A stretch of DNA of 64,000 nt from Nitrososphaerota archaeon (lineage in GTDB: Archaea > Thermoproteota > EX4484-205 > JAAOZP01). Of this stretch, positions 1-64,000 are shown piece after piece. A program made the translations under genes and the position numbers. Below the pieces are notes generated by a model. That model saw nothing but the letters and a program-made list of their open reading frames with translations. It was not told where the DNA came from and did not search any database. The stretch is from assembly GCA_011605725.1 (NCBI GenBank), contig JAAOZP010000011.1:64001-128000 (forward strand). Direction: 5' to 3'. Numbering within the stretch: the stretch's first letter is position 1; each line of letters starts with the position of its first letter.

Positions 1-108
1 GAGAGTCAAGGCCTAGTCTGGAAGGCGATAAGGCTGGTTGAGGAAGAAGGAGTTAAATCTGGTTTAAAACTCGAAAACAACCACGTCGTAAACCATCAAA
101 CTGTCTAG
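1..108 (+). CDS. 3' end of a gene entering from the left edge (ESQGLVWKAIRLVEEEG...), unknown product
   Basis: Frame 1 is open from base 1 to TAG at 106-108 with coding-like purine-rich codons; it converges on the next gene. Too short to identify. Confidence 0.35.
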   Translation, partial: ESQGLVWKAIRLVEEEGVKSGLKLENNHVVNHQTV

Positions 109-2250
109 AGTGTATTCGAAAAAGTCGGCATGCTCTCTGCCGGGCAGCATGTTTCTATCACTCAGCTTAAAAACTCTCCTAGGCCGGCTTCCCCTGGTTC
201 TAATCTTGATGTTTTGCACACGGGTTATGCTTGAAACAGGTCTCTGCATGTCTCCCGTAACGTTGACGAGGTGGACAAGAATTCTTCCAGCGTTTTTCTG
301 CTGCCTGACTTCAAACAGGACGGTTTCCGGAGCGTCAACCTCCACAATAGGAGGCCTACGCATTGCAAACCTGACGCAGTCAGCATAAACCTGCGAGATG
401 TCTGGAATCCTGTATCTAGTGTAGAAATCTTCAATCAACGAGGAGAAGTATATTGTTCTGCTACCACCGTGACGCCTGCAGATGATTGCAGCATAGTTCG
501 AAACCCCTTTGGGAGCCGAGTAATAAGCACCTATCGGATTCATGAAAAAGCATATGGCAGCAGCATCCTGCCTGCTTAAAGTTTTAAGACTGTACACTGG
601 CCTAGGGATTAATGCGTGTCTAGGCATTGAGAAGATTTTCTCCTCGGACTCTGCAAGCCTCATGTATTCTTCACCCACTCTAGGAAGCATCATGCCGTCG
701 CATTTTTCTATGCCTAGAATACTCCAGAGCGGGTTTTCAAGCCTACGATCCCCATACTCGTCGTAACAACCGGTTTCAAAGGAGCAGACCACGCTTCCCC
801 CGTTTTCAATGAAGTTTCTAATACTGCGGATCTGTTCATCGCTCAAGCAGGCGGAGTTTGGAAGGATTAGCAGAGAGTATTTTTTCAACTCGCCTTTGGC
901 AAGAGCATCATCCAGAACCACGTCATACGGGATATGAATACGGCTTAAAATGGTTGCAGCACCCAGTATAGAGTTAGTGTAGACCTCGTCACATACCGCC
1001 TTCCTCGCTTTCAGGTTTATTTTCATATTGCTAGCGCCATCCTCTATTTTAAGGTCCCTCTCAACACCTGTCCCAGGATCAACGTATAGTTCTCTGAGTT
1101 CAGACAAGTAGAACGTGGATGTTTGCGATGAGAGCAGTAGGGCGACCTCAGCCTTGGAAACGGTGTCAGTATAGTACTCTTCGTTCCTAGAGAGAAAGCC
1201 GAGAATGTTTCTCATAGGGGTTAAGGCATCCTCCAGCCTAGTGTCTAGAGCGTAGTTGAACACTGCAAACCATGGGTTTGCCCCGCAGGAGACGGTTTGC
1301 GCAACAGAGATCTCGGCCTCGAAACGTGGAAGCGGCACGTAATGCCAACTACCAAGTGCGTGATGGCTGAAGACAACCGCAGGCTTGCCTTTTGCAGCAA
1401 GATGCTTAGCCTCAAGCGTCCAGAAGACTATGGGAACATTCTGAGAACCAGGGTGGAAGAAAGCCTCTGCACCGTTGAAATCCTCGTATTCACTAAGCTT
1501 TTCAATGTTGCGGGCTACTCTCCAGCTGCCAGGCCACCAAGCACCACCATTAAGAAATATTACTCCCTCCTCATTCACCCTCTTGACGGCTTGGCGAGCA
1601 TCCCTGAGGAAATCGGTCATGGATTCTTCTCTGAACTCTATGAATCTCTTCCAGAGAGGGTTAGACCAGTCTTCCCAGCTGGGGATCTCGCTGCCATACT
1701 TGGCTGAAAACTTTTCCCGGCATGACTCGCAGTAGCAGCACTCTGGGAAGACGACCGGTCCATCCAGGAAAACCCCGTCAATCCCTGTTTTCATAGCCTC
1801 CTCTATGAGTTCGAAAGCCCAGTTTCTCCATCCTGAGTTTACGCAGAAAGTGGTTCCAGAGCCGTAAAGCGGATGTACGCTGCCATAGCTTCTTCCATCC
1901 TCAACACGTTGCTCCCAATCAGCATGCTTCCGTCCAAACTCGTACGAGTACCAGTGCATGTTTAAGTAGGCTAGGACCCTGATGCCATGTTTTCTAGCAT
2001 AAGGCAAGTATTCCCTTATTAGGTCGAAATCACCCAGATCAGGATACTTTTCAAACTTAGGCGTGTTGAAAGTCGTCAGGTAGCCGAGCCCAGGAGCCGT
2101 TCCCGGAGTCCCTATAACCCATTCGCAATTAATATTCCACTCCTCTTTTTTCCACCGGGCCAGCCTATCCATGTCTGACTCCGCCACCCTGTTTAAAGCG
2201 TCCAGATAGTCAAGCCTCATCATCCTGACTGGTTTTCTCCACCATTCCAA
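64..2250 (-). CDS. Putative glycoside hydrolase (GHL6-like TIM barrel plus GH42-type trimerization/GATase-like domain)
   Basis: N-terminal WW motif, DGVFLD, Cys cluster CCYCESC, C-terminal HIPYDVV...YSLLILPN..CLSD..GGSVV domain and HLVN motif; TTG start. Confidence 0.75.
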   Translation of the reverse strand: MEWWRKPVRMMRLDYLDALNRVAESDMDRLARWKKEEWNINCEWVIGTPGTAPGLGYLTTFNTPKFEKYPDLGDFDLIREYLPYARKHGIRVLAYLNMHWYSYEFGRKHADWEQRVEDGRSYGSVHPLYGSGTTFCVNSGWRNWAFELIEEAMKTGIDGVFLDGPVVFPECCYCESCREKFSAKYGSEIPSWEDWSNPLWKRFIEFREESMTDFLRDARQAVKRVNEEGVIFLNGGAWWPGSWRVARNIEKLSEYEDFNGAEAFFHPGSQNVPIVFWTLEAKHLAAKGKPAVVFSHHALGSWHYVPLPRFEAEISVAQTVSCGANPWFAVFNYALDTRLEDALTPMRNILGFLSRNEEYYTDTVSKAEVALLLSSQTSTFYLSELRELYVDPGTGVERDLKIEDGASNMKINLKARKAVCDEVYTNSILGAATILSRIHIPYDVVLDDALAKGELKKYSLLILPNSACLSDEQIRSIRNFIENGGSVVCSFETGCYDEYGDRRLENPLWSILGIEKCDGMMLPRVGEEYMRLAESEEKIFSMPRHALIPRPVYSLKTLSRQDAAAICFFMNPIGAYYSAPKGVSNYAAIICRRHGGSRTIYFSSLIEDFYTRYRIPDISQVYADCVRFAMRRPPIVEVDAPETVLFEVRQQKNAGRILVHLVNVTGDMQRPVSSITRVQNIKIRTRGSRPRRVFKLSDRNMLPGREHADFFEYTLDSLMVYDVVVFEF

Positions 2251-2282
2251 GTTTTTTCGAAATACGGTTAACAGTAGGAGTT

Positions 2283-2307
2283 AAAAACGTTGAGGAGCAA
2301 CGTTTTT
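2283..2307. promoter_or_regulatory. Perfect 10-bp inverted repeat AAAAACGTTG-aggag-CAACGTTTTT, an operator or terminator between AMP phosphorylase and the hydrolase
   Basis: Seen directly; overlaps a minus-strand TTTTTAA box (2281-2287) about 30 nt before the hydrolase start. Confidence 0.5.
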
Positions 2308-2338
2308 CAAAAAAGACGAGTGGCAGTGTTTAAAAACT

Positions 2339-3859
2339 CTAAGCAACCGTGTAATCCGGAACCCTTTTCAACAGCATTCCCCCTATCGGTATCGGCGTGA
2401 GCCTTTGCGCTAAAGCCTTTGCTCGCTCCAGCTTAACCATGCTGTCGGCATAAATCGTAAACAGCTTATCGCTCTTCTTAACTTGGCTGCCCATTTTCTG
2501 CCAGATCACCATGCCCGCCCCCTTATCCCTGGGAGCCCCAGCCGCACGACATATCTGTATCACAGCAGCATTGTTAACCATTTGAACATACCCGTCCTCC
2601 CAAGCGGTAAAGTCATAAGTGTACCGGCCCACCTTAATATCGTCGGAAGTTATTTCAGCGTTACCGCCTTGAGCAGCAATAATCTCCTTAAGCTTCGAGA
2701 GGGCTTTTCCACTTTTCAAGGTTTCCTCAGCAAGCTCCTTACCCTTCCCCCTTTCAACTACCCCCGCCATCTCCAGGAGGATTCCAGCTAGGACGCAGGA
2801 CTTCTCAACCAGGCTTCTAGGCGCATACTTGCCCTCTAAAGCCATCAATGCCTCTCTGGCTTCCAGCGCGGGACCAACAGCTCTTCCCAACGGTTGTGAA
2901 CCGTAGGTTATGGCGCATTCAACCCTTATGCCAACCCTTCTCCCGAGCTCTATGAAGTCTTGGGCTAGGCTCCTAGCCTCGTCCTCCGTCTCAACCTTAG
3001 CCCCTTTCCCCGTCGGGATGTCTATCAGGAGAAGCTCGACGCCAGCAGCCTTCTTCTTAGACATCACTGAAGCGAGAACCTGAGGCTTGGGGTCGAGAGA
3101 GAGTGGATACTCGGCTCTTATTATCTTGTCATCAGCGGGAGCAAGGTTAACACTGCCACCCCATGCCAAGGTGCCTCCGATGCTTTCAGCGATAAACTTT
3201 ATCTTTTGAGCCGTTAGAGACACTGGGGCAAGCACCTCCATGGTGTCAGCTATTCCAGATGGGCTGGTTATTGCTCTCGACGATGTTTTCGGTATTGTAA
3301 CCCCGTTGGCTGCAACTATTGGAACAGTTAGCAAGGCATACTTGTTGCCGGGAACCCCTCCAATACTGTGGACATCAACAATGGGCGATTTATCGAAAAC
3401 AATGGTTTCACCTGTTTCAACCATCGCTTTAACCATTTCCGTCACCTCATCCATATCCATGCCACGCATCTCGATCGAGCTCACGTATGCGGAGAGCTCA
3501 ATGTCTGAAAGATTGTTCTCCACGATATCTCTAATAATCACGCGTATCTCCTCTCCGGATAGCTTTTGCCCTTTCATCTTCTTCTTAATATAGGCTATGG
3601 ATTGGGGTCTCTCGCCTGGGACCACGTTAACCGTATCGCCGTCCTTCAACCCTAGAGCCTTAGCGACCTCCGTGAAGACTCCTATCTCACCCCTGTTTAA
3701 CAGGGTTGAAGTGATATTCGCCACAGCCGTCAGGGATCCTTTCTCACAGTATATCCTTACGTGGTCAAGCGGATGGACTCCAAGCTCTCCTGCATCATCC
3801 GCGTTTAGAAGAACCTCGTAGGAACCCTGCTCAATGTCTATGAACCTTGCTTTAAACAT
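2339..3859 (-). CDS. deoA: AMP phosphorylase (archaeal nucleoside-monophosphate phosphorylase)
   Basis: N-terminal extra domain, DVHSIGGVPGNK, PKTSSRAITSPSGIAD, WGGSVNLAPADD, AGAPRDKGAG; 506 aa. Confidence 0.93.
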   Translation of the reverse strand: MFKARFIDIEQGSYEVLLNADDAGELGVHPLDHVRIYCEKGSLTAVANITSTLLNRGEIGVFTEVAKALGLKDGDTVNVVPGERPQSIAYIKKKMKGQKLSGEEIRVIIRDIVENNLSDIELSAYVSSIEMRGMDMDEVTEMVKAMVETGETIVFDKSPIVDVHSIGGVPGNKYALLTVPIVAANGVTIPKTSSRAITSPSGIADTMEVLAPVSLTAQKIKFIAESIGGTLAWGGSVNLAPADDKIIRAEYPLSLDPKPQVLASVMSKKKAAGVELLLIDIPTGKGAKVETEDEARSLAQDFIELGRRVGIRVECAITYGSQPLGRAVGPALEAREALMALEGKYAPRSLVEKSCVLAGILLEMAGVVERGKGKELAEETLKSGKALSKLKEIIAAQGGNAEITSDDIKVGRYTYDFTAWEDGYVQMVNNAAVIQICRAAGAPRDKGAGMVIWQKMGSQVKKSDKLFTIYADSMVKLERAKALAQRLTPIPIGGMLLKRVPDYTVA

Positions 3860-3940
3860 TAAAAAATAGGGGTGAACGTGTGCTTTTAACCTTTAAGCTT
3901 GCGCGGCGAATAGTCTGAATATTCCAGCGTCTTTCAGACG

Positions 3941-5962
3941 CTAGCTGGGCGTCACAACCCTAAAGTCTAGTCCCGCAATTTTAAGCGAGCCACTTAGCCT
4001 ATCGCCGGAAACAAGGTCTCTGAAGACCCTTGTGCCAAGGCTTAGCTCAGAGACTTCCTCGCCATGATTCAACAGGAATAAGACCTCCTTCCCGCCTCCA
4101 CTCCTCCTAACAGCCTCGACTCCCTCTTGACTTGGAAAAACCTCTTCCACAACACCCATTCTTAGAAGACGGTTTATCAGCTCATCGTAAAACTCTGCGG
4201 TGGCGAAGGTTCCAACGTAGATGGCGACGCCCCTGCCGAGGTGCTTCATGGTTGCAACGGGCTTCCCAGCATACATGCCTGAGCTGTATTCAGCCATTAC
4301 TTCAGCATCCTCGACTTCAAGTTTTTCAGCCCAGTTTCGCGCCCTGAAGAACACTTTTCCCTCGAGAAACAACGCTTCATACGTCTCGCCTTCCGGCAGA
4401 CCTGTGTACTCCTCAACCCTTACCCCGAGAACGTCAGACAATTCTCCTGGGAGGGGTTTATCCACAATGTTATTGTTCCAATCCTTCGAACCAGTTCTAG
4501 GTGTCGCAATCAAAACCCCGCCTCTCTTAACGTATGACCTTAACGCGTCCCCAATCCTATCGTTCAGCAGCATCAGGGATGGTGCGAACAGAACACGGTA
4601 CTTGCCTAGATCCTCCGATGAAGGGTCTACGAAATCCACCGGGATGTTCCGCTTGTAGAGCACTCTGTAAACGTTTAGAACCGGCTCCCAAGCACCCATC
4701 CCATAGTAGTTCTTCCCACCGTAGCCGGTTTCAAGATCCCACGCCCAGAGATTATCGTAAACCAGAATGATGCCCGTGTTCGATTCGAAAAACGTGTCCT
4801 CCAGTTCAGGAGTAATCTTGAAGAGTTCTTCCGAAACCCTCTTGACCTCTGAAAACCTCCTCCTCGGTATGCCGTCGTGGTCCAGGATGCCGTGCCAATA
4901 CTCCTCAGCCCCGAATCTGCACGACCTCCACCTGAAGTATAGGACTCCGTTAGCACCCCTAGCAACCGACTGGACAGTCCAGAGCCGTATTTCCCCAGGC
5001 TTTGGAACTGGTGCGAGATGAGTCTTAACAGCGCCGCTCTGAAGCTCCATTATCAAGTATGGTTTCTTCTTCAGGCTTCTCATCAAGTCGTGCGCCATCG
5101 CGGAGGCGGCGTAGTCAACCTTAGAGGACCATCTTGGATAGTAGTCGAAAGAGACGAAGTCCAAGTCTTTTGCAAGCTTAAAATAGTCAAGCTCCTTGTA
5201 AAGCCCCATAAAGTTATGGGTTATAAAATGGTGGGGAGCATGTTTACGTATTATTTCTACCTGCAGCCTCTGGTAGTTAACCCAGGCATCGCTGGAGAAG
5301 CGGTGCCACTCTAAGCAGAGCGCTGGATTCTGCATGTCGAACGGCGGTCTAGGCGGCAGGATTTCTTCCCAAGAACCATACTCCTGACCCCAGAAGATGA
5401 GGCCGCACTCGGAGTTGAGCCTATCCAGACTGCCATATTTCTTTCTCAACCAGTCTCTGAAGGCAATTATAGAGTTTTCACAGTAACAGAGGTTCACGTC
5501 GAACTCGTTGTCAATCTGCCATCCGATAACATTCGGGTTATCCTTGTAGTGGAGGACAAGCTTTTCAACTATCTTTTTCGAATGCTCTATGTAGTTCGGG
5601 TTCACAGCGCAATAATTCTTCCTTGTACCCTCAGCCTTTCGTCTTCCTTCTCCATCAACCTGAAGAACGTCTGGATGAGCCCTTATAAGCCAAGGAGGAG
5701 GAGCTGCAGTAGGGGTTCCCAGTATTGCTTTAACACCATGCTTAGCAAGTGTTTCTAAAGCATCGTCCAACCAGTCGAAGTTGAACTCCCCTTCAGCAGG
5801 CTCAATCCTGCTCCAGGCGAATTCCGCTAGCCTAACTGTGTTAAACCGTAGTTCCGCCATCATCTTAGCGTCAGTGGCCCATCTTTCTCTCGGCCAATGT
5901 TCCGGATAGTAATCTGCGCCGAACCTGAAGGACAGGTTTTCCTTCTCCCTCAGATTCTTCAT
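3941..5962 (-). CDS. Beta-galactosidase, GH42
   Basis: FGADYYPEHW, AEFAWSRIEP, WQIDNE (acid/base), MELQSG (nucleophile), FGAEEYWHG. Start moved to ATG 5962 because the longer ORF overlaps the divergent gene. Confidence 0.93.
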   Translation of the reverse strand: MKNLREKENLSFRFGADYYPEHWPRERWATDAKMMAELRFNTVRLAEFAWSRIEPAEGEFNFDWLDDALETLAKHGVKAILGTPTAAPPPWLIRAHPDVLQVDGEGRRKAEGTRKNYCAVNPNYIEHSKKIVEKLVLHYKDNPNVIGWQIDNEFDVNLCYCENSIIAFRDWLRKKYGSLDRLNSECGLIFWGQEYGSWEEILPPRPPFDMQNPALCLEWHRFSSDAWVNYQRLQVEIIRKHAPHHFITHNFMGLYKELDYFKLAKDLDFVSFDYYPRWSSKVDYAASAMAHDLMRSLKKKPYLIMELQSGAVKTHLAPVPKPGEIRLWTVQSVARGANGVLYFRWRSCRFGAEEYWHGILDHDGIPRRRFSEVKRVSEELFKITPELEDTFFESNTGIILVYDNLWAWDLETGYGGKNYYGMGAWEPVLNVYRVLYKRNIPVDFVDPSSEDLGKYRVLFAPSLMLLNDRIGDALRSYVKRGGVLIATPRTGSKDWNNNIVDKPLPGELSDVLGVRVEEYTGLPEGETYEALFLEGKVFFRARNWAEKLEVEDAEVMAEYSSGMYAGKPVATMKHLGRGVAIYVGTFATAEFYDELINRLLRMGVVEEVFPSQEGVEAVRRSGGGKEVLFLLNHGEEVSELSLGTRVFRDLVSGDRLSGSLKIAGLDFRVVTPS

Positions 5963-6085
5963 GAAAAATCTAAAACAGTTGAAAAAAATAAAGCTTTCCC
6001 CTGTCCGGAGAACGTCTAACCCGCTTTCCACATGCTCATCATCTTGGGAAAAATAAATATAGGGGGTTGTTTCTGCAATGGATGA

Positions 6086-6961
6086 ATGGTTGAAAAGGTT
6101 GATGAGGATGTTAAGAACAGGATTCTGGCTTTCCAGAGAAATGAGATAACTGAGCATATGGTTTACAATGCTCTCTCTAAAATGGCTAAAGGTGGGAATA
6201 AGCGGCTTTTGAAAAAGATTTCTGAGGATGAGTTGCGCCATTACGGTGAATGGAGAAGCTACACGAGTAGAGACGTCGCCCCCGACAGGCTTATTTTTTT
6301 CAAATACCTCCTCGTATCAAGGCTCTTCGGCTTAACTTTCGCGGTTAAGCTTATGGAGAAAGGCGAGAAGGAGGCGGAGGAGGTTTACGAGAAAATATCC
6401 CTCGTCTTCCCGAAGGCAAAGGAAATAGTGAGTGACGAGATCGAGCATGAGAAGACCTTGATAAGCATGATTGACGAGGAGAAGGTGAAGTATGTCGGTT
6501 CACTAGTGCTGGGTTTGAACGATGCGCTCGTCGAGCTTACTGGGGCCCTTGTCGGCCTAACCTTCACTCTTCAAAACAGTAAGCTGGTCGGGGTAGCGGG
6601 GCTCGTAACTGGCATAGCTGCCTCTCTCTCCATGTCCGCCTCAGAATACTTGTCCCAGAAATCGGAGAAGACTGAGAAAAACCCTTTGAAAGCATCTTTA
6701 TACACTGGTATCGCTTATTTAGCAACTGTCCTCATATTGTCAGCCCCGTATCTCCTACTCTCGGATTATCGTCTTTCTCTGGCAGTCATGTTTCTCAGCA
6801 TAAGCCTAATCGTGTACGTCTTCACCTTCTTCATCTCCATAACTAAGGAGACCTCGTTCAGAAGAATGTTTCTAGAAATGATTCTCATAAGTCTTGGAGT
6901 TGCTGCAGTATCCTTCGTGATAGGATGGTTTGCAAGAATCGTTTTCGGAATAGAGGTCTAA
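6086..6961 (+). CDS. Rubrerythrin/ferritin-like domain fused to a VIT1/CCC1 transporter (MbfA-like iron exporter)
   Basis: ExxH motifs (EITEH, DELRH, DEIEHE), then VLGLNDALVELTG and SMSASEYLS, with about five TM helices. Confidence 0.88.
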   Translation: MVEKVDEDVKNRILAFQRNEITEHMVYNALSKMAKGGNKRLLKKISEDELRHYGEWRSYTSRDVAPDRLIFFKYLLVSRLFGLTFAVKLMEKGEKEAEEVYEKISLVFPKAKEIVSDEIEHEKTLISMIDEEKVKYVGSLVLGLNDALVELTGALVGLTFTLQNSKLVGVAGLVTGIAASLSMSASEYLSQKSEKTEKNPLKASLYTGIAYLATVLILSAPYLLLSDYRLSLAVMFLSISLIVYVFTFFISITKETSFRRMFLEMILISLGVAAVSFVIGWFARIVFGIEV

Positions 6962-7050
6962 CCTGAAGCCGTGCAAGCAAGTCTTTCAGCAAATATAGAC
7001 CTGTATAAAGACTCGGAACATATGTATTAACGCTAGGCTTGAAAAAGGGA

Positions 7051-8043
7051 TTAACCTGGGATTCGGCCGGAGAACAGCCTTATGTATTCTTTGGCTTTCT
7101 CCTTAACCCTGTCTCTGGCTGCGGTGCCGAATTTCCTGAAGTCTTTTTCACTCGGGTTAGCCTGGTAGGCTTTTACGAAGCCTTCGATGAAAGCTATCGA
7201 CAAGGCGGTTGCAACATTAACCTTAGTCACGCCACCAGTCTTTATAGCGTCTAGAAGAGTGCCCTCGCCCTTCTGCAGGACAATCCCTTTTTCACGCGCA
7301 TCCTTCGGCGTCATAAGTATGCCTGAGGAGCCGTGAGAAACCAGGGGGATACGCATTCTCTCCTGAATGGCAATAAGCCTGTCGATGCGGACTGGCCATA
7401 TATCGTCCCAAATACCATGTATGGATCCGAAGGCGGCAGCCAGGAAGTCGCAACCCGTCTTCTTCACAAAGTACTCAACATCCTCCGGTTTAGCCATTAG
7501 CTCCTCTACGGATTTCCCTGCTTTCTCGCGAATAATCCTTACGGCTTCAGCCGGAGGAAGTGATCTTAAACGGGCTATTTCCGCCTGAGAGAAATAGTCT
7601 TCAATCTTCGGAATCTTCCCCAGCTCAGCCTCAACCGGCACTCCTTTCTCACGACACATTTCAACAACCTGCCGTGTAAGCCTAATGTTTTCTTCAAGCG
7701 GAAGGGAAGAACCGTCGAAAAGCACGGCTGTGAAGCCTGCGTCAAGAGCTTTCTTAACCTGCTCTATCTCAGTCGCATGGTCAAGGTTTAAAGCAATACG
7801 TATATTCGTCTCGGAAGCAGCGATCTTAACCATTCCCGCACCCAGTGCCCATCCTGCATACTTGCTTGCACCAGGGCTCAACTGGATTATCAGGTCTACA
7901 GGCTCCCCTATTTCCTTCGAAACTTCTTCAGCAGCCCATATGAATGCCTGTATCATCTCCATATTGTTAGCGTTGAAAGCACCTACAGCCCTGCCTTCTT
8001 TCAATGCTGGTAGAAGCAGGTCGCGTTCGTTAACTAGAGGCAT
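7051..8043 (-). CDS. Class II fructose/ketose-bisphosphate aldolase
   Basis: AVGAFN, LNLDHA, DGSSLPLEENI, EAELG, GSIHG, VSHGSSG, KVNVAT. Confidence 0.88.
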   Translation of the reverse strand: MPLVNERDLLLPALKEGRAVGAFNANNMEMIQAFIWAAEEVSKEIGEPVDLIIQLSPGASKYAGWALGAGMVKIAASETNIRIALNLDHATEIEQVKKALDAGFTAVLFDGSSLPLEENIRLTRQVVEMCREKGVPVEAELGKIPKIEDYFSQAEIARLRSLPPAEAVRIIREKAGKSVEELMAKPEDVEYFVKKTGCDFLAAAFGSIHGIWDDIWPVRIDRLIAIQERMRIPLVSHGSSGILMTPKDAREKGIVLQKGEGTLLDAIKTGGVTKVNVATALSIAFIEGFVKAYQANPSEKDFRKFGTAARDRVKEKAKEYIRLFSGRIPG

Positions 8044-8183
8044 ATATTCTCCCTCCTTTTCCTCCTCTCTACGTGTAGGAAAGGTATAAAAGCTTTCTCA
8101 TGACGAAGCGGTTTCCTGCGGTTTCCTCCAGCCAGCCCACTGGTAAAGTTTAAAAGCTCTTTAATCATTCGACTGCAGAATTA

Positions 8184-9518
8184 TTGTTGTTGAAAATAAT
8201 GAATAAAAAGATGCTTTCAAAAAGCAAGTGGAGAGAAGATGTTTTGAAAATGCTTGAAGAAGGATTAGTGGCATCTGACCCGAAGAAATCAGTGGCTAAT
8301 GCTCTTGAGAAAATGAGTGGTGAAATTAAGGCTGCTGAAAGGGTTTTCGTAATCGGTTTTGGAAAAGCTTCTGCATCCATGGCTGAAGCGTGTGAGGAGA
8401 AAATCGGAGACAGAATTTCCGACGGTGCTATAATAGTCCCGGAGAATGTTGATGCAAAAAGTCTTAGGAGAATCAGGGTTTTCAAAGGGACGCATCCAAT
8501 TCCCTCTCAAGATAGTGTTGAATCCACTAGGAAGCTGATCTCTGTTTGCCAAGGTTTAACCCAAAGAGACCTCGTGATATGCCTAATCTCCGGCGGAGGG
8601 TCTTCTCTCTTAACTCTCCCCGCTGAAGGCATAACTCTAGAGGAGAAGAAAATGGCGACGGATATTCTGTTGAAATCGGGTGCGGAAATAAGAGAGATCA
8701 ACATAGTTAGAAAGCATATTTCAAGCGTTAAAGGAGGACAGTTGTTAAACTTCCTTAAGCCGGCGAGAGTGGTTTCGCTAATTCTTTCAGACATTGTGGG
8801 AGACCCTGTTGAATACATAGCTTCAGGGCCGACTTCACCAGACCCCTCAACATTCAAAGAAGCTTACAGCATAATTTTGAAGTATGGTTTGACCGGGAAA
8901 ATCCCGGGAAGTATTGTCGAAAGAATAGAAAAAGGGGTAAGAGGGGAGATCGCTGAAACCCCGAAGCCTGGGAGCGAGCTTTTCAAAAATGTTAACAACA
9001 TTATTGTTTCCAACAACATGAAGTCGTTAGTAGCGATGGAGAGAAAGGCAGCTGAACTCGGCTATAACACGCTGGTTTTAACCTCGTTCTCCCAGGGGGA
9101 GGCTCGTGAAGTCGGAAGGTTCCTGTGCGGAGTCTTAAAGCAAGTAGCAGTTTACGATTCTCCAGTTAAAAAGCCTGCCTGCTTGATAGTCGGCGGGGAG
9201 ACGACTGTAACCGTTAAGGGCAGGGGGAAAGGAGGTAGAAATCAAGAGTTAACACTATCCGTCTTAATTGGCTGCAGCGATTTAAGAAACTTTGTCTTCG
9301 CATCGATTGGAAGCGACGGTATTGACGGCTATACTGATGCAGCAGGAGCTATTGCAGATTTTTCTACGCTGGAGAGCGCGTGCAATAGTGGATTGGACCC
9401 GAAGATGTTTCTTGAGAATAATGATTCCTACAATTTCTTCAAGCAGACTGGCGATCTGATCTTTACTGGCCCAACAGGCACTAATGTGAACGATTTCACC
9501 CTGGCAGTGATATACTGA
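8184..9518 (+). CDS. Glycerate 2-kinase (MOFRL family)
   Basis: GFGKAS, HPIP, LISGGGSSL, RKHISSVKGG, IASGPT, GGETTV, GGRNQE, SDGIDG, TGPTGTNVND. Start could be 8184-8211. Confidence 0.92.
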   Translation: MLLKIMNKKMLSKSKWREDVLKMLEEGLVASDPKKSVANALEKMSGEIKAAERVFVIGFGKASASMAEACEEKIGDRISDGAIIVPENVDAKSLRRIRVFKGTHPIPSQDSVESTRKLISVCQGLTQRDLVICLISGGGSSLLTLPAEGITLEEKKMATDILLKSGAEIREINIVRKHISSVKGGQLLNFLKPARVVSLILSDIVGDPVEYIASGPTSPDPSTFKEAYSIILKYGLTGKIPGSIVERIEKGVRGEIAETPKPGSELFKNVNNIIVSNNMKSLVAMERKAAELGYNTLVLTSFSQGEAREVGRFLCGVLKQVAVYDSPVKKPACLIVGGETTVTVKGRGKGGRNQELTLSVLIGCSDLRNFVFASIGSDGIDGYTDAAGAIADFSTLESACNSGLDPKMFLENNDSYNFFKQTGDLIFTGPTGTNVNDFTLAVIY

Positions 9519-9563
9519 CGAGTATACGCGTCAGCATGACGATACTCTCGCATTCATAATCCT

Positions 9564-10640
9564 TCAAACAAGGTATTTGGAAATGTATTTTCTGCCAGCA
9601 TATTCTTCAATCAGCTTCTCATCTATCGGGTACGTACCGTATTTCTCGGTTAACTTTATCATCAGCATGTAGTTGGAAGGCTTTACCGCCGGATGGATAC
9701 TGTTGCTTGAAGCCATAATGTGGCCTCCGCCGGGAGAAGCCTTCGCAATAGTCTCCTTAACAGCCTCCTCAACCTCCTTCTCGCTGCCAAACGGTAGAAC
9801 ATAGGAGCAGTCAACATTCCCGATTACAGCTATCCTCCCACCGTACTTCCTCTTAACCTCCCCTATATCCATCCCTGCAATCGGCTCTATCGGGTCGAGA
9901 GCATCGATTCCCGAGTTAACGATCATGTCGATTATCGGCCAAAGGTATCCATCGGTATGCTTTATGAATGGAGCTCCAAGCCTCTTAGCTGTTTGAACAA
10001 CCTTCTTCAAATATGGTAAGATAAACTCTTCGAATTGTCTCACCGTCATGAATGGCCCTTTTCTGTCAGCGTAATCATCCCCGGTTAAAACAACGTCAGC
10101 CCCCATTCTAACAGCTCTCTCAATAACCCTACATTTATACTCTGAAATGGTTTCGCTCAACCTATGGATGAAATCCCTATTCTTATGGTAGTGAAGGAAA
10201 AGACTCTGTAAGCCGCCGACTAAATAGTGTGAAAACTCGAACGTCTCATGGCTGAGCAGCACTATCGCACGCTCCCCTTTAAACCTGTCGACATATGTTT
10301 CAAGCGTTTTAAGCCTCCAGTCTGCATCCGGGTCTGGGGGAGAATACTTGCTCAAGTCGCTGGGATTCTTTATCGGGCCTTTAACAGGATAGTTTATACC
10401 AGCGTCAATCGGCTTCCACCCTATTCCCCATTCATCCACAAGGTATTCCCCATTCTTCTTAAACCTTTGATCCTCGCTTACACATATTCCGTCCAAACCT
10501 GCCCACTCGACGAAGTCGGCATAGGTCCCACCTGGAAGCAGGCTTTTTATAACGGGCTCGTTTATTATGAGCTCCCAGAGGGGAACCCTGTCAGGCTGCT
10601 GTCTGTTCAACGCCTTCAGAAACCTGTCTCGAGGCTTCAC
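9564..10640 (-). CDS. Uroporphyrinogen decarboxylase (URO-D)/MtaA-CmuA fold protein
   Basis: MKPRDRF..AL...PDRVP, DEWG, GDDYA, KHTDG, GNVD, GGGHIMASSNSI. Confidence 0.85.
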   Translation of the reverse strand: MKPRDRFLKALNRQQPDRVPLWELIINEPVIKSLLPGGTYADFVEWAGLDGICVSEDQRFKKNGEYLVDEWGIGWKPIDAGINYPVKGPIKNPSDLSKYSPPDPDADWRLKTLETYVDRFKGERAIVLLSHETFEFSHYLVGGLQSLFLHYHKNRDFIHRLSETISEYKCRVIERAVRMGADVVLTGDDYADRKGPFMTVRQFEEFILPYLKKVVQTAKRLGAPFIKHTDGYLWPIIDMIVNSGIDALDPIEPIAGMDIGEVKRKYGGRIAVIGNVDCSYVLPFGSEKEVEEAVKETIAKASPGGGHIMASSNSIHPAVKPSNYMLMIKLTEKYGTYPIDEKLIEEYAGRKYISKYLV

Positions 10641-10673
10641 GAAAAACGTGGACCCACCGTTATTTATAAATTT

Positions 10674-11477
10674 TCAAGACACGTTTGAAAACGACTTCGC
10701 CAGAACCTCCAGTGCGAATCTGAGCTCTTCCCTAGGGTCATCCGTAAACCTTGCCTCTATTGACACCGCATCCTTATAACCTATTTCGCGGAAACATTGG
10801 AAGAGCTTGGAGAAATCTATAATGCCTCTTCCAGGCACCCTGCTGTTGTTATCCGCAAGATGCATATGGATGATTCTTCTCCCAGCCTTTCTTAACGATT
10901 CCATCAGGTCTTGTTCTTCTCTTATCATGTGTCTGATGTCCGCCGTTATCCCGATAAACTCGGAGTTAATGTTCTCAATAAGTTTCAAGGCTTCTTCAAC
11001 CGTGTTCACGAAGTTCGTCTCATTCTTAGGCAGCGGCTCAATGCCGAACCTTACGTCAAACTCTTCCCCCGCCTTAGCAGCTGTCTTCAAAACCTCAAGG
11101 TTTCTTTCAAAACCCTTTTCGACCGACACATCTGAAGGTATGCTTCTAGCCTTTCCGGAGCCCCATACTAAAACGGGACACCCGATTTCCGACGCGGCTT
11201 CCGCAAGCCTGTAAGTATACTCTATGCTTCTCCTCCTCAAGCGGTCGGAGTTGGAGGTATGCGAGAAACCCGAGGGATAAATAATGTTTGAAGCCACTAT
11301 GCTGACTCCGTAAGAGTTGGAAAGCTCCCTCATCTTCCGCAAATCCTCCTTAGAAACCGTGAAAGGGTTGATCTGCAGCGACCCCGGGATTTCTATCGCT
11401 TTAATCCCGATTTCAGTAAGCATTTTCAAATTTTCCTCAGTAGCCTGCATACAGACCGCGATTCTCCAGTTCAACAT
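10674..11477 (-). CDS. Sugar-phosphate isomerase/epimerase (xylose-isomerase-like TIM barrel, ketose 3-epimerase-like)
   Basis: IEPLPKNETNFVNT, DIRHM, HMHLADNN..PGRG, SIEA metal-binding motifs. Confidence 0.85.
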   Translation of the reverse strand: MLNWRIAVCMQATEENLKMLTEIGIKAIEIPGSLQINPFTVSKEDLRKMRELSNSYGVSIVASNIIYPSGFSHTSNSDRLRRRSIEYTYRLAEAASEIGCPVLVWGSGKARSIPSDVSVEKGFERNLEVLKTAAKAGEEFDVRFGIEPLPKNETNFVNTVEEALKLIENINSEFIGITADIRHMIREEQDLMESLRKAGRRIIHMHLADNNSRVPGRGIIDFSKLFQCFREIGYKDAVSIEARFTDDPREELRFALEVLAKSFSNVS

Positions 11478-11517
11478 TTTTTAAACATCATAAACATTAC
11501 TTAAGGTTAACCCTGCC

Positions 11518-13683
11518 TCATCCTGGTGACTTAAGTTCACCCATGAGTTTTACGACTTTTCTCCTGAACGATAAATAGGCTCCGGTAAATTCTTCCAAAG
11601 TCTTTAAGCAAGGCCCATAGTTCGGCCAGTCTGCTGTCCCAACTCCCCTGCTGCCATAATCCCCATCTACTCCTGCTTCTTTCAAAAGACTGTTTAACTC
11701 CGGAGAGGCTTCGTATGCTTTTACAAAATCTTCAACATCCATAAGGACTTTGAGAGCTTCATGATTTAAAGCCTTGATGATAGAATCCTCATAATCCTCT
11801 GCTCTGAAACCTTCTGTAAGAGCAGCCTTAACCACAGCCAACTGGTGATTCGGGAACTCGGTGTTCGTCACGTTTCTCCTTGAAAGGGTTAGAAAAGTAT
11901 CCTCAGGCTTGCGTTTAGAAGCAGGAAGCAGGTCTATCCTGTTAATGATTAATTCTGCCTGTTCACGCGAAACCCCGCATTTCCTTGCCAAGTATTCAAC
12001 CCATTTAGACCTGTTCACCGGTGAGAACAATATTTCGAAGACTCTTCGAGCAACATAAGTCCCGGACATTTTAACCGCATCTTCAAGGATCTTCAGCATG
12101 TCGAATACCTGCTCCTTGTCGCCGTAAGCTCCGGTTGAAACCAGAATTTCAGCAAACATCTTGTTAAGCAAGCTTCCGAGAAGCCTCCTGCTTGTAAGGT
12201 GCTCCACCTTACCCTTAAGGTCTTTAACACGGAATCCTTCCATCTCCTCCTCTCTTAATCTAAGTTCATGCGCCATCTTCTCAAGAAGGGCTTCTTTAAA
12301 GCTATTGCTCAACTTTTCAAGCGCATTAAGCAAAAGGCCAGTAGCAATGCTTTCTCTTAGATGATCCTCAAGCCGACCACCCATGTTTGTATCGTATGTT
12401 TGCGTCGGCACAATGCCCTTTCTAACCGCCATTGCCATCCCCTCCATGGCCGTCACCCCCAGTATTACTTCCTGTGATACTGTGTAGCTGAGCGTAATAT
12501 TCTGTCCTATCCCTGCTTCATTGATTTTCCTAACTATTTCTATAGAAGAAGGATAGGCGGCTGCAACCTTTATAACGAGGTTTGGTCTACCCTTTTCACG
12601 AGGCTCTCTGTAACCCCAGAATAAATGCTCATCGTACACCTTTAAATCGTTCTCAAGCTTCTCAGCGAAGCTTATTGCAGCAGCGATACTTTTATCAACG
12701 TCCCCGGAGATTAACGGGTTAAGCTGATAACTTACGAGGCCATCCTGGTATTTCGACAGTGCGAACGGTACTCTGAAGACGTAGAAGTTTTCAAGCAGAG
12801 CAAACCTTGTTGCCTCCATAGCTATATCGTCAGCATACCTATCGGGTTCCAAGAACCATTCCGGATACTGTTTTCGTAGGCTTTCCTCAGCATATTTTTT
12901 GAAAGACTCCCATAGATAGGGGTCGTCCTCATATGCTAGAGCTGCGAGCACAGGATTGGTTGAAACCTGAACGTAACCCAGGTGCCTCAACCATCTTAAG
13001 CCAAGAGCATAATCGTTTCCAAACTTGCATAAACCCTTTTTATAGGCTAGGTAGTAAAAATTGTTATTCAAAGTCTTCTCGACGGCATTAACATAGCTTT
13101 CCGTCAACGATTCTGTTTCAAGCTCCTTCTCTATTTCCTCCGCCATCCATGCAACAAGGCTATTGCCCTTGTTTACAAGCTTCATTCTCTCGAGTTGGCT
13201 TGCTATAGTGCATCTATAAACAATAGGCTTGCCGAGTTCTTCTTTTTCCATGTTCTCACACTTCTTCAAAAAGCCAGAGATTATTCTAATTGCCTCCGAT
13301 GCTTCGTAATCTGAGAAACCTACCCATGTTTTTTCAACACCAGTAAGATTCCAAATCGTTTCAAGTAGAGAATCGTAAACCCTATACCTTGCAACAATAA
13401 TCCTGTCGAGTTTTTCCCTGTCATGCTGTTCTCCAAAGTTGAATCTCGTTAAGACTGTTTCAAGCCTATCTGTTAAAGAGCTCGCGATTTCAACAAGTCT
13501 TCCCTTAATCTCTGGATGCAGCAAATGGTCTGAGGCGAGTTTAGTATGCCCATCTAAAGCAGTCTTGATAATATGATCCACATGGTCCACGCGAAACGGG
13601 ACAGGGAGGCTTAGTGGTAACTGATGCGTTCTTAATATGACACCTGACGCATAATCGCAAGAAACGCTCCTATTTGTTCCCAT
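11518..13683 (-). CDS. Large transaldolase-family protein with a long N-terminal extension
   Basis: FGND, STNPVL, VSYQLNP, PNLVIKV (Schiff-base Lys), NITLSYTVSQ, MGGRLED, LPASKR. Start 13683 is supported by an upstream BRE/TATA. Confidence 0.78.
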   Translation of the reverse strand: MGTNRSVSCDYASGVILRTHQLPLSLPVPFRVDHVDHIIKTALDGHTKLASDHLLHPEIKGRLVEIASSLTDRLETVLTRFNFGEQHDREKLDRIIVARYRVYDSLLETIWNLTGVEKTWVGFSDYEASEAIRIISGFLKKCENMEKEELGKPIVYRCTIASQLERMKLVNKGNSLVAWMAEEIEKELETESLTESYVNAVEKTLNNNFYYLAYKKGLCKFGNDYALGLRWLRHLGYVQVSTNPVLAALAYEDDPYLWESFKKYAEESLRKQYPEWFLEPDRYADDIAMEATRFALLENFYVFRVPFALSKYQDGLVSYQLNPLISGDVDKSIAAAISFAEKLENDLKVYDEHLFWGYREPREKGRPNLVIKVAAAYPSSIEIVRKINEAGIGQNITLSYTVSQEVILGVTAMEGMAMAVRKGIVPTQTYDTNMGGRLEDHLRESIATGLLLNALEKLSNSFKEALLEKMAHELRLREEEMEGFRVKDLKGKVEHLTSRRLLGSLLNKMFAEILVSTGAYGDKEQVFDMLKILEDAVKMSGTYVARRVFEILFSPVNRSKWVEYLARKCGVSREQAELIINRIDLLPASKRKPEDTFLTLSRRNVTNTEFPNHQLAVVKAALTEGFRAEDYEDSIIKALNHEALKVLMDVEDFVKAYEASPELNSLLKEAGVDGDYGSRGVGTADWPNYGPCLKTLEEFTGAYLSFRRKVVKLMGELKSPG

Positions 13684-13707
13684 ACAACGTTTACCCGAAT
13701 CAAAGAG

Positions 13708-13721
13708 CTTATAAGTTTTTT
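13708..13721 (-). promoter_or_regulatory. BRE/TATA promoter (AAAAAA-CTTATAAG) of the transaldolase gene, probably leaderless
   Basis: TATA ends 24 nt before the ATG at 13683. Confidence 0.6.
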
Positions 13722-13914
13722 GAAGAAACGGTCCAGTCAGAACGAAGCCTGAATTCAAGATATGAGAATAACATCCAGGTTTTTCGATTCATGATGCAGA
13801 CATGTGAGCAAGAATATACATGGCACCATGAATGTCATAATAGCCTTCTCCAACATATTCGTCCAATACGTCGAAAATTAATATCATACATGTTTAAATA
13901 ACAAATAATTTAAT

Positions 13915-14982
13915 TCATTTTAATGCAACCCTATAATTGTTTGCTGCCTCGTATAGGGTTAAAATGTTTTCAATCGGCGTGTTTCTGAGAATCGTGTGGC
14001 TCGGCCTTAGTGTATACCCTGTTGGCCCAAGAATTCTTATGGCTTCCTTAACTTCCTGCTCTATTTCCGTCCTGTTTTTAAAAGGGAGTGTTTGAACACC
14101 TATTCCACCTTCGAAACTTAGTTTCTCGCCGTACTTCTCCTTTATTTTCGCGATACTCATGCTCTCCGGTTGGAGTGGTTCTAAGACATCTACTCCTATT
14201 TCAACGAGATCCTGAATAATGGGTTCGATCCAACCGTCGCTGTGAAAATGAAAGAAAGCTCCCCCTTTATGTATTACTTCGGCAAGCCTCTTATATCTTG
14301 GTTTCAGAAACCTTCTCCACTGAGCGGGGGAAATCAGCATGGTTGTCTGCGCGCCAACATCATCACCATTATAAACCTGGTCTACACCTGCTTCAACGAG
14401 AAGACTAGCCTGCTTACAGGATAGTTCGAAAAGCCTATCTAGGACGTACTCCACTTTACTGGGCTCACTAACCATTAGTTTAAAAATCTCGTTGTATCCA
14501 AATAGTGCACAAGCAGTTTCAAAAGCTTGCAGAGTAAAACCTACAACACAGTAATCCTCGTATCCTCTTCTAAATTTTTCAACCTTTTCGAAATCTTCTT
14601 CCCTTATTTCTGGGAAAGGATAGTCCTTCACCTCCATATGTTTTAAAGGATGGTCAACGTAAAAACTGGTCAACTCGTTTCCTGAAACCATTGAAAGAAT
14701 GCCCCACTGGTTTCTCCGAAGAACCCTGCCTCGAGAGTCTTTAAAACTCTCCTCTTTAAAACCTCCTTTCAAACCAATCCCTATTGCATCGATCCCGACA
14801 TTCCCGCGGTAATCTATTTTTAGAAACTCGTACAGCTTCTCCGTATCCTCTAAACCAAGATGATTCATCAGGCTTCTTAAGGGTTCTGGAGAATCTATCC
14901 AAATATTGATGGGAATATAGTCTACTTCCTCTCTTTTAACCGTTCTCCAGCATCTTTCCCTTGAACTGTACTTCGCCCGCAT
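13915..14982 (-). CDS. URO-D/MtaA-CmuA fold protein
   Basis: SSRERC...VDYIP, QWG, GDDVG.Q..MLISP..WR.FLKP, FHSDG, PLQPE, PSHTI..TP.ENI. Start set at ATG 14982 from TATA spacing. Confidence 0.85.
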   Translation of the reverse strand: MRAKYSSRERCWRTVKREEVDYIPINIWIDSPEPLRSLMNHLGLEDTEKLYEFLKIDYRGNVGIDAIGIGLKGGFKEESFKDSRGRVLRRNQWGILSMVSGNELTSFYVDHPLKHMEVKDYPFPEIREEDFEKVEKFRRGYEDYCVVGFTLQAFETACALFGYNEIFKLMVSEPSKVEYVLDRLFELSCKQASLLVEAGVDQVYNGDDVGAQTTMLISPAQWRRFLKPRYKRLAEVIHKGGAFFHFHSDGWIEPIIQDLVEIGVDVLEPLQPESMSIAKIKEKYGEKLSFEGGIGVQTLPFKNRTEIEQEVKEAIRILGPTGYTLRPSHTILRNTPIENILTLYEAANNYRVALK

Positions 14983-15076
14983 CTCCGTCTGGGAAAATAC
15001 GCTTCGTTTTAAGTTTTTACTGCTTGAAAAGATTCGAACATTTGTTTTCAATTGTCATGCTAGCCCATCTGCAGCT

Positions 15077-16120
15077 TTACCGGATTAATGGGACCTGAAA
15101 CCCGCATTTAGTACACCTGCCTTCAGAAGACACGTTGATGCGTGAAACAGTGAAGCCTAGACGTTGAATCAGCAGTTCGCCACACATGGGGCACCAGGTG
15201 TTCTCGAATTTATGGCCCGGGACATTTCCAACATATGGGAACAGCACGCCTAATGATCGAGCTAGCTCCCTGGCTTTTTCCAGGGTTTTAACCGGAGTTG
15301 ATGGTGCTTTGAACATATACTCCGGATGATAGCGGGTAAAGTGGAGCGGCGTATCTGACCCAAGCATCTTGAGATGAGTCTCCACCAGTTGTCTTATGCA
15401 ATATTCATCATCATTAACCCCAGGGATCACTAGGTTAACTATCTCCACGTGGAGTCCAAGCTCTTTGGCTCTATGCGCATTCCTCCATACAATGCTTGCC
15501 TTAACTCCGCCGCAATACTTCTCGTAAACCTCCTCATCCCCTTTAACGTCGAACTTTATCGCATCCAGTCCTGCTTCAGCAAGGGCCTGGAGTGTTTTCA
15601 GCGTCATGTACCCGTTTGAAACAAAAGTGTTGTAAAGTCCTTTATTCCTGGCTAACGGGAAGAGGTCAAGACTGTATTCCAGTAGGAGAGTGGGCTCGTT
15701 AAAAGATATGGATGTTCCGTCGCACCCGCTTTTCAAAGCCACGTCTATAAGTTGCTCAGGACTTACATACTGTGCCCTCCTAGGATCCGGCCGGTTCTTA
15801 GATATGTCGAAATTCTGGCACCAAGGGCAGGAAAAATTGCAGCTCCATGTTCCAACAGTAAGCGCGTAGCTTCCAGGGTGGAAATGGAAAAAAGGTTTTT
15901 TCTCAATAGGGTTTGCTGAAATGGAGGATATGTCTCCATAGACAATCGTGTATAGTTTTCCCTCAACATTCACCCTAGTGCCGCAGAATCCTTGAGAACC
16001 CTCTTTAATTTTACACTGCCGCTCGCAAGCTAGACATACTGTCTCATCAATCCCTGTCTTCTCGTAAAACCTCGCCTCCCTAACTGTTGGGAACCGTGTG
16101 AGTTCAACCCCCTGCTTCAC
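15077..16120 (-). CDS. amrS: AmmeMemoRadiSam system radical SAM enzyme
   Basis: CLACERQC...GFCGTR, PIEKKPFFHFHPG, radical SAM CNFSCPWCQN, FNEPT, YVGNVPG...TWCPMC. Confidence 0.9.
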   Translation of the reverse strand: MKQGVELTRFPTVREARFYEKTGIDETVCLACERQCKIKEGSQGFCGTRVNVEGKLYTIVYGDISSISANPIEKKPFFHFHPGSYALTVGTWSCNFSCPWCQNFDISKNRPDPRRAQYVSPEQLIDVALKSGCDGTSISFNEPTLLLEYSLDLFPLARNKGLYNTFVSNGYMTLKTLQALAEAGLDAIKFDVKGDEEVYEKYCGGVKASIVWRNAHRAKELGLHVEIVNLVIPGVNDDEYCIRQLVETHLKMLGSDTPLHFTRYHPEYMFKAPSTPVKTLEKARELARSLGVLFPYVGNVPGHKFENTWCPMCGELLIQRLGFTVSRINVSSEGRCTKCGFQVPLIR

Positions 16121-16510
16121 AGGTTTCTAAACGGCCTTCAGCGTAAAAGTCTTTCCATATCGATTTTTAGCCTAGAGTCTTTTATGGCTTGGAGAAAAAG
16201 GGGCGTAAGAAGAGGATAGTTAAGGTTTTTATGAAATCTGCTCAGGCATTCGGTGGATGGAAAGGAGGCGAGATCGTTGAGAAATGAGTGATGAGAGCAT
16301 AGTGGGCAGATGGTGGAATGAATACTCTCTTCCGAATCATGGAAGAAATACGGGCTTAACAAGACTAGTGTGCAACAAAGCAAACCATGAGCCTTCTGAA
16401 CAGTTTTTCAACACACCATGACAAGAATAGGCTTCACGAGGCTTATTGCAGGAAAAAGTTGGGGTTGAAAGCAGGCCCGCTGGCTTTAATGCATGACTTT
16501 AAAAAGGGAA

Positions 16511-18160
16511 CTACCTTAGCTTTGAGTCTATTCTCCCCGCAGCTCCCCAGAATCTTTCAACAACTTTCTCTAGCCCGTGTGGCTTCCGCTCAGAGAGCCA
16601 GAGCTTGCAATATTTGTTCGCAAGATAAATGAAGTCTGACGGTTTCACCTCGTTCTTTAGCCTTTTTAAACCCACTTCGATGCAACTCCTTATGAACTCC
16701 AGATCCTCTGGAAGGTTCACCATATGTTTCTCTTTCAAAAGTTTTTCCCAAGAGGTTTTCAAGGACTCTCCATTCGCTTCAGACATCCTGTAGTACCAGA
16801 AGTCCGCGAACAACACGTGTTTCAAGTTTTCTGAAACATCGGGCTGTCCAAAAGCTTTCCTCACTTCAACAATCTCCATGGGTTCTCCTGTTAAAGCACT
16901 CCACTTCTCCTCCCACCTGCCGTCTCCTTCAGCGTACTCGATACACGCTAAAATAAGCGGCTCAAGGAATGAGAAGAGGCATTCCTCACCATCGTCACCC
17001 CAGGCTGTTAAGAGGAATCCTGAAAGGCCCTCTGCCTTGGCTGCCAACAGAAAGCCCTTCATGTTTTCCAAGGCTGTTTTAAAATTCGGATAATACCTGT
17101 TCCAATTAGAGAGGCCTGGGCACACTATCTGCTTCATCTTTTTTTCACCAAACATGTTTATCTTGTTCCTGAAATACTTCTCATCACCAGGACTGTAATC
17201 CCAGTTTGCAATCACAACATCCTGCCAGATGGGGCTTTTTACAACCTCTGACCATTTAGCCTTCTCCTCCTCTCTCAAGTACATTCCAGTAAGCATGTCT
17301 CCCCATAGTATCGGGATCTTACCCTTTTCTTTAACAATGTTAACCATGTTTCTATGATGAGTCTCGTAGAGCTTTGGTCCTTCGAAAACTCCTGTTTTAT
17401 CAAGGCTTCTTCCTCTTCCCATGGCCCAAGTCTCGTCTCCACCTATGTGAATGTGTTTGGAAGGTGAGGCTTCAATCGCTTCCCTAAGAAGATCATACGC
17501 GAACTCCCTGGCCTTCTCGTTGCTAACATCCAAGCATCCTTCCCCTGGCCTATGCCACTCGCTGAACCCCCAGTATTCCGGAAGCGAAAGAATATGCTCC
17601 ATGTGGCCAGCTAGCTCCAGCGACGGGAAAACCTCTATTCCAAGCTCCCTCCCATAGTTCACTACTTCTGAATACTCTTCCCTGGAGAGCCTACCCCTAT
17701 GTATTCCTATGCTGGGATGTCTCTCCCAAGGGAAAAGGTCTTCAAAATAAATAGCGAAATAGTTGTATTTCAGGAGGAACAACCATCGCAAAATCTTTTT
17801 AAAAGTTTCAACAGTAGGGACTCCTCCACGCGCGATATCCAAGTGGTAACCTCGGAAAGAGAATTTAAGCTCCTCCTCAATACTCACTTCCGGAATATAT
17901 CCCGGGTTCTGCTTTAGAAGCTGGATTATCGTCGCATAACATATTTTCTCATCCCCCCAGATGATGATCTCTCTACTTTCCCCTTTCACCTCTAAACCGT
18001 TCCCGCTTCTCCAAGTCTTAACTATTCTCCAAGAACCTCTAGGAATGTTAAACTCCCTGCCTAGGAACTCTGGAAGGTTTAAACCGTCAAACTGGAACCA
18101 TTTTCCCGAGAAAACAAGTTTCCTCGGCTCTGGAACTATTTCAACAGCCTTCTTAACCAT
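16511..18160 (-). CDS. Beta-N-acetylhexosaminidase, GH20
   Basis: RGYHLDIARG, LELAGHME, HIHIGGDE catalytic pair, WGDM, WDY, TAWGDDG. Confidence 0.9.
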   Translation of the reverse strand: MVKKAVEIVPEPRKLVFSGKWFQFDGLNLPEFLGREFNIPRGSWRIVKTWRSGNGLEVKGESREIIIWGDEKICYATIIQLLKQNPGYIPEVSIEEELKFSFRGYHLDIARGGVPTVETFKKILRWLFLLKYNYFAIYFEDLFPWERHPSIGIHRGRLSREEYSEVVNYGRELGIEVFPSLELAGHMEHILSLPEYWGFSEWHRPGEGCLDVSNEKAREFAYDLLREAIEASPSKHIHIGGDETWAMGRGRSLDKTGVFEGPKLYETHHRNMVNIVKEKGKIPILWGDMLTGMYLREEEKAKWSEVVKSPIWQDVVIANWDYSPGDEKYFRNKINMFGEKKMKQIVCPGLSNWNRYYPNFKTALENMKGFLLAAKAEGLSGFLLTAWGDDGEECLFSFLEPLILACIEYAEGDGRWEEKWSALTGEPMEIVEVRKAFGQPDVSENLKHVLFADFWYYRMSEANGESLKTSWEKLLKEKHMVNLPEDLEFIRSCIEVGLKRLKNEVKPSDFIYLANKYCKLWLSERKPHGLEKVVERFWGAAGRIDSKLR

Positions 18161-18249
18161 TTTTTCCCCGGTTCTCCACGATGCGGAGACATATAAAGTT
18201 TAATATTTTTACGGAAAAATTTAATTCCCCAGTTAGAGTATGTTTATCG

Positions 18250-18630
18250 ATGAAGCAGGAGGTTTCGACAGACGATTCTCCCAAGCCGATAGGACCGTAT
18301 TCTCAAGCCGTGCGTTCCGGAAACCTCGTGTTTCTCTCTGGAATAATACCAGTAGACCCTGCTACAGGGGAAATAATAAGGGGGGACGTGAAAAAAGCAA
18401 CTGAACAAGTGTTTAAAAACGCTTCTTCAATACTTAAAGCTGCGGGCGCTTCCCTGGATGATGTGGTTAAGGTTACAGTGTTCATGAAAGATTTAGCATT
18501 TTTCAACGAGATGAACGAAGTCTATTCTAAATGGTTTAAAAAGCCATATCCTGCGAGAACAACAGTTCAGGTGGCAGCGTTACCCAGGGGTGCCGACTTG
18601 GAAATGGATTTTATCGCGGAAACCAGATGA
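18250..18630 (+). CDS. ridA: RidA family enamine/imine deaminase
   Basis: PIGPYSQAV, FLSG.IP.DP, FNEMNEVY, PARTTVQVAALP. ATG 18250 lies about 25 nt after a TATA-like box. Confidence 0.93.
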   Translation: MKQEVSTDDSPKPIGPYSQAVRSGNLVFLSGIIPVDPATGEIIRGDVKKATEQVFKNASSILKAAGASLDDVVKVTVFMKDLAFFNEMNEVYSKWFKKPYPARTTVQVAALPRGADLEMDFIAETR

Positions 18631-18637
18631 TTCAGGG

Positions 18638-19855
18638 CTAAAATATCCTATAACTGAAGCCTTTTTGTTTCATGCATTTCCCCAATTCCTCCAGAGTCTC
18701 CCCTCTCGCGACCTCGACAACTATCTCCACGGTAGCCATCGCCGGAGGAATCCAAGGCTCGTTTCTTAAATGTATTAGGTCAACTATGTTCGCCTTAACA
18801 CTGGAAATGCATTCAAGCACCGTTCTCAGGCTTCCAGACCTGTCGGGGATTGTTACTATAAGCCTCACCATCCTGCCTTCCTGCCTGAGGCTTTGAGTAA
18901 TAATTCTGGCGAGCAGAAGCGGGTTAATGTTTCCACCGCTAATCACCACGCCAACTTTTCCTTGCTTCACATCCACCTTGTTGCACAGGACTGCAGCTAG
19001 GCTCGCAGCCCCAGCGGGCTCTGTAACCATCTTGGTCCTCTCAAGCAGGAGGAACATTGCGCGCATTATCTCCTCGTCGCTTACTGTCACGAAGTCGTCT
19101 ACGACTTCACAGGCTATTTTAAACGTCAGGTCGCCTGGCTTTTTCACCGATATGCCGTCGGCAATCGAGTAGCTCTTTGCAACGTCTACTATTCTCCCCT
19201 GCTTGAACGATTCGACGAAAGCAGGATAACTGTTAGTCTGAACGCCAATTATCTTTGTTTCCGGAGACAGTTTTTTAACAACCGTTCCGACTCCAGATAT
19301 CAAGCCTCCTCCTCCCACTGGAACGAAAAGGTAGTTCAATCCTTTGGTTTCACTGAGTATTTCGAAACCTATCGTCCCCTGTCCGCTCACAACATGCTTA
19401 TCATCGAAAGCATGAATCATCTTTACCTCTCTGGTTTTAGCGTACTCGAGCGCGTAGGCATAAGCATCGTCATAAGTCTCGCCGGCTAGAATCACGTTTG
19501 CACCATAGTTTCTTGTCGCCTCAATCTTATTCGGGTATGAAAACTCGGGCATGAATATCGTGCATTTCATCCCAAGCATTCTAGCGGCGAAAGCAACTCC
19601 TTGAGCATGGTTACCCGCGGAAGCAGCAACAACCTCTTTCACCCCCTCTTTCTTCGCAGCGATGCAAGCGTTAAGCGCCCCCCTAGCCTTGAAGGAACCT
19701 GTTTTCTGAAGGTTTTCAAGCTTAAGTAGAACCTCTGTCCCCACAATGTTGCTTATGGACTCGCTTCTCATGAAGGGCGTTTTATGAAGAAAGGAAGCTG
19801 TTGTTTCTAAAGCGTTTTTAGAAAGGTCGAAAATCTCATTTAAAAGCGAGCTCAT
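18638..19855 (-). CDS. ilvA: Threonine ammonia-lyase with C-terminal ACT domain
   Basis: KLENLQKTGSFKARG (PLP Lys), SAGNHAQG, PVGGGGLISG, SGGN, C-terminal IPDRSGSL ACT domain. Start set at ATG 19855. Confidence 0.92.
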   Translation of the reverse strand: MSSLLNEIFDLSKNALETTASFLHKTPFMRSESISNIVGTEVLLKLENLQKTGSFKARGALNACIAAKKEGVKEVVAASAGNHAQGVAFAARMLGMKCTIFMPEFSYPNKIEATRNYGANVILAGETYDDAYAYALEYAKTREVKMIHAFDDKHVVSGQGTIGFEILSETKGLNYLFVPVGGGGLISGVGTVVKKLSPETKIIGVQTNSYPAFVESFKQGRIVDVAKSYSIADGISVKKPGDLTFKIACEVVDDFVTVSDEEIMRAMFLLLERTKMVTEPAGAASLAAVLCNKVDVKQGKVGVVISGGNINPLLLARIITQSLRQEGRMVRLIVTIPDRSGSLRTVLECISSVKANIVDLIHLRNEPWIPPAMATVEIVVEVARGETLEELGKCMKQKGFSYRIF

Positions 19856-19967
19856 GGTTTTTCCCACCAGGCTGTCCTGCTGAGCAGTCGTTTTCCAGCC
19901 ACGCGTAAAGCAGGAGTGTTTCCCCCCATGGTTCACATAGTTTCAGCATCCAGTGTTCCCATTAAGC

Positions 19968-19989
19968 TTTAAACATGCGTCTGTTTAAA
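19968..19989. promoter_or_regulatory. Palindrome TTTAAACA-tgcgtc-TGTTTAAA in the divergent ilvA/GNAT spacer
   Basis: Perfect 8-bp arms, each containing a TTTAAA TATA-like hexamer. Confidence 0.45.
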
Positions 19990-20091
19990 AACTTTCATGG
20001 ATACTTGAAAACAGGCTTTCTGGAAGATTCTGACTACTGTTTTCCTGGAAAACTTTTTAACAGTATTGAAACACTCAAGATTTGAGAAGAA

Positions 20092-21006
20092 ATGAGGATG
20101 GTTGAGTTTGCCGAGGAGCTTTTTAACCAAGTGAGGCGTGTCGCAAACCTGAGCCTTTGTGAAGACACTATTACTGATTGGAGTTTAAGGAGAATAACCT
20201 TTGAAGACCCGAATTACAGTAGCAAGTATAACCTTGTTGCTTTAAAGAATGGTGATGTAGTAGGGTTCGTCCTCGCAGTTAGAAGGCTGAAGGAGCCTCC
20301 GGAAGTGGTTGAAGCCCAAAGAGATCTTGCATGGATAAAGCTTTTTGCTGTCAGGGAGGATTGTAGGAAAATGGGTGTTGCCACCGCGCTTTTTGACGAG
20401 CTTGAAAACAGGTTAAAGGAGGATGGTGTTAAAAGGATCCGCATCTCCGACTATCCGTTCTGGTATCTGTTCAGTGGCGTAGACCTGAAATACGAGGATG
20501 CGATAGACTTTCTGTCTCTAAGAGGATTCAGGAAGGCTGGTGAAACAGTGGATTACGAGATTGACCTTCTTAGGTTTCACATTCCTAAGAGGCTTGCAAG
20601 CATAAGCATTAGCCCGTTCACAATAAGGAGAGCCAAGCATGAGGATAGAGAGACAGTTTTCAAATGGATTAAGACGGAGTTCTCTGTTTTCTGGGCTTAT
20701 GAGGCTGATGCAAGCTTTAAGCATACTGATCCAAAGCTTTGGATAGCTGAGGAAAACGGTAAAATAATCGGCTTCGCAGTCTACGGTGCGCTTGAACCCC
20801 ACTGGTTCGGCCCAATCGGGGTTTCAACGGAAGCGAGGTCCAAAGGGATTGGCTCCATCCTACTGTTTAACTGTTTGAAAAGCATGAGGGAGGAGGGTCA
20901 AAGACACGCAGTAATACCTTGGACCAGCCACCTGTTCTTCTACACGCAGGTTCCTGGGATAACGAGAATCAGGCACTACTGGATTATGGAGAAGAAACTT
21001 TCATAA
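20092..21006 (+). CDS. Tandem-domain GNAT N-acetyltransferase
   Basis: Two acetyl-CoA motif A copies (VREDCRKMGVAT; FGPIGVSTEARSKGIG) and AVIPWT..FFY. Confidence 0.85.
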   Translation: MRMVEFAEELFNQVRRVANLSLCEDTITDWSLRRITFEDPNYSSKYNLVALKNGDVVGFVLAVRRLKEPPEVVEAQRDLAWIKLFAVREDCRKMGVATALFDELENRLKEDGVKRIRISDYPFWYLFSGVDLKYEDAIDFLSLRGFRKAGETVDYEIDLLRFHIPKRLASISISPFTIRRAKHEDRETVFKWIKTEFSVFWAYEADASFKHTDPKLWIAEENGKIIGFAVYGALEPHWFGPIGVSTEARSKGIGSILLFNCLKSMREEGQRHAVIPWTSHLFFYTQVPGITRIRHYWIMEKKLS

Positions 21007-21022
21007 ACGATTCGATGTTCGC

Positions 21023-21041
21023 GCGCACCGAGGAGGTGCGC
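21023..21041 (+). terminator. GC-rich hairpin GCGCACC-gagga-GGTGCGC after the GNAT stop
   Basis: Perfect 7-bp stem 16 nt after the stop; no clear U-tract, so the function is uncertain. Confidence 0.35.
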
Positions 21042-21107
21042 TGTAGAAGTATTGTTTAAAAGTTTTCAGGAAGATTTATAAATGTGTTTAACCAATGCAT
21101 AGCCACA

Positions 21108-21521
21108 ATGGCTGAGAAACCCACGGCAGCATTCATCCTGTCACTGATAGGGGCAATTCTAATAATTCTGAATGCTTTAACCGTTTTCTTTCTAACCGCC
21201 ATAGTGACACGCATGCTGAAGACGATGGACACGTTTATCCCTATTCTCGCACGTGCGCTCGGCGGTATGGTTTTCCTCATGGGCATTGCAGGACTGGCTA
21301 TTGGAGCAATCATCCTGGTCGGAGCCTTTATGATTAATTCGGAGAGTAAGAATAGAGTTTCTACAGGCTCGATAATAGTTTTAGTTTTCTCCATAATCAG
21401 CTTCCCCATTGGAGGAGGGTTTATAATCGGCTTAATACTATGCTTAGTCGGAAGCATTCTTGGATTAACATGGAGCCCGTCCCCAGCTCCACCACCTCCA
21501 CCCCATCCTACTAGCTCCTGA
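21108..21521 (+). CDS. Small four-TM membrane protein with a Pro-rich tail (DUF6114-like)
   Basis: MAEKPTAAFILSLIG start, GGGFIIG.IL..VG.ILG motif; TTTATAAA 25 nt upstream. Confidence 0.75.
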   Translation: MAEKPTAAFILSLIGAILIILNALTVFFLTAIVTRMLKTMDTFIPILARALGGMVFLMGIAGLAIGAIILVGAFMINSESKNRVSTGSIIVLVFSIISFPIGGGFIIGLILCLVGSILGLTWSPSPAPPPPPHPTSS

Positions 21522-21562
21522 GCGATTTTAAGAATAGTGGTGCGACTTAATTTCGGAAGACG

Positions 21563-21571
21563 TTTATATAA
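21563..21571 (+). promoter_or_regulatory. TATA box TTTATATAA of the iscS-iscU operon
   Basis: Ends about 23 nt before the TTG start at 21595. Confidence 0.6.
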
Positions 21572-21594
21572 CCCGTCTATAAGGTTATTCAGGA

Positions 21595-22809
21595 TTGGAG
21601 CATCTTAACGACGTGAGGAGCCTTATAAAGTATCACGGACAGGTGGAGAAAGAAGTTTATCTGGATTTAGAGAACTCGACACCTCTTCCCGACGAGGTTC
21701 TTCAAGAGATGCTGCCATACTTCACGAGTAAAGCGTACGGTAACCCTACTGTAACGCATAAGCAGGGCTGGGAAGCTTACGAGACAATCATGGACGCAGC
21801 TAGTTTCATCAGCAGGCTAATAGGAGGGTCTTCAGGCGAGGAGCTGTGCTTCACAAGCGGCGAGGCAGAGGCGAATAGTCTAGCTATCTTCGGAACAGTG
21901 GGGAAGAAAAACGGTAGAATAGTAGTCTCAGCCATAGACCCTTTGAACATCCTGCTGCCCGTTGAAAAGCTTGAGAAAAAAGGTTTCGAAGTGGTTAGGG
22001 TTCCAGTCGATTCCGAGGGCTTCATAAACCTTGAAGCTTTAGCTGAGGCTGTCAACAGGGATACCGTACTTGTCAGTACAAGCATTGTTAACAACGAGAT
22101 TGGTACGATTCAACCCTTCAGAGAAATTGTGAAGACTGTTAAAGAGGTGAATCCGGATGTAACTGTTCACATGGATGCTTCAGACGCCTACGGAAGAATC
22201 AGTTTCAACGTAAAGGATATGAATGTGGATCTGCTGAGCCTCAGCAGCTACAAGGTGATGGGCCCAAGGGGCGTGGCTGCGCTCTACGTGAAAAGCGGGG
22301 TTGAGGTTGAAAGAATAATCGAGGGCCCGATAGGGACCCAACCTCTCTGGCCAGGTGTTGAAAACACGCCGCTTATAGTTGGTTTTAAAAAGGCCTCTGA
22401 GCTAGCTTTTAAAGACTTTGAGGCGAACGTCAGCAGGATGAGAAGGCTTAGAGACATGTTGATGAACGGCCTCCTCAACATTGAGGATACTCTTCTAAAC
22501 GGTCCAGTCGGGGAGAAGAGGGCTCCGGACAACGTTAACATAAGTTTCCTGCACTGCGAGGGCGAGGCCCTCACCATAGAGCTAAGCTTTAAAGGAGTCT
22601 ATGTTTCAAGCGGAAGCGCTTGCACGAGGAGAATGCTCCAGCCGAGCCATGTTTTAACCGCGATCGGAAGGAAGTATGAGGCTGCTCACGGAAGCATCCT
22701 TATGAAGGTTTCCAGGTACCATAGTTTTGAAGACATAGAGTATGTTTTAAAATCTTTCAGGCCGTCGGTTGAAAGAATAAGGGCAATGAGCCCGACGAGG
22801 AGGATTTAG
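21595..22809 (+). CDS. iscS: Cysteine desulfurase family protein (class I IscS/NifS-like) with a divergent PLP site
   Basis: YGNP, NNEIGTIQP, SSYKVMGPRG, SSGSACT catalytic-Cys loop, PSHVL; adjacent to iscU. Confidence 0.85.
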   Translation: MEHLNDVRSLIKYHGQVEKEVYLDLENSTPLPDEVLQEMLPYFTSKAYGNPTVTHKQGWEAYETIMDAASFISRLIGGSSGEELCFTSGEAEANSLAIFGTVGKKNGRIVVSAIDPLNILLPVEKLEKKGFEVVRVPVDSEGFINLEALAEAVNRDTVLVSTSIVNNEIGTIQPFREIVKTVKEVNPDVTVHMDASDAYGRISFNVKDMNVDLLSLSSYKVMGPRGVAALYVKSGVEVERIIEGPIGTQPLWPGVENTPLIVGFKKASELAFKDFEANVSRMRRLRDMLMNGLLNIEDTLLNGPVGEKRAPDNVNISFLHCEGEALTIELSFKGVYVSSGSACTRRMLQPSHVLTAIGRKYEAAHGSILMKVSRYHSFEDIEYVLKSFRPSVERIRAMSPTRRI

Positions 22810-22811
22810 GG

Positions 22812-23315
22812 ATGTCAAGATCCCCACTGCCATACAGCCGGAAGATACTTGAGCTCTTCAGGAACCCTAGGAACCTTGGGAGGATGGAGGATGCTACTGT
22901 TTCAGCCACAGCGGGAAGCCCTGCGTGTGGAGACATGATAGCGTTCTACCTTAAGATTGATGAGAACAGTGTTATAACCCGTGCGAGCTTTGAAAGCTAC
23001 GGGTGTGCTGCGAACATAGCTACTGCCAGCATGCTTACGGAGATGGTGGAGGGTAAGAGTCTTGAGGAGGCCTGGAAGATAGGGTGGAAAGATGTTGCTG
23101 AAGAAGTGGGAGGACTGCCAGCGGTCAAGCTCCACTGCGGGGTCCTAGCGGTTGGCGCGCTTAGGAGAGCAATAAGAGAGTTTTTCAGAAGGAAAGGGTT
23201 TAAGCCGGAATGGATGCCGGAAAACGAGACTTTCGAGGAGAAACAGGCTTTGGAGGAAGAGGAGCTGGCAAAAATTATTTCCAGGAGAGTGAAGCTTGGA
23301 GAAGAGGGAAAATGA
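22812..23315 (+). CDS. iscU: Fe-S cluster scaffold IscU/NifU
   Basis: YS..ILE.F.NPRN.G, ACGD, YGCAA, KLHC (three conserved Cys plus Asp/His). Confidence 0.92.
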   Translation: MSRSPLPYSRKILELFRNPRNLGRMEDATVSATAGSPACGDMIAFYLKIDENSVITRASFESYGCAANIATASMLTEMVEGKSLEEAWKIGWKDVAEEVGGLPAVKLHCGVLAVGALRRAIREFFRRKGFKPEWMPENETFEEKQALEEEELAKIISRRVKLGEEGK

Positions 23316-23581
23316 TTCAGGAATATGTGAGTAGGATAGAGGAGGCTTGTGGAGCAGGCAAGACGAAGGATTACATCGTAATACTGAAACAGGATAAGAG
23401 GGAGGATGCTCTTAGGAGGATTCTTGAAAAAAGCAGGGTTTTAGCTGAGGTTCACGGGGTGGCTGTGAAAGCAAGCTTCAAGAATAGGGAGTTCACAGCC
23501 TTCACTAACGGTAGACTAATGTTTAAGGCTCTCAAAGATAGGGATGAGTTGAAGACCCTGCTTGAAGAGCTTTTAAAATAG
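23312..23581 (+). CDS. Small hypothetical protein (89 aa) coupled to iscU
   Basis: ATGA overlap with the iscU stop; EACG near the N-terminus, FTNGRLMF near the C-terminus. Confidence 0.7.
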   Translation: MIQEYVSRIEEACGAGKTKDYIVILKQDKREDALRRILEKSRVLAEVHGVAVKASFKNREFTAFTNGRLMFKALKDRDELKTLLEELLK

Positions 23582-23613
23582 AGTGGTTCGCTTAATAAAG
23601 CTGAGGAAGAGCA

Positions 23614-24759
23614 TTATTCTCCGAATGCTCTCACATATATTTTCTTAATGTCGCCTGGAGTCAACGGGTTAGGATGCTTATCCAGGTTCCTCCCGTAAGA
23701 GAGCGCGTCTACAACCATAGCGTCAAGCTCAGAAGGCTTAACACCCAGTTTTAAAAGGCTTCTTGGAACACCTGTCCTCTGAGCAGCCTCCTCAATCTTT
23801 TCAACAAGGCTTATCCCTTTTCCAAAGCCAAGCTTAACCGCAGCATCCTCAAGCCTATCAAGGCCTCTGTCAAGCTCAAACCTTAAGACGTGGGGAAGAA
23901 GAACACCGTTTGCAAGACCATGGTGCACACCATGATAGTTTGTCAAATAGTATCCCATGCCGTGGACAGCCACGGTTCCGGCACAGTTTATCGCCACTCC
24001 TGCAAGCATACTGGCGTAAAGCATGTTCTCCCTGGCTTCAGCCACCCCTTTCGCTGCTTCAACAATATTGCCCAGTATTATCCGCGCCGCCTCTAGGGCG
24101 AAGAAGTCGGAGAAAGGCGTGGATTCTTTCGAGAGATATGCTTCTAAAGCATGGGAAAACGCGTCGAAACCCGTGTATGCAGTAAGCTCTTTCGAAAGAC
24201 TGTTGAGAAGGTTAGCGTCAGCTATCGCAAGGCTGGGTGTAAGAGGGTCTCCGATCAGGACCTCCTTCCTTTTTCTCCAGACGCTCGTTAACACAGCATA
24301 CTTAGTGACCTCGCTCCCTGTGCCGCACGTGGTTGGAACAGCCACTATGGGAAGTGCTTCAGCAACCTCTTTCGGAGCAAAGTTTTCCTCAAGTCTAGTC
24401 TTGCTTTTCAAAAGGAATGCGATGCCCTTTGCAGCATCCATTGCACTCCCGCCTCCCAGTGCCACTACAAGGTTGCAAGCGTTTTTCAAGCCTTCTTCAG
24501 CACCTTTGTAAACAGTTTCGGTTGAAGGATTGGGCTCAACGTTGTCGAACACTACGGCCTTTAAACCTGCTTCTTCAAGCATTTCAACAACGGTTTTTAA
24601 GTATCCGCTTCTCCTGGCGAAGCTTCTGCCTGTAACAAGTAGACACCTGTCTCCAAGCCTAGCTGCTTCAACACCGAGTCTGGTTAAGCTTCCCCTTCCG
24701 AAAACGATTCTCGTCCGCAGGTTGAACGCGAAGGGTTTCATAGATGGTTGGTTAGCCAT
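23614..24759 (-). CDS. Iron-containing alcohol dehydrogenase
   Basis: VEPNP, GGGSAMDAAK, PTTCGTGSEVT, DAFSHALE, HGMGY, HHGLAN. Confidence 0.92.
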   Translation of the reverse strand: MANQPSMKPFAFNLRTRIVFGRGSLTRLGVEAARLGDRCLLVTGRSFARRSGYLKTVVEMLEEAGLKAVVFDNVEPNPSTETVYKGAEEGLKNACNLVVALGGGSAMDAAKGIAFLLKSKTRLEENFAPKEVAEALPIVAVPTTCGTGSEVTKYAVLTSVWRKRKEVLIGDPLTPSLAIADANLLNSLSKELTAYTGFDAFSHALEAYLSKESTPFSDFFALEAARIILGNIVEAAKGVAEARENMLYASMLAGVAINCAGTVAVHGMGYYLTNYHGVHHGLANGVLLPHVLRFELDRGLDRLEDAAVKLGFGKGISLVEKIEEAAQRTGVPRSLLKLGVKPSELDAMVVDALSYGRNLDKHPNPLTPGDIKKIYVRAFGE

Positions 24760-24884
24760 ATGAGTCTGGATACTTATTCTTTTTCGCCTGCTTACAGCTG
24801 CTCAAAGTTGCTTACAAAGGCTTTACACGTATTTTTATGCAAGGTTTTTAAAGCTTATTATAAGGATGCTTAAATAACCGTCCG

Positions 24885-26093
24885 ATGAAAACATTCCGCC
24901 TACTGGTTTCGCTTGACGAGGCGCTTAAACTGATCTACGGGAGGATAAGGCCGGTGGAGAGGGTTGAAGAGGTTGACCTAGATGATGCTGTGGGAAGGGT
25001 TTCTGCAGAGGATGTGAAGGCTCCTTTCGACGTTCCTTCTTTCAACAGGTCTGCGATGGATGGGTACTGCGTGAGGGCTGAGGATGTCTACGGTGCCAGC
25101 CAGTTTAACCCTGTCAGGCTCAGGGTTGTTGACGCTATTAGTGTTGACGAGAAGCCTAGGCGGCAGGTAGGAGCTGGAGAATGCATCCAGGTTGCTACGG
25201 GAAGCATTATTCCAGATGGTGGTGACGCAGTATTAATGTATGAGCATACTGAGCGTATCGATGGAGAAATCCTTGTGTATAGGCCTGTCTACCCTGGTGA
25301 GAACATTTCTAAGAAGGGGTCAGATATTCCTTGTGGAAAAGAGGTTGTTAAGAACGGAGATTACATTAATGCTTCTAAGATAGGTGTTTTAGCTGCTCTA
25401 GGGATAGCTAGAGTCAGGGTTTACGAGAAACCGAGGGTCCTTATAATCCCGACTGGAAGCGAGCTGGCTAAGGTTGGCGAGGATAAGTCAGCAATACAAA
25501 TATACGACATAAACTCTCATACTCTCGCCGCCGTGGTTAAGGCGAATGGGGGAATACCTGTTTTACACGAGATTGTTCCGGACGATGAAAAGGAGATTGA
25601 AAAAGCGTTGGAGAAAGGTGTTGAGAGTAGTCTTATCGTGATAACTGGGGGGAGCTCAGTCGGTGCGAAGGACATTATTTACGAGGTGCTTAGTAAAAAT
25701 GGAGAGGTACTTTTCCACGGTGTACAGGTTAAGCCTGGGAAACCTACTGTAGGAGCCGTCTTTAAAGACAGGGTTGTGCTAGCCATGCCTGGACACCCTA
25801 CTTCCTGTTTGAGCAACGCATACCTTTTTCTCAGACCTGTTTTGAGAAGGATTGCTAGGCTGCCGGACACAGGCTTGAAGACGGTTAGAGCTGTGCTCAG
25901 TAGAAGGGTTGTTTCAACCCTGGGGAGAAGGTTCTTCCTGACGGTTAGGCTGAGAAACGGTGAGGCTGAGCCTGTTTTCAAAGAGTCGTCGGCGATAACC
26001 AGCATGGCTGAGGCCGACGGGTATGTCGTGATACCTGAGAATGCTGACACGATTGAAAAAGGAGACTGGGTTGAAGTCTACTTGTTCGAGTAA
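24885..26093 (+). CDS. moeA: Molybdopterin molybdotransferase MoeA
   Basis: PSFNRSAMDGY, TGSEL, YDINS, TGGSSVG..D, VKPGKPT, PGHPTS. Confidence 0.93.
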   Translation: MKTFRLLVSLDEALKLIYGRIRPVERVEEVDLDDAVGRVSAEDVKAPFDVPSFNRSAMDGYCVRAEDVYGASQFNPVRLRVVDAISVDEKPRRQVGAGECIQVATGSIIPDGGDAVLMYEHTERIDGEILVYRPVYPGENISKKGSDIPCGKEVVKNGDYINASKIGVLAALGIARVRVYEKPRVLIIPTGSELAKVGEDKSAIQIYDINSHTLAAVVKANGGIPVLHEIVPDDEKEIEKALEKGVESSLIVITGGSSVGAKDIIYEVLSKNGEVLFHGVQVKPGKPTVGAVFKDRVVLAMPGHPTSCLSNAYLFLRPVLRRIARLPDTGLKTVRAVLSRRVVSTLGRRFFLTVRLRNGEAEPVFKESSAITSMAEADGYVVIPENADTIEKGDWVEVYLFE

Positions 26094-26138
26094 GCAGCCG
26101 CAGTTAGGTTTATATCCTCAGGGGCTGAGAAGAACAGA

Positions 26139-27407
26139 ATGGTCAGAAGTAGAGTCTGGAAGATTCCGGTCGTGATTGTTTTCATCATTGTTTCAACCGT
26201 GTGCTTGTTTGTTAATGCTGATGAAGTCAGGGTTAACTGGCTGGTTGAAAGCAATCCAGGCTTTCTTTTCGACGTTGCTTTCTCAACCTGTGAGAATGGC
26301 TTATACATTTATGTTGCCGGCTTCGACTCCTCTACTGAGAACGGTGTTTTACGGCCGCGGGTTGAAAAGAGGCTTAAAAGCGATGGCTCGCTGGTTAAAA
26401 ACTGGACATTCATGTCCTCAGAGTACGGTGGATTAATATATGATTGCGTAATATCTGGAGACAGGATTTATGCGGCTGGATCAGCATATTCAGCCAATGA
26501 AAGCACGTGGATAGTTCTCGTTCTGGATACAGACCTGAACCTGCTAAGCTTTGTAAACCTTACATCGATACGTGGAGCAGCGATTTCATCCTTTTGCGAC
26601 CAAGCTTTTCTCTATGTTGCCGGTGTAAACGTAAACGGTTCGAGTGCGGGAACACGTGTTATAAAAATGAGGCTTAGTGATCTGAGCCTAGTTGACGAGT
26701 ATGTTTCTAATCTTTCAGATGTGAATTATGCTTACGATATCTCCGTAAACCCGTTGAGCAGTCAGATATGGGTTGTGGGAAACGTTAACTCTGAAAAATG
26801 GAGGGTTGAAATCCTCGACATGGATCTGAACCCGGTTGAAGGCTTTGAGACAAGTATTGGTGCATCAGCGACTTCAATAGGTTTTGACGATGAAGGGTAC
26901 TCGTATGTTGCTGGGGACGGTGCTGTGATTAAGCTTAACAAGAATAGAGAAGAGGTTAAGAGATATGTTGAACCAGTGCTTTTCTCGAAAACCCTGTGGT
27001 TAAACAATCGTCTTTACGTTGCGGGCGGGGAGAGCATGGGCGGGAACAGTATGCAGGTTCTGTATGTGTTCGACCGGGAGCTTAATCTCTTGAACAAGAC
27101 GGTCATAAGCATGAGTATGGGTACGGATGCAATGTTCCTCATGGGTAAAATGGCTTCCGACGGTGAAAACATTTACGTGGCGGGCTTCGCGTACCTCGGC
27201 TACTATGATTACGAATGGGTCGTGTACTCGATAAAAGTCGACAGTTCTCAAGCACAGTGGTATGTGAAACACTGGCACATGATGATTTCTGCGGTACTCG
27301 TGTCTGTTTCAGCCTTACTTCTGCTGCTTATGAGGAGAAAAAGGAAGCTGCAGCGGGCTTCTCCTGAAGAACGCTCTTCAAAAACAGATGGGCAGCGGGT
27401 CCTATAA
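26139..27407 (+). CDS. Secreted, C-terminally membrane-anchored beta-propeller-like protein
   Basis: Signal peptide; repeated (I/L)YVAG blades; C-terminal TM followed by RRKRK. Confidence 0.7.
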   Translation: MVRSRVWKIPVVIVFIIVSTVCLFVNADEVRVNWLVESNPGFLFDVAFSTCENGLYIYVAGFDSSTENGVLRPRVEKRLKSDGSLVKNWTFMSSEYGGLIYDCVISGDRIYAAGSAYSANESTWIVLVLDTDLNLLSFVNLTSIRGAAISSFCDQAFLYVAGVNVNGSSAGTRVIKMRLSDLSLVDEYVSNLSDVNYAYDISVNPLSSQIWVVGNVNSEKWRVEILDMDLNPVEGFETSIGASATSIGFDDEGYSYVAGDGAVIKLNKNREEVKRYVEPVLFSKTLWLNNRLYVAGGESMGGNSMQVLYVFDRELNLLNKTVISMSMGTDAMFLMGKMASDGENIYVAGFAYLGYYDYEWVVYSIKVDSSQAQWYVKHWHMMISAVLVSVSALLLLLMRRKRKLQRASPEERSSKTDGQRVL

Positions 27408-28403
27408 TTCTTCTATCGTTATTTCCCTATTCTCCTCAGCAGACTTTCTAGCTGAAAGAACTAGGTTCAGGCTTCTAGCACCCTCCTCAATAGGGTTCCT
27501 CGTTGAAGCATCTTTCTTTATGGCGTTGAGAAAATCCAGGTTTACGGCCTCTGAAAGGTTCTTTTTCGAAGCCACAGTAACCTGCTCCTCCCACGGCTTA
27601 TTCGTACGAGTGAAAACAGCGTTATTAGCATCGGTGAAGAAAACAGTCAGGTTTCTTGAAACGATGTTCAACTCGTGAAGCCACTTGTTGGGTATTGCGA
27701 AATTCGTAGCGGATATTGCTCCAAGTCCTCCATGCTTAAACCTTAAGATGGATATGCTGACATCCTCCACAGTATAGCCTTCAACATCCTTATGGAAAAG
27801 ATTATCCATCCTGCAGTATACGCTGTAAGGCTCTCCAGCCATAAACCTTGAGAGATCGTAAAGATGTATGATTTGCTCAACAACCTGTCCGCCACTCTTA
27901 GACTTGTCTCTCCACCAGGGCGAGTGCAGAGAATTACAGTAATACTTCGCTAAGAACAGGCCGACGGGCCCAGCCTCCCCGTGTTCAGCCATCTTCTTAA
28001 AATACTCGACAGCAGCTCCGAATCTCAGCTGGAATCCTACTTGCGTCTTTATGCTGTGCCTTCTTGCGGCGTCAACCATGCTTCTCGCCTTCACCATGTC
28101 TAAGGCTATGGGTTTCTCGATGAAAACGTGAACACCGTTTTCAGCCGCGATTTCAACCTCGTTTGAATGCGCGAATGGAGGTAGGCAGACATAGACAGCG
28201 TCGAGCTTCTCCCTCTCCAGCATTCTGGTGAAATCAGTATATACTGCAGCATTACCCTTTGCATATTTAGCATTGAACTCTCTAGCCTTATCCTCAACAA
28301 TATCGCAGAAAGAAACTAGTTGAACCTCATTCATGTTTGAGAGAACCTGCATATGCGCGTTCGCTATGCCTCCGCAACCTATTAAACCTATTCTGAGGAC
28401 CAT
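27402..28403 (-). CDS. Gfo/Idh/MocA family NAD-dependent oxidoreductase
   Basis: IGLIGCGGIA, HVFIEKPIA, GFQLRF, SGGQVVEQIIHLYD. Confidence 0.92.
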   Translation of the reverse strand: MVLRIGLIGCGGIANAHMQVLSNMNEVQLVSFCDIVEDKAREFNAKYAKGNAAVYTDFTRMLEREKLDAVYVCLPPFAHSNEVEIAAENGVHVFIEKPIALDMVKARSMVDAARRHSIKTQVGFQLRFGAAVEYFKKMAEHGEAGPVGLFLAKYYCNSLHSPWWRDKSKSGGQVVEQIIHLYDLSRFMAGEPYSVYCRMDNLFHKDVEGYTVEDVSISILRFKHGGLGAISATNFAIPNKWLHELNIVSRNLTVFFTDANNAVFTRTNKPWEEQVTVASKKNLSEAVNLDFLNAIKKDASTRNPIEEGARSLNLVLSARKSAEENREITIEEL

Positions 28404-28461
28404 GGCTCAACAGGTTTTTTAGAAGAGTAATAAACTTAACTCTGTAGACTCGTAGACACGG

Positions 28462-29508
28462 CTACCGATACCAGTCTAAACTATCCTCAACATAGGTAAT
28501 CATGCTGTAGAAGAAATCCTTCGCTTCACTATTCATACTTGTTTCAGCGATCAGTCTCCTAGCCTCCTCAGCATGCTTTTTAGAGGTTTTCTTAGCTTTT
28601 TCAAGACCACCGGTAAGCCTGACAAGGCTTCTAATCTTCTCAACCTCATCCCCGCTAAGATTTACCCTTCCTCTCAGGCTTTTCAAGAAGCAGGATACTT
28701 CAGGATCAGACGACTCTAAAGCATGGATTATGTGAAGAGGCTTCTTGCCCAGCCTTATGTCTCCGCAGGGAAGCCTACCATACTCATTTTCAGAAGCATA
28801 AGTGTCTATTATGTCGTCCTGAATGTCGAAAGCATAACCAATGTTTACAGCAGCCTCCTTAAGGAGGTGAAGATCCTTCGCTGGAGCATCCCCCAGAATC
28901 CCTCCAGTGAGCATTGTAACCTTGAAGAGGGATGCTGCCCTTTTAGACGCCATGACACGCCATTCCGCAGCATTCACATCCCGGTACTCGAAAAGGAGGT
29001 CAAGCATCTGGCTCTCGTTAACCTCCCTATAGCCTTGTGAAAGCAGGAGCAAAGCCTCAGCAGTCTTCTCAACAGGGAATCCTGAGGAAATTACTGTTTG
29101 AACAGCCAGCGAGTAAGCTATGTTTCCGATGAAAACAGCCACGGCTTCTCCAAGCCTTTCGTCGAACAAGTCTGAGAAAACCCTGTGGATTGTTTTCCCT
29201 CCTCTCCTGTTCTCCTCCTTATCTACGAGATCGTCGTGAACCAGGATGCTCTGCCTGTAAATCTCAATACCGGCACAGACGTTAAGTATTTTCTCATCGA
29301 CAGTGTCTACATAGCCCTTATACGTGGCGAGAGTGCTGCAGGAGGCTAGCCTCTTACCTTTTCGAAGAGTAAACTCCTTCAAGCAACTGTAAGCGTCTTT
29401 TACAAACAGATGATAGCTCTCAGCTTCCTCAATGGTTTTCGAGAAGATTCCTTCAACCTTTTTCTCAATCATCGTACTATACTCCTTGAGAGCTGCCTCC
29501 CAACCCAT
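28462..29508 (-). CDS. Trans-isoprenyl diphosphate synthase (polyprenyl synthetase)
   Basis: GKRL, FARM HDDLVD...RRG, Q.LD, SARM QDDIID, GDIRLGK. Confidence 0.9.
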   Translation of the reverse strand: MGWEAALKEYSTMIEKKVEGIFSKTIEEAESYHLFVKDAYSCLKEFTLRKGKRLASCSTLATYKGYVDTVDEKILNVCAGIEIYRQSILVHDDLVDKEENRRGGKTIHRVFSDLFDERLGEAVAVFIGNIAYSLAVQTVISSGFPVEKTAEALLLLSQGYREVNESQMLDLLFEYRDVNAAEWRVMASKRAASLFKVTMLTGGILGDAPAKDLHLLKEAAVNIGYAFDIQDDIIDTYASENEYGRLPCGDIRLGKKPLHIIHALESSDPEVSCFLKSLRGRVNLSGDEVEKIRSLVRLTGGLEKAKKTSKKHAEEARRLIAETSMNSEAKDFFYSMITYVEDSLDWYR

Positions 29509-29571
29509 ACTGGTTGAGAGACCGCTGTGAGCTCATAAACCTTAAGGTTTGAGTCCTGAACCCTGTGGTTT

Positions 29572-29587
29572 GAAAAATTATATAAAT
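29572..29587 (+). promoter_or_regulatory. BRE/TATA (GAAAAA-TTATATAAA) of the nrpR-like gene
   Basis: Canonical archaeal promoter about 24 nt before ATG 29611. Confidence 0.65.
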
Positions 29588-29610
29588 ATCGAAGGAGGCG
29601 TTACGCTAGG

Positions 29611-30597
29611 ATGGTTAAGCACGCTCAGCGCGAAGAATCCTTTAAAATAGGCATACTCAGAATCCTGAGTGAGAGTAACGAGCCAGTGGGTTCAACAACT
29701 ATAAGCAGGGAACTTGTTAAAAGAGGCTTATTCACCAATGAGAGAACAGTGAGAAACTATTTGAAGACTCTTGAAGATAAGGGTCTTGTCCTTAGCCGTG
29801 GTAAGAATGGGCGTTTGATAACTGAAGCTGGGCTTAAAGAGCTAATCGATTCCCTTACGTATCAGCGTTTAGACTTTGTTCTTACACGCTATCTTTCACT
29901 CGCATACTTGGTAACATTCACGCCCAAGTCTAACAGGGGCAGGGTTGTCGCAAACGTAACTCTCATAGACAAGAATCATCTTGACAGGGCTCTTGAAGTC
30001 TTGCGGAGCCTTAACGACGCTAAGCTGCTTCTCGCACCCTTCCTCAAAATAATAGATGAGGGAGAAACGTATGAGAATATTTCTGTAGACAAGGACAGAG
30101 CTGCCCTTCTAACGGTATGCAACCTGACTGTCGACGGGATTCTCATAAGATCGGGAATACCATTGATCCTTAAGTACGGCGGGATACTGCAGTTTGTAAA
30201 CAAGAAGCCCATGAGATTCGTGGAGCTAATGTCTTACGAGGGCACAACCGTGCCTCCTCTTGAAGTCTTCACGTACAGAAATATGACTTCAATAACGGGT
30301 TTCTTGAAAACCGGGACTGGTTTAATACCTGCAAACTACAGGGAGATACCGAAGGAGGCGCGGGACAGGGTTGAGTCAATACTTTCAAACCTGTCTTTAA
30401 TAGGCTGGAACATTCTGTCAGTAATCGGCCTCCCGGAGGAGCCTATGCTAGGAGTACCTGTTGGAGCCGGCAGGTGCGGTGTCTCCATCATAAGCGGAGT
30501 AACCCCTACCGCAGCCTTGAAGGAGACAGGTTTGAACGTCGAGGTTTTCGCACCTCATTGCTTGACGAGGATTGAAGACATGAAGCCGATCGAATAA
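29611..30597 (+). CDS. nrpR: NrpR-family (DUF128) transcriptional regulator, wHTH plus a single NRD
   Basis: ILRIL....PVGS..I..EL...ERTVR.YL..LE..GL wHTH; G.VVAN, TVCNLTVDGIL...GIP, Y.GTT.PPLEVF, ANYREIP. Confidence 0.85.
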   Translation: MVKHAQREESFKIGILRILSESNEPVGSTTISRELVKRGLFTNERTVRNYLKTLEDKGLVLSRGKNGRLITEAGLKELIDSLTYQRLDFVLTRYLSLAYLVTFTPKSNRGRVVANVTLIDKNHLDRALEVLRSLNDAKLLLAPFLKIIDEGETYENISVDKDRAALLTVCNLTVDGILIRSGIPLILKYGGILQFVNKKPMRFVELMSYEGTTVPPLEVFTYRNMTSITGFLKTGTGLIPANYREIPKEARDRVESILSNLSLIGWNILSVIGLPEEPMLGVPVGAGRCGVSIISGVTPTAALKETGLNVEVFAPHCLTRIEDMKPIE

Positions 30598-30693
30598 GTT
30601 GTTTCTTAATCAAAGAATCTTGAAAAAGAGTATTAGAAAAAAGGATCCGGGGCTAACTATTTTTCAAGCATTATGCACTTTCAACGTAGCGCG

Positions 30694-31659
30694 CTACCAC
30701 CAGGGCTTAACCTCAGGGGGCTCAACGCGCACCAGAGGCTTAAGGAAGAACAATGCCTGCTCAACACCGGAGTCCCTGCTGAAACACGGGTCTTCGTGTT
30801 CAACGCTTAAAACATAGTTGTAACCCGTTTCAAGCAGAGCTGTTATTACATTCCGCCAGGGAACCTGGCCCCAACCGACTGTCCTGAACCTCACTGGCCT
30901 CGCAACCCTGTTCCACGGTCCATATGCTAAAACCCCTGTTTTATCAGCCGTGTAGTGGACAACCTCAACATCTTTCGCGTGAACATGGAATATTCTGTCG
31001 TGAAGCTCATATATGAACGCAACGGGACTCATATGCTGCCAGATGAAGTGTGAAGGATCATAGTTGAAGCCGAGCGCCTTATGTCCTCCAGCAGACTCAA
31101 CCAGAGCCTTAGCCGTATCAAGATTATAGTTTAGCTCCATCGGGTGTGTTTCAAAAGCGATTTTAACCCCATGGTCGCTCGCGTAGTCAAGAATAGGAAG
31201 CCATCTTTCCCTGAATATTTTGAAGTAGTTATTCCAAATCTCCTCGTTCGTCGGTGGAAAGTTATACCATTTTCCCCACTCAGGTACGCCGGTGAAACCG
31301 CATACCACTGGCACGTTGAGTGTTTGCGCTGCCTCTATGGTTTTCTTCATCCTGCTGACGCCGTATTCGATTTTCTCCTTAGGTGTTCCTTTAAACCAGA
31401 TGTCTGTCGACTCGTCATGCGGTCCAAGTATAAGCTGGCTTTCAAGATGGTTGCTTAACGCGGATATTTGCATCCCAAACCTGGTTACGAGGCTTCTTAT
31501 TTCACCCGCCCCGCCTGAGGTGACATGTTCAATGTTGATATGGCTCGAGCCCTTCCAGCATGCCAGTTCAACAGCCTCGTAGCCCAGGGAAGAGACGTAT
31601 TCCAACGTTTTGTCAAGCGGCCGATCGTTGTACAGAACCGTGAAAATGCCTACCTTCAT
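30694..31659 (-). CDS. Sugar-phosphate isomerase/epimerase family (AP_endonuc_2 TIM barrel)
   Basis: EAVEL, FETHP, FNYDPSHF.WQ, HVHAKD, FRTVGWG, SVEHED. Confidence 0.85.
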   Translation of the reverse strand: MKVGIFTVLYNDRPLDKTLEYVSSLGYEAVELACWKGSSHINIEHVTSGGAGEIRSLVTRFGMQISALSNHLESQLILGPHDESTDIWFKGTPKEKIEYGVSRMKKTIEAAQTLNVPVVCGFTGVPEWGKWYNFPPTNEEIWNNYFKIFRERWLPILDYASDHGVKIAFETHPMELNYNLDTAKALVESAGGHKALGFNYDPSHFIWQHMSPVAFIYELHDRIFHVHAKDVEVVHYTADKTGVLAYGPWNRVARPVRFRTVGWGQVPWRNVITALLETGYNYVLSVEHEDPCFSRDSGVEQALFFLKPLVRVEPPEVKPWW

Positions 31660-31713
31660 GTCTCAACACCAAGTTTTAAATAACTATCTCGTGAATATAA
31701 ATGTATCACCCAG

Positions 31714-32283
31714 TTGAAAACCCGGTTTGACAAGGTTACGATCGAAGCATTAATAATCCTCATGGGGGATGTTAATTCAAGCGAGTTGGTATTCCTCCCA
31801 CCGGGTCTCTCCCAAGTTTTCAGCACGGTGCATTTCAATATGTATGAAGAGGCTCTCAGGCTGCCGGCCTACGCCTACGACAAGTCTAGGAGGCAGTATA
31901 ATTCTACACTCGTACTAGAGTACCTCACAATGTCCAAGCCCAGAGGCTACGTGAAGTGTCTCGGGGTTACGGATGCCGACCTTTACGCCGGAGAGTTGAA
32001 CTTCGCCTTCGGAGAGGCAATTCTAAACGGGGAGGATGCAATCGTCTCGCTGCACAGGCTTAGGCCAGAGTTCTACGGGGAGCCTCCTAACAGGAGGCTT
32101 TTCGAGGCGAGGGTTCTAAAGGAGGCTGTTCACGAGCTCGGCCACACCTTCGGCCTAACACACTGCGTGAACCCTGAGTGCGTGATGAGCTTCAGCAACT
32201 CCATAATAGACGTTGACTTTAAGAAGGCTCAGCCATGCTTAAAATGCCAGGTTAAACTCTTCAAGGTTTTCAGAAACATTTAA
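31714..32283 (+). CDS. amzA: Archaemetzincin Zn metalloprotease
   Basis: R.QYNS, DADLY...LNF.FGEA, KEAVHELGHTFGLTHC....CVMSFSNS..DVD.K....C..C. Confidence 0.92.
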   Translation: MKTRFDKVTIEALIILMGDVNSSELVFLPPGLSQVFSTVHFNMYEEALRLPAYAYDKSRRQYNSTLVLEYLTMSKPRGYVKCLGVTDADLYAGELNFAFGEAILNGEDAIVSLHRLRPEFYGEPPNRRLFEARVLKEAVHELGHTFGLTHCVNPECVMSFSNSIIDVDFKKAQPCLKCQVKLFKVFRNI

Positions 32284-32310
32284 TAGCGCGTGCACTACAG
32301 GAACACGCAG

Positions 32311-33525
32311 ATGGGGAGGGTTTCCACCTATATTTGTGGAGACGCCGGCCCAGGAGACAAGTATAACCCTTTTAAAGTAACTCAGCAAGAACATGTGCCA
32401 GAAATCCTGTTCCTGTTAAACCTTGAGCCTCTTACAGTAGATGAGCTTTCAAAAAGGCTGGGCGTAAGCGTTGAGACCGTAAGCAAACTGCTTCAAGACC
32501 TCTTTAGGATTAACGCCGTTTTCGAGAGGGATGAGAAATGGCAAGTCTCATTCCCAATCTTTACTAAACAGGATATTCGCCTTGTATCTGAGAAAACAAG
32601 GAAACCCGCTTTGAGGCTTGCCGAAGAGATAATGAGGATGGGGTCTAGGCTAAAGGAACATTTAGCTAGGCTTTCCTGTGCTAAGCAAGTTGAAAACGAT
32701 AAGATAATGCTGGCTATTGTGGGCTGCTTCATCCTCGACTGGAAAGCCCTGGAAGTCCTGAACGAGAAGGACCTGACACTCTGTGGCAGGAAACAGCAAC
32801 CAGGCGGCCGTAAATACGTCTTGTTAGGGAGGGAAGAGGGTGCGGGAGAGGGCCTTTACGATAGGATGTATTGGGGTAGCCATAGTAATAAATTCGGCAG
32901 AATTATCTTCACAAGCTTCGGCGACCACACTGGTTGCCGATACGCCTTCCCAGACTTAGCATGGAATCTCTACGCGTTGACAAGAAGGAGGGAAAGCAGG
33001 ATGCCCGACTGGTTCTGGGTTAGGATAACGGAGACGCTTAACGTTTTCCAGACAAACTGTATGCTTGAACTCGGAAGAATTCTTTTACTTCTAAATAGTG
33101 AAGGACCAGTGAGCACTTCACTCTTGAGGGAGAAACTTATGATGGAGAGGGAGCAGGCCGAGAGCCTAGTCAAATTGTTGGCTAGCATGAAATACGTCTT
33201 TCTCAATGGAGAGAAAGTAAGGCTGAACTATCCTGTTTTCACAGCTGAGGATAAGAGGGTTATCGAGGATGTTTGGAAAACCGTGTCCGGTATAGTTGAG
33301 AAGGAGGCTTGCGAATACTTTAACTCTCTACAAACCGAGTTGGCCGAAATAACTCCAATCCGCAAGGGAATCGACCCGAGGGAGATCTACACAGATGTGT
33401 GGCACTGGGTCTTCGGATGTGCTAACCGGATCATGGCTGAGAGGGGATTCTTCTTCGACCCGCCTAAAGAAAGAGAGGGTGAGGGAAGGTATATCGCTTG
33501 GATAGAGGAGGATGCATCTCACTAG
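32311..33525 (+). CDS. Winged-helix domain protein of unknown function
   Basis: N-terminal ILFLL...PLTVDELSKRLGVS.ETVSKLL wHTH and a second wHTH-like segment; start inferred from TATA spacing. Confidence 0.7.
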   Translation: MGRVSTYICGDAGPGDKYNPFKVTQQEHVPEILFLLNLEPLTVDELSKRLGVSVETVSKLLQDLFRINAVFERDEKWQVSFPIFTKQDIRLVSEKTRKPALRLAEEIMRMGSRLKEHLARLSCAKQVENDKIMLAIVGCFILDWKALEVLNEKDLTLCGRKQQPGGRKYVLLGREEGAGEGLYDRMYWGSHSNKFGRIIFTSFGDHTGCRYAFPDLAWNLYALTRRRESRMPDWFWVRITETLNVFQTNCMLELGRILLLLNSEGPVSTSLLREKLMMEREQAESLVKLLASMKYVFLNGEKVRLNYPVFTAEDKRVIEDVWKTVSGIVEKEACEYFNSLQTELAEITPIRKGIDPREIYTDVWHWVFGCANRIMAERGFFFDPPKEREGEGRYIAWIEEDASH

Positions 33526-34124
33526 CTTGAAAGAGATTTCCATGCTTGTTGTTGCCGAGTAATCCGGCTAAGGGCTTCATCATACTTTCCCCTGTATGCT
33601 TGAACGAGAAAATAAGTCGATAGCGCTATCCAGGGTATTGGCCAAGCCATGAAAAGCGCTATGAGAATCGCTTGGGTAACAATGTCCGGAGGAGGCTCAG
33701 CGCTTAAAAACACGAATGAGAAAAATAGCCCCCAAGAGAGCAAGAGCGTTAGGAGAGCTGAGAAAAGCATTATCCTCCGCCTAACCCTGAACTGCACGAT
33801 TAAAACCCCTAGGAAGTAATGGATCGAGGTTAACAGCAGGCTGCTGAGGAGCAGTATGCTGCTTAAAGTAGGACGCCCCAAGCATAGTCCTAGGGAAACA
33901 AGGGGAAACACTATGCTAACCCCTACGTACCAGGATGACAACATATACCCTCCATAAGGAAACCAGTAGCCTTTGTAAAGATTGCTAGACCTTCTTATAA
34001 TCCGTTTCTCAAACTCGGTGTAGCGGATGGTAGAACTTTTCTCAGGCTCCTCGTTCCCCCACATCCGAGAAGAAGATACTGTGCAGCTTAAAAATTTTTC
34101 CAAGTTAGCATACACTATAGGCAT
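33522..34124 (-). CDS. Hypothetical multi-pass membrane protein (true start probably downstream of 34124)
   Basis: About four hydrophobic segments in the C-terminal two thirds; fills the gap between neighbouring genes. Confidence 0.55.
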   Translation of the reverse strand: MPIVYANLEKFLSCTVSSSRMWGNEEPEKSSTIRYTEFEKRIIRRSSNLYKGYWFPYGGYMLSSWYVGVSIVFPLVSLGLCLGRPTLSSILLLSSLLLTSIHYFLGVLIVQFRVRRRIMLFSALLTLLLSWGLFFSFVFLSAEPPPDIVTQAILIALFMAWPIPWIALSTYFLVQAYRGKYDEALSRITRQQQAWKSLSS

Positions 34125-34510
34125 TCTAAAGGCTCTTTTCTTTTCACGTCCAAGTTGTCGAAATGTTTATCGTAGCTCACTATTGCCTCGGCCCCCAGTT
34201 TTTTAGCCAGATAGTATTGGATAGCGTCATCGAAATCAAGATTTATTTTATTCATAAGCATGGAAGCAGCCATCTCGTCCTCAATGCTTGTCTCATACAC
34301 GTTAAGCCCCAGCGAGCCTTGAACGTTTCTCAGGAAAGCAAGGATCAGCTCAGAGTTGTTGAGGATGGCTTCGATAGCGTGAATCGTGAATCTGGAGACA
34401 ACTGCTCTAAGCTCCCCGTCGGAGATTTTCTGCAGGAATTTTTCGCATTCCTCGGCCTTCTCCTGCCCGAGGAACAGTTCGAGAAAAATGTTAGTGTCCA
34501 CCAGAAGCAT
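34115..34510 (-). CDS. vapC: PIN-domain toxin, VapC family
   Basis: LVDTNIFLE, DFDDAIQY, SYDKHFD acidic tetrad. Confidence 0.9.
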   Translation of the reverse strand: MLLVDTNIFLELFLGQEKAEECEKFLQKISDGELRAVVSRFTIHAIEAILNNSELILAFLRNVQGSLGLNVYETSIEDEMAASMLMNKINLDFDDAIQYYLAKKLGAEAIVSYDKHFDNLDVKRKEPLECL

Positions 34511-34741
34511 TTAGTCCATGTTCCTCCAAGCCTTATGCTGAAGTTCTACTGATGTGGATTCTGACCTTATGCAACCCCTCAAAACTTTCCAGTCAACGTT
34601 GCTGGAAGAGATGAAACGTTTCATCGCATCCTCGAGAGCTGCTTTTACCGCACCCTTTTTGTAACCGTAGGTTTCCATAGCCTTTTTCCTGAATTTTTTG
34701 GCTAAGGCCTCTGGTATCTCGGCTTTGATAACTTCGGACAT
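34511..34741 (-). CDS. vapB: Cognate antitoxin (ribbon-helix-helix-like)
   Basis: 76 aa immediately upstream of vapC; KKFRKKAM..YG.KKGA, SVELQHKA..W; TTTATAA about 25 nt upstream. Confidence 0.8.
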   Translation of the reverse strand: MSEVIKAEIPEALAKKFRKKAMETYGYKKGAVKAALEDAMKRFISSSNVDWKVLRGCIRSESTSVELQHKAWRNMD

Positions 34742-34999
34742 AAGTACATATGGTAAATAAGTCTCTTATAAACTTTTTATGCTGATAGTAAAATCCCTTC
34801 AAATCCGTAGAGCATGCTATAACCCTGTGTTCAAATGAAGCGTACGCAGATAATCTTTAGGCTAAATTTAGGCCCGTAGTCTCTGGAGAGCCATGCCTGG
34901 TGTATCAAGCCCCGCTTCTAGCCAAGCGTTAATCCGGGGTAAGAGCTCGAAGCCAGCTTACACGATAAAAGAGTTTTTAAACTCCAGGGTTTTAAGAGG

Positions 35000-35917
35000 T
35001 TGATGATGAAGATACTGATTACTGGTGGAGCAGGGTTTATAGGTCACAACCTCGCTATCCGTCTAAAGAATAACGGTTTTGAAGTCAGTGTTTTGGACTC
35101 TCTTGAGAGGTCAACCGGGTTCGCTTTTGAAAGACTGAAGGAGGAAAACATCCCGGTAGTCAGAGCAGGAGTGGAAAACACGGACGTTGTTAAGAATGCT
35201 TTGAAGGGTGTTGACGCTGTTGTTCACGCCGCGGCCTATACGGATGTTGCGGAGTCGATGGAGAACCCTGTGCTCTACCTGGATAACAATGCTCTGGGAA
35301 CAGCACTGGTTGCAGAGGCTTCTTTAAAAACAGGGGTTAAGCTACTCATATACTTGAGCTCGGCGGCTGTCTACGGGGATCCCGTCAGGCTACCCATAGA
35401 TGAGAACCATCCAACCAACCCATTGTCCCCATACGGTTTGAGCAAGCTTATGGGCGAGGATGTTGTCAGGTTTTTCTCGAGGCTTGGACTTAATTATATT
35501 GTCCTCAGGCTTTTCAACGTTTACGGTCCCGGTCAGAATGCTGCATATGCTGGCGTAATAACGAGGTTCATGGAAAGAGTGCGCAAAGGGCTTCCTCCAG
35601 TAGTCTACGGGGATGGCGAGCAGACGCGTGACTTTATTCATGTCGAAGATGTTTCTCAGGCTGTTGAGCTCGCTGTTTCAGCACAATGTTTAAACCAAGT
35701 TTTCAACATAGGTGCAGGTAAACCCGTGAGGATCAGGGACCTCGCCATCCTGGTCATGAGGCTCCACGGGGTTTATGGCGAGCCTGTTTACGCTGAGAAG
35801 AGGCCGGGTGACATAAAGCATAGTTACGCGGATGTTTCCAAGGCGATGAGCCTTCTGGGGTTCAAGCCGAGGATAGGGCTGGATGAAGGGTTGAAGAAGC
35901 TTATGCAGGAGCCTTGA
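35000..35917 (+). CDS. NAD-dependent nucleotide-sugar epimerase/dehydratase (GalE-like)
   Basis: ITGGAGFIG, SSAAVYG, YGLSK, FNVYGPGQ, GDGEQTRDFIHVED, RPGDI.HS.AD. Confidence 0.92.
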   Translation: MMMKILITGGAGFIGHNLAIRLKNNGFEVSVLDSLERSTGFAFERLKEENIPVVRAGVENTDVVKNALKGVDAVVHAAAYTDVAESMENPVLYLDNNALGTALVAEASLKTGVKLLIYLSSAAVYGDPVRLPIDENHPTNPLSPYGLSKLMGEDVVRFFSRLGLNYIVLRLFNVYGPGQNAAYAGVITRFMERVRKGLPPVVYGDGEQTRDFIHVEDVSQAVELAVSAQCLNQVFNIGAGKPVRIRDLAILVMRLHGVYGEPVYAEKRPGDIKHSYADVSKAMSLLGFKPRIGLDEGLKKLMQEP

Positions 35918-35991
35918 AGCTTCCGAAGCGTTTGAAGGCGCTTCTGCTTTTCAGCTTAAAATTTTAAAAACCCGGTTTCTCCTGAAACCTC

Positions 35992-37791
35992 ATGGGCCCG
36001 GCTGCTCGCACCGCAGCCTGTTTAACGCTGCTAGCCTGTTTAACACTGATGGTGGTAAAGGTTTATCCTGAGAAGACTCTTCAGACGAGCCTGCAGATAA
36101 TCGGTGGAGAGGATGACTACGTGGTTTTCAACGACCTGGTTGTTCTCGGCAACGCTGTCTACATCGGAGGCTGCTCAGGAAGCTTTGAAAACCATGTTTG
36201 GACGGTTTGGAAGATTAGTTTAGACGGCAAGCTGGTTTCATACGTTAGCGGGGAAAAAGGCTATGTTATGAGCATTGCTTCCGACGGCTTAAGAATATAT
36301 GTTGCAGGCCTACTGGAGCATGATGATTTTCCGAAGACGACAGGCTTCTTAGCAGCGTTTAACATGGATCTTGAAAAAACATGGGTGAAAGAATGGGTAG
36401 GGTCATCCCTTTTCAGCCATTTCGAAAGCATCGTTGCGCAGGATGGTGTGATCTATGTTGCCGGGGAGGCTCAATACTTTGGCGAGCGGGCTACTGACGT
36501 TGTCCTCCATAAATATAATGCTGATGGTTCACTCCTCTGGGAGAAAACTTTCGTTGAAGCCGGGTATCAGAAAGCGGATTCGATGGCTATGCGAAATGGG
36601 AAAATATTCATCGTGGGCACTACTACCCAATACGGTTCAAGCGTGAACGTGGACGGGCTGCTACTGGTGGTTGACGAGAATGGGAGCAAGGTTAACCGTG
36701 TCGGCTGGGACGGTGGGAAACGCGACTTCTTCTCAAGCGTCAAAGTGTGGGATGGAGTATACGTTTGCGGATACACGGATTCTTACGGCGAGGGGAACCT
36801 GGATGGGCTACTGCTTAAAATAGACTTTTCCGGCACGGTTTTATGGTGGAGAACATTCGGAGGACCTGGTGACGATTCTCTCGTAAGCCTCTGCATAGAT
36901 AACGGGAAGATACATGCGGTTGGCCACGTGACTAGCACCGTAGGGATGCTGCCCTTATACTTGCAGTACGGGTTAAACGGAACTCTTATCGGCAACTGGA
37001 CGCTTTCAATAGACTTACTATCATCCTGGACAGGGGTTTACCCTGCTGACGGCGTTATCCACATGGTTGGGAATAACGTGAGAAGCCTGTTTCGGAACAG
37101 AGGCATCTACGCTAAGTATGTAACATTCTACAGGTTAACCGTGAACTTTCCGGATGATGGTTTCTGGGCTTCTTTAGACGGTGAAAACAAGACTGGGAGA
37201 AGCGTCAGCTTTGAGGCCACTGGTGTGGAGCACAGGCTTGAAGCATCCCTTTACAAGACTATTGGGGAAACCAGAATGGCTTTCAGCATGTGGAGCGACG
37301 GTGCTGCCGATAATCCCCGCTTTATAAGGTTGAACAAGGATATTGCTCTCGAAGCCTTCTACAGGGTTGAGCATCATGTGGATGTGTCGAGCGAGCTTGG
37401 AGAAGCCTCTGGAGAAGGATGGTATGCCGAGGGCTCTACTGCAACAGTAACAGTAACGCCCAGCGTAATTCCTAAGGATTTTTTCACAAACCATGTTTTC
37501 GACGGATGGGTTGAGAACGGGAGGAAGGTATCGTCTTCAGCCGTTTACTCGTTCATCGTTACGAAGCCTGTTCGCCTCAAAGCAAGCTGGAGAACAGAGC
37601 CGAACCCAGTCATGCTAATCTTTATAGGACTAATAGCGGTTCTTCTCGCTGTTGCTTTTCTGCTGGCTTTTTTGACAAGTAGGAGGAGGAGAGTACCTAT
37701 CCCGCCTCCGCCACCTCCCCCACCAGATGCGCATTCGATAGGGTTCACATGGCTTGAAGCGCGCGCTCACAGGTGGCTAAAGCATGTTTAG
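35992..37791 (+). CDS. Cell-surface protein: beta-propeller plus two beta-sandwich repeats, TM anchor and poly-Pro tail
   Basis: Signal peptide; IYVAG blades with DG.LLW; F..WSDG and GEGWY.EG repeats like those in the 2005-aa protein; TM, then RRRR, then PPPPPPPP. Confidence 0.75.
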   Translation: MGPAARTAACLTLLACLTLMVVKVYPEKTLQTSLQIIGGEDDYVVFNDLVVLGNAVYIGGCSGSFENHVWTVWKISLDGKLVSYVSGEKGYVMSIASDGLRIYVAGLLEHDDFPKTTGFLAAFNMDLEKTWVKEWVGSSLFSHFESIVAQDGVIYVAGEAQYFGERATDVVLHKYNADGSLLWEKTFVEAGYQKADSMAMRNGKIFIVGTTTQYGSSVNVDGLLLVVDENGSKVNRVGWDGGKRDFFSSVKVWDGVYVCGYTDSYGEGNLDGLLLKIDFSGTVLWWRTFGGPGDDSLVSLCIDNGKIHAVGHVTSTVGMLPLYLQYGLNGTLIGNWTLSIDLLSSWTGVYPADGVIHMVGNNVRSLFRNRGIYAKYVTFYRLTVNFPDDGFWASLDGENKTGRSVSFEATGVEHRLEASLYKTIGETRMAFSMWSDGAADNPRFIRLNKDIALEAFYRVEHHVDVSSELGEASGEGWYAEGSTATVTVTPSVIPKDFFTNHVFDGWVENGRKVSSSAVYSFIVTKPVRLKASWRTEPNPVMLIFIGLIAVLLAVAFLLAFLTSRRRRVPIPPPPPPPPDAHSIGFTWLEARAHRWLKHV

Positions 37792-37869
37792 AGAGCAGGG
37801 TTGACGCTGCTGTACTATTTCTCTACGGCTCCACGCCGCCTGGAGTCTTGAAAAACACCAGTCTCAGGC

Positions 37870-37883
37870 TTTTTTTTAAAAAA
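37870..37883. terminator. T8/A6 tract between convergent genes (possible bidirectional oligo-T terminator)
   Basis: tttttttt-aaaaaa lies between the stops at 37791 (+) and 37897 (-). Confidence 0.45.
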
Positions 37884-37896
37884 CTCGTGTAAACTC

Positions 37897-38274
37897 CTAT
37901 TCTATACCCCATTTAGCGGTGACTTTCATCATCAGGAAGATTACGAAGGCCACGGTCAGGAAAGTTATCAACGTTCCTGCGAAATGTCCTATTCTGAAGG
38001 GACCAGCCGTAATCTGCTCCCATGCAACGTCAGGCGTGGCAAACTCGATAATCGGCATTATCAGGTCGTTGACAAGTGCCTGCACTAATGCTCCGAGATA
38101 TAGGCCGAGTATGAAGGCGACAGCCATCCCCATAATCTTGTATTTCGAGATGAAGGCTTTAAACTCCTGCAGTAATCCTTTCGGCGCTGGCGGCGCGGGA
38201 GGAGCCGGTTTAGGCTCTAAAAGCTGTCTAATCTTCCTCAACTCCTCCACTATCTCATCCTCTCTAGACGTCAT
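37897..38274 (-). CDS. mscL: Large-conductance mechanosensitive channel MscL with atypical domain order
   Basis: EFKAFI, MAVAFILG, LVNDLIMPII, IGHFAGTLITFL.VAFVIF. Confidence 0.9.
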   Translation of the reverse strand: MTSREDEIVEELRKIRQLLEPKPAPPAPPAPKGLLQEFKAFISKYKIMGMAVAFILGLYLGALVQALVNDLIMPIIEFATPDVAWEQITAGPFRIGHFAGTLITFLTVAFVIFLMMKVTAKWGIE

Positions 38275-38375
38275 ACAGCATTATTGACTATTAAGAGTCC
38301 ATATAAGAATTTCCCGGGGATTATGGTTAAAGACGTTGAAACGCTTAAAAACAGATTCGGAGCCATGGTGACGGG

Positions 38376-39044
38376 TTGAAGATTGACCTGCATGTTCACA
38401 CTGTCTACTCAGATGGAAACGGAACTGTCAGGCAGGTTCTTGAGACTGCTAAAGCAAAGGGCTTAGACGGCTTAGCCATAACTGACCACGCTACTCTCCA
38501 AGGCTATTTTGAAGCTAAGAAATATTGTGGGGAAATACTTGTCCTACCGGGGTTTGAACTGAGCACGGATGCTGGCCACGTGCTGGTCATAGGCCTTGAA
38601 CATCTTCCACCTAGCAAGGATCGTTTAAACTACGAGTGGCTCGTTGAATGGGCTAGGGGTGAGGGTGGGTTAACTATTCTGGCTCATCCTGCTTTAAACA
38701 TAGGTAAGCTGGGAAGATGGGTTGATTGCAAAACTGATGCTGTTGAGGCTCTGAACGCTTCCTACCCTTTAAGCTTCTTCGTGAACAGGGGAGTGAAGAT
38801 CGCTAGTCGCCTTGGCATCCCAACAGTCGGAGGCAGCGACGCCCATTTTTCCATAAGCGTCGGAGACGCGCACACGGTTGTTGAAGCAGACAGCTTATGC
38901 TTCGAAGGTTTTTCAAGAGCTATTAGAAAAGGAAAAGTTGCTTTCGACGGCAGGCTTTCGCCATTCTCCTCCAGGGTAAGAATAGGGTTTAGATACTTGG
39001 CTTCGAGAACGTTTTTTAAAACCCTTTTTGAAAACAATCCTTAA
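38376..39044 (+). CDS. PHP-domain metal-dependent phosphoesterase
   Basis: DLHVHT.YSDG, AITDH, GH, AHP, GGSDAH. Confidence 0.9.
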   Translation: MKIDLHVHTVYSDGNGTVRQVLETAKAKGLDGLAITDHATLQGYFEAKKYCGEILVLPGFELSTDAGHVLVIGLEHLPPSKDRLNYEWLVEWARGEGGLTILAHPALNIGKLGRWVDCKTDAVEALNASYPLSFFVNRGVKIASRLGIPTVGGSDAHFSISVGDAHTVVEADSLCFEGFSRAIRKGKVAFDGRLSPFSSRVRIGFRYLASRTFFKTLFENNP

Positions 39045-39106
39045 CCGTATTTTCGCATTGGTTAATGCTTAATATGCTTCAGCAAGCTCTAATATGGAGC
39101 GTGACG

Positions 39107-40702
39107 ATGAAGGGTTTCGCCCTGGTTAACGGATGCATATATGTTTCGTTCAAGCCTACTTTAAGAGTTGAAGCTGCCCTTATACTTGGGAACAGGGTTG
39201 CACACGTGGGGAGTGAAACCGAGGTTCTGAGCAGGTCTAGGATGCTTGGGCTTGATACTTTAGACCTGAGGGGGAAGATTGTTCTCCCAGGCTTCATAGA
39301 TGCACACATGCATCTTGACTCTCTAGGTTCCTTTTTAAACAATCTTGACCTCAGGGGGGTTAGAAGCATAAGGGAGCTTAAGACTAGGCTTAGAAACTAT
39401 GCTGAAAAATGTGTAGCGCATTGGATCTTGGGGCGGGGCTGGGATCAGGAAATGCTGGAGGAAAAGCGCTACCCAACTAGGTGGGATGTTGACGAGGCTG
39501 TGGATGACAAGCCTGTGGTTCTCAACAGGATATGCGGCCATGTTGCAGTGGTTAACTCTAAGGCTCTCGAGTTAACAGGATTGATAGGGGGAGGAGTAAC
39601 CGGTGTTTTGAAGGATGAGGCTGGTTCTCCAACCGGGGTCTTGGTTGGAGAAGCCTTGGAGATTGTCAGAAGCATGGTTGAAGAGCAGACGGGTTTCGAA
39701 GAGCGGAGAAAACGCTTGACGGATGCGCTTCTATACTCTGCTTCACAAGGCGTGACCACGGTAGGCTTCGTATCCTGTAGTCAAGAGAGCTTCAACACTC
39801 TAAGGGAGCTTGAGGCTGAGCTTGGACGCTTACCGGTTAGAGTAAGAGTATATTTGAATCCTATGGAGGCGAGGGGAAGGAGGTTTCAAGCTTTTAAACA
39901 TTTTTCACCATTCTTAAGGATTAACGGTTTCAAGCTTTTCGCCGACGGGTCCCTCGGGGCTAGGAGCGCGCTGCTTTCAAAACCGTACTCTGATTCTCCA
40001 GAAACCTCTGGCTGTGCAAGCATGGATGAGGCTTCGCTACGAATAATCGTTGAAGAAGCATGTGAAACAGGCATGCAAATTGTTGTTCACGCGATAGGCG
40101 ATAAGGCTGTGGAGAACACTCTTAATGCTTTTGAAGCAGTTGCCGAGTGCTCCAGGCGTCTGAGGCATCGGATTGACCATGCTTCAGTCTTGAGAAGCGA
40201 CCTTATAGAGAGGATGAGGAGGACAGGCGTAACAGTTGTTGTCCAGCCCCATTTCGTGATGACTGACTGGTGGGTTGTTAACAGGGTGGGAAGTGAAAGA
40301 GCAAGGTTTGTCTATCCTTTCAAGACCTTGGCTGAAAACGTTAAGCTTGGTTTAAGCACCGATTCTCCCGTGGAACCCCTAAACCCTTGGGAGACGGTTT
40401 ATGCTGCAATTACAAGAGGCAAGCATGAGGAGATTCCTCTCTACCAGCATACTGTCGACGAATGTTTAACGCTGGAGGATGCCCTCCACCTGTATACAGA
40501 GGGCTCTGCCTACGCTTTGCTTGAGGAGGGTGAATTGGGTTCTTTGAGGGAAGGCATGTTGGCTGACTTGATAATTGTTGATGAAGACCCTTTTAATGTT
40601 CCGCCGGAAGAGGTTAAGAAAATAAGGGTTCTTGCTACATTCGTCGACGGCTGCTGCGTGTTTAACGCTGGGGGCCTGAATCAGAAGGCTTTGAGGGAAT
40701 GA
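39107..40702 (+). CDS. Amidohydrolase-3 family (YtcJ-like) metallohydrolase
   Basis: PGFIDAHMH, RICGH, KLFADGSLGARSA, HAIGD, HRIDHAS, STDSPVE, G.LADL. Confidence 0.9.
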   Translation: MKGFALVNGCIYVSFKPTLRVEAALILGNRVAHVGSETEVLSRSRMLGLDTLDLRGKIVLPGFIDAHMHLDSLGSFLNNLDLRGVRSIRELKTRLRNYAEKCVAHWILGRGWDQEMLEEKRYPTRWDVDEAVDDKPVVLNRICGHVAVVNSKALELTGLIGGGVTGVLKDEAGSPTGVLVGEALEIVRSMVEEQTGFEERRKRLTDALLYSASQGVTTVGFVSCSQESFNTLRELEAELGRLPVRVRVYLNPMEARGRRFQAFKHFSPFLRINGFKLFADGSLGARSALLSKPYSDSPETSGCASMDEASLRIIVEEACETGMQIVVHAIGDKAVENTLNAFEAVAECSRRLRHRIDHASVLRSDLIERMRRTGVTVVVQPHFVMTDWWVVNRVGSERARFVYPFKTLAENVKLGLSTDSPVEPLNPWETVYAAITRGKHEEIPLYQHTVDECLTLEDALHLYTEGSAYALLEEGELGSLREGMLADLIIVDEDPFNVPPEEVKKIRVLATFVDGCCVFNAGGLNQKALRE

Positions 40703-40811
40703 GTTTGGAAAAGCTTTGAACATTTTTAAAAAAAAATCGTTTAGTTAGGCATGAGCGAAAATTTTTTAAGAAAACCGTGGTGAACAATGTTAAACTTAAG
40801 GAAGGTTTAAA

Positions 40812-40829
40812 AAACACCTTATGGTGTTT
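40812..40829. promoter_or_regulatory. Inverted repeat AAACACC-ttat-GGTGTTT beside the TATA box of the hicB-like gene
   Basis: Perfect 7-bp arms adjoining TTTAAAAA (40806-40813), 17 nt before the ATG. Confidence 0.45.
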
Positions 40830-40846
40830 CAACGTGTGAGATACTG

Positions 40847-41098
40847 ATGAAACTGGTACAAGTGAAAATCTACAGGGGGGAAAGATACTATATTGCTGAA
40901 TGCGTTGATCTCCCACTATTTACTTACGGTAGGACTTTAGACGAGGTTGTCGAGAAAATGAGGGAGGCAGTGACCCCGCGCTTGAAAAACGATGGCTTGA
41001 ATGAGTGGGAGATGCCCCCTGACTTTTCAATACTGTTGAACCTGGAAATTCCATCTCCGGTTGAGAAACGGAGCACTGACCAGGCTCGGTTCAGCTAA
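40847..41098 (+). CDS. HicB-like antitoxin (UPF0150), no adjacent hicA
   Basis: YYIAEC.DLP.FT.GRTLDEVV...REAV motif. Confidence 0.75.
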   Translation: MKLVQVKIYRGERYYIAECVDLPLFTYGRTLDEVVEKMREAVTPRLKNDGLNEWEMPPDFSILLNLEIPSPVEKRSTDQARFS

Positions 41099-41165
41099 AC
41101 TACCCGGGGATTTGGCTGTTTAAAAGTTTCCGATAAAACTATTTAAGGTTTTAAGAGTGTGATGC

Positions 41166-41852
41166 CTAGCCTTGATTCGAAAGCCTCATCCTTACTTCTT
41201 CAAGATCCTTAAGCGTGTCTACAGACTTCCAGTACGCATCAGCCTCAAAATATCTCCTTAACAATCCTTCCTCAGCCAGCTTTGGAAAAACCAGTTTCTC
41301 CACATCGCCCTCATTATGCTCCAGAAACCTGTGTTTAAGCCCCGCGTCAATCAGGTAGATGCCTGCGTTAATATAGTGTGGCAGCATGGGCTTCTCCTCG
41401 AAACCGGTTATCGTCTCCCCAGAGACCTGGACAATGCCGTATGGCGACCTGAGAAGCGTTAAGGCTATGCTTACTGTACCAGGCTTCCATTCAGAAATCA
41501 TCCTGGAAATATTTATGTCCGTGACGATGTCGCCGTTCATCACAAGATACAGGTCTGAATCAACATTTTTCAAAAGACTGTTTATAGCGTAGAGCGTACC
41601 TCTAGGCTTATCCTCAATAATATAATGGATATGAATATCCTGCCAGTTCTCACCATATCTTTTAACCAGCTTTTCATGCTGGTATCCCGCCAACAGGTAG
41701 ACTTCGAAGATTTTAGCGTGCTTCATCTGCATTATAAGCCTGTCCAGAATCGTGAAGTTTCTACCTATCTCCAGCAGCGGCTTCGGAACACTGTCCGTCA
41801 GAGGCCTAAGCCTCTTTCCAAGGCCTCCGCAGAGCACTCCGCCCACTATCAT
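41166..41852 (-). CDS. Sugar-phosphate nucleotidyltransferase (NTP_transferase)
   Basis: LCGGLGKRLRPLT..VPKPLL, EDKPRGT, NGDI, FEEKP, INAGIY, W..VDT.KDL. Confidence 0.9.
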   Translation of the reverse strand: MIVGGVLCGGLGKRLRPLTDSVPKPLLEIGRNFTILDRLIMQMKHAKIFEVYLLAGYQHEKLVKRYGENWQDIHIHYIIEDKPRGTLYAINSLLKNVDSDLYLVMNGDIVTDINISRMISEWKPGTVSIALTLLRSPYGIVQVSGETITGFEEKPMLPHYINAGIYLIDAGLKHRFLEHNEGDVEKLVFPKLAEEGLLRRYFEADAYWKSVDTLKDLEEVRMRLSNQG

Positions 41853-41965
41853 TCTGAAGATTTGAGAGTGGGCGTGTGGTTAAAAACTTCTCTCCCCCGG
41901 ATTCTTGAAACCAGTGTTAGCTTCAGGCGAGCTGGACTCGCGTTCCGCGTTCTTAAAACCATATG

Positions 41966-41972
41966 TTTATAA
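41966..41972 (+). promoter_or_regulatory. TATA box TTTATAA, probable promoter of the 42090-49506 operon
   Basis: Best TATA in the divergent spacer; 22 nt before an ATG at 41995. Confidence 0.45.
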
Positions 41973-42089
41973 GGATTCTGGATTTTAGAAACACATGCGT
42001 GGAGTGAGGGAAAACAGGAAGACAAGAATACTCTGCAACCATTTTGCTCGAAAGCAGGCTTACCCGGAGGATTCTCCTCCTGATCCCCT

Positions 42090-43508
42090 TTGACGAGCAC
42101 AGGGCCTGCTTTTAAACCTGGCTACGCTCTCCCAAGTGAGGTTTTGGAGAAGCTCAGGAATCTGCTTGGCGAGAGGTTTTCAACGGGAGATGCTGACCTT
42201 CTCTCCTACAGTCACGATTACTGGCCAATATCTCTGCAATGGGTGCTTAAAGGGAGCTTCCCCTGGGTGCCCAGCGCTGTCGCTTGGCCGGAGAACACGT
42301 TTGAAGTCCAAGAAATCGTTAAGACTGCTTACGGGAACAGTATTCCGGTCTACGCCTTCGGCGGGGGCTCAGGGGTTCTGGGCGGGACTGTTCCCGAGAA
42401 GGGAGGAATAGTTGTAGACTTGAAGAGGATGCGCTCAATCCGGCTCAACGAGGAAGACATGGTTGTCGAGGCCGAGGCTGGGGTTAACGGTTACTACTTG
42501 GAGAAGTATTTGAACAGCAAGGGTTACACGCTCGGCCATATTCCTCAATCCATCTATGTTTCAACCCTGGGAGGGTGGATTGCTACTAAAGCGACTGGAC
42601 AGTTCTCAACCAAGTACGGCGGCATAGAGGATATGGTTCTGGGGCTTGAGGCAGTCCTGCCTTGGGGGAGTGCAGTAACACTGCCGCCACATCCTAGAAC
42701 ATCAACCGGTCCGGATTTGAGAAGACTCTTCATAGGAAGTGAGGGTGTTCTAGGTATAGTTACCAGGGCCTGGCTTAAAACATGCATACTCCCGGAGGAA
42801 AGGGTTCTCCTCTCCTATGTTTCAGAAACCTTTGAAGAGGCTCTTGAATCCGTCAGGAGAATACTCAAGAGGGGTGCTAAGCCAGCTGTAGTGAGGGTTT
42901 ACGACGAGGCTGAGACTAAAAGACACTTCTACATGTTTGAAGAAGCATACGGCAGGATCATGACCGTGATCGTGGTGGAGGGGGACTCTGGAATTGCTGG
43001 GGCTGAGCGCAGGATTGTGGAGGAGGAGTTCAGAGGAAGGATGCTTGGAGAGGAGCCTGTGAAACACTGGCTTGAAACAAGGTTCATGGTTAAAGAGGCT
43101 TCCGAGTTTGCTCCGCTAGGGGTTGTTTTCGACACTATAGAGGTTTCAGTAGGCTGGAGCAGGGCTATGAGCCTCTACCGGAGCCTTGTTGAAGCGGTGC
43201 GGGCTGTTAAGGGGACGCTCTTCGCATCCGCGCATGCTTCACACTTCTATCCTCAGGGCGTCTGCTTCTACTTTACTTTCGCCGGAGTGCCTAGGGGCAA
43301 CCCGGAGAAGTATTACAACGACGTGTGGGAAGCCGCGATGAAGACTACTCTTGAAAACGGCGGGTCGATAAGCCACCACCACGGCGTCGGCAGGCAGAGG
43401 AGAAGCTGGCTTAAGAATGAGCTTGGACCTGCCTTCAACCTTCTCAAAAAGGTTAAGACTGCTCTAGACGATAAGGGTGTGATGAACCCGGGGAACATGG
43501 GGTTGTAA
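42090..43508 (+). CDS. Alkyl-dihydroxyacetonephosphate synthase (AGPS)-like FAD-linked protein, VAO family
   Basis: FGGGSGV.GG, TLGHIPQS...STLGGWIAT..TGQFSTKYGGIED, PRTSTGPD, GSEGVLG, HASHFY....FYF, and the AGPS-type GGSISHHHGVG. Confidence 0.85.
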   Translation: MTSTGPAFKPGYALPSEVLEKLRNLLGERFSTGDADLLSYSHDYWPISLQWVLKGSFPWVPSAVAWPENTFEVQEIVKTAYGNSIPVYAFGGGSGVLGGTVPEKGGIVVDLKRMRSIRLNEEDMVVEAEAGVNGYYLEKYLNSKGYTLGHIPQSIYVSTLGGWIATKATGQFSTKYGGIEDMVLGLEAVLPWGSAVTLPPHPRTSTGPDLRRLFIGSEGVLGIVTRAWLKTCILPEERVLLSYVSETFEEALESVRRILKRGAKPAVVRVYDEAETKRHFYMFEEAYGRIMTVIVVEGDSGIAGAERRIVEEEFRGRMLGEEPVKHWLETRFMVKEASEFAPLGVVFDTIEVSVGWSRAMSLYRSLVEAVRAVKGTLFASAHASHFYPQGVCFYFTFAGVPRGNPEKYYNDVWEAAMKTTLENGGSISHHHGVGRQRRSWLKNELGPAFNLLKKVKTALDDKGVMNPGNMGL

Positions 43509-43509
43509 A

Positions 43510-44655
43510 ATGCCTGGGAAATGGGACTGGCTTAAGGATGAGCTGCGCGCATCCGGATTGGCTGGAGCCACCCCCCTCGTCATCAGGTTTATCAGCGGGA
43601 GGCTACGGGGGCCTGACGACCTTGTGAAGTGTGCCCTATGTCCAAACATGTGTCGCCACGCCTGTCCAGTGGGCATAGTTGACGGGAGGGAGACGACCTC
43701 GCCGGCTGGAAAGACTAGGGCGGCTCTCCTCCTGAGGCAGGGGAGGCTGCAGCCGACGCTGGAGAACGTTTCTCCGCTTTACACCTGCCTCTCGTGCAAC
43801 GCGTGCAGCGTCTGGTGTCCTTTCGGTTTTTCAGTCGCAGACCTTGTTAGGCCAGTTAAGGAGAAGGCTGCCGGCGGCGGAAGCATCTTCAAAGAGTTTA
43901 GAGAGGTTTTTGAAAACCTTGAGAAACACGGGTATGTATATGGAGAGCCTAAGCGTGAGGATTCAGGCTTGCACGGCGACCTGCTCTACTTAAGAGGCTG
44001 CACGCTGAGGGAGAAGCAGCCGGGCGTAGCTGAGAAGGCTGAGCATGTTTTAGAGGAGCTTGGCTACAGGCCTTTCACGATTGACGAGGCGTGCTGCGGC
44101 ATACCTGCCTACAACCTTGGGAACACTAGGCTCTTCAAGAGGGTTGCGGAGAAGCAGGCTGAGAAGATAAACTCTAGCGGCGCTGGAATAATCGTAGCCT
44201 CATGCCCATCCTGCGTATACGCTTACCGAGTCCTCTACCCTAAGCACGGGGTTAAGATTAATGCTGAAGTCAATCATATTGCAGAGTTCCTAGAGGACAG
44301 GCTGAAGGGTTTTAAAGGAGAAGGCAGGGTTGTTATCCACAACCCTTGTAAGCTAGCCTTTGCACTAGGGAAGCCCAAGGCCCTTTACAACACGCTCTCC
44401 AGCGTCGAGGGGCTCACCGTCAGGGAGCCGAGGAGAAGCGGAGGCGAAACATTCTGCTGCGGGTACGGTGGGAGTGCTGTTCCTCGTCTCAACCCTCAGC
44501 TGGCCCGCAGAATAGCCTTGGAGAGGGGGGTTGAGCTTACGGAGGAGGCTGAAACCATTGTCACAGCGTGCCCAACATGCAAGCTAGCTTTAGAGTCAAA
44601 CGGTTTCAAGGTTCTCGACGTAATGGAGCTTCTCCACTCTTTCACCAGTGGTTAA
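43510..44655 (+). CDS. Fe-S protein with two ferredoxin-type clusters and two CCG domains (GlpC/GlcF/HdrD-like)
   Basis: CALCPNMCRHACP, CLSCNACSVWCP, CCGIP...SCPSC, HNPC...CCGYGG...ACPTC. Confidence 0.88.
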   Translation: MPGKWDWLKDELRASGLAGATPLVIRFISGRLRGPDDLVKCALCPNMCRHACPVGIVDGRETTSPAGKTRAALLLRQGRLQPTLENVSPLYTCLSCNACSVWCPFGFSVADLVRPVKEKAAGGGSIFKEFREVFENLEKHGYVYGEPKREDSGLHGDLLYLRGCTLREKQPGVAEKAEHVLEELGYRPFTIDEACCGIPAYNLGNTRLFKRVAEKQAEKINSSGAGIIVASCPSCVYAYRVLYPKHGVKINAEVNHIAEFLEDRLKGFKGEGRVVIHNPCKLAFALGKPKALYNTLSSVEGLTVREPRRSGGETFCCGYGGSAVPRLNPQLARRIALERGVELTEEAETIVTACPTCKLALESNGFKVLDVMELLHSFTSG

Positions 44656-44657
44656 CA

Positions 44658-46415
44658 ATGTTCACGCTAGACGATAAAGTAGCAAGCGTTTTAAAAAAGT
44701 ATCCTTACAATATTTCCTTCAGAGTAAGGGATAACATTGTTTTCCTCCAGGGAGAGGTTGACAGCCACATGGAGTGGGTTGAAATAGGGCTTTCCATAGG
44801 CAGGATAAGAGGGGTTGAGGGGGTTGTGAATAAGATAACGTGGAGAGGCGCCTCAGGGAAGGAGGCTAGAGAGGAGTGGAGAAGAAGGGTTTTCGAAGAA
44901 AAGAGGAACGCTGTGGTCGGAGAGTACGACGTGGTCATAATAGGCGGGGGAGTCGTCGGAGCAGCCCTAGCTAGAGAGCTCTCGAAATACGAGCTTAAAA
45001 CAGCTCTCCTGGAGAAGTCTACGGATATTGCTGCCGGAACCACTAAGGCGAACAACGGCATGATTCACGCGGGCGTGGAGCCCTCCAGGGGTACTCTGAA
45101 AAGAATGCTTAACGTAAGGGGGAACGCTATGTACGGTAAGCTTGCTGAGGAACTGGGTTTCAGGTTTAACCGGCTGGGCAGCCTCTGGCTGGTCACTCCA
45201 AGGACGCTGGCGTCGTACAGGAAGTATCTGCCGGGTCTGCTTTACAACCTGGTGTTGAAACACGTTTTTCCCTGGGTGGTTAAGATTAAAGGCTTGGTGA
45301 ACGGGGTTAGGAGCATTAAAATCATAAGGGGCCGAAGGATTTTCGAGCTCGAGCCGTTCGCAACCAGGGATGCTGTGGCTGCAGTCTACATTCCTTCCAC
45401 GGCTGTAGTCGACCCGTATGAGGTGGCTGTTGCCCTCGCGGAAAACGCTGAGGCTAACGGTGTTGAGATTCATCTAGAGACTGAGGCCGTCGGCTTCATC
45501 AAGGATGGTAGTGTCATCAGGGGAGTCGTAACCAATAAGGGGGTTTTCCTATGCAGATACGTCGTAAACTCCGCAGGGCTTTACGCTGACGAGGTTGCTG
45601 CACTAGCCGGCTCAGAGGAGTACACTATCCACCCGAGGAAAGGAGTACTCCTGGTTTTTCACAGGGACACCGGGGTTTTCACCCGCCACTGTCTGGCTGA
45701 GATCATTCTCCCTCAGGATCCATACACCAAGGGTGGGGGTATAAACCCTACTGTCCACGGGAACGTGCTCTGGGGGCCGACGGCGGTCGAGGTCCCGGAT
45801 AAGGAGGACACGTCCGTTACAAGGGAGGAGATAGAGCATGTCTTGAACAAGTACTCAGGCATAGTTCCCGGGTTTCCGAGGGACAAGGTGATAAGGTATT
45901 TCGCAGGCGTAAGGGCGGCGACATTCACAGAGGACTTCGTCATAAGGCCTGCCAAATGGGTTAGGAACCTCCTACACGTAGCCGGAATACAGTCGCCCGG
46001 GCTCGCCGCCTCACCAGCCATAGCGGAATACGCTGTCGAGAAGCTGAGGGGAATGGGGCTGAGGCTCAAGCCGAAGACGGGCTTCAACCCCAGAAGGAGG
46101 CCAATGCCGAGGGCAGCCGACATGAGCCTTGAGGAGCTTGAGGAGAAGATAAGGATGGACCCCGCGTGGGGCAGGATCGTGTGCACCTGCGAATTCGTCT
46201 CAGAAGCTGAGATCGTGGAGGCTGTTCGAAGAGGCGCTAAGACCCTCGACGCTGTGAAGAGGCGTACTAGGGCAGGGATGGGGGAGTGTCAAGGGAGCTT
46301 CTGCACGCTTGAAACAGCTCTCATCCTGTCTAGGGAGACAGGCGTGCCTTTGGACATGCTTCTTAAGGAGGAGGGTAGGCTGTTCAACGGCTACGTCAGG
46401 GGTGAGCAGCCGTGA
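44658..46415 (+). CDS. FAD-dependent glycerol-3-phosphate dehydrogenase-like protein (GlpA/LhgO family) with an N-terminal BON domain and a C-terminal BFD-like [2Fe-2S] domain
   Basis: BON-like VFLQGEV...GVEGVVNKI; IGGGVVG, TTKANNGMIHAG, PRKG, TKGG, GIQSPGLAASPAIA; IVCTCE...RTRAGMGECQGSFC. ATG at 44658. Confidence 0.85.
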   Translation: MFTLDDKVASVLKKYPYNISFRVRDNIVFLQGEVDSHMEWVEIGLSIGRIRGVEGVVNKITWRGASGKEAREEWRRRVFEEKRNAVVGEYDVVIIGGGVVGAALARELSKYELKTALLEKSTDIAAGTTKANNGMIHAGVEPSRGTLKRMLNVRGNAMYGKLAEELGFRFNRLGSLWLVTPRTLASYRKYLPGLLYNLVLKHVFPWVVKIKGLVNGVRSIKIIRGRRIFELEPFATRDAVAAVYIPSTAVVDPYEVAVALAENAEANGVEIHLETEAVGFIKDGSVIRGVVTNKGVFLCRYVVNSAGLYADEVAALAGSEEYTIHPRKGVLLVFHRDTGVFTRHCLAEIILPQDPYTKGGGINPTVHGNVLWGPTAVEVPDKEDTSVTREEIEHVLNKYSGIVPGFPRDKVIRYFAGVRAATFTEDFVIRPAKWVRNLLHVAGIQSPGLAASPAIAEYAVEKLRGMGLRLKPKTGFNPRRRPMPRAADMSLEELEEKIRMDPAWGRIVCTCEFVSEAEIVEAVRRGAKTLDAVKRRTRAGMGECQGSFCTLETALILSRETGVPLDMLLKEEGRLFNGYVRGEQP

Positions 46416-47653
46416 GGGACGCCACGGTGATAGGAGGGGGGCCTTCAGGTCTGGCTGCAGCCGTATGGCTTGCGGAGAAGGGTTACGACGTAGCGGTCGT
46501 CGAAGTGATGGGGGAGCTCGGCGGGATGTTGACGCAGTGCATTCACGATGGCTTTGGAACAAGGGTTTTCGGAGAAGCCCTTTCGGGGCCAGAGTTTTCA
46601 GAAAGGCTTGTGAAAAAGGCCCGGTTGCTCGGGCTCAGGACGTTTCTGAATACCTACGTGAAGGAGGTTAGGATCGGGAAGGAGTTTAAAGAGGTTGTTG
46701 CAGTCAGCCCGGCGGGGGTTCAGAGGCTTCAGACTAGGGTGATAGTCTACGCGATAGGCTGCAGAGAGAGGAACGGTTTTGAAATAAGGCTTGGCGGAGC
46801 AAGGCCGGCAGGGGTCTACACGGCTGGAATGGTTCAGAGGCTCGTAAACCTGTACGGGGTTCTCCCGGGGAGGAGGATCGTGATAATGGGCGGCGGCGAC
46901 GTCGGCATGATTGTAGCTAGACACCTCCACCTGGAGGGTGTGGAGAGCATCCTGATGGTTTTCCCAGAGGCTGGCTTCGCAGGGCTTCCGAGGAATGTTC
47001 AACAATGCATTCTAGACTTCGGAATCCCGTTCAGGCCCAGGACGGTTGTGAAAAAGGTAATCGGGAAAGAGAGGGTGGAAGGAGTCGTCTTAACCAGGGT
47101 TGATGAAAAGTGGAACCCTGTTGAGGGGACTGAGGAATTCCATGCTTGCGACACTGTTGTCCTCGCCCTAGGCTTAGTGCCCTACACCGGGGAGCTTAAG
47201 CTCGGGGTTAGAATGGATCCTGCAACCAGAGGCCCTGAGGTGAACGAGTTTTTCGAAACCAGTGTGCAAGGGGTTTTCGCCGTGGGGAACCTCGTCCAGG
47301 TTTTCGACTATGTTGACGACGCTTTTGAAACCGCATGCATAGCTGCCAGGGGTGTGGAAAAGTATTTGAACAGCGGGTTGAAGACGGCTCCGATAAGGCT
47401 TTCCCCAGGGGAAAACGTTAGGATGCTTACACCCCAGAGGGTTGAATGGGTTGACGATGCGGACGTGCCGGTGTTCCTGAGACCGGCTGTTGAGAAGGCT
47501 AATGTACGCATAGTGGTGAGGAACAGGGAGGGAAGGGTCCTCGGAGGATTCTTCAAGAGGTATGTTAGGCCTTCTACGCTTGAGAGAATAGAGGTTCCCA
47601 GAAGCATGCTAAGCAACCTGCAGGAGGTTTCGATAGATATTGCAGAGGATTGA
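46412..47653 (+). CDS. NAD(P)/FAD-dependent pyridine nucleotide-disulfide oxidoreductase (G3PDH partner subunit)
   Basis: IGGGPSGLAAA, LGGML.QCIHDGFG, GCRER, RPAGVYTAG, RNVQQC, GVFAVGN; GTGA overlap with the upstream stop. Confidence 0.88.
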   Translation: MRDATVIGGGPSGLAAAVWLAEKGYDVAVVEVMGELGGMLTQCIHDGFGTRVFGEALSGPEFSERLVKKARLLGLRTFLNTYVKEVRIGKEFKEVVAVSPAGVQRLQTRVIVYAIGCRERNGFEIRLGGARPAGVYTAGMVQRLVNLYGVLPGRRIVIMGGGDVGMIVARHLHLEGVESILMVFPEAGFAGLPRNVQQCILDFGIPFRPRTVVKKVIGKERVEGVVLTRVDEKWNPVEGTEEFHACDTVVLALGLVPYTGELKLGVRMDPATRGPEVNEFFETSVQGVFAVGNLVQVFDYVDDAFETACIAARGVEKYLNSGLKTAPIRLSPGENVRMLTPQRVEWVDDADVPVFLRPAVEKANVRIVVRNREGRVLGGFFKRYVRPSTLERIEVPRSMLSNLQEVSIDIAED

Positions 47654-48002
47654 GCTTCTCTGCACCCGGTGCCCCAGGGGCTGCCTTCTAAGGGTTACTG
47701 CAACAGGGAGCAGAGTGGCTGTGGAGGGTAACGAGTGTCCAGTTGGCGAGAAGCACGGGGCCGAGGAGGCTTTGAACCCTAGGCGGACCGTCTCGACAAC
47801 TGTTAGGATAATTGGCGCGAGGCTTCCACGCCTTCCAGTAAGGACTTCTGAGCCGGTGTTGAAGAATAGGGTGAGGGATGTTGTTGCTGCGCTTAAGAAC
47901 ATTGCAGTAGAGGCCCCGGTTAAGGCGGGTCAGGTAATTCTTAAAAACGTTGCTGACACTGGAGTAGACATCATAGCTGAGAGGGATATGGAGAGGGCTT
48001 AG
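47640..48002 (+). CDS. DUF1667 small Cys-rich protein (third G3PDH-associated subunit)
   Basis: CTRCPRGC, GNECPVG, P.RTVSTTV, LPVRTSEP, APVKAG, TGVDIIA. Confidence 0.88.
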   Translation: MQRIELLCTRCPRGCLLRVTATGSRVAVEGNECPVGEKHGAEEALNPRRTVSTTVRIIGARLPRLPVRTSEPVLKNRVRDVVAALKNIAVEAPVKAGQVILKNVADTGVDIIAERDMERA

Positions 48003-48003
48003 C

Positions 48004-49506
48004 ATGAGCTATTTTCTCATACTGGATGTCGGAACCACCAACGTGAAGGCGCATGCTTTTTCGATTAATGGTGAAAACCTGCTTGAACTAGCGGAGAGGC
48101 TTCGGCCAAGCTATCCTAGGCCTGGATGGGTTGAAGAAGACCCGATGGACTTCATCATCAGGATTAGCAGACTCGTCGACATGTTTTTCGAAAAGCTTGG
48201 GAAACCGCTTGGAATAGGCTTGACAAACCAGCGGAGCAGCACCGTCTTATGGAGCAAGAAGTCTGGGGAGCCTCTTTACAACGCGATCACGTGGCAGGAC
48301 ACTAGGACCAAGGATATTGTAGAAGAGTTTTCCTCAAGGTTTCTAGTAAGCATGGGGAGGACACTGGGCAAGGCTTTCAACCTTCTCTCTAAGGCTTTTC
48401 CACCTTTAAAGGAGACAAGCAGGGGAGCCTACTTTGTTACACTTGCATACGTGTCGTTCGGAACAACACATTCCTCCATGCACCTAAGATGGCTCATCGA
48501 CAATGTTCCAGATGCGAGGCGCGCCGTTGAAAACGGTGAGGCTGTTTTCGGAACGATAGATTCATGGATCGCTTGGAACCTTACTGGCAGACATGTAACC
48601 GACTATACTAACGCGAGTGCCACAGGCCTGTTCGACTCTTTCAGCATGAAATGGAGCAGGAACATTTTAAGCATCGTAGGGGTTCCGAGAAGCATTCTTC
48701 CAACAATAGTTCCTAACGATGCTGCAATAGGCAGGGTTAAGGATTACGATGTTCCTCTTCTCACAATGATAGCTGACCAGCAGGCCTCACTTTACATGGC
48801 GGGTGTTTCCAAGGGTGTTGTGAAGATGACGAGCGGCACCGGAACATTCATAGATATGAATGTTGGGGAGAAGTGTATGGCTGGAGCGAGAGGACTCTAC
48901 CCGTTGATTGCACTCGCCACCAAGCGTAGAAACCTTTACCTGCTGGAGGGGAATGTTCTAACCTCAGGCTCAACGCTAGACTGGCTTATTGAAGTAGGGC
49001 TTATGAAAGACTATTCTGAGATACGTGAAGCCTTCGAGAAAACGGGGGAGGGCGGAATAGTGTTCATCCCCGCTCTCTCCGGGCTCGGAACACCCTATGT
49101 GAAGCCTGATGCAACAGGCATGATCCTTGGGATCACGAGGGGAACCAGGAGGGAAGACCTGATCCGAGGGGCTGTTGAGGGCGTGGCTATGCGCTGCGTG
49201 GAGATACTCGAGTATCTTGAGAAAACAACTGGAATAAGGGTACAGCGCGTAGTAGCCGACGGCGGGCTCTCTAAGAGCGACGACTTCCTCCGGACTGTTG
49301 CAAACTATTCTTCAAAGCTTGTCTTGAGACCAGTACACCTGAATGGCTCCGCCTACGGGACCTACATGCTGTGTAAGAACATATTGCTCGGAAAGGATCC
49401 TGTGGAAGCATGGGAAGAGCCTGCTGTCGAGAAGGCTTTCACCCCGGTTGAACCCAGGGGGGAGCTTATGGCACGCTGGACCAGAGCTTTGAGGAGGCTT
49501 CTTTAA
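48004..49506 (+). CDS. FGGY-family glycerol kinase-like protein resembling the eukaryotic GK5 subfamily
   Basis: LDVGTT, PGWVE, TNQRSS, ITWQD.R, FGTIDSW, TD.TNAS.TG, ADQQAS, K.TSGTG, GLYPLI, DGG; amphipathic insert after WQD. Confidence 0.85.
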   Translation: MSYFLILDVGTTNVKAHAFSINGENLLELAERLRPSYPRPGWVEEDPMDFIIRISRLVDMFFEKLGKPLGIGLTNQRSSTVLWSKKSGEPLYNAITWQDTRTKDIVEEFSSRFLVSMGRTLGKAFNLLSKAFPPLKETSRGAYFVTLAYVSFGTTHSSMHLRWLIDNVPDARRAVENGEAVFGTIDSWIAWNLTGRHVTDYTNASATGLFDSFSMKWSRNILSIVGVPRSILPTIVPNDAAIGRVKDYDVPLLTMIADQQASLYMAGVSKGVVKMTSGTGTFIDMNVGEKCMAGARGLYPLIALATKRRNLYLLEGNVLTSGSTLDWLIEVGLMKDYSEIREAFEKTGEGGIVFIPALSGLGTPYVKPDATGMILGITRGTRREDLIRGAVEGVAMRCVEILEYLEKTTGIRVQRVVADGGLSKSDDFLRTVANYSSKLVLRPVHLNGSAYGTYMLCKNILLGKDPVEAWEEPAVEKAFTPVEPRGELMARWTRALRRLL

Positions 49507-49507
49507 A

Positions 49508-50916
49508 TCAGTTTTCAGCATGTTTAAAGTAGACAGGGTTCGTCAAAGCGAAGACGGTGTCGTCCTCCCCAAGTTTGACGGAATACGGGTCTGAGTACCA
49601 GCCCAGCTCAGCCCTTATAAACATGCAGTTCTGCTTAACCCTGAGCTTCTTCACATGCTTGAAGGCTTTTCCATCAATACGGATTGTTTCCTCCACTCCT
49701 TGAGAAGTTATCAGTCTCAGCACGGCTCCTTCCCCGTCCTGGGCTTCAGCCGTGATTTCCACCTCCTCTTCACCGTTCACGTTAACCACGTCACCGGTTT
49801 CAAAGACTCGTGGACCAGAGTAAGCCTTCAACTCTAGAAGCGGCCCGTTTAGAGAATGAGATATGAATACCCTGCCCTGTTTAACGGAGCTTAATACACT
49901 CCTTATAGAGAGAGAGTTTACCCGTATCCACGTAGTCGGTTCGCTAAGCCTGATGAAAGAATTCTCCGCACCATGATAGTCGCTACCGCCTACGCTGTCA
50001 CCTTAAGACCCTCGCTCAGCAAGCTATGCCACCATGCAAGAGATTCCCAGTTCTTCAAAAACCATGGGCCGTTCCAAACTTCCACAGCGTCGAAACCCCT
50101 TACTTCTTTAAACTGGAAGTCGCAACCTATGCAGAGCTCTCCGAGGTCCCTAGGGTGGTCAACCGATACTAAGAGGCCTCTGCTGTGAGCCTCGTTGATC
50201 AGAGAAACAAAGTCCTCCCGCCTCCTCCTTCTGAAGTCAAACCAATCTCCTCCCCATATGTTTAAGTGCCCGCGGTACGTGGTTACTTCCACTCCAGGTA
50301 TTAAAAGGACAGGCGGGTCCTTGATTCCCAGAACCTCGTAAAACTGGCTTCGCGTATTGTGGTCAGTTATAGCTATGTAGTTCAGGTTCTGTTCAAGAGC
50401 CATGTCAACCAGTTCAGGGATACTCTGCTTCCCATCGCTATGATGGCTGTGAACATGTAAATCCCCCTTTATCCATCCTGAGGCTAAGGCTTGCTTCCGC
50501 TTGGGCCACTTTAGAGAGTGCTCTTCAAAACCGTGACCCGTGGAAACAGCTTCTCCAAGCCTAAAAGCACTCGCTAAAACCCTGTACTTGCATCCGTCGG
50601 GCGGTATTTTAGCCAGACCTAGGATTATTGACCATGCTCCAGGAGGGATCTCGCCGGCAACATACCCTGGGGTAGCTGCCTCAACGGATATTGTGAACTT
50701 AGGCTTGTTCGAGCCACTCCAACCCCTGAACAATCCTTTCGGGTCTATTATGCCTATGTCTAGGACACACTTCGGTCCTCCCTGGTATTCGTACGAGACC
50801 TCTATGGCGTCGCAGGCCTGGGGAAGGTTGAACGTTAAGTACTTGTAGTCATCTTCATCCTTGTCTCTGGGGGTTAACACTCCTTGAAACTCCCATCTTA
50901 GAACTTCCTTCCTCAA
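49508..50916 (-). pseudogene. CehA/McbA-type PHP metallohydrolase split by a 1-nt deletion near 49993
   Basis: GDLHVHSHHSDG, ITDHN, HP, EVWNG, then ...KVTA*; the -1 frame continues VGGSDYH...PTTW...VKQGRVF into the 49508-49831 ORF. Confidence 0.85.
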
Positions 50917-51000
50917 GCTACTTAATTCCTGATGCAGGCTGGATTTAAACCCGCCTCCGCAAAAAACATTGTTAAATAGCTGGCAAAATTTCCCTGCTGG

Positions 51001-51789
51001 CTAATAAAGCTTGTTGAAGAGCCTCATGCTCTTCTCATGGGCTTCGACGGCAAGCCTTAAACCTTCCTCCGAGCAACCCAGCCTAAGCTTTGCTTCAGCC
51101 TCCTCCACTAAGCGTGCGAGTTCAACCGTCTGGTCGGCCGCTCCTTTTCTGAGCAATGCTTCAAGCGCAGACCTTGCGAGGTAGAGGATTTCATCCGTAA
51201 GCGTGTAACCCATGTACGGCAGCCTGCCGTATTCTAAAAGCCTAGTGTAAAGATCGCTCCGTCCCACGCTGAGTGTTTTCTCAACAAGCATCTCACCCCA
51301 GTGTCTAGCCCACTCCATGACTATGTCAAGATTATACCTTGTAACGGGCTCGGCCACAACAGGGTTGAAGCCTACCAGCATCATCCACCTACAGATCTCT
51401 TGAAGCGCTGTTACGCATCCCTTGCCTGTACCGCCTGCAACAGCCACTGCGACAGAAGGTCTAGCATCTTCACGATAGTTTCTCATCCTATCTATGAAGT
51501 TTTTCGCAAGACCGTTAACAGAGAGAAAGTAAACGGGTGCCGCGAAAACAAGCGCGTCGCACTCGTTGAAAAGCCGTCTCAACTCAAGCCCGTCATCCAC
51601 AACTATGCATTTCATGCTTTCCCAGCATTCGGCTTTTGCACATGCCAAGCAGGGTTGTAGCGTTTTACTGGACAGGTCGACAAGCTCTACGCTACCACCC
51701 TTGTCCTCAACCCCTTTGATTATTCTGTTTAAAATTTTTTTGCAAATCCCCTCCTTATGCGGAGAACCGTTAACAGCCAGGACTCGCAT
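51001..51789 (-). CDS. Iron-sulfur flavoprotein / flavodoxin-fold FMN reductase with a helical C-terminal extension
   Basis: NGSPHKEG, CLAC....C.....C...DD, PVYF....G..KNFIDR. Confidence 0.85.
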   Translation of the reverse strand: MRVLAVNGSPHKEGICKKILNRIIKGVEDKGGSVELVDLSSKTLQPCLACAKAECWESMKCIVVDDGLELRRLFNECDALVFAAPVYFLSVNGLAKNFIDRMRNYREDARPSVAVAVAGGTGKGCVTALQEICRWMMLVGFNPVVAEPVTRYNLDIVMEWARHWGEMLVEKTLSVGRSDLYTRLLEYGRLPYMGYTLTDEILYLARSALEALLRKGAADQTVELARLVEEAEAKLRLGCSEEGLRLAVEAHEKSMRLFNKLY

Positions 51790-52059
51790 GATTAAGGCTC
51801 GTGAAGCCTTCTATTAAATATTATTGAATTTCTCCCTGACTGATGATATGCATGGACGCGCGCCACTGTAGCTCGAGTTTTTATTTTGATATTCGCGCGC
51901 TGCCCTCTCTAGGAGGTGTTGTTTTAAAAGACGAAAAATGGGTTAAAAATTTTTCATTAAAAGCTTCTATTATGCATTTTTTTAAAAAATGAGTTTAGGA
52001 ACTGTTATTTTTCGTGAAAAGTTTAAATGTTGAACTGTTTGTAACATTTAGAACAGACA

Positions 52060-55000
52060 ATGATGATATTAAACACATGCCGCATATTCGTTAGGCGTTT
52101 TGGAAAAACATGGGCAGGAGTACTGCTCGTAAGCATGATGCTCCTAGTCGTGCTCTCAATGTTGCCAACATCCCTGCATACTAGTGCAGTACCCCCCAGC
52201 AGACAACCCCCCAGTATTACGATTAATACTGTTACTCAGGACGGTAATCTTTTTACCGTCAAAGGGGTTGCTAGCTTCAGCGTCCCTGCTGGCCAGACGA
52301 GTCAATACCATGTTCAAGTGGTCTGGGAGCATAACGGTAGTGTTGTCTTTCAAAACGATTATGCAGAGATCCCCCCGTTGAAAGACCTGGGTGAAGAAAG
52401 ATACGAGTATGATTTTGCTGATTCTAGAACGCTGAATACTGGCGGGGAATGGACAATCAGGGCTAGACTCTACCATGTGAAACCTCCCGGGAACGATAAT
52501 CAGGCAGATGCTTCTACGAAGATCATTTTCACAACTTTTATGGTGACCATTACCACTAAGCCGGAAGGATTAAAAATAGCTGTGGACGGGGAAGTCTACA
52601 CGTCTCCGCAAACCTTTGCTTGGCTAAACGGCTCTAAGCACACTATCGGCACCTTCTCCCCGCAGTCTGAAGGAGACACGATTTACACGTGGGTTTCTTG
52701 GAGCGACGGCGGTGAAATAAGCCACATGGTGACAGCAGTAGGCGACGCCATCTACACAGCATTCTTCAAGAAGCAGTATCTTGTGTGCTTCAACCAAACG
52801 GGTCTTGACAGTTCTGCAACCGGGGTTATTGTAACGGTTAATGGTTCATCTAAAAGCTATGACAAACTGCCTTTCAGCAACTGGTATGATGAGAACGATT
52901 GGATCAGCTATAGTTATGCTGAAACAGTGAATAGCTCTCAAACAGGGAAAAGGTTCAAGCTTAACTATGTCACTGGACCAGCCTCGCCTTTCCAAGTCTC
53001 TTCATTCACGCTAGTGATTGGCAGCTACACGCCTCAATACCTTCTGACTGTTGAAACCGAGCCTGACGGCTTAACAATTATTCCTGGTGGCGGATGGTAT
53101 GATGCAAACTCGTTAATCATTTTAACAGCGCCGGGAACAATACCGGTTTCACAAGGAATCCAATACAGGTTCAGCCACTGGAGCATAGACGGGGTTTCTC
53201 AAGGCATGGGGGTCAACCCTATTACGGTGAGCATGAACACGACTCATACTGCAACAGCCCACTATGTTCTTCAATACTATCTGACGGTGGAATCTCCATA
53301 CGGGGCACCAAGCCCGGGCAGCGGATGGTTTGACGCTGGAACAAGTATAACAGCATCAGTCACCTCACCCTGGCCTCCTGACTCTGCAGACACCCGGAGT
53401 GTTTGCACAGGATGGGTAGGCACAGGAAGTGCCCCGTCCTCTGGAACCAATACTGAAGTGTCTTTCACTATTAATGCGCCCTCAAGCATAACCTGGAGCT
53501 GGAAAACCCAGTACCGCGTCGCTTTCATCCAGACAGGTGTTGACGTCGACTTCACCGGGGTAGTGATGACTATTGACGGTATCGGCCACGGTAGGGAGGG
53601 TCACGCCGCCTGGTATGATGTTGGAGCAAGCATCGACTTCAACTTCACGGGACTCCTGGTTGTTGCAGTCAACCAGAAACGATACGTGTTGACTAGCGTC
53701 AACGCTTCCACACCCTTGATTGTTACAGGCCCGCTTACCGTCATGGGCAGCTATAGGACACAGTATTACTTGACGATGATCACGAGCCACGGTACAGTAA
53801 GCCCCGGCGACGGGTGGTTTGACGCTGGTTCAACCGTGGAGATAACCGCTGCCCTGCCTCCGGTTGTCCAGGGTGAACGCTATGTTTGGATGGGATGGAC
53901 AGGGACAGGAAGCGGGTCATACACCGGTATGCAGAACCCGGCTCAAATAACCGTTAACAGCCCGATTAAAGAGTCAGCCTCATGGAAGCATCAATACTAT
54001 CTGGCTGTGAACACGCCATACGGCACTGCTGGCGGCGAAGACTGGTATGATGAGGGTTCAGCCGCTTACGCTACAGTAGCCCCGCTAACGGTTGACGGGC
54101 CGGATGGCGTAAGGTATGTCTTTTCACACTGGAGTGGAGATGCTTCAGGGACTGCTTCAACTTCAGACCCGATTACGATGAATGCGCCGAAGACGGCGAT
54201 TGCCATCTGGAAGACTCAGTACCGAGTTGTGTTCAACCAGAACGGTTTAGATGAAACAGCTGTTGGAACCGTTGTCACTGTCAACGGCTCAGAACATATG
54301 CAGAGCAACCTGCCTTTCACAACATGGGTGGACAGCGGTGCTTCAATCAACTATGGCTTTGAAAGCATTGTTTTAACCAGCGACCCCGGTAAGAGGTTTA
54401 GGCTAAACAATGTGACTGGGCCTGAAACACCGTTTACTGTTACTGGTCCCGTAACGGTTGCTGGAAACTATGTCACTCAATGGCGGGTCGTGTTCACTGT
54501 AGATCCACCCGGTTCAGGAACAACCGTGCCCTCTGGAGCCGGCTGGTATGACGCAGGGATACGGTTCAGCATATCTGCTGAGGCTAATCCTGGGTTCTCG
54601 TTTTCAGAGTGGACTGTGAACACCTCATCCATAAATATCGCCGACACTTCGTCGCAGCAGACCAGTGTGACAGTAAATGGTCAAGGAACCGTCACAGCAT
54701 GCTTCACCATTTTCTACACCGTCTCTTTCACTCAAATAGGCTTGCCAACCGGGGTTGAGTGGAGCGTTACTTTCAACGGGGTGACGAAATCCTCTACGTC
54801 GAACACTATTGTTTTCAGCAATGTTCAAACCGGAGACTACGCTTGGAGCACGCTAACGCTTATTCAATTAGATTCTGGAACAAGATACTTAGCGTCACCC
54901 TCATTCGGAACACTAAGCGTGCCGTCGCAGCTGACGCAAACGATAAGCTACACTGCCCAGTATAGGGTTGAAATATCATGGTCTGGGCTTGATGCTGAAG

Positions 55001-58000
55001 CCAGCGGCGGGAAAGTGGTCATCATCACGGTAGGCGGCACGGTTTTCAGCAGGAATGTGGAAGACGCTTTCTACGAGGAGTGGGTTAATGCTGGAGCAAC
55101 AGTAAGCTATGCTTTCGAGGAAACCTTGTCTACAGCAATGTCGGGGAAAAGGTTTAGCCTCCACCATGTATCAGGCACTTCGGCAAGCTTCTCCAACGAC
55201 TTCGGTCCCATTTCAGGACCAGTATATGAAACAGCATACTATAAAGCTCAATACTATATTACTGTAATCAGTGACTACGGCAGCCCAACTTCCTCAACAT
55301 GGGTTGACGAGGGGACCAGTTTCACCGCCTCGGTGACAAGCCCGGCTGAAACCATGGTCAACCAGCACCAATGGGTCTGCACAGGCTTCAAGGTAGATGA
55401 GAATCCTGTTCAAGAGGGTTCGAGCTACACGTTTGTAAACGTGCAGACGCCGCACACCATAGTGTTTTACTGGAAGAAACAGTTCTGGATCCAGGTTAAC
55501 AGCAACCATGGTTCTCCAACACCCTCCCAATGGGTGGATCAGGGTGGAAGCCTTATGGTGAGCGTAACCTCTCCAACCGACGAGTCTGAAGGAGTAAGGT
55601 ATAGGTGTAAAGGCTACACTATAGATAGCAACCCGCCTGTTGAAGACGGGAGCACAAGCCACTTTTTCAGTGACGTTCAGAGTGCTCACACGATTACTTT
55701 CAACTGGATCGCCCAGTACAAGGTTACTTTCTACACTAATCCTGTTCAGGGGACTGTAACGGTTCGGGGAGTAGTTAAGAATAATGGTGAAAGCGAGTTT
55801 TACGATGATGGGGAATCAATCCCGATTACTGCGAACCCTCCCTCTGGCTACTGGTTCTCACGCTGGACAGTAACCGGCGGAGTCGCTGTAGACAACTATG
55901 GGAGTCAAACGGCAATTATGATGGTGAGCAGACCAGGCAGTCTTTCAGCAATATTCGTCATAAACGCTGTCTCAATAACAATCACTTCCAGCCCTGTTAC
56001 TGGAGTAGGCTTCATCAAGGTTGACGGCGTGCCCTACAATACTCCGGTAACTTTCACATGGGTAACTGGGACGACCCACGTGCTGGAGGCGGTTTCAATC
56101 GTGCCTGGGGCAACAGGCATTAGGTATGTATGGAAAAGCTGGAGTGACAGCGGGGCTCAGATGCATGTCTACACTGTCCCCAGCATGTCTGAGACAGTGA
56201 CAGCATGCTTCTCAACCCAGTATTATCTGACGGTGATTTCACCGCACGATACTCCAGGAGGCTCAGGATGGTATGAGGAGGGCTCAATCGCGTATGCAAC
56301 GCTTGAGACCAGAATTGTTGTCGAGAACGGTGTGCAATACGTGTTTACAGGCTGGAGTGGAGACGCTTCCGGAACAAGCCTTACGAGTAACCCGATAATG
56401 ATGAACGGTCCGAAAACCGCTGTGGCGAACTGGGCAACTTCAGCATACACGGTGACTCTCGACAAGAGCCCGAGGCAAGGAGTGATCACAGTTGACGGTG
56501 TTGTTTACACGAGTCTTCCGGTAGTGCTCAACTGGGTTCCAGGATCTTCTCACACGGTTATGGTTCCCAGTATTGAAGAGGCGGGAGGCACAAGGTATGT
56601 TTTCAGAGAATGGTCAGACGGCTCGACACAGGCTAGTAGAATAATCGTCGCTGAGAAAACTGGAGCAGTCTATGTCGCCTACTACAACGTGCAGCATAGG
56701 CTAACGGTCTACTCTGACCACGGGCTGACCACGGGCTCAGGATGGTATGACGAGGGTGTTGAAGCAGTTTTCTCCGTAACACCAACCATAGTGAGAGACG
56801 AGACAGAGGGAGTGGAGTACACGTTTAAAGGCTGGGTTGGAAGCGGGGCTGGAAAACACTACACCGGGCCGGATAATCCTGCGCGAGTCATAATGACTGG
56901 GCCTGTTGAGGAGAAAGCAGAATGGGAGCCTTCAATGTACTGTTTAAAAGTTGTCAGCGAGTATGGAGACCCGTATGGAAGCGGCTGGTATCCTGTAAAC
57001 TCTGAAGCACGGTTCGGAGTAAACACGCCTGTTAACCATGGTAACGGCACGATGAGAGTCTTCTTAAACTGGTTTGGAGACATAAGTCTCAGGGAGCCTG
57101 TTGGAACCCTGATTATGGTTAGGCCGTATACTGTAATAGCCAACTGGGACACTCAATACTTAGTGGTTTACAATACGACTGCTCCAAACGGTGTTTTACT
57201 ATCTGTGCCAGGAGTGCCTCAAACATTGGCACCGGGCTTCAACGTTTACGCGCAGTATTACTCAGCAGGAAGCAGGGTTAAAATCGGGCCGGCGCCCGGA
57301 ACCGTGTACGCGACTGAGGATACAAGGTATTGTTTCGAAGGCTGGATGATAAATGGGGAACCGGTCTCTTCCGATTCGAACCTAGACTTTACTGTGAATA
57401 AGCCTCTGCACATATCCATGACATATGGAACCGAGATACTCTTGACTGTAAACGTGGTAGGGGCGAATCGCAACTTCACTGTGAAACTTACGGTGGAGAA
57501 GAGCCCAGCCTACGTGCTTGACATCACGCCCTTATCTCCCTTTAAAGAATGGGTGAAGAAAGACACTGGCTTAACCCTCACCGTTTCCAGCCCGAACAAG
57601 ATAGGCCGTGGAGAGTGGGCTGTTTTCAGAGAATGGTCTGGAGACGCTCAGGGAAGTCAGAGAATAATCTCGTTGAAAGCTTCGAGACCAATAACGGTGA
57701 ACGCAGTGTTCTTCGCGGTCAACCCGGTTGCAGAATCAATACCCTACTCGCTGTTAACGGGCATAGTGTCGATAGTTCTTTCACGTTTAATACGGAGAAA
57801 ACGTGCAGAAGAACCCTTGGAACACCGGAGCTATTCGCCAACCCTGGGAATAGTGTCGCTGACTGCTGTGTTAACCGTATCAATAATAGTGAGCATCAGC
57901 GTAGCCATGGGCTACGGGATAAACGTTGCTGAGCTTCCAGACTTAGAAAACTGGGCCGTATTGTTCACCGGGGTTGAGGCAATCTTCTTCCTGGTCGCGA

Positions 58001-58077
58001 CACTGCTTGTTACAAGGCGTTCTTACCCGAGGAAGATGGAGATCCCAGTCATCTATCCGAACCCCTACGGGATTTAA
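52060..58077 (+). CDS. Giant (2005 aa) cell-surface repeat protein with about 20 beta-sandwich modules and three C-terminal TM helices
   Basis: Signal peptide; recurring QY.LTV.S.YG...G.GW(Y/F)D.G...F..WSGD units (InlB-B/Flg_new-like), F.Q.GLD units and one thermopsin-type YTVSFTQIGLP.G.EWSV unit; hydrophobic C-terminus. Confidence 0.85.
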   Translation: MMILNTCRIFVRRFGKTWAGVLLVSMMLLVVLSMLPTSLHTSAVPPSRQPPSITINTVTQDGNLFTVKGVASFSVPAGQTSQYHVQVVWEHNGSVVFQNDYAEIPPLKDLGEERYEYDFADSRTLNTGGEWTIRARLYHVKPPGNDNQADASTKIIFTTFMVTITTKPEGLKIAVDGEVYTSPQTFAWLNGSKHTIGTFSPQSEGDTIYTWVSWSDGGEISHMVTAVGDAIYTAFFKKQYLVCFNQTGLDSSATGVIVTVNGSSKSYDKLPFSNWYDENDWISYSYAETVNSSQTGKRFKLNYVTGPASPFQVSSFTLVIGSYTPQYLLTVETEPDGLTIIPGGGWYDANSLIILTAPGTIPVSQGIQYRFSHWSIDGVSQGMGVNPITVSMNTTHTATAHYVLQYYLTVESPYGAPSPGSGWFDAGTSITASVTSPWPPDSADTRSVCTGWVGTGSAPSSGTNTEVSFTINAPSSITWSWKTQYRVAFIQTGVDVDFTGVVMTIDGIGHGREGHAAWYDVGASIDFNFTGLLVVAVNQKRYVLTSVNASTPLIVTGPLTVMGSYRTQYYLTMITSHGTVSPGDGWFDAGSTVEITAALPPVVQGERYVWMGWTGTGSGSYTGMQNPAQITVNSPIKESASWKHQYYLAVNTPYGTAGGEDWYDEGSAAYATVAPLTVDGPDGVRYVFSHWSGDASGTASTSDPITMNAPKTAIAIWKTQYRVVFNQNGLDETAVGTVVTVNGSEHMQSNLPFTTWVDSGASINYGFESIVLTSDPGKRFRLNNVTGPETPFTVTGPVTVAGNYVTQWRVVFTVDPPGSGTTVPSGAGWYDAGIRFSISAEANPGFSFSEWTVNTSSINIADTSSQQTSVTVNGQGTVTACFTIFYTVSFTQIGLPTGVEWSVTFNGVTKSSTSNTIVFSNVQTGDYAWSTLTLIQLDSGTRYLASPSFGTLSVPSQLTQTISYTAQYRVEISWSGLDAEASGGKVVIITVGGTVFSRNVEDAFYEEWVNAGATVSYAFEETLSTAMSGKRFSLHHVSGTSASFSNDFGPISGPVYETAYYKAQYYITVISDYGSPTSSTWVDEGTSFTASVTSPAETMVNQHQWVCTGFKVDENPVQEGSSYTFVNVQTPHTIVFYWKKQFWIQVNSNHGSPTPSQWVDQGGSLMVSVTSPTDESEGVRYRCKGYTIDSNPPVEDGSTSHFFSDVQSAHTITFNWIAQYKVTFYTNPVQGTVTVRGVVKNNGESEFYDDGESIPITANPPSGYWFSRWTVTGGVAVDNYGSQTAIMMVSRPGSLSAIFVINAVSITITSSPVTGVGFIKVDGVPYNTPVTFTWVTGTTHVLEAVSIVPGATGIRYVWKSWSDSGAQMHVYTVPSMSETVTACFSTQYYLTVISPHDTPGGSGWYEEGSIAYATLETRIVVENGVQYVFTGWSGDASGTSLTSNPIMMNGPKTAVANWATSAYTVTLDKSPRQGVITVDGVVYTSLPVVLNWVPGSSHTVMVPSIEEAGGTRYVFREWSDGSTQASRIIVAEKTGAVYVAYYNVQHRLTVYSDHGLTTGSGWYDEGVEAVFSVTPTIVRDETEGVEYTFKGWVGSGAGKHYTGPDNPARVIMTGPVEEKAEWEPSMYCLKVVSEYGDPYGSGWYPVNSEARFGVNTPVNHGNGTMRVFLNWFGDISLREPVGTLIMVRPYTVIANWDTQYLVVYNTTAPNGVLLSVPGVPQTLAPGFNVYAQYYSAGSRVKIGPAPGTVYATEDTRYCFEGWMINGEPVSSDSNLDFTVNKPLHISMTYGTEILLTVNVVGANRNFTVKLTVEKSPAYVLDITPLSPFKEWVKKDTGLTLTVSSPNKIGRGEWAVFREWSGDAQGSQRIISLKASRPITVNAVFFAVNPVAESIPYSLLTGIVSIVLSRLIRRKRAEEPLEHRSYSPTLGIVSLTAVLTVSIIVSISVAMGYGINVAELPDLENWAVLFTGVEAIFFLVATLLVTRRSYPRKMEIPVIYPNPYGI

Positions 58078-58154
58078 GATGGGAGTTAGACAACTTATGA
58101 ACAAACAATGTCTTTATAGCTTCGTTGAAAATATTTTAAAGGAATGATGGTAAA

Positions 58155-59258
58155 ATGAAAGAGTTGAAAGAATTGAGGGAGGAGCATGTTCATCTTCTAA
58201 GACAACCTTACGGCTCGTTCTACTCGATGGACAGCCTCGACTTGAAAATCATCGAGGAAGTCCGCAAGCGTGGTCCAAGTAACATTTCTGAAATATCAAG
58301 AGTTTTAAACGTTGCTCCATCAACAGTATCCAGAAGGCTGGAGAAAATGGCTGCGACTCTTAAGCTTAGAATATTGACGAACCTGGCTTACCATAAGATT
58401 GGCATTAGAAGAGCAATTGTTGAAATAGAGCCTGAAGCCGGGGCTGAGGCAGAGCTGATGGAGAAAATCCTATCCTTAAGCTACTGGTTTCAATCCTACA
58501 GGATTCTTGGGAGCTTCGGCTACCTTGTTGGCTTTAAAATACCTTATGCCTTCTACAATGCTTACGAGTCAATGCTCAACAGTCTTAAGGAAGAATATAG
58601 GGTGAAGCATCTCGCTATCCACCCTCTTGGCGAAATAGTTGGCGTCGGACCCTGTTTCCGAAACTATGACGCAGAGGTTAAAAGATGGAGGATTGACTGG
58701 AGCGATATAAGAAGAAGCTTGACGGAGTCTAGCCCAATAATTCTTGAAGACCCTCCCGGATACAGCATGGAGGCAGATCCTCTGGATGTTCGAATAATGC
58801 TTATTCTTGAGAGTGATGCGCAGACCTCAATGTCTGATATAGCAAAGATTACAGGTGTCTCGGTTCCAACAGTGTCGAACAGGATTAAGAAGCTGACGGC
58901 GAACGGATTAATCCTCGGCTACGTTGCAAACATTCTTCCATTTCCATTGGAGGATTCTCGGCTCCTCCAGCTGATGGTGGAGTTTCCAGGGAAAACAGAG
59001 ATGCAGACATTCGCCTCAGGCCTATTGCAAACACCTTTTCTCCTGAGTTTTCAGAAAGAAATTGTGAAGCCGACGCTCTTCGCAAGGCTGTACCTGCCAA
59101 ACCGGGAGTATCCCTCGCTATCTGATCTTCTGAGAAGCCTGGTGAGAGAGGGGTTCGTGAAAGGATTCTCCGTGGTTGAACTAGACATTACTAGTGAACA
59201 GTCTAGAAAAATATCCGTTGGATTACTGGATTCGAAGGGCCAGTGGCAATTCGGATGA
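58155..59258 (+). CDS. Tandem Lrp/AsnC-type winged-helix transcriptional regulator
   Basis: Two D.LD..I...L HTH units (MDSLDLKII...TVSRRL; DPLDVRIM...TVSNRIKKL), each followed by an effector-like domain. Confidence 0.82.
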   Translation: MKELKELREEHVHLLRQPYGSFYSMDSLDLKIIEEVRKRGPSNISEISRVLNVAPSTVSRRLEKMAATLKLRILTNLAYHKIGIRRAIVEIEPEAGAEAELMEKILSLSYWFQSYRILGSFGYLVGFKIPYAFYNAYESMLNSLKEEYRVKHLAIHPLGEIVGVGPCFRNYDAEVKRWRIDWSDIRRSLTESSPIILEDPPGYSMEADPLDVRIMLILESDAQTSMSDIAKITGVSVPTVSNRIKKLTANGLILGYVANILPFPLEDSRLLQLMVEFPGKTEMQTFASGLLQTPFLLSFQKEIVKPTLFARLYLPNREYPSLSDLLRSLVREGFVKGFSVVELDITSEQSRKISVGLLDSKGQWQFG

Positions 59259-59443
59259 TCCGAGAATAACCGTTTAAACCACAGCCTTGATTCGCTTACT
59301 CTCACCAACATAGGCGCCTTCTTCAGATAAAAGCAGGGCCTCGATTTTTCGAGGCTTGTCTGTATTTTTCAGTGCAGACAATAAATGTTTGTATTTTTTG
59401 AATCAAACTGAGCCATAAGTATAGACAGTTCTTCATTTTCCTT

Positions 59444-60772
59444 GTGGCGAATTCCAGCAGAGCGGGTAAAAACCTTGTGCTTATCCTATTGATGGTTATG
59501 ATCCTTTTCACAGGATGCTCGCATTTTAATCAAGCTATAGGAGAGGCATCTGGGGAGTATGATCTGCTCGTCATCGGGCCAGAATCCTATCGGAGAATCC
59601 TGCAATGTTTTCTAGACTTTAAGGCAACACAGGGTATTAAGGCCAAGTTTCACCCGATCGAGCTGATCAGCATGAACATAACAGAGCCAAGTATTATTGC
59701 TGAAAAACTCCACGAGTTCATTGCTGGAGAATACTTTAAGTCAAGCATTAAATATCTGATTCTAGTAGGAACATATGAGCATGTGCCCACGAAATACGTT
59801 TACTCGCCGGGCGACGAGCTTGGGATGGCTGACTTCAACTATAAACCGTCTGACTGGTATTACGGTGTTCCAGACTGGAATGACTCTGAAATCGGCCTCT
59901 TGGGCGGAAACATTCCGAGGATTGCTGTCGGAAGACTGCCTGTGAAGAATGAAGAGGAGCTGGACCGTTTGATCAAGAAGATTATCCGTGTGGAAGCAGG
60001 TTTTCAACCAGGCCTGTTTCTCATACTGAGGGATCAATCTGTTAACGTTGATCAGCTGCTTAACGTGCTGCACTTCTCCAGTCCAATACGTGTAAACACG
60101 ACTCCCAGCACCCTGGATTCCTCCTTCTTTAAAAACGTAACCTTCTTGGTGACGATAACTCACGGCAGTTGGAATACGCTTTTCACGAGAACGCCGGAGG
60201 GAGAGTTAAAACCGCTAGTAACCTCTAATGAGGTTAGCAGGATAACGGAGAACTATGCTCTTCACTACATGGCTGCCTGCTTCGCGGGGGCACTTGACTC
60301 GGAGGGTGAATGCCTAGCACGTGTCCTTATTACTTCAGCCGGAGGGCCAGCTCTAGTGATCGCAAGTTCTAGAACAGAATGGTCTGAAAACCCTATTCTG
60401 CCAGTGTTCTGGAAGCGTTTTCTCGCCACGGGGGACGTGGGCGGATCATTCATAGAGGCTGTTGAAACATACCTTCTGGACGCAAATGTTTTCTCAGCGT
60501 CTAAGCCATCGTTCAGCCAGTATAATTTCTACCTTACCAAAGTAATATATGGAGACGTGTCTTGGAGAGTTGAAAACCCTGTGGGCAGCATGATGAATAG
60601 AGACGCATCGCCTAATTCAAGCAGCCGTATGGAAAACAGTTTAAAAGGTCTTTTAAACACGAATATTGTCGAGAAGGAGGCTAAACCCGCCTGGATCATC
60701 ATCCTGCTGCTTGCAACAGTTTTTCCAAGCTGTATTCTCGTTTTTCAAAAACAGTGGAAGAGTTTTCGCTGA
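59444..60772 (+). CDS. Peptidase C25 (gingipain-like) cysteine protease, secreted and membrane-anchored
   Basis: YLILVG....VP, SDWYY, IAVGRLPV, THG (His), AACFAG (Cys), YGD; signal peptide and C-terminal TM. Confidence 0.8.
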   Translation: MANSSRAGKNLVLILLMVMILFTGCSHFNQAIGEASGEYDLLVIGPESYRRILQCFLDFKATQGIKAKFHPIELISMNITEPSIIAEKLHEFIAGEYFKSSIKYLILVGTYEHVPTKYVYSPGDELGMADFNYKPSDWYYGVPDWNDSEIGLLGGNIPRIAVGRLPVKNEEELDRLIKKIIRVEAGFQPGLFLILRDQSVNVDQLLNVLHFSSPIRVNTTPSTLDSSFFKNVTFLVTITHGSWNTLFTRTPEGELKPLVTSNEVSRITENYALHYMAACFAGALDSEGECLARVLITSAGGPALVIASSRTEWSENPILPVFWKRFLATGDVGGSFIEAVETYLLDANVFSASKPSFSQYNFYLTKVIYGDVSWRVENPVGSMMNRDASPNSSSRMENSLKGLLNTNIVEKEAKPAWIIILLLATVFPSCILVFQKQWKSFR

Positions 60773-60807
60773 AAGTTTAAAAACGACGATTATCCTTTTG
60801 AATCGGC

Positions 60808-61842
60808 TTGCCTGATGCTAAGCTTATCGTAGGAATGGTTTTAACCCTGATCGGAGCCAGCCTAGTATTGGGCTTCCTGCCTGTTAAAACAGAGTATTCC
60901 CAGGAAGACCATGGCGGTGCTTCGAGAGAGGTTCGGGTGGAGTATGTGGAGAAACACAACTACACCTATTTTCTGAGCCAATGCTTTCTACTTAGAAACC
61001 CTTCCAACAATACTGTAGTGGATCTGGTTTACATGTGGCTTCCAGTTAACGCGAGCAACCAGTTAGTGAGGCTCTTGGAGACAAACCGTGAACCATTATA
61101 CAGGAAAAACAGTGAAGACGGTGCTGTAATACTTGTCTACAACTTGAGCCTAATGGGTGGAGAAACCACGTGGATCAACGCCACGCTTCAAGTGACTGTT
61201 GAAAAATACAGGCTCATCATGGAGAACCTTCCCTGGATGAATTATTCTCAGGTTGAGAAGAACACGGGTGGTAAAAGATACTGGGCGGTTGAAAACCAGA
61301 CGTACGTTTCAATAGCTCAGAGCATAGGTCTAGATGCTAGGGATCCTGTTGAAGCCTGCAGCAGGATCGGGAAATGGATACTTGCCAGGCTCAACTACCA
61401 GCCAACTTGGAGAAGAGGTGCGGAACACGCGTTGATTCTGAAAGACGGTAAGCTGGCTGTCTCAGGGGACTGCGAAGAGGTTGCCGACGTTTTCGTAACG
61501 CTTGCAAGAATACTTGGAATACGTTCAAGAGTAGCGCACGGCATCTACCTGCTTGAGGATAAGGATGTCGTAACAATGTGGATGAGGAGGACTGAAACTG
61601 GCTACGATCTTTCAGACAACTGGGGTGGGCACGCTTGGCCGCAGATATATGTCCCGCAAGCAGGATGGGTTGATGTTGAGCTGCTTGAAGGAGGAACTGT
61701 TAAAATAGGCGACTTCTCCCAGTACCATATTAAATACGGCTTTGAAGAAAAAAGCTTCATGGGTTCGACAATGCTCTACTGTCAGGCGATGTATTTGGAG
61801 ACAGATTTTTTCCACTTCACTTTCAGGAGGGTTCAGCCATGA
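60808..61842 (+). CDS. Transglutaminase-like domain protein with an N-terminal signal/anchor
   Basis: GDCEEVA..FV.LAR..GI..R, HAW, GWVDVE triad motifs; TTG start 24 nt after TTTAAAAA. Confidence 0.85.
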   Translation: MPDAKLIVGMVLTLIGASLVLGFLPVKTEYSQEDHGGASREVRVEYVEKHNYTYFLSQCFLLRNPSNNTVVDLVYMWLPVNASNQLVRLLETNREPLYRKNSEDGAVILVYNLSLMGGETTWINATLQVTVEKYRLIMENLPWMNYSQVEKNTGGKRYWAVENQTYVSIAQSIGLDARDPVEACSRIGKWILARLNYQPTWRRGAEHALILKDGKLAVSGDCEEVADVFVTLARILGIRSRVAHGIYLLEDKDVVTMWMRRTETGYDLSDNWGGHAWPQIYVPQAGWVDVELLEGGTVKIGDFSQYHIKYGFEEKSFMGSTMLYCQAMYLETDFFHFTFRRVQP

Positions 61843-62933
61843 GGCTTTCAAGGATAGCATTAACAATCCTGGTTGTTATCGTTTTAACGAAACTCGTAGC
61901 AATTCCTGCTAAACCTCAGCTAAACTATCTGATTGGTCTCAACATGGAGGTGGAGATCATGGATAACGGGGTTGCAAGAGTAACTTTAAAACAGCACCCG
62001 TTCGACGCAGCCGGTAGAAGCCTGATCTCGAATAAAGAGGTTGTGGAAAGAATTATCAGCGATCAGGATTCGACTTTAAGCCTAATCCTGCTCTTTTTCA
62101 CGACAAACCCTTCTAAAACACTCTATCTGATTCACTCGCCGTCAAAGCTGGATCTTGATGAACAAGTTTTTTGCAACACAGGCATACCGGGAGTTATGGA
62201 AACACTTAATGGTGCAGTGACACTTGTCGTCGACATATTCTTGAACACTACGAGCAGTCTCATACCGCTCGGCGGGGACATTTACCAAGTTGTCGTCACA
62301 GACTACTTCACGTTAACGGATCCACGCAGCTGGATAGACGTTATGGACTTCAGGTTTAAAGGTGGGGTTAAGCTGCTTAATTTCACAGTAGACCCTACTT
62401 GGGCTAAGCCACCTTCAATTGCAAACACCACCAGGTTGCAATGGTTGAACATGAATGAGGCGGATGCTCCGGACAACTATGTTTTCACACTCAAGATACC
62501 GGGAGTCGTATTCTCCAGCACACCGATCCGACTTAAGGCGGAAGTTTCTGCAGCAAGGTTTTCCAGCGCAACCTCGTCTCTCCAAGTAAGCGTTAGAAAC
62601 ATTGGAGATAGGGAGGGAGTTTTCACTGTCGTTTTGACGGAGAAGGTGTTTGAACAAGCCAGGAAGGTAAGCGTTAAACCTGGTGAAGAAGCATCAGTAT
62701 TGTTTCCGGTGCATGCTGGAAACGGGGAGGACCTGGTGGTGAAGATTTTTGGAGGAGGAGAGCAGCTTGATGAGCATAGGCTAACCGTTAGTGTCGACGA
62801 GACTGTGAACAACCGGCTGTTAATGCTTAGCGCAGTAGGGCTGATCCTAATGGTTATTGGGAGCTTACTGATACTTTTTTACATCGACGAGAAGCTTATG
62901 AAGCACCATCCGCCTTCTGAAGAGAAGGCTTGA
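61839..62933 (+). CDS. Secreted membrane-anchored hypothetical protein with a CARDB/Ig-like C-terminal domain
   Basis: ATGA overlap with the TGase stop; signal peptide; V.VRNIGD...V.PGE...V.F Ig-like motif; C-terminal TM. Confidence 0.7.
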   Translation: MRLSRIALTILVVIVLTKLVAIPAKPQLNYLIGLNMEVEIMDNGVARVTLKQHPFDAAGRSLISNKEVVERIISDQDSTLSLILLFFTTNPSKTLYLIHSPSKLDLDEQVFCNTGIPGVMETLNGAVTLVVDIFLNTTSSLIPLGGDIYQVVVTDYFTLTDPRSWIDVMDFRFKGGVKLLNFTVDPTWAKPPSIANTTRLQWLNMNEADAPDNYVFTLKIPGVVFSSTPIRLKAEVSAARFSSATSSLQVSVRNIGDREGVFTVVLTEKVFEQARKVSVKPGEEASVLFPVHAGNGEDLVVKIFGGGEQLDEHRLTVSVDETVNNRLLMLSAVGLILMVIGSLLILFYIDEKLMKHHPPSEEKA

Positions 62934-63143
62934 CAGTAAGCCTGTTACAACGTGCTCGCAGCACTATTCAAACAAGGGTTAGCCCGAATTCCTCATGCAG
63001 GCACAATCCATATGTAAACGTGAAGCTGAAGCATTCCGCTTCAACCATTAGAAGCTTTTGCTGAAACCCGGATATGAACGGCAGAATAATCGCACGTTTG
63101 GAGTAAAAAATATAACTTTGCGAATGGTTAAAGCAGTTGAGAA

Positions 63144-64000
63144 ATGTGCTACGAGAGAGGCCTTGCCGCTGTAAAACTGGAGGAGACAGATCGAGTGGCT
63201 CAAGTAGAGTTCATCTCTCACACGGGTTTTATCAGGAAAGTCTCAGGAATAGACCCTTTGAAACAGCCTGATGAAGCCCTTAGAAAAACCTATGATGCTC
63301 TCGACTTAGACATGATTTGGGCAACCTGGGACCCGGTGCACCCATGGGACATTCTTGGAAGAAATGGAGAATCCTTCAAGACTAGAGCCGACTCTTGGTC
63401 AGAAGCATATCCTACGACTTGGAGAACAGTTTTCAACGTTGAAACAGTTGAAGATGTGCTTGATTTCAACCCGATGGAGGAGTGGAGAATACCAAGTAGG
63501 GAGGAACTTGTAACATTCTTCAGAAGAGAACATTCGGCGAAACAGGAGTTCTTCAGGAGTCAGTTGGTTCCAGGTGGGAAATACCAGACTTGTTTCATGT
63601 GGCTCATCATGACGTTCGGGTTGGAGTGGACGGTTAAAGCAGCATACCGCGACCCGAAAAGGTTTGAGAAACTCTTGGAAAGGTTCCACAGGATCTCGAG
63701 ACTCGAGTTTGAAGCATGGGCCGAGACAGGTATTAAGGTTTTCATAAGCCATGATGACATATGTTCCACGAGGGGACCATTCTTTCCGCCTGAGTGGCTA
63801 AGGAAACACGTTTTCCCACGTTACGAAGAGCTCTGGAGCATTTTAAAGTCGAGAGGGATAAGAGTCCTCTTCTGCTCAGACGGCGACGTGACGATGATAG
63901 TTGACGACATTGCTAGGGCAGGGGCGGATGGGTTCATACTGGAGGAATGCAGCGACCTAGGAAAAATAGTTGAGAAATACGGCTCCAACAAGGTTATAGT
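63144..64000 (+). CDS. URO-D/MtaA-CmuA fold protein, running off the right edge (absent from the ORF track)
   Basis: Translated by hand from ATG 63144: MCYERGLAAVKLEETDRVAQVE...HDDICSTRGPFFPPEWLRKHVFPRY...VLFCSDGD...AGADG. Confidence 0.82.
   Translation, partial: MCYERGLAAVKLEETDRVAQVEFISHTGFIRKVSGIDPLKQPDEALRKTYDALDLDMIWATWDPVHPWDILGRNGESFKTRADSWSEAYPTTWRTVFNVETVEDVLDFNPMEEWRIPSREELVTFFRREHSAKQEFFRSQLVPGGKYQTCFMWLIMTFGLEWTVKAAYRDPKRFEKLLERFHRISRLEFEAWAETGIKVFISHDDICSTRGPFFPPEWLRKHVFPRYEELWSILKSRGIRVLFCSDGDVTMIVDDIARAGADGFILEECSDLGKIVEKYGSNKVI

Follow-up and report, generated by a model that had tools for sequence, protein, structure and literature searches.

A conserved six-gene module in a Nitrososphaerota archaeon joins an AGPS-type flavoprotein to an FngABC-type dehydrogenase and a divergent FGGY kinase

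The ORF map of the 64-kb window, that is, of the whole stretch of DNA analysed, places six co-oriented open reading frames on the + strand at 42090-49506. They follow an intergenic region common to g1 and a divergent NTP-transferase gene. The features are:

41853..42089, + strand: intergenic region upstream of g1, presumed promoter, with a TTTATAA element inside (ORF map, sequence)
42090..43508, + strand: g1, AGPS-type FAD flavoprotein, 472 aa (Pfam FAD_binding_4 and FAD-oxidase_C)
43510..44655, + strand: g2, GlcF/GlpC/HdrD-type Fe-S subunit, 381 aa (Pfam Fer4_8 and two CCG)
44658..46415, + strand: g3, BON-fused FngA/GlpA-type FAD dehydrogenase with a C-terminal BFD [2Fe-2S] domain, 585 aa (Pfam BON, DAO and Fer2_BFD)
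46412..47653, + strand: g4, FngB-type NAD/FAD oxidoreductase, 413 aa (Pfam Pyr_redox_2)
47640..48002, + strand: g5, FngC-type DUF1667 protein, 120 aa (Pfam DUF1667, 94.9 bits)
48004..49506, + strand: g6, divergent glycerol-kinase-like FGGY kinase, 500 aa (Pfam FGGY_N/C)

The original prediction described tightly packed genes separated by 1-2 nt; their orientation and domains hold, while the junctions span 1-14 nt, with gaps of 1 nt at g1/g2, 2 nt at g2/g3 and 1 nt at g5/g6, and overlaps of 4 nt at g3/g4 and 14 nt at g4/g5. Judging from the sequence, g3 most likely starts at the ATG at 44658 (585 aa), 2 nt past the g2 stop, rather than at the GTG at 44568.

Another contig of the same genome carries a canonical GlpK, which scores 634 bits (cut-off 590), together with FngABC genes that include a second copy of DUF1667, so that the six genes constitute an additional module serving another purpose. 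Two DUF1667 copies are also present in three of five other carrier genomes. The GC content of the cluster is 0.537 and that of the remaining window 0.473; compared with other windows of 7.4 kb, the cluster lies about 5 sd higher. Only 3 of 16 congeners carry it, one of them as a mere decayed remnant. It is an accessory GC-rich island that the archaeon acquired horizontally. Sugar kinases abound in the genome, which has nine FGGY genes and also encodes an ordinary archaeal GGGP synthase. Its 93%-complete assembly holds no PF01553 (PlsC/GNPAT-type) acyltransferase and no MIP-family facilitator (PF00230), which extends to the whole assembly the absence of a glycerol facilitator first remarked for the cluster.

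The AGPS-like identity predicted for g1 is borne out by several lines of evidence. Its best PDB sequence match in phmmer is AGPS 4bby (196 bits, against 123 bits for D-lactate dehydrogenase, LDHD), and the model (pLDDT 84.5) has AGPS chains as all of its top 33 Foldseek matches (TMq 0.87-0.90). In the alignment, Arg419, Tyr578 and the HHH motif of AGPS correspond to R269, Y394 and H429-431 (SHHHGVG loop), which are invariant across 22 archaeal homologues. On the other hand, g1 falls far below the GlcD cut-offs (169 versus 568 bits), and the GlcD paralogue of the same genome has GEHG at the site where g1 has HHHG. These sequence features support membership of the AGPS subgroup and not of the D-lactate/glycolate dehydrogenase subgroup, as had been expected. 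AGPS proper is redox-neutral and has no need of an electron partner, and its reaction is independent of O2.

The second gene encodes two [4Fe-4S] motifs and two CCG domains, the invariant cysteines being C41/44/48/52, C93/96/99/103 and two CCG sets. Such a gene adjoins a g1-type gene in 32 of 80 fetched loci, and in all nine archaeal or anaerobe-type loci flanked by 6 kb or more, and in protein P0242 both are fused in one AGPS-like::CCG chain. The predicted g1-g2 complex reached an ipSAE of 0.92, with 0.00 for the best control; 58 of the 80 solved complexes attain this mark, as do 2 of the 110 mismatched pairs. At least 88% of the contacts were common between runs, with a partner pLDDT of at least 88. 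In this model g2 is predicted to dock on the FAD domain of g1, its first cluster motif (residues 39-50) contacting the GGGS FAD loop. The supposition that no cluster elsewhere has this Fe-S architecture did not stand, the g1-g2 pair being common, and sometimes fused, in anaerobic bacteria and archaea. In anaerobes, a dedicated Fe-S subunit that is conserved suits a true dehydrogenase better than AGPS chemistry, and its obligatory presence there points to a redox role. The part of the original prediction that treats the genes as one conserved non-canonical unit stands, while its redox-neutral ether exchange leaves the Fe-S partner unexplained.

The kinase departs from glycerol kinases at defined positions. 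It scores 346 bits on TIGR01311 (cut-off 590) and its best PDB match is the T. thermophilus GK (285 bits); R83, W103, D245, Q246 and F270 are retained, yet NQRSS stands in place of NQRET and the Tyr135 motif is replaced. In fact, the glycerol-binding Glu84 and the Tyr135 motif are missing from all 20 AGPS-linked kinases compared, while each has the catalytic Asp245; the loss remodels the end of the pocket distant from the phosphorylated hydroxyl. The sequence therefore supports the view that g6 is not an ordinary glycerol kinase. The label "GK5-like" given to it goes back solely to an automatic cluster name, and in mammals it is ACAD10, rather than an FGGY kinase, that is now credited with the alkylglycerol kinase activity.

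Both the kinase and the dehydrogenase were said to carry extra parts, and these do set them apart from the canonical paralogues of the same genome. In g6, a cationic amphipathic insertion of ~27 aa (helical hydrophobic moment 0.55-0.62, charge +3) lies in a region modelled as helices 103-149 (pLDDT 84-89); it is absent from the bacterial kinases of the module. In g3, an N-terminal extension of ~90 aa contains a BON domain (30.2 bits, Pfam cut-off 27) and an internal hydrophobic/basic segment has 33 residues, as opposed to 16 in the canonical FngA-like paralogue, which is 38% identical and has neither BON nor the insert. The g3 and g6 inserts go together in each of the 10 clusters for which both genes were scorable, and both are absent in L031 and L051. 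They could form a mutual contact surface of the two proteins; the BON domain and the inserts could also serve in membrane docking for electron transfer or in protein-protein contacts. By analogy with GlpC in GlpABC, BON and CCG could simply indicate a respiratory-type dehydrogenase docked at the membrane.

Co-occurrence of the genes in other genomes, on which the prediction had been staked, was found widely and includes gene fusions. The six-gene set also occurs in Palaeococcus, Njordarchaeum, Theionarchaea, Thermofilaceae, Thermoplasmata and Hadarchaeota, and a kinase and/or G3PDH-like gene lies beside the AGPS-like gene in 33 of 36 archaeal and bacterial loci flanked by 6 kb or more. Known fusions comprise GlpD::AGPS-like, AGPS-like::FGGY, AGPS-like::CCG and CCG::BON-GlpA (CCG::BON-DAO in the bacterial locus L033). 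The catalytic Tyr, Arg and HHH of AGPS are conserved among module homologues, whereas the Fe-S partner is missing from aerobic bacterial versions. Since the set recurs in bacteria and in archaeal phyla far apart, the cluster is more than chance; its six genes make up a single conserved module, horizontally mobile and apart from the ordinary glycerol route of the cell. Given this co-occurrence, the fusions, the loss of Glu84 and Tyr135, the substitution of a lipid kinase described below and the g1-g2 model, the pathway logic is well supported, and the genes very probably form one non-canonical pathway.

The nature of the substrate is less firmly indicated. DAGK_cat/YegS lipid kinases lie within bacterial clusters, one of them occupying the position of the FGGY kinase in L033; near the Theionarchaea cluster there are SCP2 and YdjM genes, and in a Promethearchaeota locus the cluster is followed by an alpha/beta hydrolase gene. 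The BON domain and the hydrophobic or amphipathic inserts of g3 and g6 hint at a lipid as well, and so does the co-regulation of the homologous P. aeruginosa operon with phospholipase C (PMC8151288). The lipid kinases and SCP2 genes give some independent support to a lipid link, and a lipid or ether substrate is plausible; the proposed identity of the substrate as an alkylglycerol or other lipid was not borne out as such.

Perhaps, and we put this forward tentatively, the module breaks down a C1-substituted glycerol by a kinase, a dehydrogenase and an AGPS-type cleavage. The kinase would phosphorylate the free primary hydroxyl of a glycerol derivative substituted at the other end (C1/O1), the likeliest candidate being a monoalkyl- or monoacyl-glycerol from lipid debris, and g3-g5 would oxidise C2 to yield a C1-substituted dihydroxyacetone phosphate. 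By AGPS chemistry, i.e. Tyr-assisted enolisation and then a covalent flavin-N5 adduct at C1, g1 would break or exchange the C1-O bond, releasing DHAP for glycolysis and an alcohol or acid. Seated on the FAD domain, g2 would wire the flavin to Fe-S electron transfer, either keeping it oxidised in a ferredoxin-poised cytoplasm or removing two electrons if cleavage is oxidative (hemiacetal route), and it may also link to the g3 complex. Archaeol, being C2-etherified, is excluded from this route, which would admit mono-substituted glycerols only. If this is true, the module may represent an O2-free breakdown of glyceryl ether or ester lipids.

It is also conceivable, if somewhat doubtful, that the substrate of the kinase and the FngABC-type enzyme is a small polyol or C1-modified glycerol (e.g. 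a tetritol, deoxy- or glycosyl-glycerol), g1-g2 being a two-electron dehydrogenase of a DHAP-like ketose phosphate that passes electrons via Fe-S. The conserved, docked and at times fused Fe-S partner of anaerobes suits this, and its loss in aerobic bacteria is expected if O2 or quinone takes the electrons. The wealth of FGGY kinases in the genome and the bacterial kinases devoid of the insert agree, and many FngABC homologues have been argued to use soluble polyol phosphates, from polyols other than glycerol (Schut et al. 2026, PMC13689815). However, g1 has the exact AGPS catalytic set and not that of 2-hydroxyacid dehydrogenases; further enzymes that could handle the oxidised product, e.g. 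isomerases or aldolases, do not recur in the clusters, where recurring neighbours mostly reflect lineage synteny; lipid kinases of the DAG-kinase family do recur in bacterial ones; and the BON domain and amphipathic inserts are left unexplained.

A biosynthetic direction, from glycerol via G3P to DHAP/acyl-DHAP with acyl-for-alkyl exchange by g1 to alkyl-DHAP and G3P-type ether lipids, as in eukaryotes and myxobacteria, is improbable. The AGPS residues of g1 and a reaction without need of O2 are compatible with it, and the GliR authors proposed it for PA3026-PA3024 by KEGG-style reasoning (PMC8151288). Against this forward run, which the original prediction had entertained, are the lack of a PF01553 acyltransferase in the 93%-complete genome, the presence of GGGP synthase, the accessory character of the island, decayed in one congener, the absence of FAR or acyltransferase fusions among the long homologues, and a canonical glycerol module that already supplies G3P and DHAP; moreover, a recent survey found evidence for the plasmalogen pathway absent in Archaea (bioRxiv 2025.10.10.681575). 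Least probable of all is ordinary glycerol catabolism by a second GlpK/FngABC copy beside a GlcD/GlcF-type D-lactate or glycolate dehydrogenase, e.g. for methylglyoxal-derived D-lactate: GlcD- and GlcF-type models match g1 and g2 weakly, GlcD+GlcF is a classical pairing and in S. acidocaldarius the two GK/G3PDH copies are functionally similar (PMC11962113), but the GlcD score and HHHG/Tyr signature of g1, the sub-threshold g6 without Glu84 and Tyr135, and AGPS-like fusions to GlpD and to kinase in other organisms, unexpected for a side-reaction enzyme, speak against it.

Among known systems, AGPS/ADPS (EC 2.5.1.26; PDB 4bby, 2uuu) shares with g1 the two-domain VAO/PCMH flavoprotein fold and the Arg419 and Tyr578 that mutant entries 4bc7 and 4bca mark as functional. 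Identity is only 28-29%, however, and g1 lacks the ~180-residue N-terminal region of eukaryotic AGPS, has an obligatory Fe-S/CCG partner, and neighbours a kinase and a G3P-type dehydrogenase instead of GNPAT or FAR. The CCG subunits of GlcDEF (GlcF), GlpC and HdrD have, as g2 does, two ferredoxin-type [4Fe-4S] motifs followed by two CCG, and the GlcF-GlcD pairing resembles that of g2 with the FAD_binding_4 flavoprotein g1, although GlcF serves a 2-hydroxyacid dehydrogenase and g2 an AGPS-type protein.

FngABC of Pyrococcus furiosus, an electron-bifurcating ferredoxin- and NAD-dependent G3P oxidoreductase (Schut, Poole, Adams 2026, PMC13689815, from which the FngB family assignment of g4 is also taken), has the architecture of g3-g4-g5, namely FngA (DAO and BFD 2Fe-2S), FngB (Pyr_redox_2) and FngC (DUF1667), and usually a kinase neighbour; g3 differs by its BON domain and hydrophobic insert and, unlike FngA, its type is fused to a CCG protein in one bacterium. 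GlpK (TIGR01311; PDB 2dpn, 2zf5) has the full-length FGGY fold in common with g6 at 33-36% identity, but in g6 Glu84 is Ser and the Tyr135 region is rebuilt with the 27-aa amphipathic helical insert; its clade is confined to archaea and separate from true GlpKs, identity falling sharply from 43% to 36%.

A close counterpart in bacteria is PA3026-PA3025-PA3024(-PA3023) of P. aeruginosa, an operon of the GliR regulon, with an AGPS-like gene, a G3P-dehydrogenase homologue and an FGGY kinase; it is co-regulated with phospholipase C, and its deletion gave no phenotype on the media tested (PMC8151288). This triad, described here from that paper, exists alongside canonical GlpK/GlpD; the arrangement is also shown by the 27 well-flanked bacterial loci examined, whose kinases also lack Glu84 and Tyr135. 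The aerobic bacterial type has a GlpD-type dehydrogenase and no CCG Fe-S subunit, BON domain or kinase insert, in contrast to the archaeal type, which combines a BON-FngABC dehydrogenase with g2.

Six open reading frames, all on the + strand, fill positions 42090-49506 of the window (ORF map).

Genes of the cluster at 42090-49506, in order (domains from Pfam; Pfam/NCBIfam for g6)
g1, + strand, flavoprotein resembling alkyl-dihydroxyacetonephosphate synthase (AGPS): FAD_binding_4 (PF01565) and FAD-oxidase_C (PF02913)
g2, + strand, Fe-S protein: Fer4_8 and two CCG domains
g3, + strand, BON-FngA: BON, DAO and BFD-type [2Fe-2S] domains
g4, + strand, FngB: Pyr_redox_2
g5, + strand, FngC: DUF1667
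g6, + strand, FGGY kinase; best model glycerol kinase, 346 bits (cut-off 590)

The start of g3 is most likely the ATG at 44658, 2 nt past the g2 stop. With this start, neighbouring genes are separated by 1-2 nt or overlap by 4-14 nt at every junction. The genes flanking the cluster (PHP, amidohydrolase, NTP-transferase and FMN reductase) are unrelated to it, and a 2005-aa ORF, followed by several co-oriented ORFs, lies downstream at 52060-58077. The cluster is a compositional island, with a GC of 0.537 vs 0.473 in the rest of the window, about 5 sd higher than the other 7.4-kb windows of the 64-kb stretch (mean 0.470, sd 0.013), and a GC3 (42000-49500) of 0.56-0.64. The class of the source organism is small, with 26 species genomes. 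The presence of g1 in only 3 of 16 congeners, one copy being a remnant with stop codons, identifies the cluster as accessory and horizontally moved. The remnant (G021:C13:23467-23937) retains 80% identity over residues 306-468 with three in-frame stops, a cluster decaying in a relative.

This orphan module is widespread among archaea and bacteria alike. The full six-gene set is also present in Palaeococcus pacificus, Njordarchaeum and Theionarchaea, as well as in Thermofilaceae, Thermoplasmata, Hadarchaeota and Thermoproteota MAGs, and three types of context were distinguished over 80 loci.

Context types
Type A: g1-g2 with BON-FngABC and kinase
Type B: g1-g2 pair alone or with kinase (Bacillota/Syntrophomonadaceae, a Desulfovibrio MAG, Promethearchaeota, Bathyarchaeota)
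Type C: GlpD-type dehydrogenase, g1 and kinase, without g2 (Acidimicrobiales, Binatia, others)

The arrangement of type C is that reported for Pseudomonas PA3026-PA3024 (PMC8151288). A kinase and/or G3PDH-like gene lies beside g1 in 33 of the 36 loci that are flanked by no less than 6 kb on each side. Moreover, every pair is linked by fusion proteins. The HHH loop is present in all of them, and NQRAT is the motif of the fused kinase.

Fusion proteins
GlpD::AGPS-like: at least 10 proteins
AGPS-like::FGGY: database protein P0261
AGPS-like::Fer4/CCG: database proteins P0242, P0245 and P0272
CCG::BON-DAO-BFD: locus L033

The expectation that these genes would be found together in other genomes thus holds, both in the well-flanked loci and in the fusions. 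As for the other neighbours, the largest "family" obtained by unbiased clustering was rejected as antisense ORFs over g1 in high-GC genomes, and most of the remaining recurrent ones were rejected as lipid evidence, being synteny among related Acidimicrobiales; an AMP-binding gene upstream of g1 in locus L021, which resembles acetyl-CoA synthetase, was likewise left out of that evidence. Two cultured Thermococcales make the module testable, since P. pacificus holds the full cluster and, in Thermococcus sp. EP1, a single contig bears close homologues of both g1 and g6.

The flavoprotein g1 belongs to the AGPS branch and not to the 2-hydroxyacid-dehydrogenase branch, and its description as AGPS-like in the original prediction is borne out by several lines of evidence. 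Its best PDB sequence match is AGPS (196 bits, vs 123 bits for LDHD), and the first 33 Foldseek matches of its AlphaFold model (pLDDT 84.5) are all AGPS chains at TMq 0.87-0.90, with mLDHD at 0.81-0.83. Both the VAO/PCMH-type FAD domain and the cap domain of AGPS are present (Pfam PF01565 and PF02913; Foldseek). In the HMMER alignment, AGPS Arg419, Tyr578 and His615-617 (guinea-pig numbering), reported to be catalytic (Nenci et al. 2012; titles of PDB mutant entries), correspond to R269, Y394 and H429-431 of g1, whose SHHHGVG loop aligns with the AGPS His loop. All of these residues are invariant in 22 archaeal g1 homologues; over the 80 loci only R269 and Y394 are informative, because the HHH motif was one of the search patterns and its conservation there is circular. 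The assignment of g1 as a D-lactate or glycolate dehydrogenase was rejected, as g1 has SHHHG where the in-genome GlcD paralogue has the active-site/metal motif GEHG without the AGPS Tyr, and scores 169 bits against TIGR00387 (GlcD; cut-off 568). Elsewhere, an uncultured bacterium carries two tandem AGPS-like genes, then a CCG gene and a GHL13/GHL10 glycosyl-hydrolase-like gene (L091:3345-8853), and many database proteins of ~900-990 aa with FAD_binding_4/FAD-oxidase_C domains only may each consist of two AGPS-like units fused in tandem.

The partner g2 has the two [4Fe-4S] Cys motifs and two CCG domains of GlcF/GlpC/HdrD-type proteins (Pfam), and its Cys residues are invariant in 14 homologues. 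Binding of g2 to g1 is supported by a predicted complex with an ipSAE of 0.92 vs 0.00 for the best control, the runs sharing 88% or more of their contacts and the partner having a pLDDT of 88 or more. Of 80 solved complexes, 58 attained this mark, as did 2 of 110 mismatched pairs, benchmark counts that are only rough here because own alignments were used for g1-g2. The modelled contacts link the first cluster motif of g2 (residues 39-50) to the GGGS FAD loop and residues 133-157 of g1, a predicted geometry such as flavin-cluster electron transfer would require. The presence of g2 in anaerobic lineages and its lack in aerobic ones fits either a true electron outlet or a role in keeping the flavin oxidised without O2 or quinones. 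That g2 is a GlpC serving g3 only was rejected, since the g1-g2 pair exists without any g3 in the Bacillota, Desulfovibrio MAG, Promethearchaeota and Bathyarchaeota loci; an additional g2-g3 link is possible, given the L033 fusion.

The next three genes, g3-g5, have the architecture of FngABC, namely FngA (DAO and BFD 2Fe-2S), FngB (Pyr_redox_2) and FngC (DUF1667) encoded with a kinase (Pfam). In P. furiosus, FngABC was described in 2026 as a ferredoxin-/NAD-dependent electron-bifurcating G3P oxidoreductase (PMC13689815). A plain glycerol operon was rejected because a canonical GlpK with FngABC is encoded on another contig and g6 fails the GlpK tests; the cluster is a second, non-canonical module beside the canonical one. 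The latter (G000:C1:75800-80600 in the same genome; L017:7807-12541) comprises a GlpK of 525 aa that passes curated cut-offs (634 and 662 bits), a BON-less FngA-like protein of 503 aa, Pyr_redox_2 and DUF1667, and is neighboured by GH123, an epimerase, a URO-D-like gene and a xylose-isomerase-like TIM barrel. Two DUF1667 copies are also found in 3 of 5 other carrier genomes.

Comparison with this in-genome module shows that the extra parts claimed for dehydrogenase and kinase are real. The PRKG segment is conserved between g3 and its canonical paralogue. The two differ in that g3 has a ~90-aa BON extension (PF04972; 30.2 bits, cut-off 27) and an internal hydrophobic/basic segment of 33 vs 16 residues; when 18 non-canonical g3 sequences of FngA type were compared, BON was recovered in all but L031 and L064 (16 sequences). 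On the curated GlpK model (TIGR01311), g6 falls under the cut-off that the genome's other kinase passes with 634 bits. It has NQRSS in place of NQRET (Glu84 to Ser), and a 27-aa insertion takes the place of the Tyr135 motif, yet Arg83, Trp103, Asp245, Gln246 and Phe270 are retained; we take Arg83, Glu84, Trp103, Tyr135, Asp245 and Phe270 (E. coli numbering) to be the glycerol-binding residues. The insertion is cationic (charge +3) and amphipathic, with a helical moment of 0.55-0.62 that exceeds the protein's 95th percentile, and is modelled as confident helices. BON and the inserts of g3 and g6 co-occur. The clade of g6 is archaea-only, and identity falls sharply from 43% to 36% at the border with true GlpKs. 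The 20 AGPS-linked kinases that were examined, from archaea and bacteria, have all lost Glu84 and the Tyr135 motif, so that the altered pocket characterises the module rather than one lineage. The lack of a glycerol facilitator was also correctly noted, no MIP-family gene being found in the assembly. The GK5 name linked to g6 is an automatic Atlas cluster name (rank 3) from a mostly bacterial cluster, and the mammalian alkylglycerol kinase is ACAD10 according to the literature. The 2.2-Mb archaeal genome is unusually rich in sugar kinases, with nine FGGY genes (L007-L014), xylulokinase-, rhamnulokinase- and AI-2-kinase-like ones included.

The data show that the genes form a unit, which families they belong to, that the kinase pocket is altered, that fusions exist and that a second, canonical module is present. 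What kind of substrate is used, in which order and direction the steps run and what g2 does are inferred, in a scheme which as a whole is possible and somewhat short of probable. The kinase would act on a mono-substituted glycerol, of which alkyl- and acyl-glycerols are the likeliest, by phosphorylating its free primary hydroxyl, and BON-FngABC would oxidise C2 of the product. The AGPS-type g1 would then enolise the substituted DHAP, form an N5 adduct at C1 and expel the substituent, with water completing the reaction to DHAP. Meanwhile, g2 would manage the flavin redox state or, if cleavage is oxidative, take two electrons.

A lipidic, C1-substituted glycerol as substrate is suggested by the changed distal end of the kinase pocket and by the joint occurrence of BON and inserts in g3 and g6. 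DAGK_cat/YegS lipid kinases lie directly 3' of g1-g2 in Bacillota and the Desulfovibrio MAG, and one takes the position of the FGGY kinase in a Methylocystaceae cluster; an alpha/beta hydrolase is found 3' of the Promethearchaeota trio. The rearranged Theionarchaea cluster (L005:16076-20129) has a YdjM membrane hydrolase gene between its halves, and just past it a Zn-alcohol dehydrogenase gene and two SCP2 lipid-carrier genes; YdjM and SCP2 also favour a lipid. On the other hand, the bacterial kinases have no amphipathic insert, BON and CCG may only dock the dehydrogenase at the membrane, and FngABC homologues were proposed to act on soluble polyols (PMC13689815). The Pseudomonas operon speaks for both sides, being co-regulated with phospholipase C while its deletion mutant had no phenotype on the media tested (PMC8151288).

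Run forwards, the original prediction would yield G3P-configured ether lipids, and such a biosynthetic direction is unlikely in this archaeon, because of the lack of a PlsC/GNPAT-type acyltransferase, its normal archaeal lipid synthesis and the accessory distribution of the genes. AGPS works with suppliers of acyl-DHAP (a GNPAT-type acyltransferase) and of fatty alcohol; PF01553 was matched neither in the 93%-complete genome nor in the cluster, and the genome holds a GGGP synthase, which marks it as archaeal.

Compared with known systems, g1 lacks the N-terminal helical domain (~180 residues) of eukaryotic AGPS, the alignment beginning at AGPS residue ~180 and g1 residue 35 (472 vs 658 aa). 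AGPS is a redox-neutral, stand-alone flavoenzyme; g1 may or may not pass net electrons to a conserved Fe-S/CCG partner, which is predicted to bind at its FAD domain. To our knowledge, AGPS-type enzymes are known solely as makers of the ether bond, and alkylglycerol monooxygenase (AGMO) is the sole enzyme known to break alkylglycerols. AGMO requires O2 (PMC7911779). The bacterial triad was described with its reaction unsolved (PMC8151288), the BON/CCG/AGPS-like version goes unmentioned in archaeal G3PDH surveys, and a 2025 survey detected no plasmalogen pathway in Archaea (bioRxiv 2025.10.10.681575). Here, the tie of an AGPS-type active site with a kinase and a glycerol-phosphate dehydrogenase is so close that each pair is also found as a fusion protein. 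Solving the module would assign a function to a large family of orphans, P. aeruginosa PA3026-PA3024 included, and a new substrate class to the FngABC bifurcating enzymes, and might reveal anaerobic scavenging of ether lipids. Perhaps, although we regard this as unlikely, the module cleaves glyceryl ether (and ester) lipids independently of O2: a mono-alkylglycerol would be phosphorylated, oxidised at C2 by a membrane-docked FngABC-type enzyme and broken at the C1 ether by AGPS-type covalent flavin chemistry wired to an Fe-S subunit, giving DHAP and the free alcohol. If this is true, no anaerobic equivalent of alkylglycerol monooxygenase was known before this module, and archaea and bacteria from anoxic sediments and from hot springs would have it, as would aerobes including Pseudomonas and Acidimicrobiia.

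Follow-up and report, generated by a model that had tools for sequence, protein, structure and literature searches.

The last gene of a translationally packed six-gene module, found in a 64,000-nucleotide stretch of DNA from a Nitrososphaerota archaeon (contig JAAOZP010000011.1, positions 64,001 to 128,000; hereafter, the window), encodes an FGGY kinase, P0001, which by its residues is catalytically intact and which, on the evidence of phylogenetic trees, belongs to a GK5-like superclade and not to the canonical glycerol kinases (GlpK). Besides the kinase, the module comprises genes for an AGPS-like enzyme, a CCG Fe−S protein, and paralogs of FngA (carrying a BON domain), FngB, and FngC, which are listed here by their positions in the window. 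Our preferred, if tentative, reading is that P0001 and the rest of the module may process a substituted glycerol, most likely a monoalkyl (ether-linked) one, via alkyl-DHAP, and so take part in the oxygen-independent cleavage or salvage of glyceryl ethers.

42090 to 43508, plus strand: AGPS-like FAD enzyme of 472 aa, first gene of the module (Pfam FAD_binding_4 and FAD-oxidase_C)
43510 to 44655, plus strand: GlcF/GlpC/HdrD-like Fe−S protein containing two CCG domains and a 4Fe-4S dicluster (Pfam Fer4_8 and CCG)
44658 to 46415, plus strand: FngA paralog (DAO and BFD [2Fe-2S]) that has a BON domain at its N-terminus plus an internal insert, hydrophobic and basic (Pfam assignments)
46412 to 47653, plus strand: FngB paralog (Pyr_redox_2 flavoprotein), which shares 43% identity with the FngB of contig C1
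47640 to 48002, plus strand: FngC paralog (DUF1667), which shares 39% identity with the FngC of contig C1
48004 to 49506, plus strand: GK5-like FGGY kinase P0001, 500 aa, last gene of the module (Pfam FGGY_N and FGGY_C)

The open reading frame of P0001 starts with ATG, runs uninterrupted, and matches the Pfam domains FGGY_N and FGGY_C with E-values of 4.7e-45 and 1.3e-24, respectively. A sequence-only reading of the window had named four motifs in this frame, and all of them are present where it placed them: ITWQDTR at residues 95−101, TTHSS at residues 154−158, the motif written as K.TSGTG.F.D.N.G within K-MTSGTGTFIDMNVG at residues 274−289, and GLYPLI at residues 297−302. The segment FSSRF...AYVSF, residues 109−152, corresponds to nucleotides 48328−48459. 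Three features inside the gene recur throughout the argument.

48235 to 48237, plus strand: Ser78 at the position of the glycerol-binding Glu84 of GlpK, with NQRSS replacing NQRET
48310 to 48462, plus strand: GK5-type insert region, residues 103−153, with helices at 103−110, 113−131, 134−137, and 139−149
48466 to 48471, plus strand: Thr155-His156 at the positions of GlpK Tyr135-Phe136, with TTHSS replacing PYFS

Comparison with about 265 relatives, which also upheld the earlier claim that TTHSS stands in place of PYFS, separates two sets of motifs. GlpKs carry NQRET, D[PA]YFS, GDQQ, NTYGTGCF..MN, and GLLTT[IV], whereas P0001 and its archaeal clade carry NQRS[ST], GT.HSS, ADQQ,.T.GTG.FID.N, and G[LI]YP[LM][VI] at the same places. 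In addition, the spacing between two conserved Trp residues is 38 residues in canonical GlpK versus 64 in P0001 and the archaeal clade, a difference of 26. Since about 80 archaeal homologs, with identities of 43−83%, keep both the insert and the substitutions, these features of P0001 are not due to chance.

Regarding the substrate pocket, specificity in GlpK has been ascribed to five residues, Arg83, Glu84, Tyr135, Asp245, and Phe270 (PMC3245297), three of which are retained in P0001 as Arg77, Asp258, and Phe282. The remaining two, Glu84, whose role in binding glycerol is established (PMC3245297, PMC2680290), and Tyr135, are kept in nearly all the GlpKs examined, from bacteria to eukaryotes, and both are gone in P0001; from the alignment, a conserved His or Gln beside the Tyr135 position could substitute for this last residue. 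Across an alignment of 68 sequences, D8, G10, D258, G280, and G420, which serve catalysis and ATP binding, do not vary, and P0001 has intact DxGTT, GTG, and DGG motifs along with the catalytic Asp.

These residues bear on a plainer explanation, namely that P0001 is a glycerol kinase isozyme which acts on glycerol to form sn-glycerol-3-phosphate, to be oxidized to DHAP by the Fng paralog, with the AGPS-like and CCG proteins acting on DHAP-derived or unrelated substrates, and with the GK5-type changes tuning regulation, kinetics, or localization. We regard this as quite possible without favoring it: the GlpK fold and every catalytic residue are there, as are the equivalents of Arg83, Trp103, Asp245, Gln246, and Phe270, but two residues that are near-universal in the GlpKs examined are lost. 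At the opposite extreme, as animal GK5 has been proposed to bind SREBP, P0001 might by analogy be a noncatalytic or regulatory protein, and the Thermofilaceae paralogs P0060, P0065, and P0069 do show degenerate motifs (GTG changed to GTW or GSW) along with a shortened insert. However, P0001 and almost all of its relatives retain every catalytic and ATP-binding motif, and P0001 lies inside an enzyme operon, which makes a purely regulatory role very improbable.

The insert region sits between the pocket residue Trp97 (GlpK Trp103) and the Tyr135 position, and it is anchored on pocket residues at both ends. This basic and hydrophobic segment, which is 26 aa longer than its GlpK counterpart, differs from the latter in length, net positive charge, and hydrophobic content; its net charge is +3 in P0001 and mostly +3 to +12 in the relatives, versus −3 to +1 in most GlpKs. 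The AlphaFold2 model of P0001 has a pLDDT of 94.6, its best Foldseek matches are glycerol kinases (TM 0.83−0.88), and the insert is predicted to be helical with a pLDDT of about 90. The description of this region as a long amphipathic segment that GlpK lacks stands as far as the extra 26 aa and the helical form are concerned, but not as far as its amphipathicity is, because other surface helices of P0001 have hydrophobic moments equal to or higher than that of the insert helix (muH 0.54); for this reason, amphipathicity was discarded as decisive evidence of membrane binding.

When compared with GlpK (TIGR01311; solved structures 2dpn, 1gla, and 6k76), P0001 has the same two-domain FGGY fold, approximately 30−36% identity, the catalytic Asp, the ATP motifs, and an FngABC-type G3P oxidoreductase as a neighbor. 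It departs from GlpK in the changes of NTYGTG to MTSGTG and of GLLTT to GLYPL, in the absence of Glu84 and Tyr135, in the basic helical insert, and in its score on the GlpK equivalog model TIGR01311, 345.9 bits, which is far under the curated cutoff of 590.35. Trees built without the insert recovered the GK5-like superclade, P0001 included, in all three analyses (SH-aLRT 98; UFBoot 87 and SH-aLRT 96; SH-aLRT 98), and forcing the archaeal clade to group with GlpK cost 44.6 lnL units and was rejected by the AU test (p-AU = 0.0034), in agreement with the earlier proposal that this is not a canonical GlpK. P0001 falls on a branch apart from the clade that unites metazoan, Asgard, and Spirochaete GK5, and the archaeal kinase subfamily is, as far as the trees can tell, a sister of GK5 and not its ortholog.

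The kinship with GK5 that had been proposed holds at the level of the superclade, and it extends to the details of the sequence. The insect GK5 references (Phlebotomus, Anopheles, and Leptinotarsa) bear an insert at the same site as P0001, lack both Glu84 and PYFS, and display the motifs.T[LM]GTG.F.N.N and GLYPL[VI]; the same site, losses, and motif types (.T.GTG.F...N and GLYP) hold for the likeness between P0001 and metazoan, Asgard, and Spirochaetota GK5 in general. What differs is the insert length, 26 aa in P0001 versus 16 aa in GK5, and the ADQQ motif, which in GK5 reads [ASG]DQ[SAM]. A profile search of P0001 against NCBIfam matched no GK5 model, and in the ESM Atlas a cluster named "Glycerol kinase 5" is among the three clusters nearest to P0001, which we take as a lead only.

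The kinase domain of ACAD10, which probably belongs to a kinase family other than FGGY, offers a functional comparison. A 2025−26 preprint assigned the animal alkylglycerol kinase to this domain, related to LvaA, and ACAD10-null worms and mice are unable to salvage alkylglycerols (10.1101/2025.09.10.675409); the statement of the sequence-only reading that alkylglycerol kinase (EC 2.7.1.93) has no firmly assigned gene is consequently outdated. The phosphorylation of monoalkylglycerols by ACAD10 is the same reaction that we propose for P0001, and if P0001 does catalyze it, the activity would have arisen independently. As for GK5 itself, a passage of PMC6473107 that cites Zhang 2017 reports that it phosphorylates glycerol in vitro, which implies that the loss of Glu84 and Tyr135 does not abolish the use of glycerol; this report agrees with P0001 being a glycerol kinase isozyme and counts against the alkylglycerol pathway. 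Our literature search returned nothing tying GK5 to mono-acyl- or alkylglycerols, nor AGPS to archaea.

The AGPS-like neighbor, on which the idea of a lipidic substrate had been built, is real. Its top solved relative is AGPS (4bby, 7.6e-57, versus 1e-34 for D-LDH), the alignment to 4bby shows that the equivalents of guinea-pig AGPS Arg419, Tyr578, and the HHH loop (615−617) are kept, and the motifs SHHHG[IVM]G and C.YFTF occur in 18 of the 18 AGPS-like orthologs from module loci. The possibility that the gene encodes a GlcD or D-lactate dehydrogenase was judged unlikely, given the far better match to AGPS and the presence of the HHH loop. With AGPS (4bby, 2uuu) the protein shares the FAD_binding_4 and FAD-oxidase_C fold; unlike eukaryotic AGPS, it lacks the N-terminal domain of about 180 aa (472 aa versus 658 aa, with the alignment beginning at residue 180 of 4bby), and it invariably comes with the GlcF-like Fe−S protein, which eukaryotic AGPS neither has nor needs and whose gene directly follows the AGPS-like gene in all the loci compared. 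The CCG Fe−S partner implies a net electron transfer, for which the redox-neutral chemistry of AGPS has no need, and this pairing counts against the pathway that we propose.

The three Fng paralogs connect the module to FngABC, a characterized G3P:DHAP oxidoreductase (PMC13689815). Like the GlpK-FngABC operon of Pyrococcus furiosus (PF2003−PF2007; PMC13689815) and the G3PDH complex of Thermococcus kodakarensis, the module combines a kinase with DAO/BFD, Pyr_redox_2, and DUF1667 subunits, and P0001 adjoins FngABC homologs in the manner of the canonical GlpK of Pyrococcus (PMC13689815), an arrangement which suits a glycerol kinase isozyme. It differs from that operon in the addition of the AGPS-like and CCG Fe−S genes, in the GK5-like kinase that takes the place of GlpK, and in the BON domain and hydrophobic insert of its FngA. 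This FngA is 36% identical to the other FngA of the genome, which has neither the BON domain nor the insert. The BON domain spans nucleotides 44667−44846, and it was found in all ten module FngA N-termini tested, with eight over the Pfam cutoff and two slightly under it. The start of the gene was set at ATG 44658, in agreement with the starts of its orthologs, while the automated list of reading frames has GTG 44568.

The linkage between the kinase and the AGPS-like gene is conserved across archaeal phyla, from Thermococci to Bathyarchaeia: of the 16 archaeal loci where the upstream DNA was long enough, 15 have the two genes as neighbors, and no other neighbor is conserved. Where Fng is missing, the trio of AGPS-like, CCG, and kinase genes is retained, and one such locus (L014) has a NAD-type G3P dehydrogenase nearby instead. 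This near-obligate linkage to an intact AGPS active site, together with the BON domain and the inserts, is left unexplained if P0001 is an isozyme of glycerol kinase. Moreover, another contig of the same genome carries a canonical GlpK (633 bits on TIGR01311) in a separate and complete GlpK-FngA-FngB-FngC operon, and both kinases also occur in Thermococcus sp. EP1, a Nezhaarchaeota MAG, and a Brockarchaeota MAG, four genomes in total; the coexistence argues against the isozyme and, for the pathway that we prefer, it indicates that P0001 is nonredundant. On the other hand, a complete Bathyarchaeota chromosome and a Theionarchaea MAG have no GlpK-like gene besides the module kinase, which scores 525−589 bits on the GlpK model and may double there as a glycerol kinase; these two genomes speak for the isozyme and against the pathway.

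Outside the archaeal module, the picture is more varied. GK5 proper was without AGPS-like linkage in the loci examined, the contexts of the Leptospira and Asgard GK5 genes held nothing informative, and the Actinomycetota homologs had no neighbor common to more than 6 of the 22 loci. A search for longer, fused forms of the kinase returned two eukaryotic GlpK fusions only. In Spirochaetes, the operon that contains GK5 encodes a DAGK-type lipid kinase, a PlsC-type acyltransferase, a HAD protein, GK5 itself, and another acyltransferase of the PlsC type; a patatin gene lies close by. This lipid operon fits equally well with a plain glycerol kinase that supplies the acyltransferases, a point to be set against the pathway.

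FGGY kinases close their two domains over small polar substrates, and we know of none that accepts a lipid; in addition, a lipase, a transporter, and an acyltransferase are all absent from the module, and both observations weigh against a lipidic substrate. In a further alternative, P0001 would phosphorylate some other small, nonlipid compound, one end of which resembles glycerol (for instance a glyceryl glycoside, a glyceryl ether solute, a C3−C4 polyol, or a ketose), and the module would work through a keto-phosphate intermediate. FGGY subfamilies diverge mainly at the specificity positions that are altered in P0001 (PMC3245297), and an AGPS-like protein devoid of the N-terminal domain need not have a long-chain lipid as its substrate. 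Nevertheless, the BON domain favors an interface or a hydrophobic ligand, as do the basic, hydrophobic inserts, and the module loci have no conserved glycosidase or solute transporter nearby, so that we consider such a substrate rather improbable. A lipid or an interface is hinted at by the BON domain and the hydrophobic basic insert of the module FngA, by the basic hydrophobic insert of the kinase, and by the lipid operon of Spirochaete GK5.

Returning to the alkylglycerol reading, a substrate of this type for P0001 is putative but coherent, and the following sequence of reactions can be envisaged. P0001 would phosphorylate a glycerol substituted at one end, on the primary hydroxyl left free at the other, with monoalkylglycerol as the likeliest substrate. 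In its pocket, Arg77, Trp97, Asp258, and Phe282 would keep the glycerol backbone in position and activate the target hydroxyl, in the absence of the Glu and Tyr that use their side chains to hydrogen bond the hydroxyls of glycerol in the solved GlpKs, and with the catalytic Asp still in place; the basic, hydrophobic helical hairpin is predicted to extend from the rim of this pocket. The product, an alkyl-glycerol-phosphate, would be oxidized at C2 by the BON-tagged Fng paralog to alkyl-DHAP, which is the only known class of substrate for an AGPS-type active site; as the last step, the AGPS-like enzyme would release the ether-linked group or exchange it. Overall, this would amount to the cleavage or salvage of glyceryl ethers without oxygen. 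To our knowledge, AGMO is the sole known enzyme that cleaves alkylglycerols, and it needs O2.

The order of the module is chemically coherent in that phosphorylation and oxidation beside the ether precede the covalent flavin chemistry of the AGPS type, and it bears on how archaeal and bacterial ether lipids are degraded or recycled without oxygen; the turnover of archaeal membrane lipids is little known (PMC13689815). In its boldest form, which we hold to be somewhat unlikely, the proposal is that the module represents the first pathway by which glyceryl ether lipids are cleaved or salvaged without oxygen, with an Fng complex that would be membrane-tethered and electron-bifurcating, with an AGPS-type enzyme and its Fe−S partner that would break or exchange the ether, and with the whole GK5-like superclade, animal GK5 included, acting on substituted (lipidic) glycerols and not on free glycerol. 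Both the physiological substrate of animal GK5 and its link with skin lipid homeostasis are poorly defined, and the module kinases provide prokaryotic, thermostable relatives of this enzyme for work on structure and substrates. Were the kinase only an isozyme of glycerol kinase, the finding would consist of a new archaeal FGGY subfamily and a warning about annotation; NCBI labels the archaeal clade just as "FGGY family carbohydrate kinase".

The kinase studied here, P0001 (500 aa), is the last of six genes lying in a row on the + strand of the window, with intergenic spacing of +2 to -14 nt:

42090-43508, + strand, AGPS-like (alkyl-DHAP synthase-like) FAD enzyme; FAD_binding_4 and FAD-oxidase_C domains
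43510-44655, + strand, Fe-S protein; 4Fe-4S dicluster and two CCG domains
44658-46415, + strand, FngA paralog; DAO and BFD domains
46412-47653, + strand, FngB paralog; Pyr_redox_2 domain
47640-48002, + strand, FngC paralog; DUF1667 domain
48004-49506, + strand, GK5-like (glycerol kinase 5-like) kinase P0001; FGGY_N and FGGY_C domains (Pfam)

The sequence-only reading had named an AGPS-like operon neighbour, and this is borne out by the packed gene row, by a match of 7.6e-57 to guinea-pig AGPS, against 1e-34 to D-lactate dehydrogenase, and by the catalytic residues, as those matching Arg419, Tyr578 and the His615-617 loop of AGPS are kept in the window protein and in 18 of 18 module orthologs. 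The archaeal protein differs from eukaryotic AGPS in lacking its N-terminal domain. The DAO/BFD, Pyr_redox_2 and DUF1667 trio is the counterpart of Pyrococcus furiosus FngABC, a ferredoxin- and NAD-dependent, electron-bifurcating glycerol-3-phosphate oxidoreductase encoded after a canonical glycerol kinase, GlpK (PMC13689815).

A canonical GlpK-FngA-FngB-FngC operon also occurs in the same genome, outside the window (contig C1:75819-80520, equivalent to locus L013:9808-14542), and therefore the window module is a diverged second copy to which parts have been added. The canonical GlpK (525 aa) scores 633 bits on the GlpK model TIGR01311, and the canonical FngA (503 aa) has no BON domain and shares 36% identity with the window paralog. 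The latter carries an N-terminal BON domain, matched in 10 of 10 ortholog N-termini tested (8 clear the Pfam cut-off and 2 fall just short of it), and about 22 extra hydrophobic, basic residues at 45180-45300 (about residues 205-245 of the 615-aa open reading frame), where the canonical FngA has a short acidic helix. The original call of this gene starts at GTG 44568 and overlaps the CCG gene by 88 nt; the ortholog N-termini match a start at ATG 44658, which gives 585 aa beginning just before BON. Further downstream, the + strand of the window holds an open reading frame of 2005 aa (52060-58077).

The best NCBIfam model for P0001 is TIGR01311, with 345.9 bits where the curated cut-off is 590, and the closest solved structures are glycerol kinases, among which Thermus 2dpn aligns end to end (E=7e-84) with a single long extra segment in P0001 after WQDTR. 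In an alignment of about 265 relatives, canonical bacterial, archaeal and eukaryotic GlpKs share NQRET, D[PA]YFS, GDQQ, NTYGTGCF..MN and GLLTT[IV], with 38 residues between two conserved Trp; P0001 and about 80 archaeal homologs (43-83% identity) have NQRS[ST], GT.HSS, ADQQ,.T.GTG.FID.N and G[LI]YP[LM][VI], with a spacing of 64. The strings quoted in the sequence-only reading are all present at their places in P0001. GlpK specificity is attributed to Arg83, Glu84, Tyr135, Asp245 and Phe270, and Trp103 packs against glycerol (PMC3245297, PMC2680290). P0001 keeps the equivalent Arg, Asp, Phe and Trp; Ser78 stands at the Glu84 position, and Thr155, followed by His156, at that of Tyr135. The insert is therefore bounded on either side by residues of the glycerol pocket wall. 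With the pocket altered in part, action on another small substrate is conceivable, but we consider it unlikely.

The AlphaFold2 model of P0001 (pLDDT 94.6, pTM 0.93) forms the insert into helices 113-131 and 139-149 (pLDDT about 90). Its top Foldseek matches are without exception GlpKs, about 30% identical to it, and include no GK5-type structure. In GK5-like proteins the insert region measures 42-52 aa, is about 45% hydrophobic and mostly carries a net charge of +3 to +12, whereas in GlpK it is 24-29 aa long with a charge that is mostly -3 to +1. Of the long amphipathic segment described earlier, the length and the lack of a GlpK counterpart stand, while its hydrophobic moment is unexceptional.

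Reference GK5 sequences were obtained by exhaustive representative search and cluster look-ups. Three insect proteins named glycerol kinase 5 (P0202, Phlebotomus; P0256, Anopheles; P0267, Leptinotarsa), an ichthyosporean protein (P0265, Chromosphaera) and a Spirochaetota 'glycerol kinase 5' (P0186) have a 16-aa insert where P0001 has its own in the alignment, are without Glu84 and PYFS, and show.T[LM]GTG.F.N.N and GLYPL[VI]. In trees computed after removal of the insert columns, a GK5-like superclade including the archaeal clade of P0001 was recovered with SH-aLRT 98 (85 rows), with UFBoot 87 and SH-aLRT 96 in a careful search (53 rows), and with SH-aLRT 98 after Asgard and Spirochaete sequences were added. 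Placement of P0001 within GlpK, away from GK5, which would have spoken against the earlier proposal, was rejected when imposed on the archaeal clade (delta lnL 44.6, p-AU 0.0034), in an AU topology test run after a first tree had been seen. In the tree with the added sequences, the sister of metazoan GK5 is a group of Asgard plus Spirochaete GK5, and P0001 lies on another branch. The proposed GK5 kinship accordingly holds for superclade, motifs and insert site but probably not for orthology: judged by its sequence, P0001 most likely belongs to a sister subfamily of GK5, and it is a new, uncharacterised variant inside a known family.

The full module is found in Thermococcus sp. EP1, in Nezhaarchaeota- and Brockarchaeota-labelled MAGs, which are the nearest relatives (83-87% identity to the window), and in MAGs of Bathyarchaeia, Thermoplasmatota, Theionarchaea and others; a reduced set of AGPS-like, CCG and kinase genes occurs at a Methanolliviera locus and on archaeal contig L014, there near a gene for an NAD-type G3P dehydrogenase. 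Across 19 archaeal loci the six module genes are the only conserved neighbours, and the AGPS-like gene is present in 15 of the 16 with enough upstream DNA (the exception is L046). The linkage of P0001 to two enzymes is near-obligate: one has an AGPS active site, and the other is a glycerol-phosphate/DHAP oxidoreductase whose BON domain is a putative lipid binder. Association with the module marks two or three deep branches of the superclade (the P0001 type, a TQR[SA]T/CT[NH]GTG or second type, and the L014 type). Actinomycetota homologs (loci L021-L023, L026-L028, L034, L039 and others; Geothermincolia, Solincola, Anoxymicrobiaceae) nest inside the second type without any conserved neighbours among the loci examined, a pattern suggestive of archaea-to-bacteria transfer in which the module was lost.

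A P0001-type kinase and canonical GlpK occur together in 4 of 4 genomes checked. Within the GK5-like superclade, P0001 is a kinase with its motifs intact, non-redundant with the GlpK of its genome, and a non-catalytic role is very improbable. That it is a plain glycerol kinase isozyme is a serious possibility, if a somewhat doubtful one. A second-type module kinase is the sole GlpK-like gene in a complete Bathyarchaeota chromosome and in a Theionarchaea MAG, and these two kinases (G003:C1:1628257-1629798, locus L033; G004:C147:10397-11947, locus L025) reach 525-589 bits on TIGR01311, just below the cut-off of 590, so that annotation as plain GlpK is possible even though Glu84 and Tyr135 are missing.

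Our favoured reading, tentative and not far short of probable, is that P0001 is a kinase of substituted glycerol. It would phosphorylate a glycerol substituted at the distal hydroxyl, most simply a monoalkylglycerol; the Fng paralog would turn the product into alkyl-DHAP, and the AGPS-like enzyme would then process its ether. Oxidation of the ether-adjacent carbon to labilise the ether would be sensible chemistry, and the established AGPS mechanism makes use of it. Against this reading, redox-neutral AGPS chemistry leaves the Fe-S partner unexplained, some genomes may also use the module kinase as their sole glycerol kinase, and no FGGY kinase is known to accept a lipid; moreover, one paper, citing earlier work, reports glycerol phosphorylation by GK5 in vitro (PMC6473107).

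The premise that alkylglycerol kinase (EC 2.7.1.93) has no assigned gene is outdated, since a 2025-26 preprint, which makes no mention of GK5 or FGGY kinases, assigns the animal activity to the kinase domain of ACAD10 and reports that alkylglycerol salvage fails in ACAD10-deficient worms and mice (10.1101/2025.09.10.675409). A preprint on AGPS evolution states that no plasmalogen pathway was found in Archaea. In the literature searched, no description turned up of GK5-like kinases or AGPS-like enzymes from archaea, or of the six-gene module; by inference, the module taken whole could be new.

Outside the module, Spirochaetia GK5 is flanked by a HAD gene and a PlsC-type acyltransferase gene (loci L016, L017, L088). 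In Sediminispirochaeta bajacaliforniensis (L088:2696-7291) the operon order is DAGK-type lipid kinase, PlsC-type acyltransferase, HAD, GK5 and a second PlsC-type acyltransferase, with a patatin-like phospholipase gene nearby, a glycerolipid context that fits a glycerol kinase and a monoradylglycerol kinase alike.

Asgard proteins named 'glycerol kinase 5' by NCBI (P0379, P0385, P0386, P0392, P0396, P0399, P0408; locus L089) come from carriers labelled Hodarchaeales, Lokiarchaeota, Thorarchaeota and 'Promethearchaeota'. They share about 53% identity with Spirochaete GK5, and in a quick tree the joint group is sister to metazoan plus holozoan GK5, a placement that may bear on the origin of animal GK5. 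Within the archaeal clade of P0001, the Thermofilaceae MAG proteins P0060, P0065 and P0069 form a sub-branch in which the insert is shortened and the motifs are degenerate (SHRGS or NHRGS; GTG replaced by GTW or GSW), and may be inactive or altered in function.
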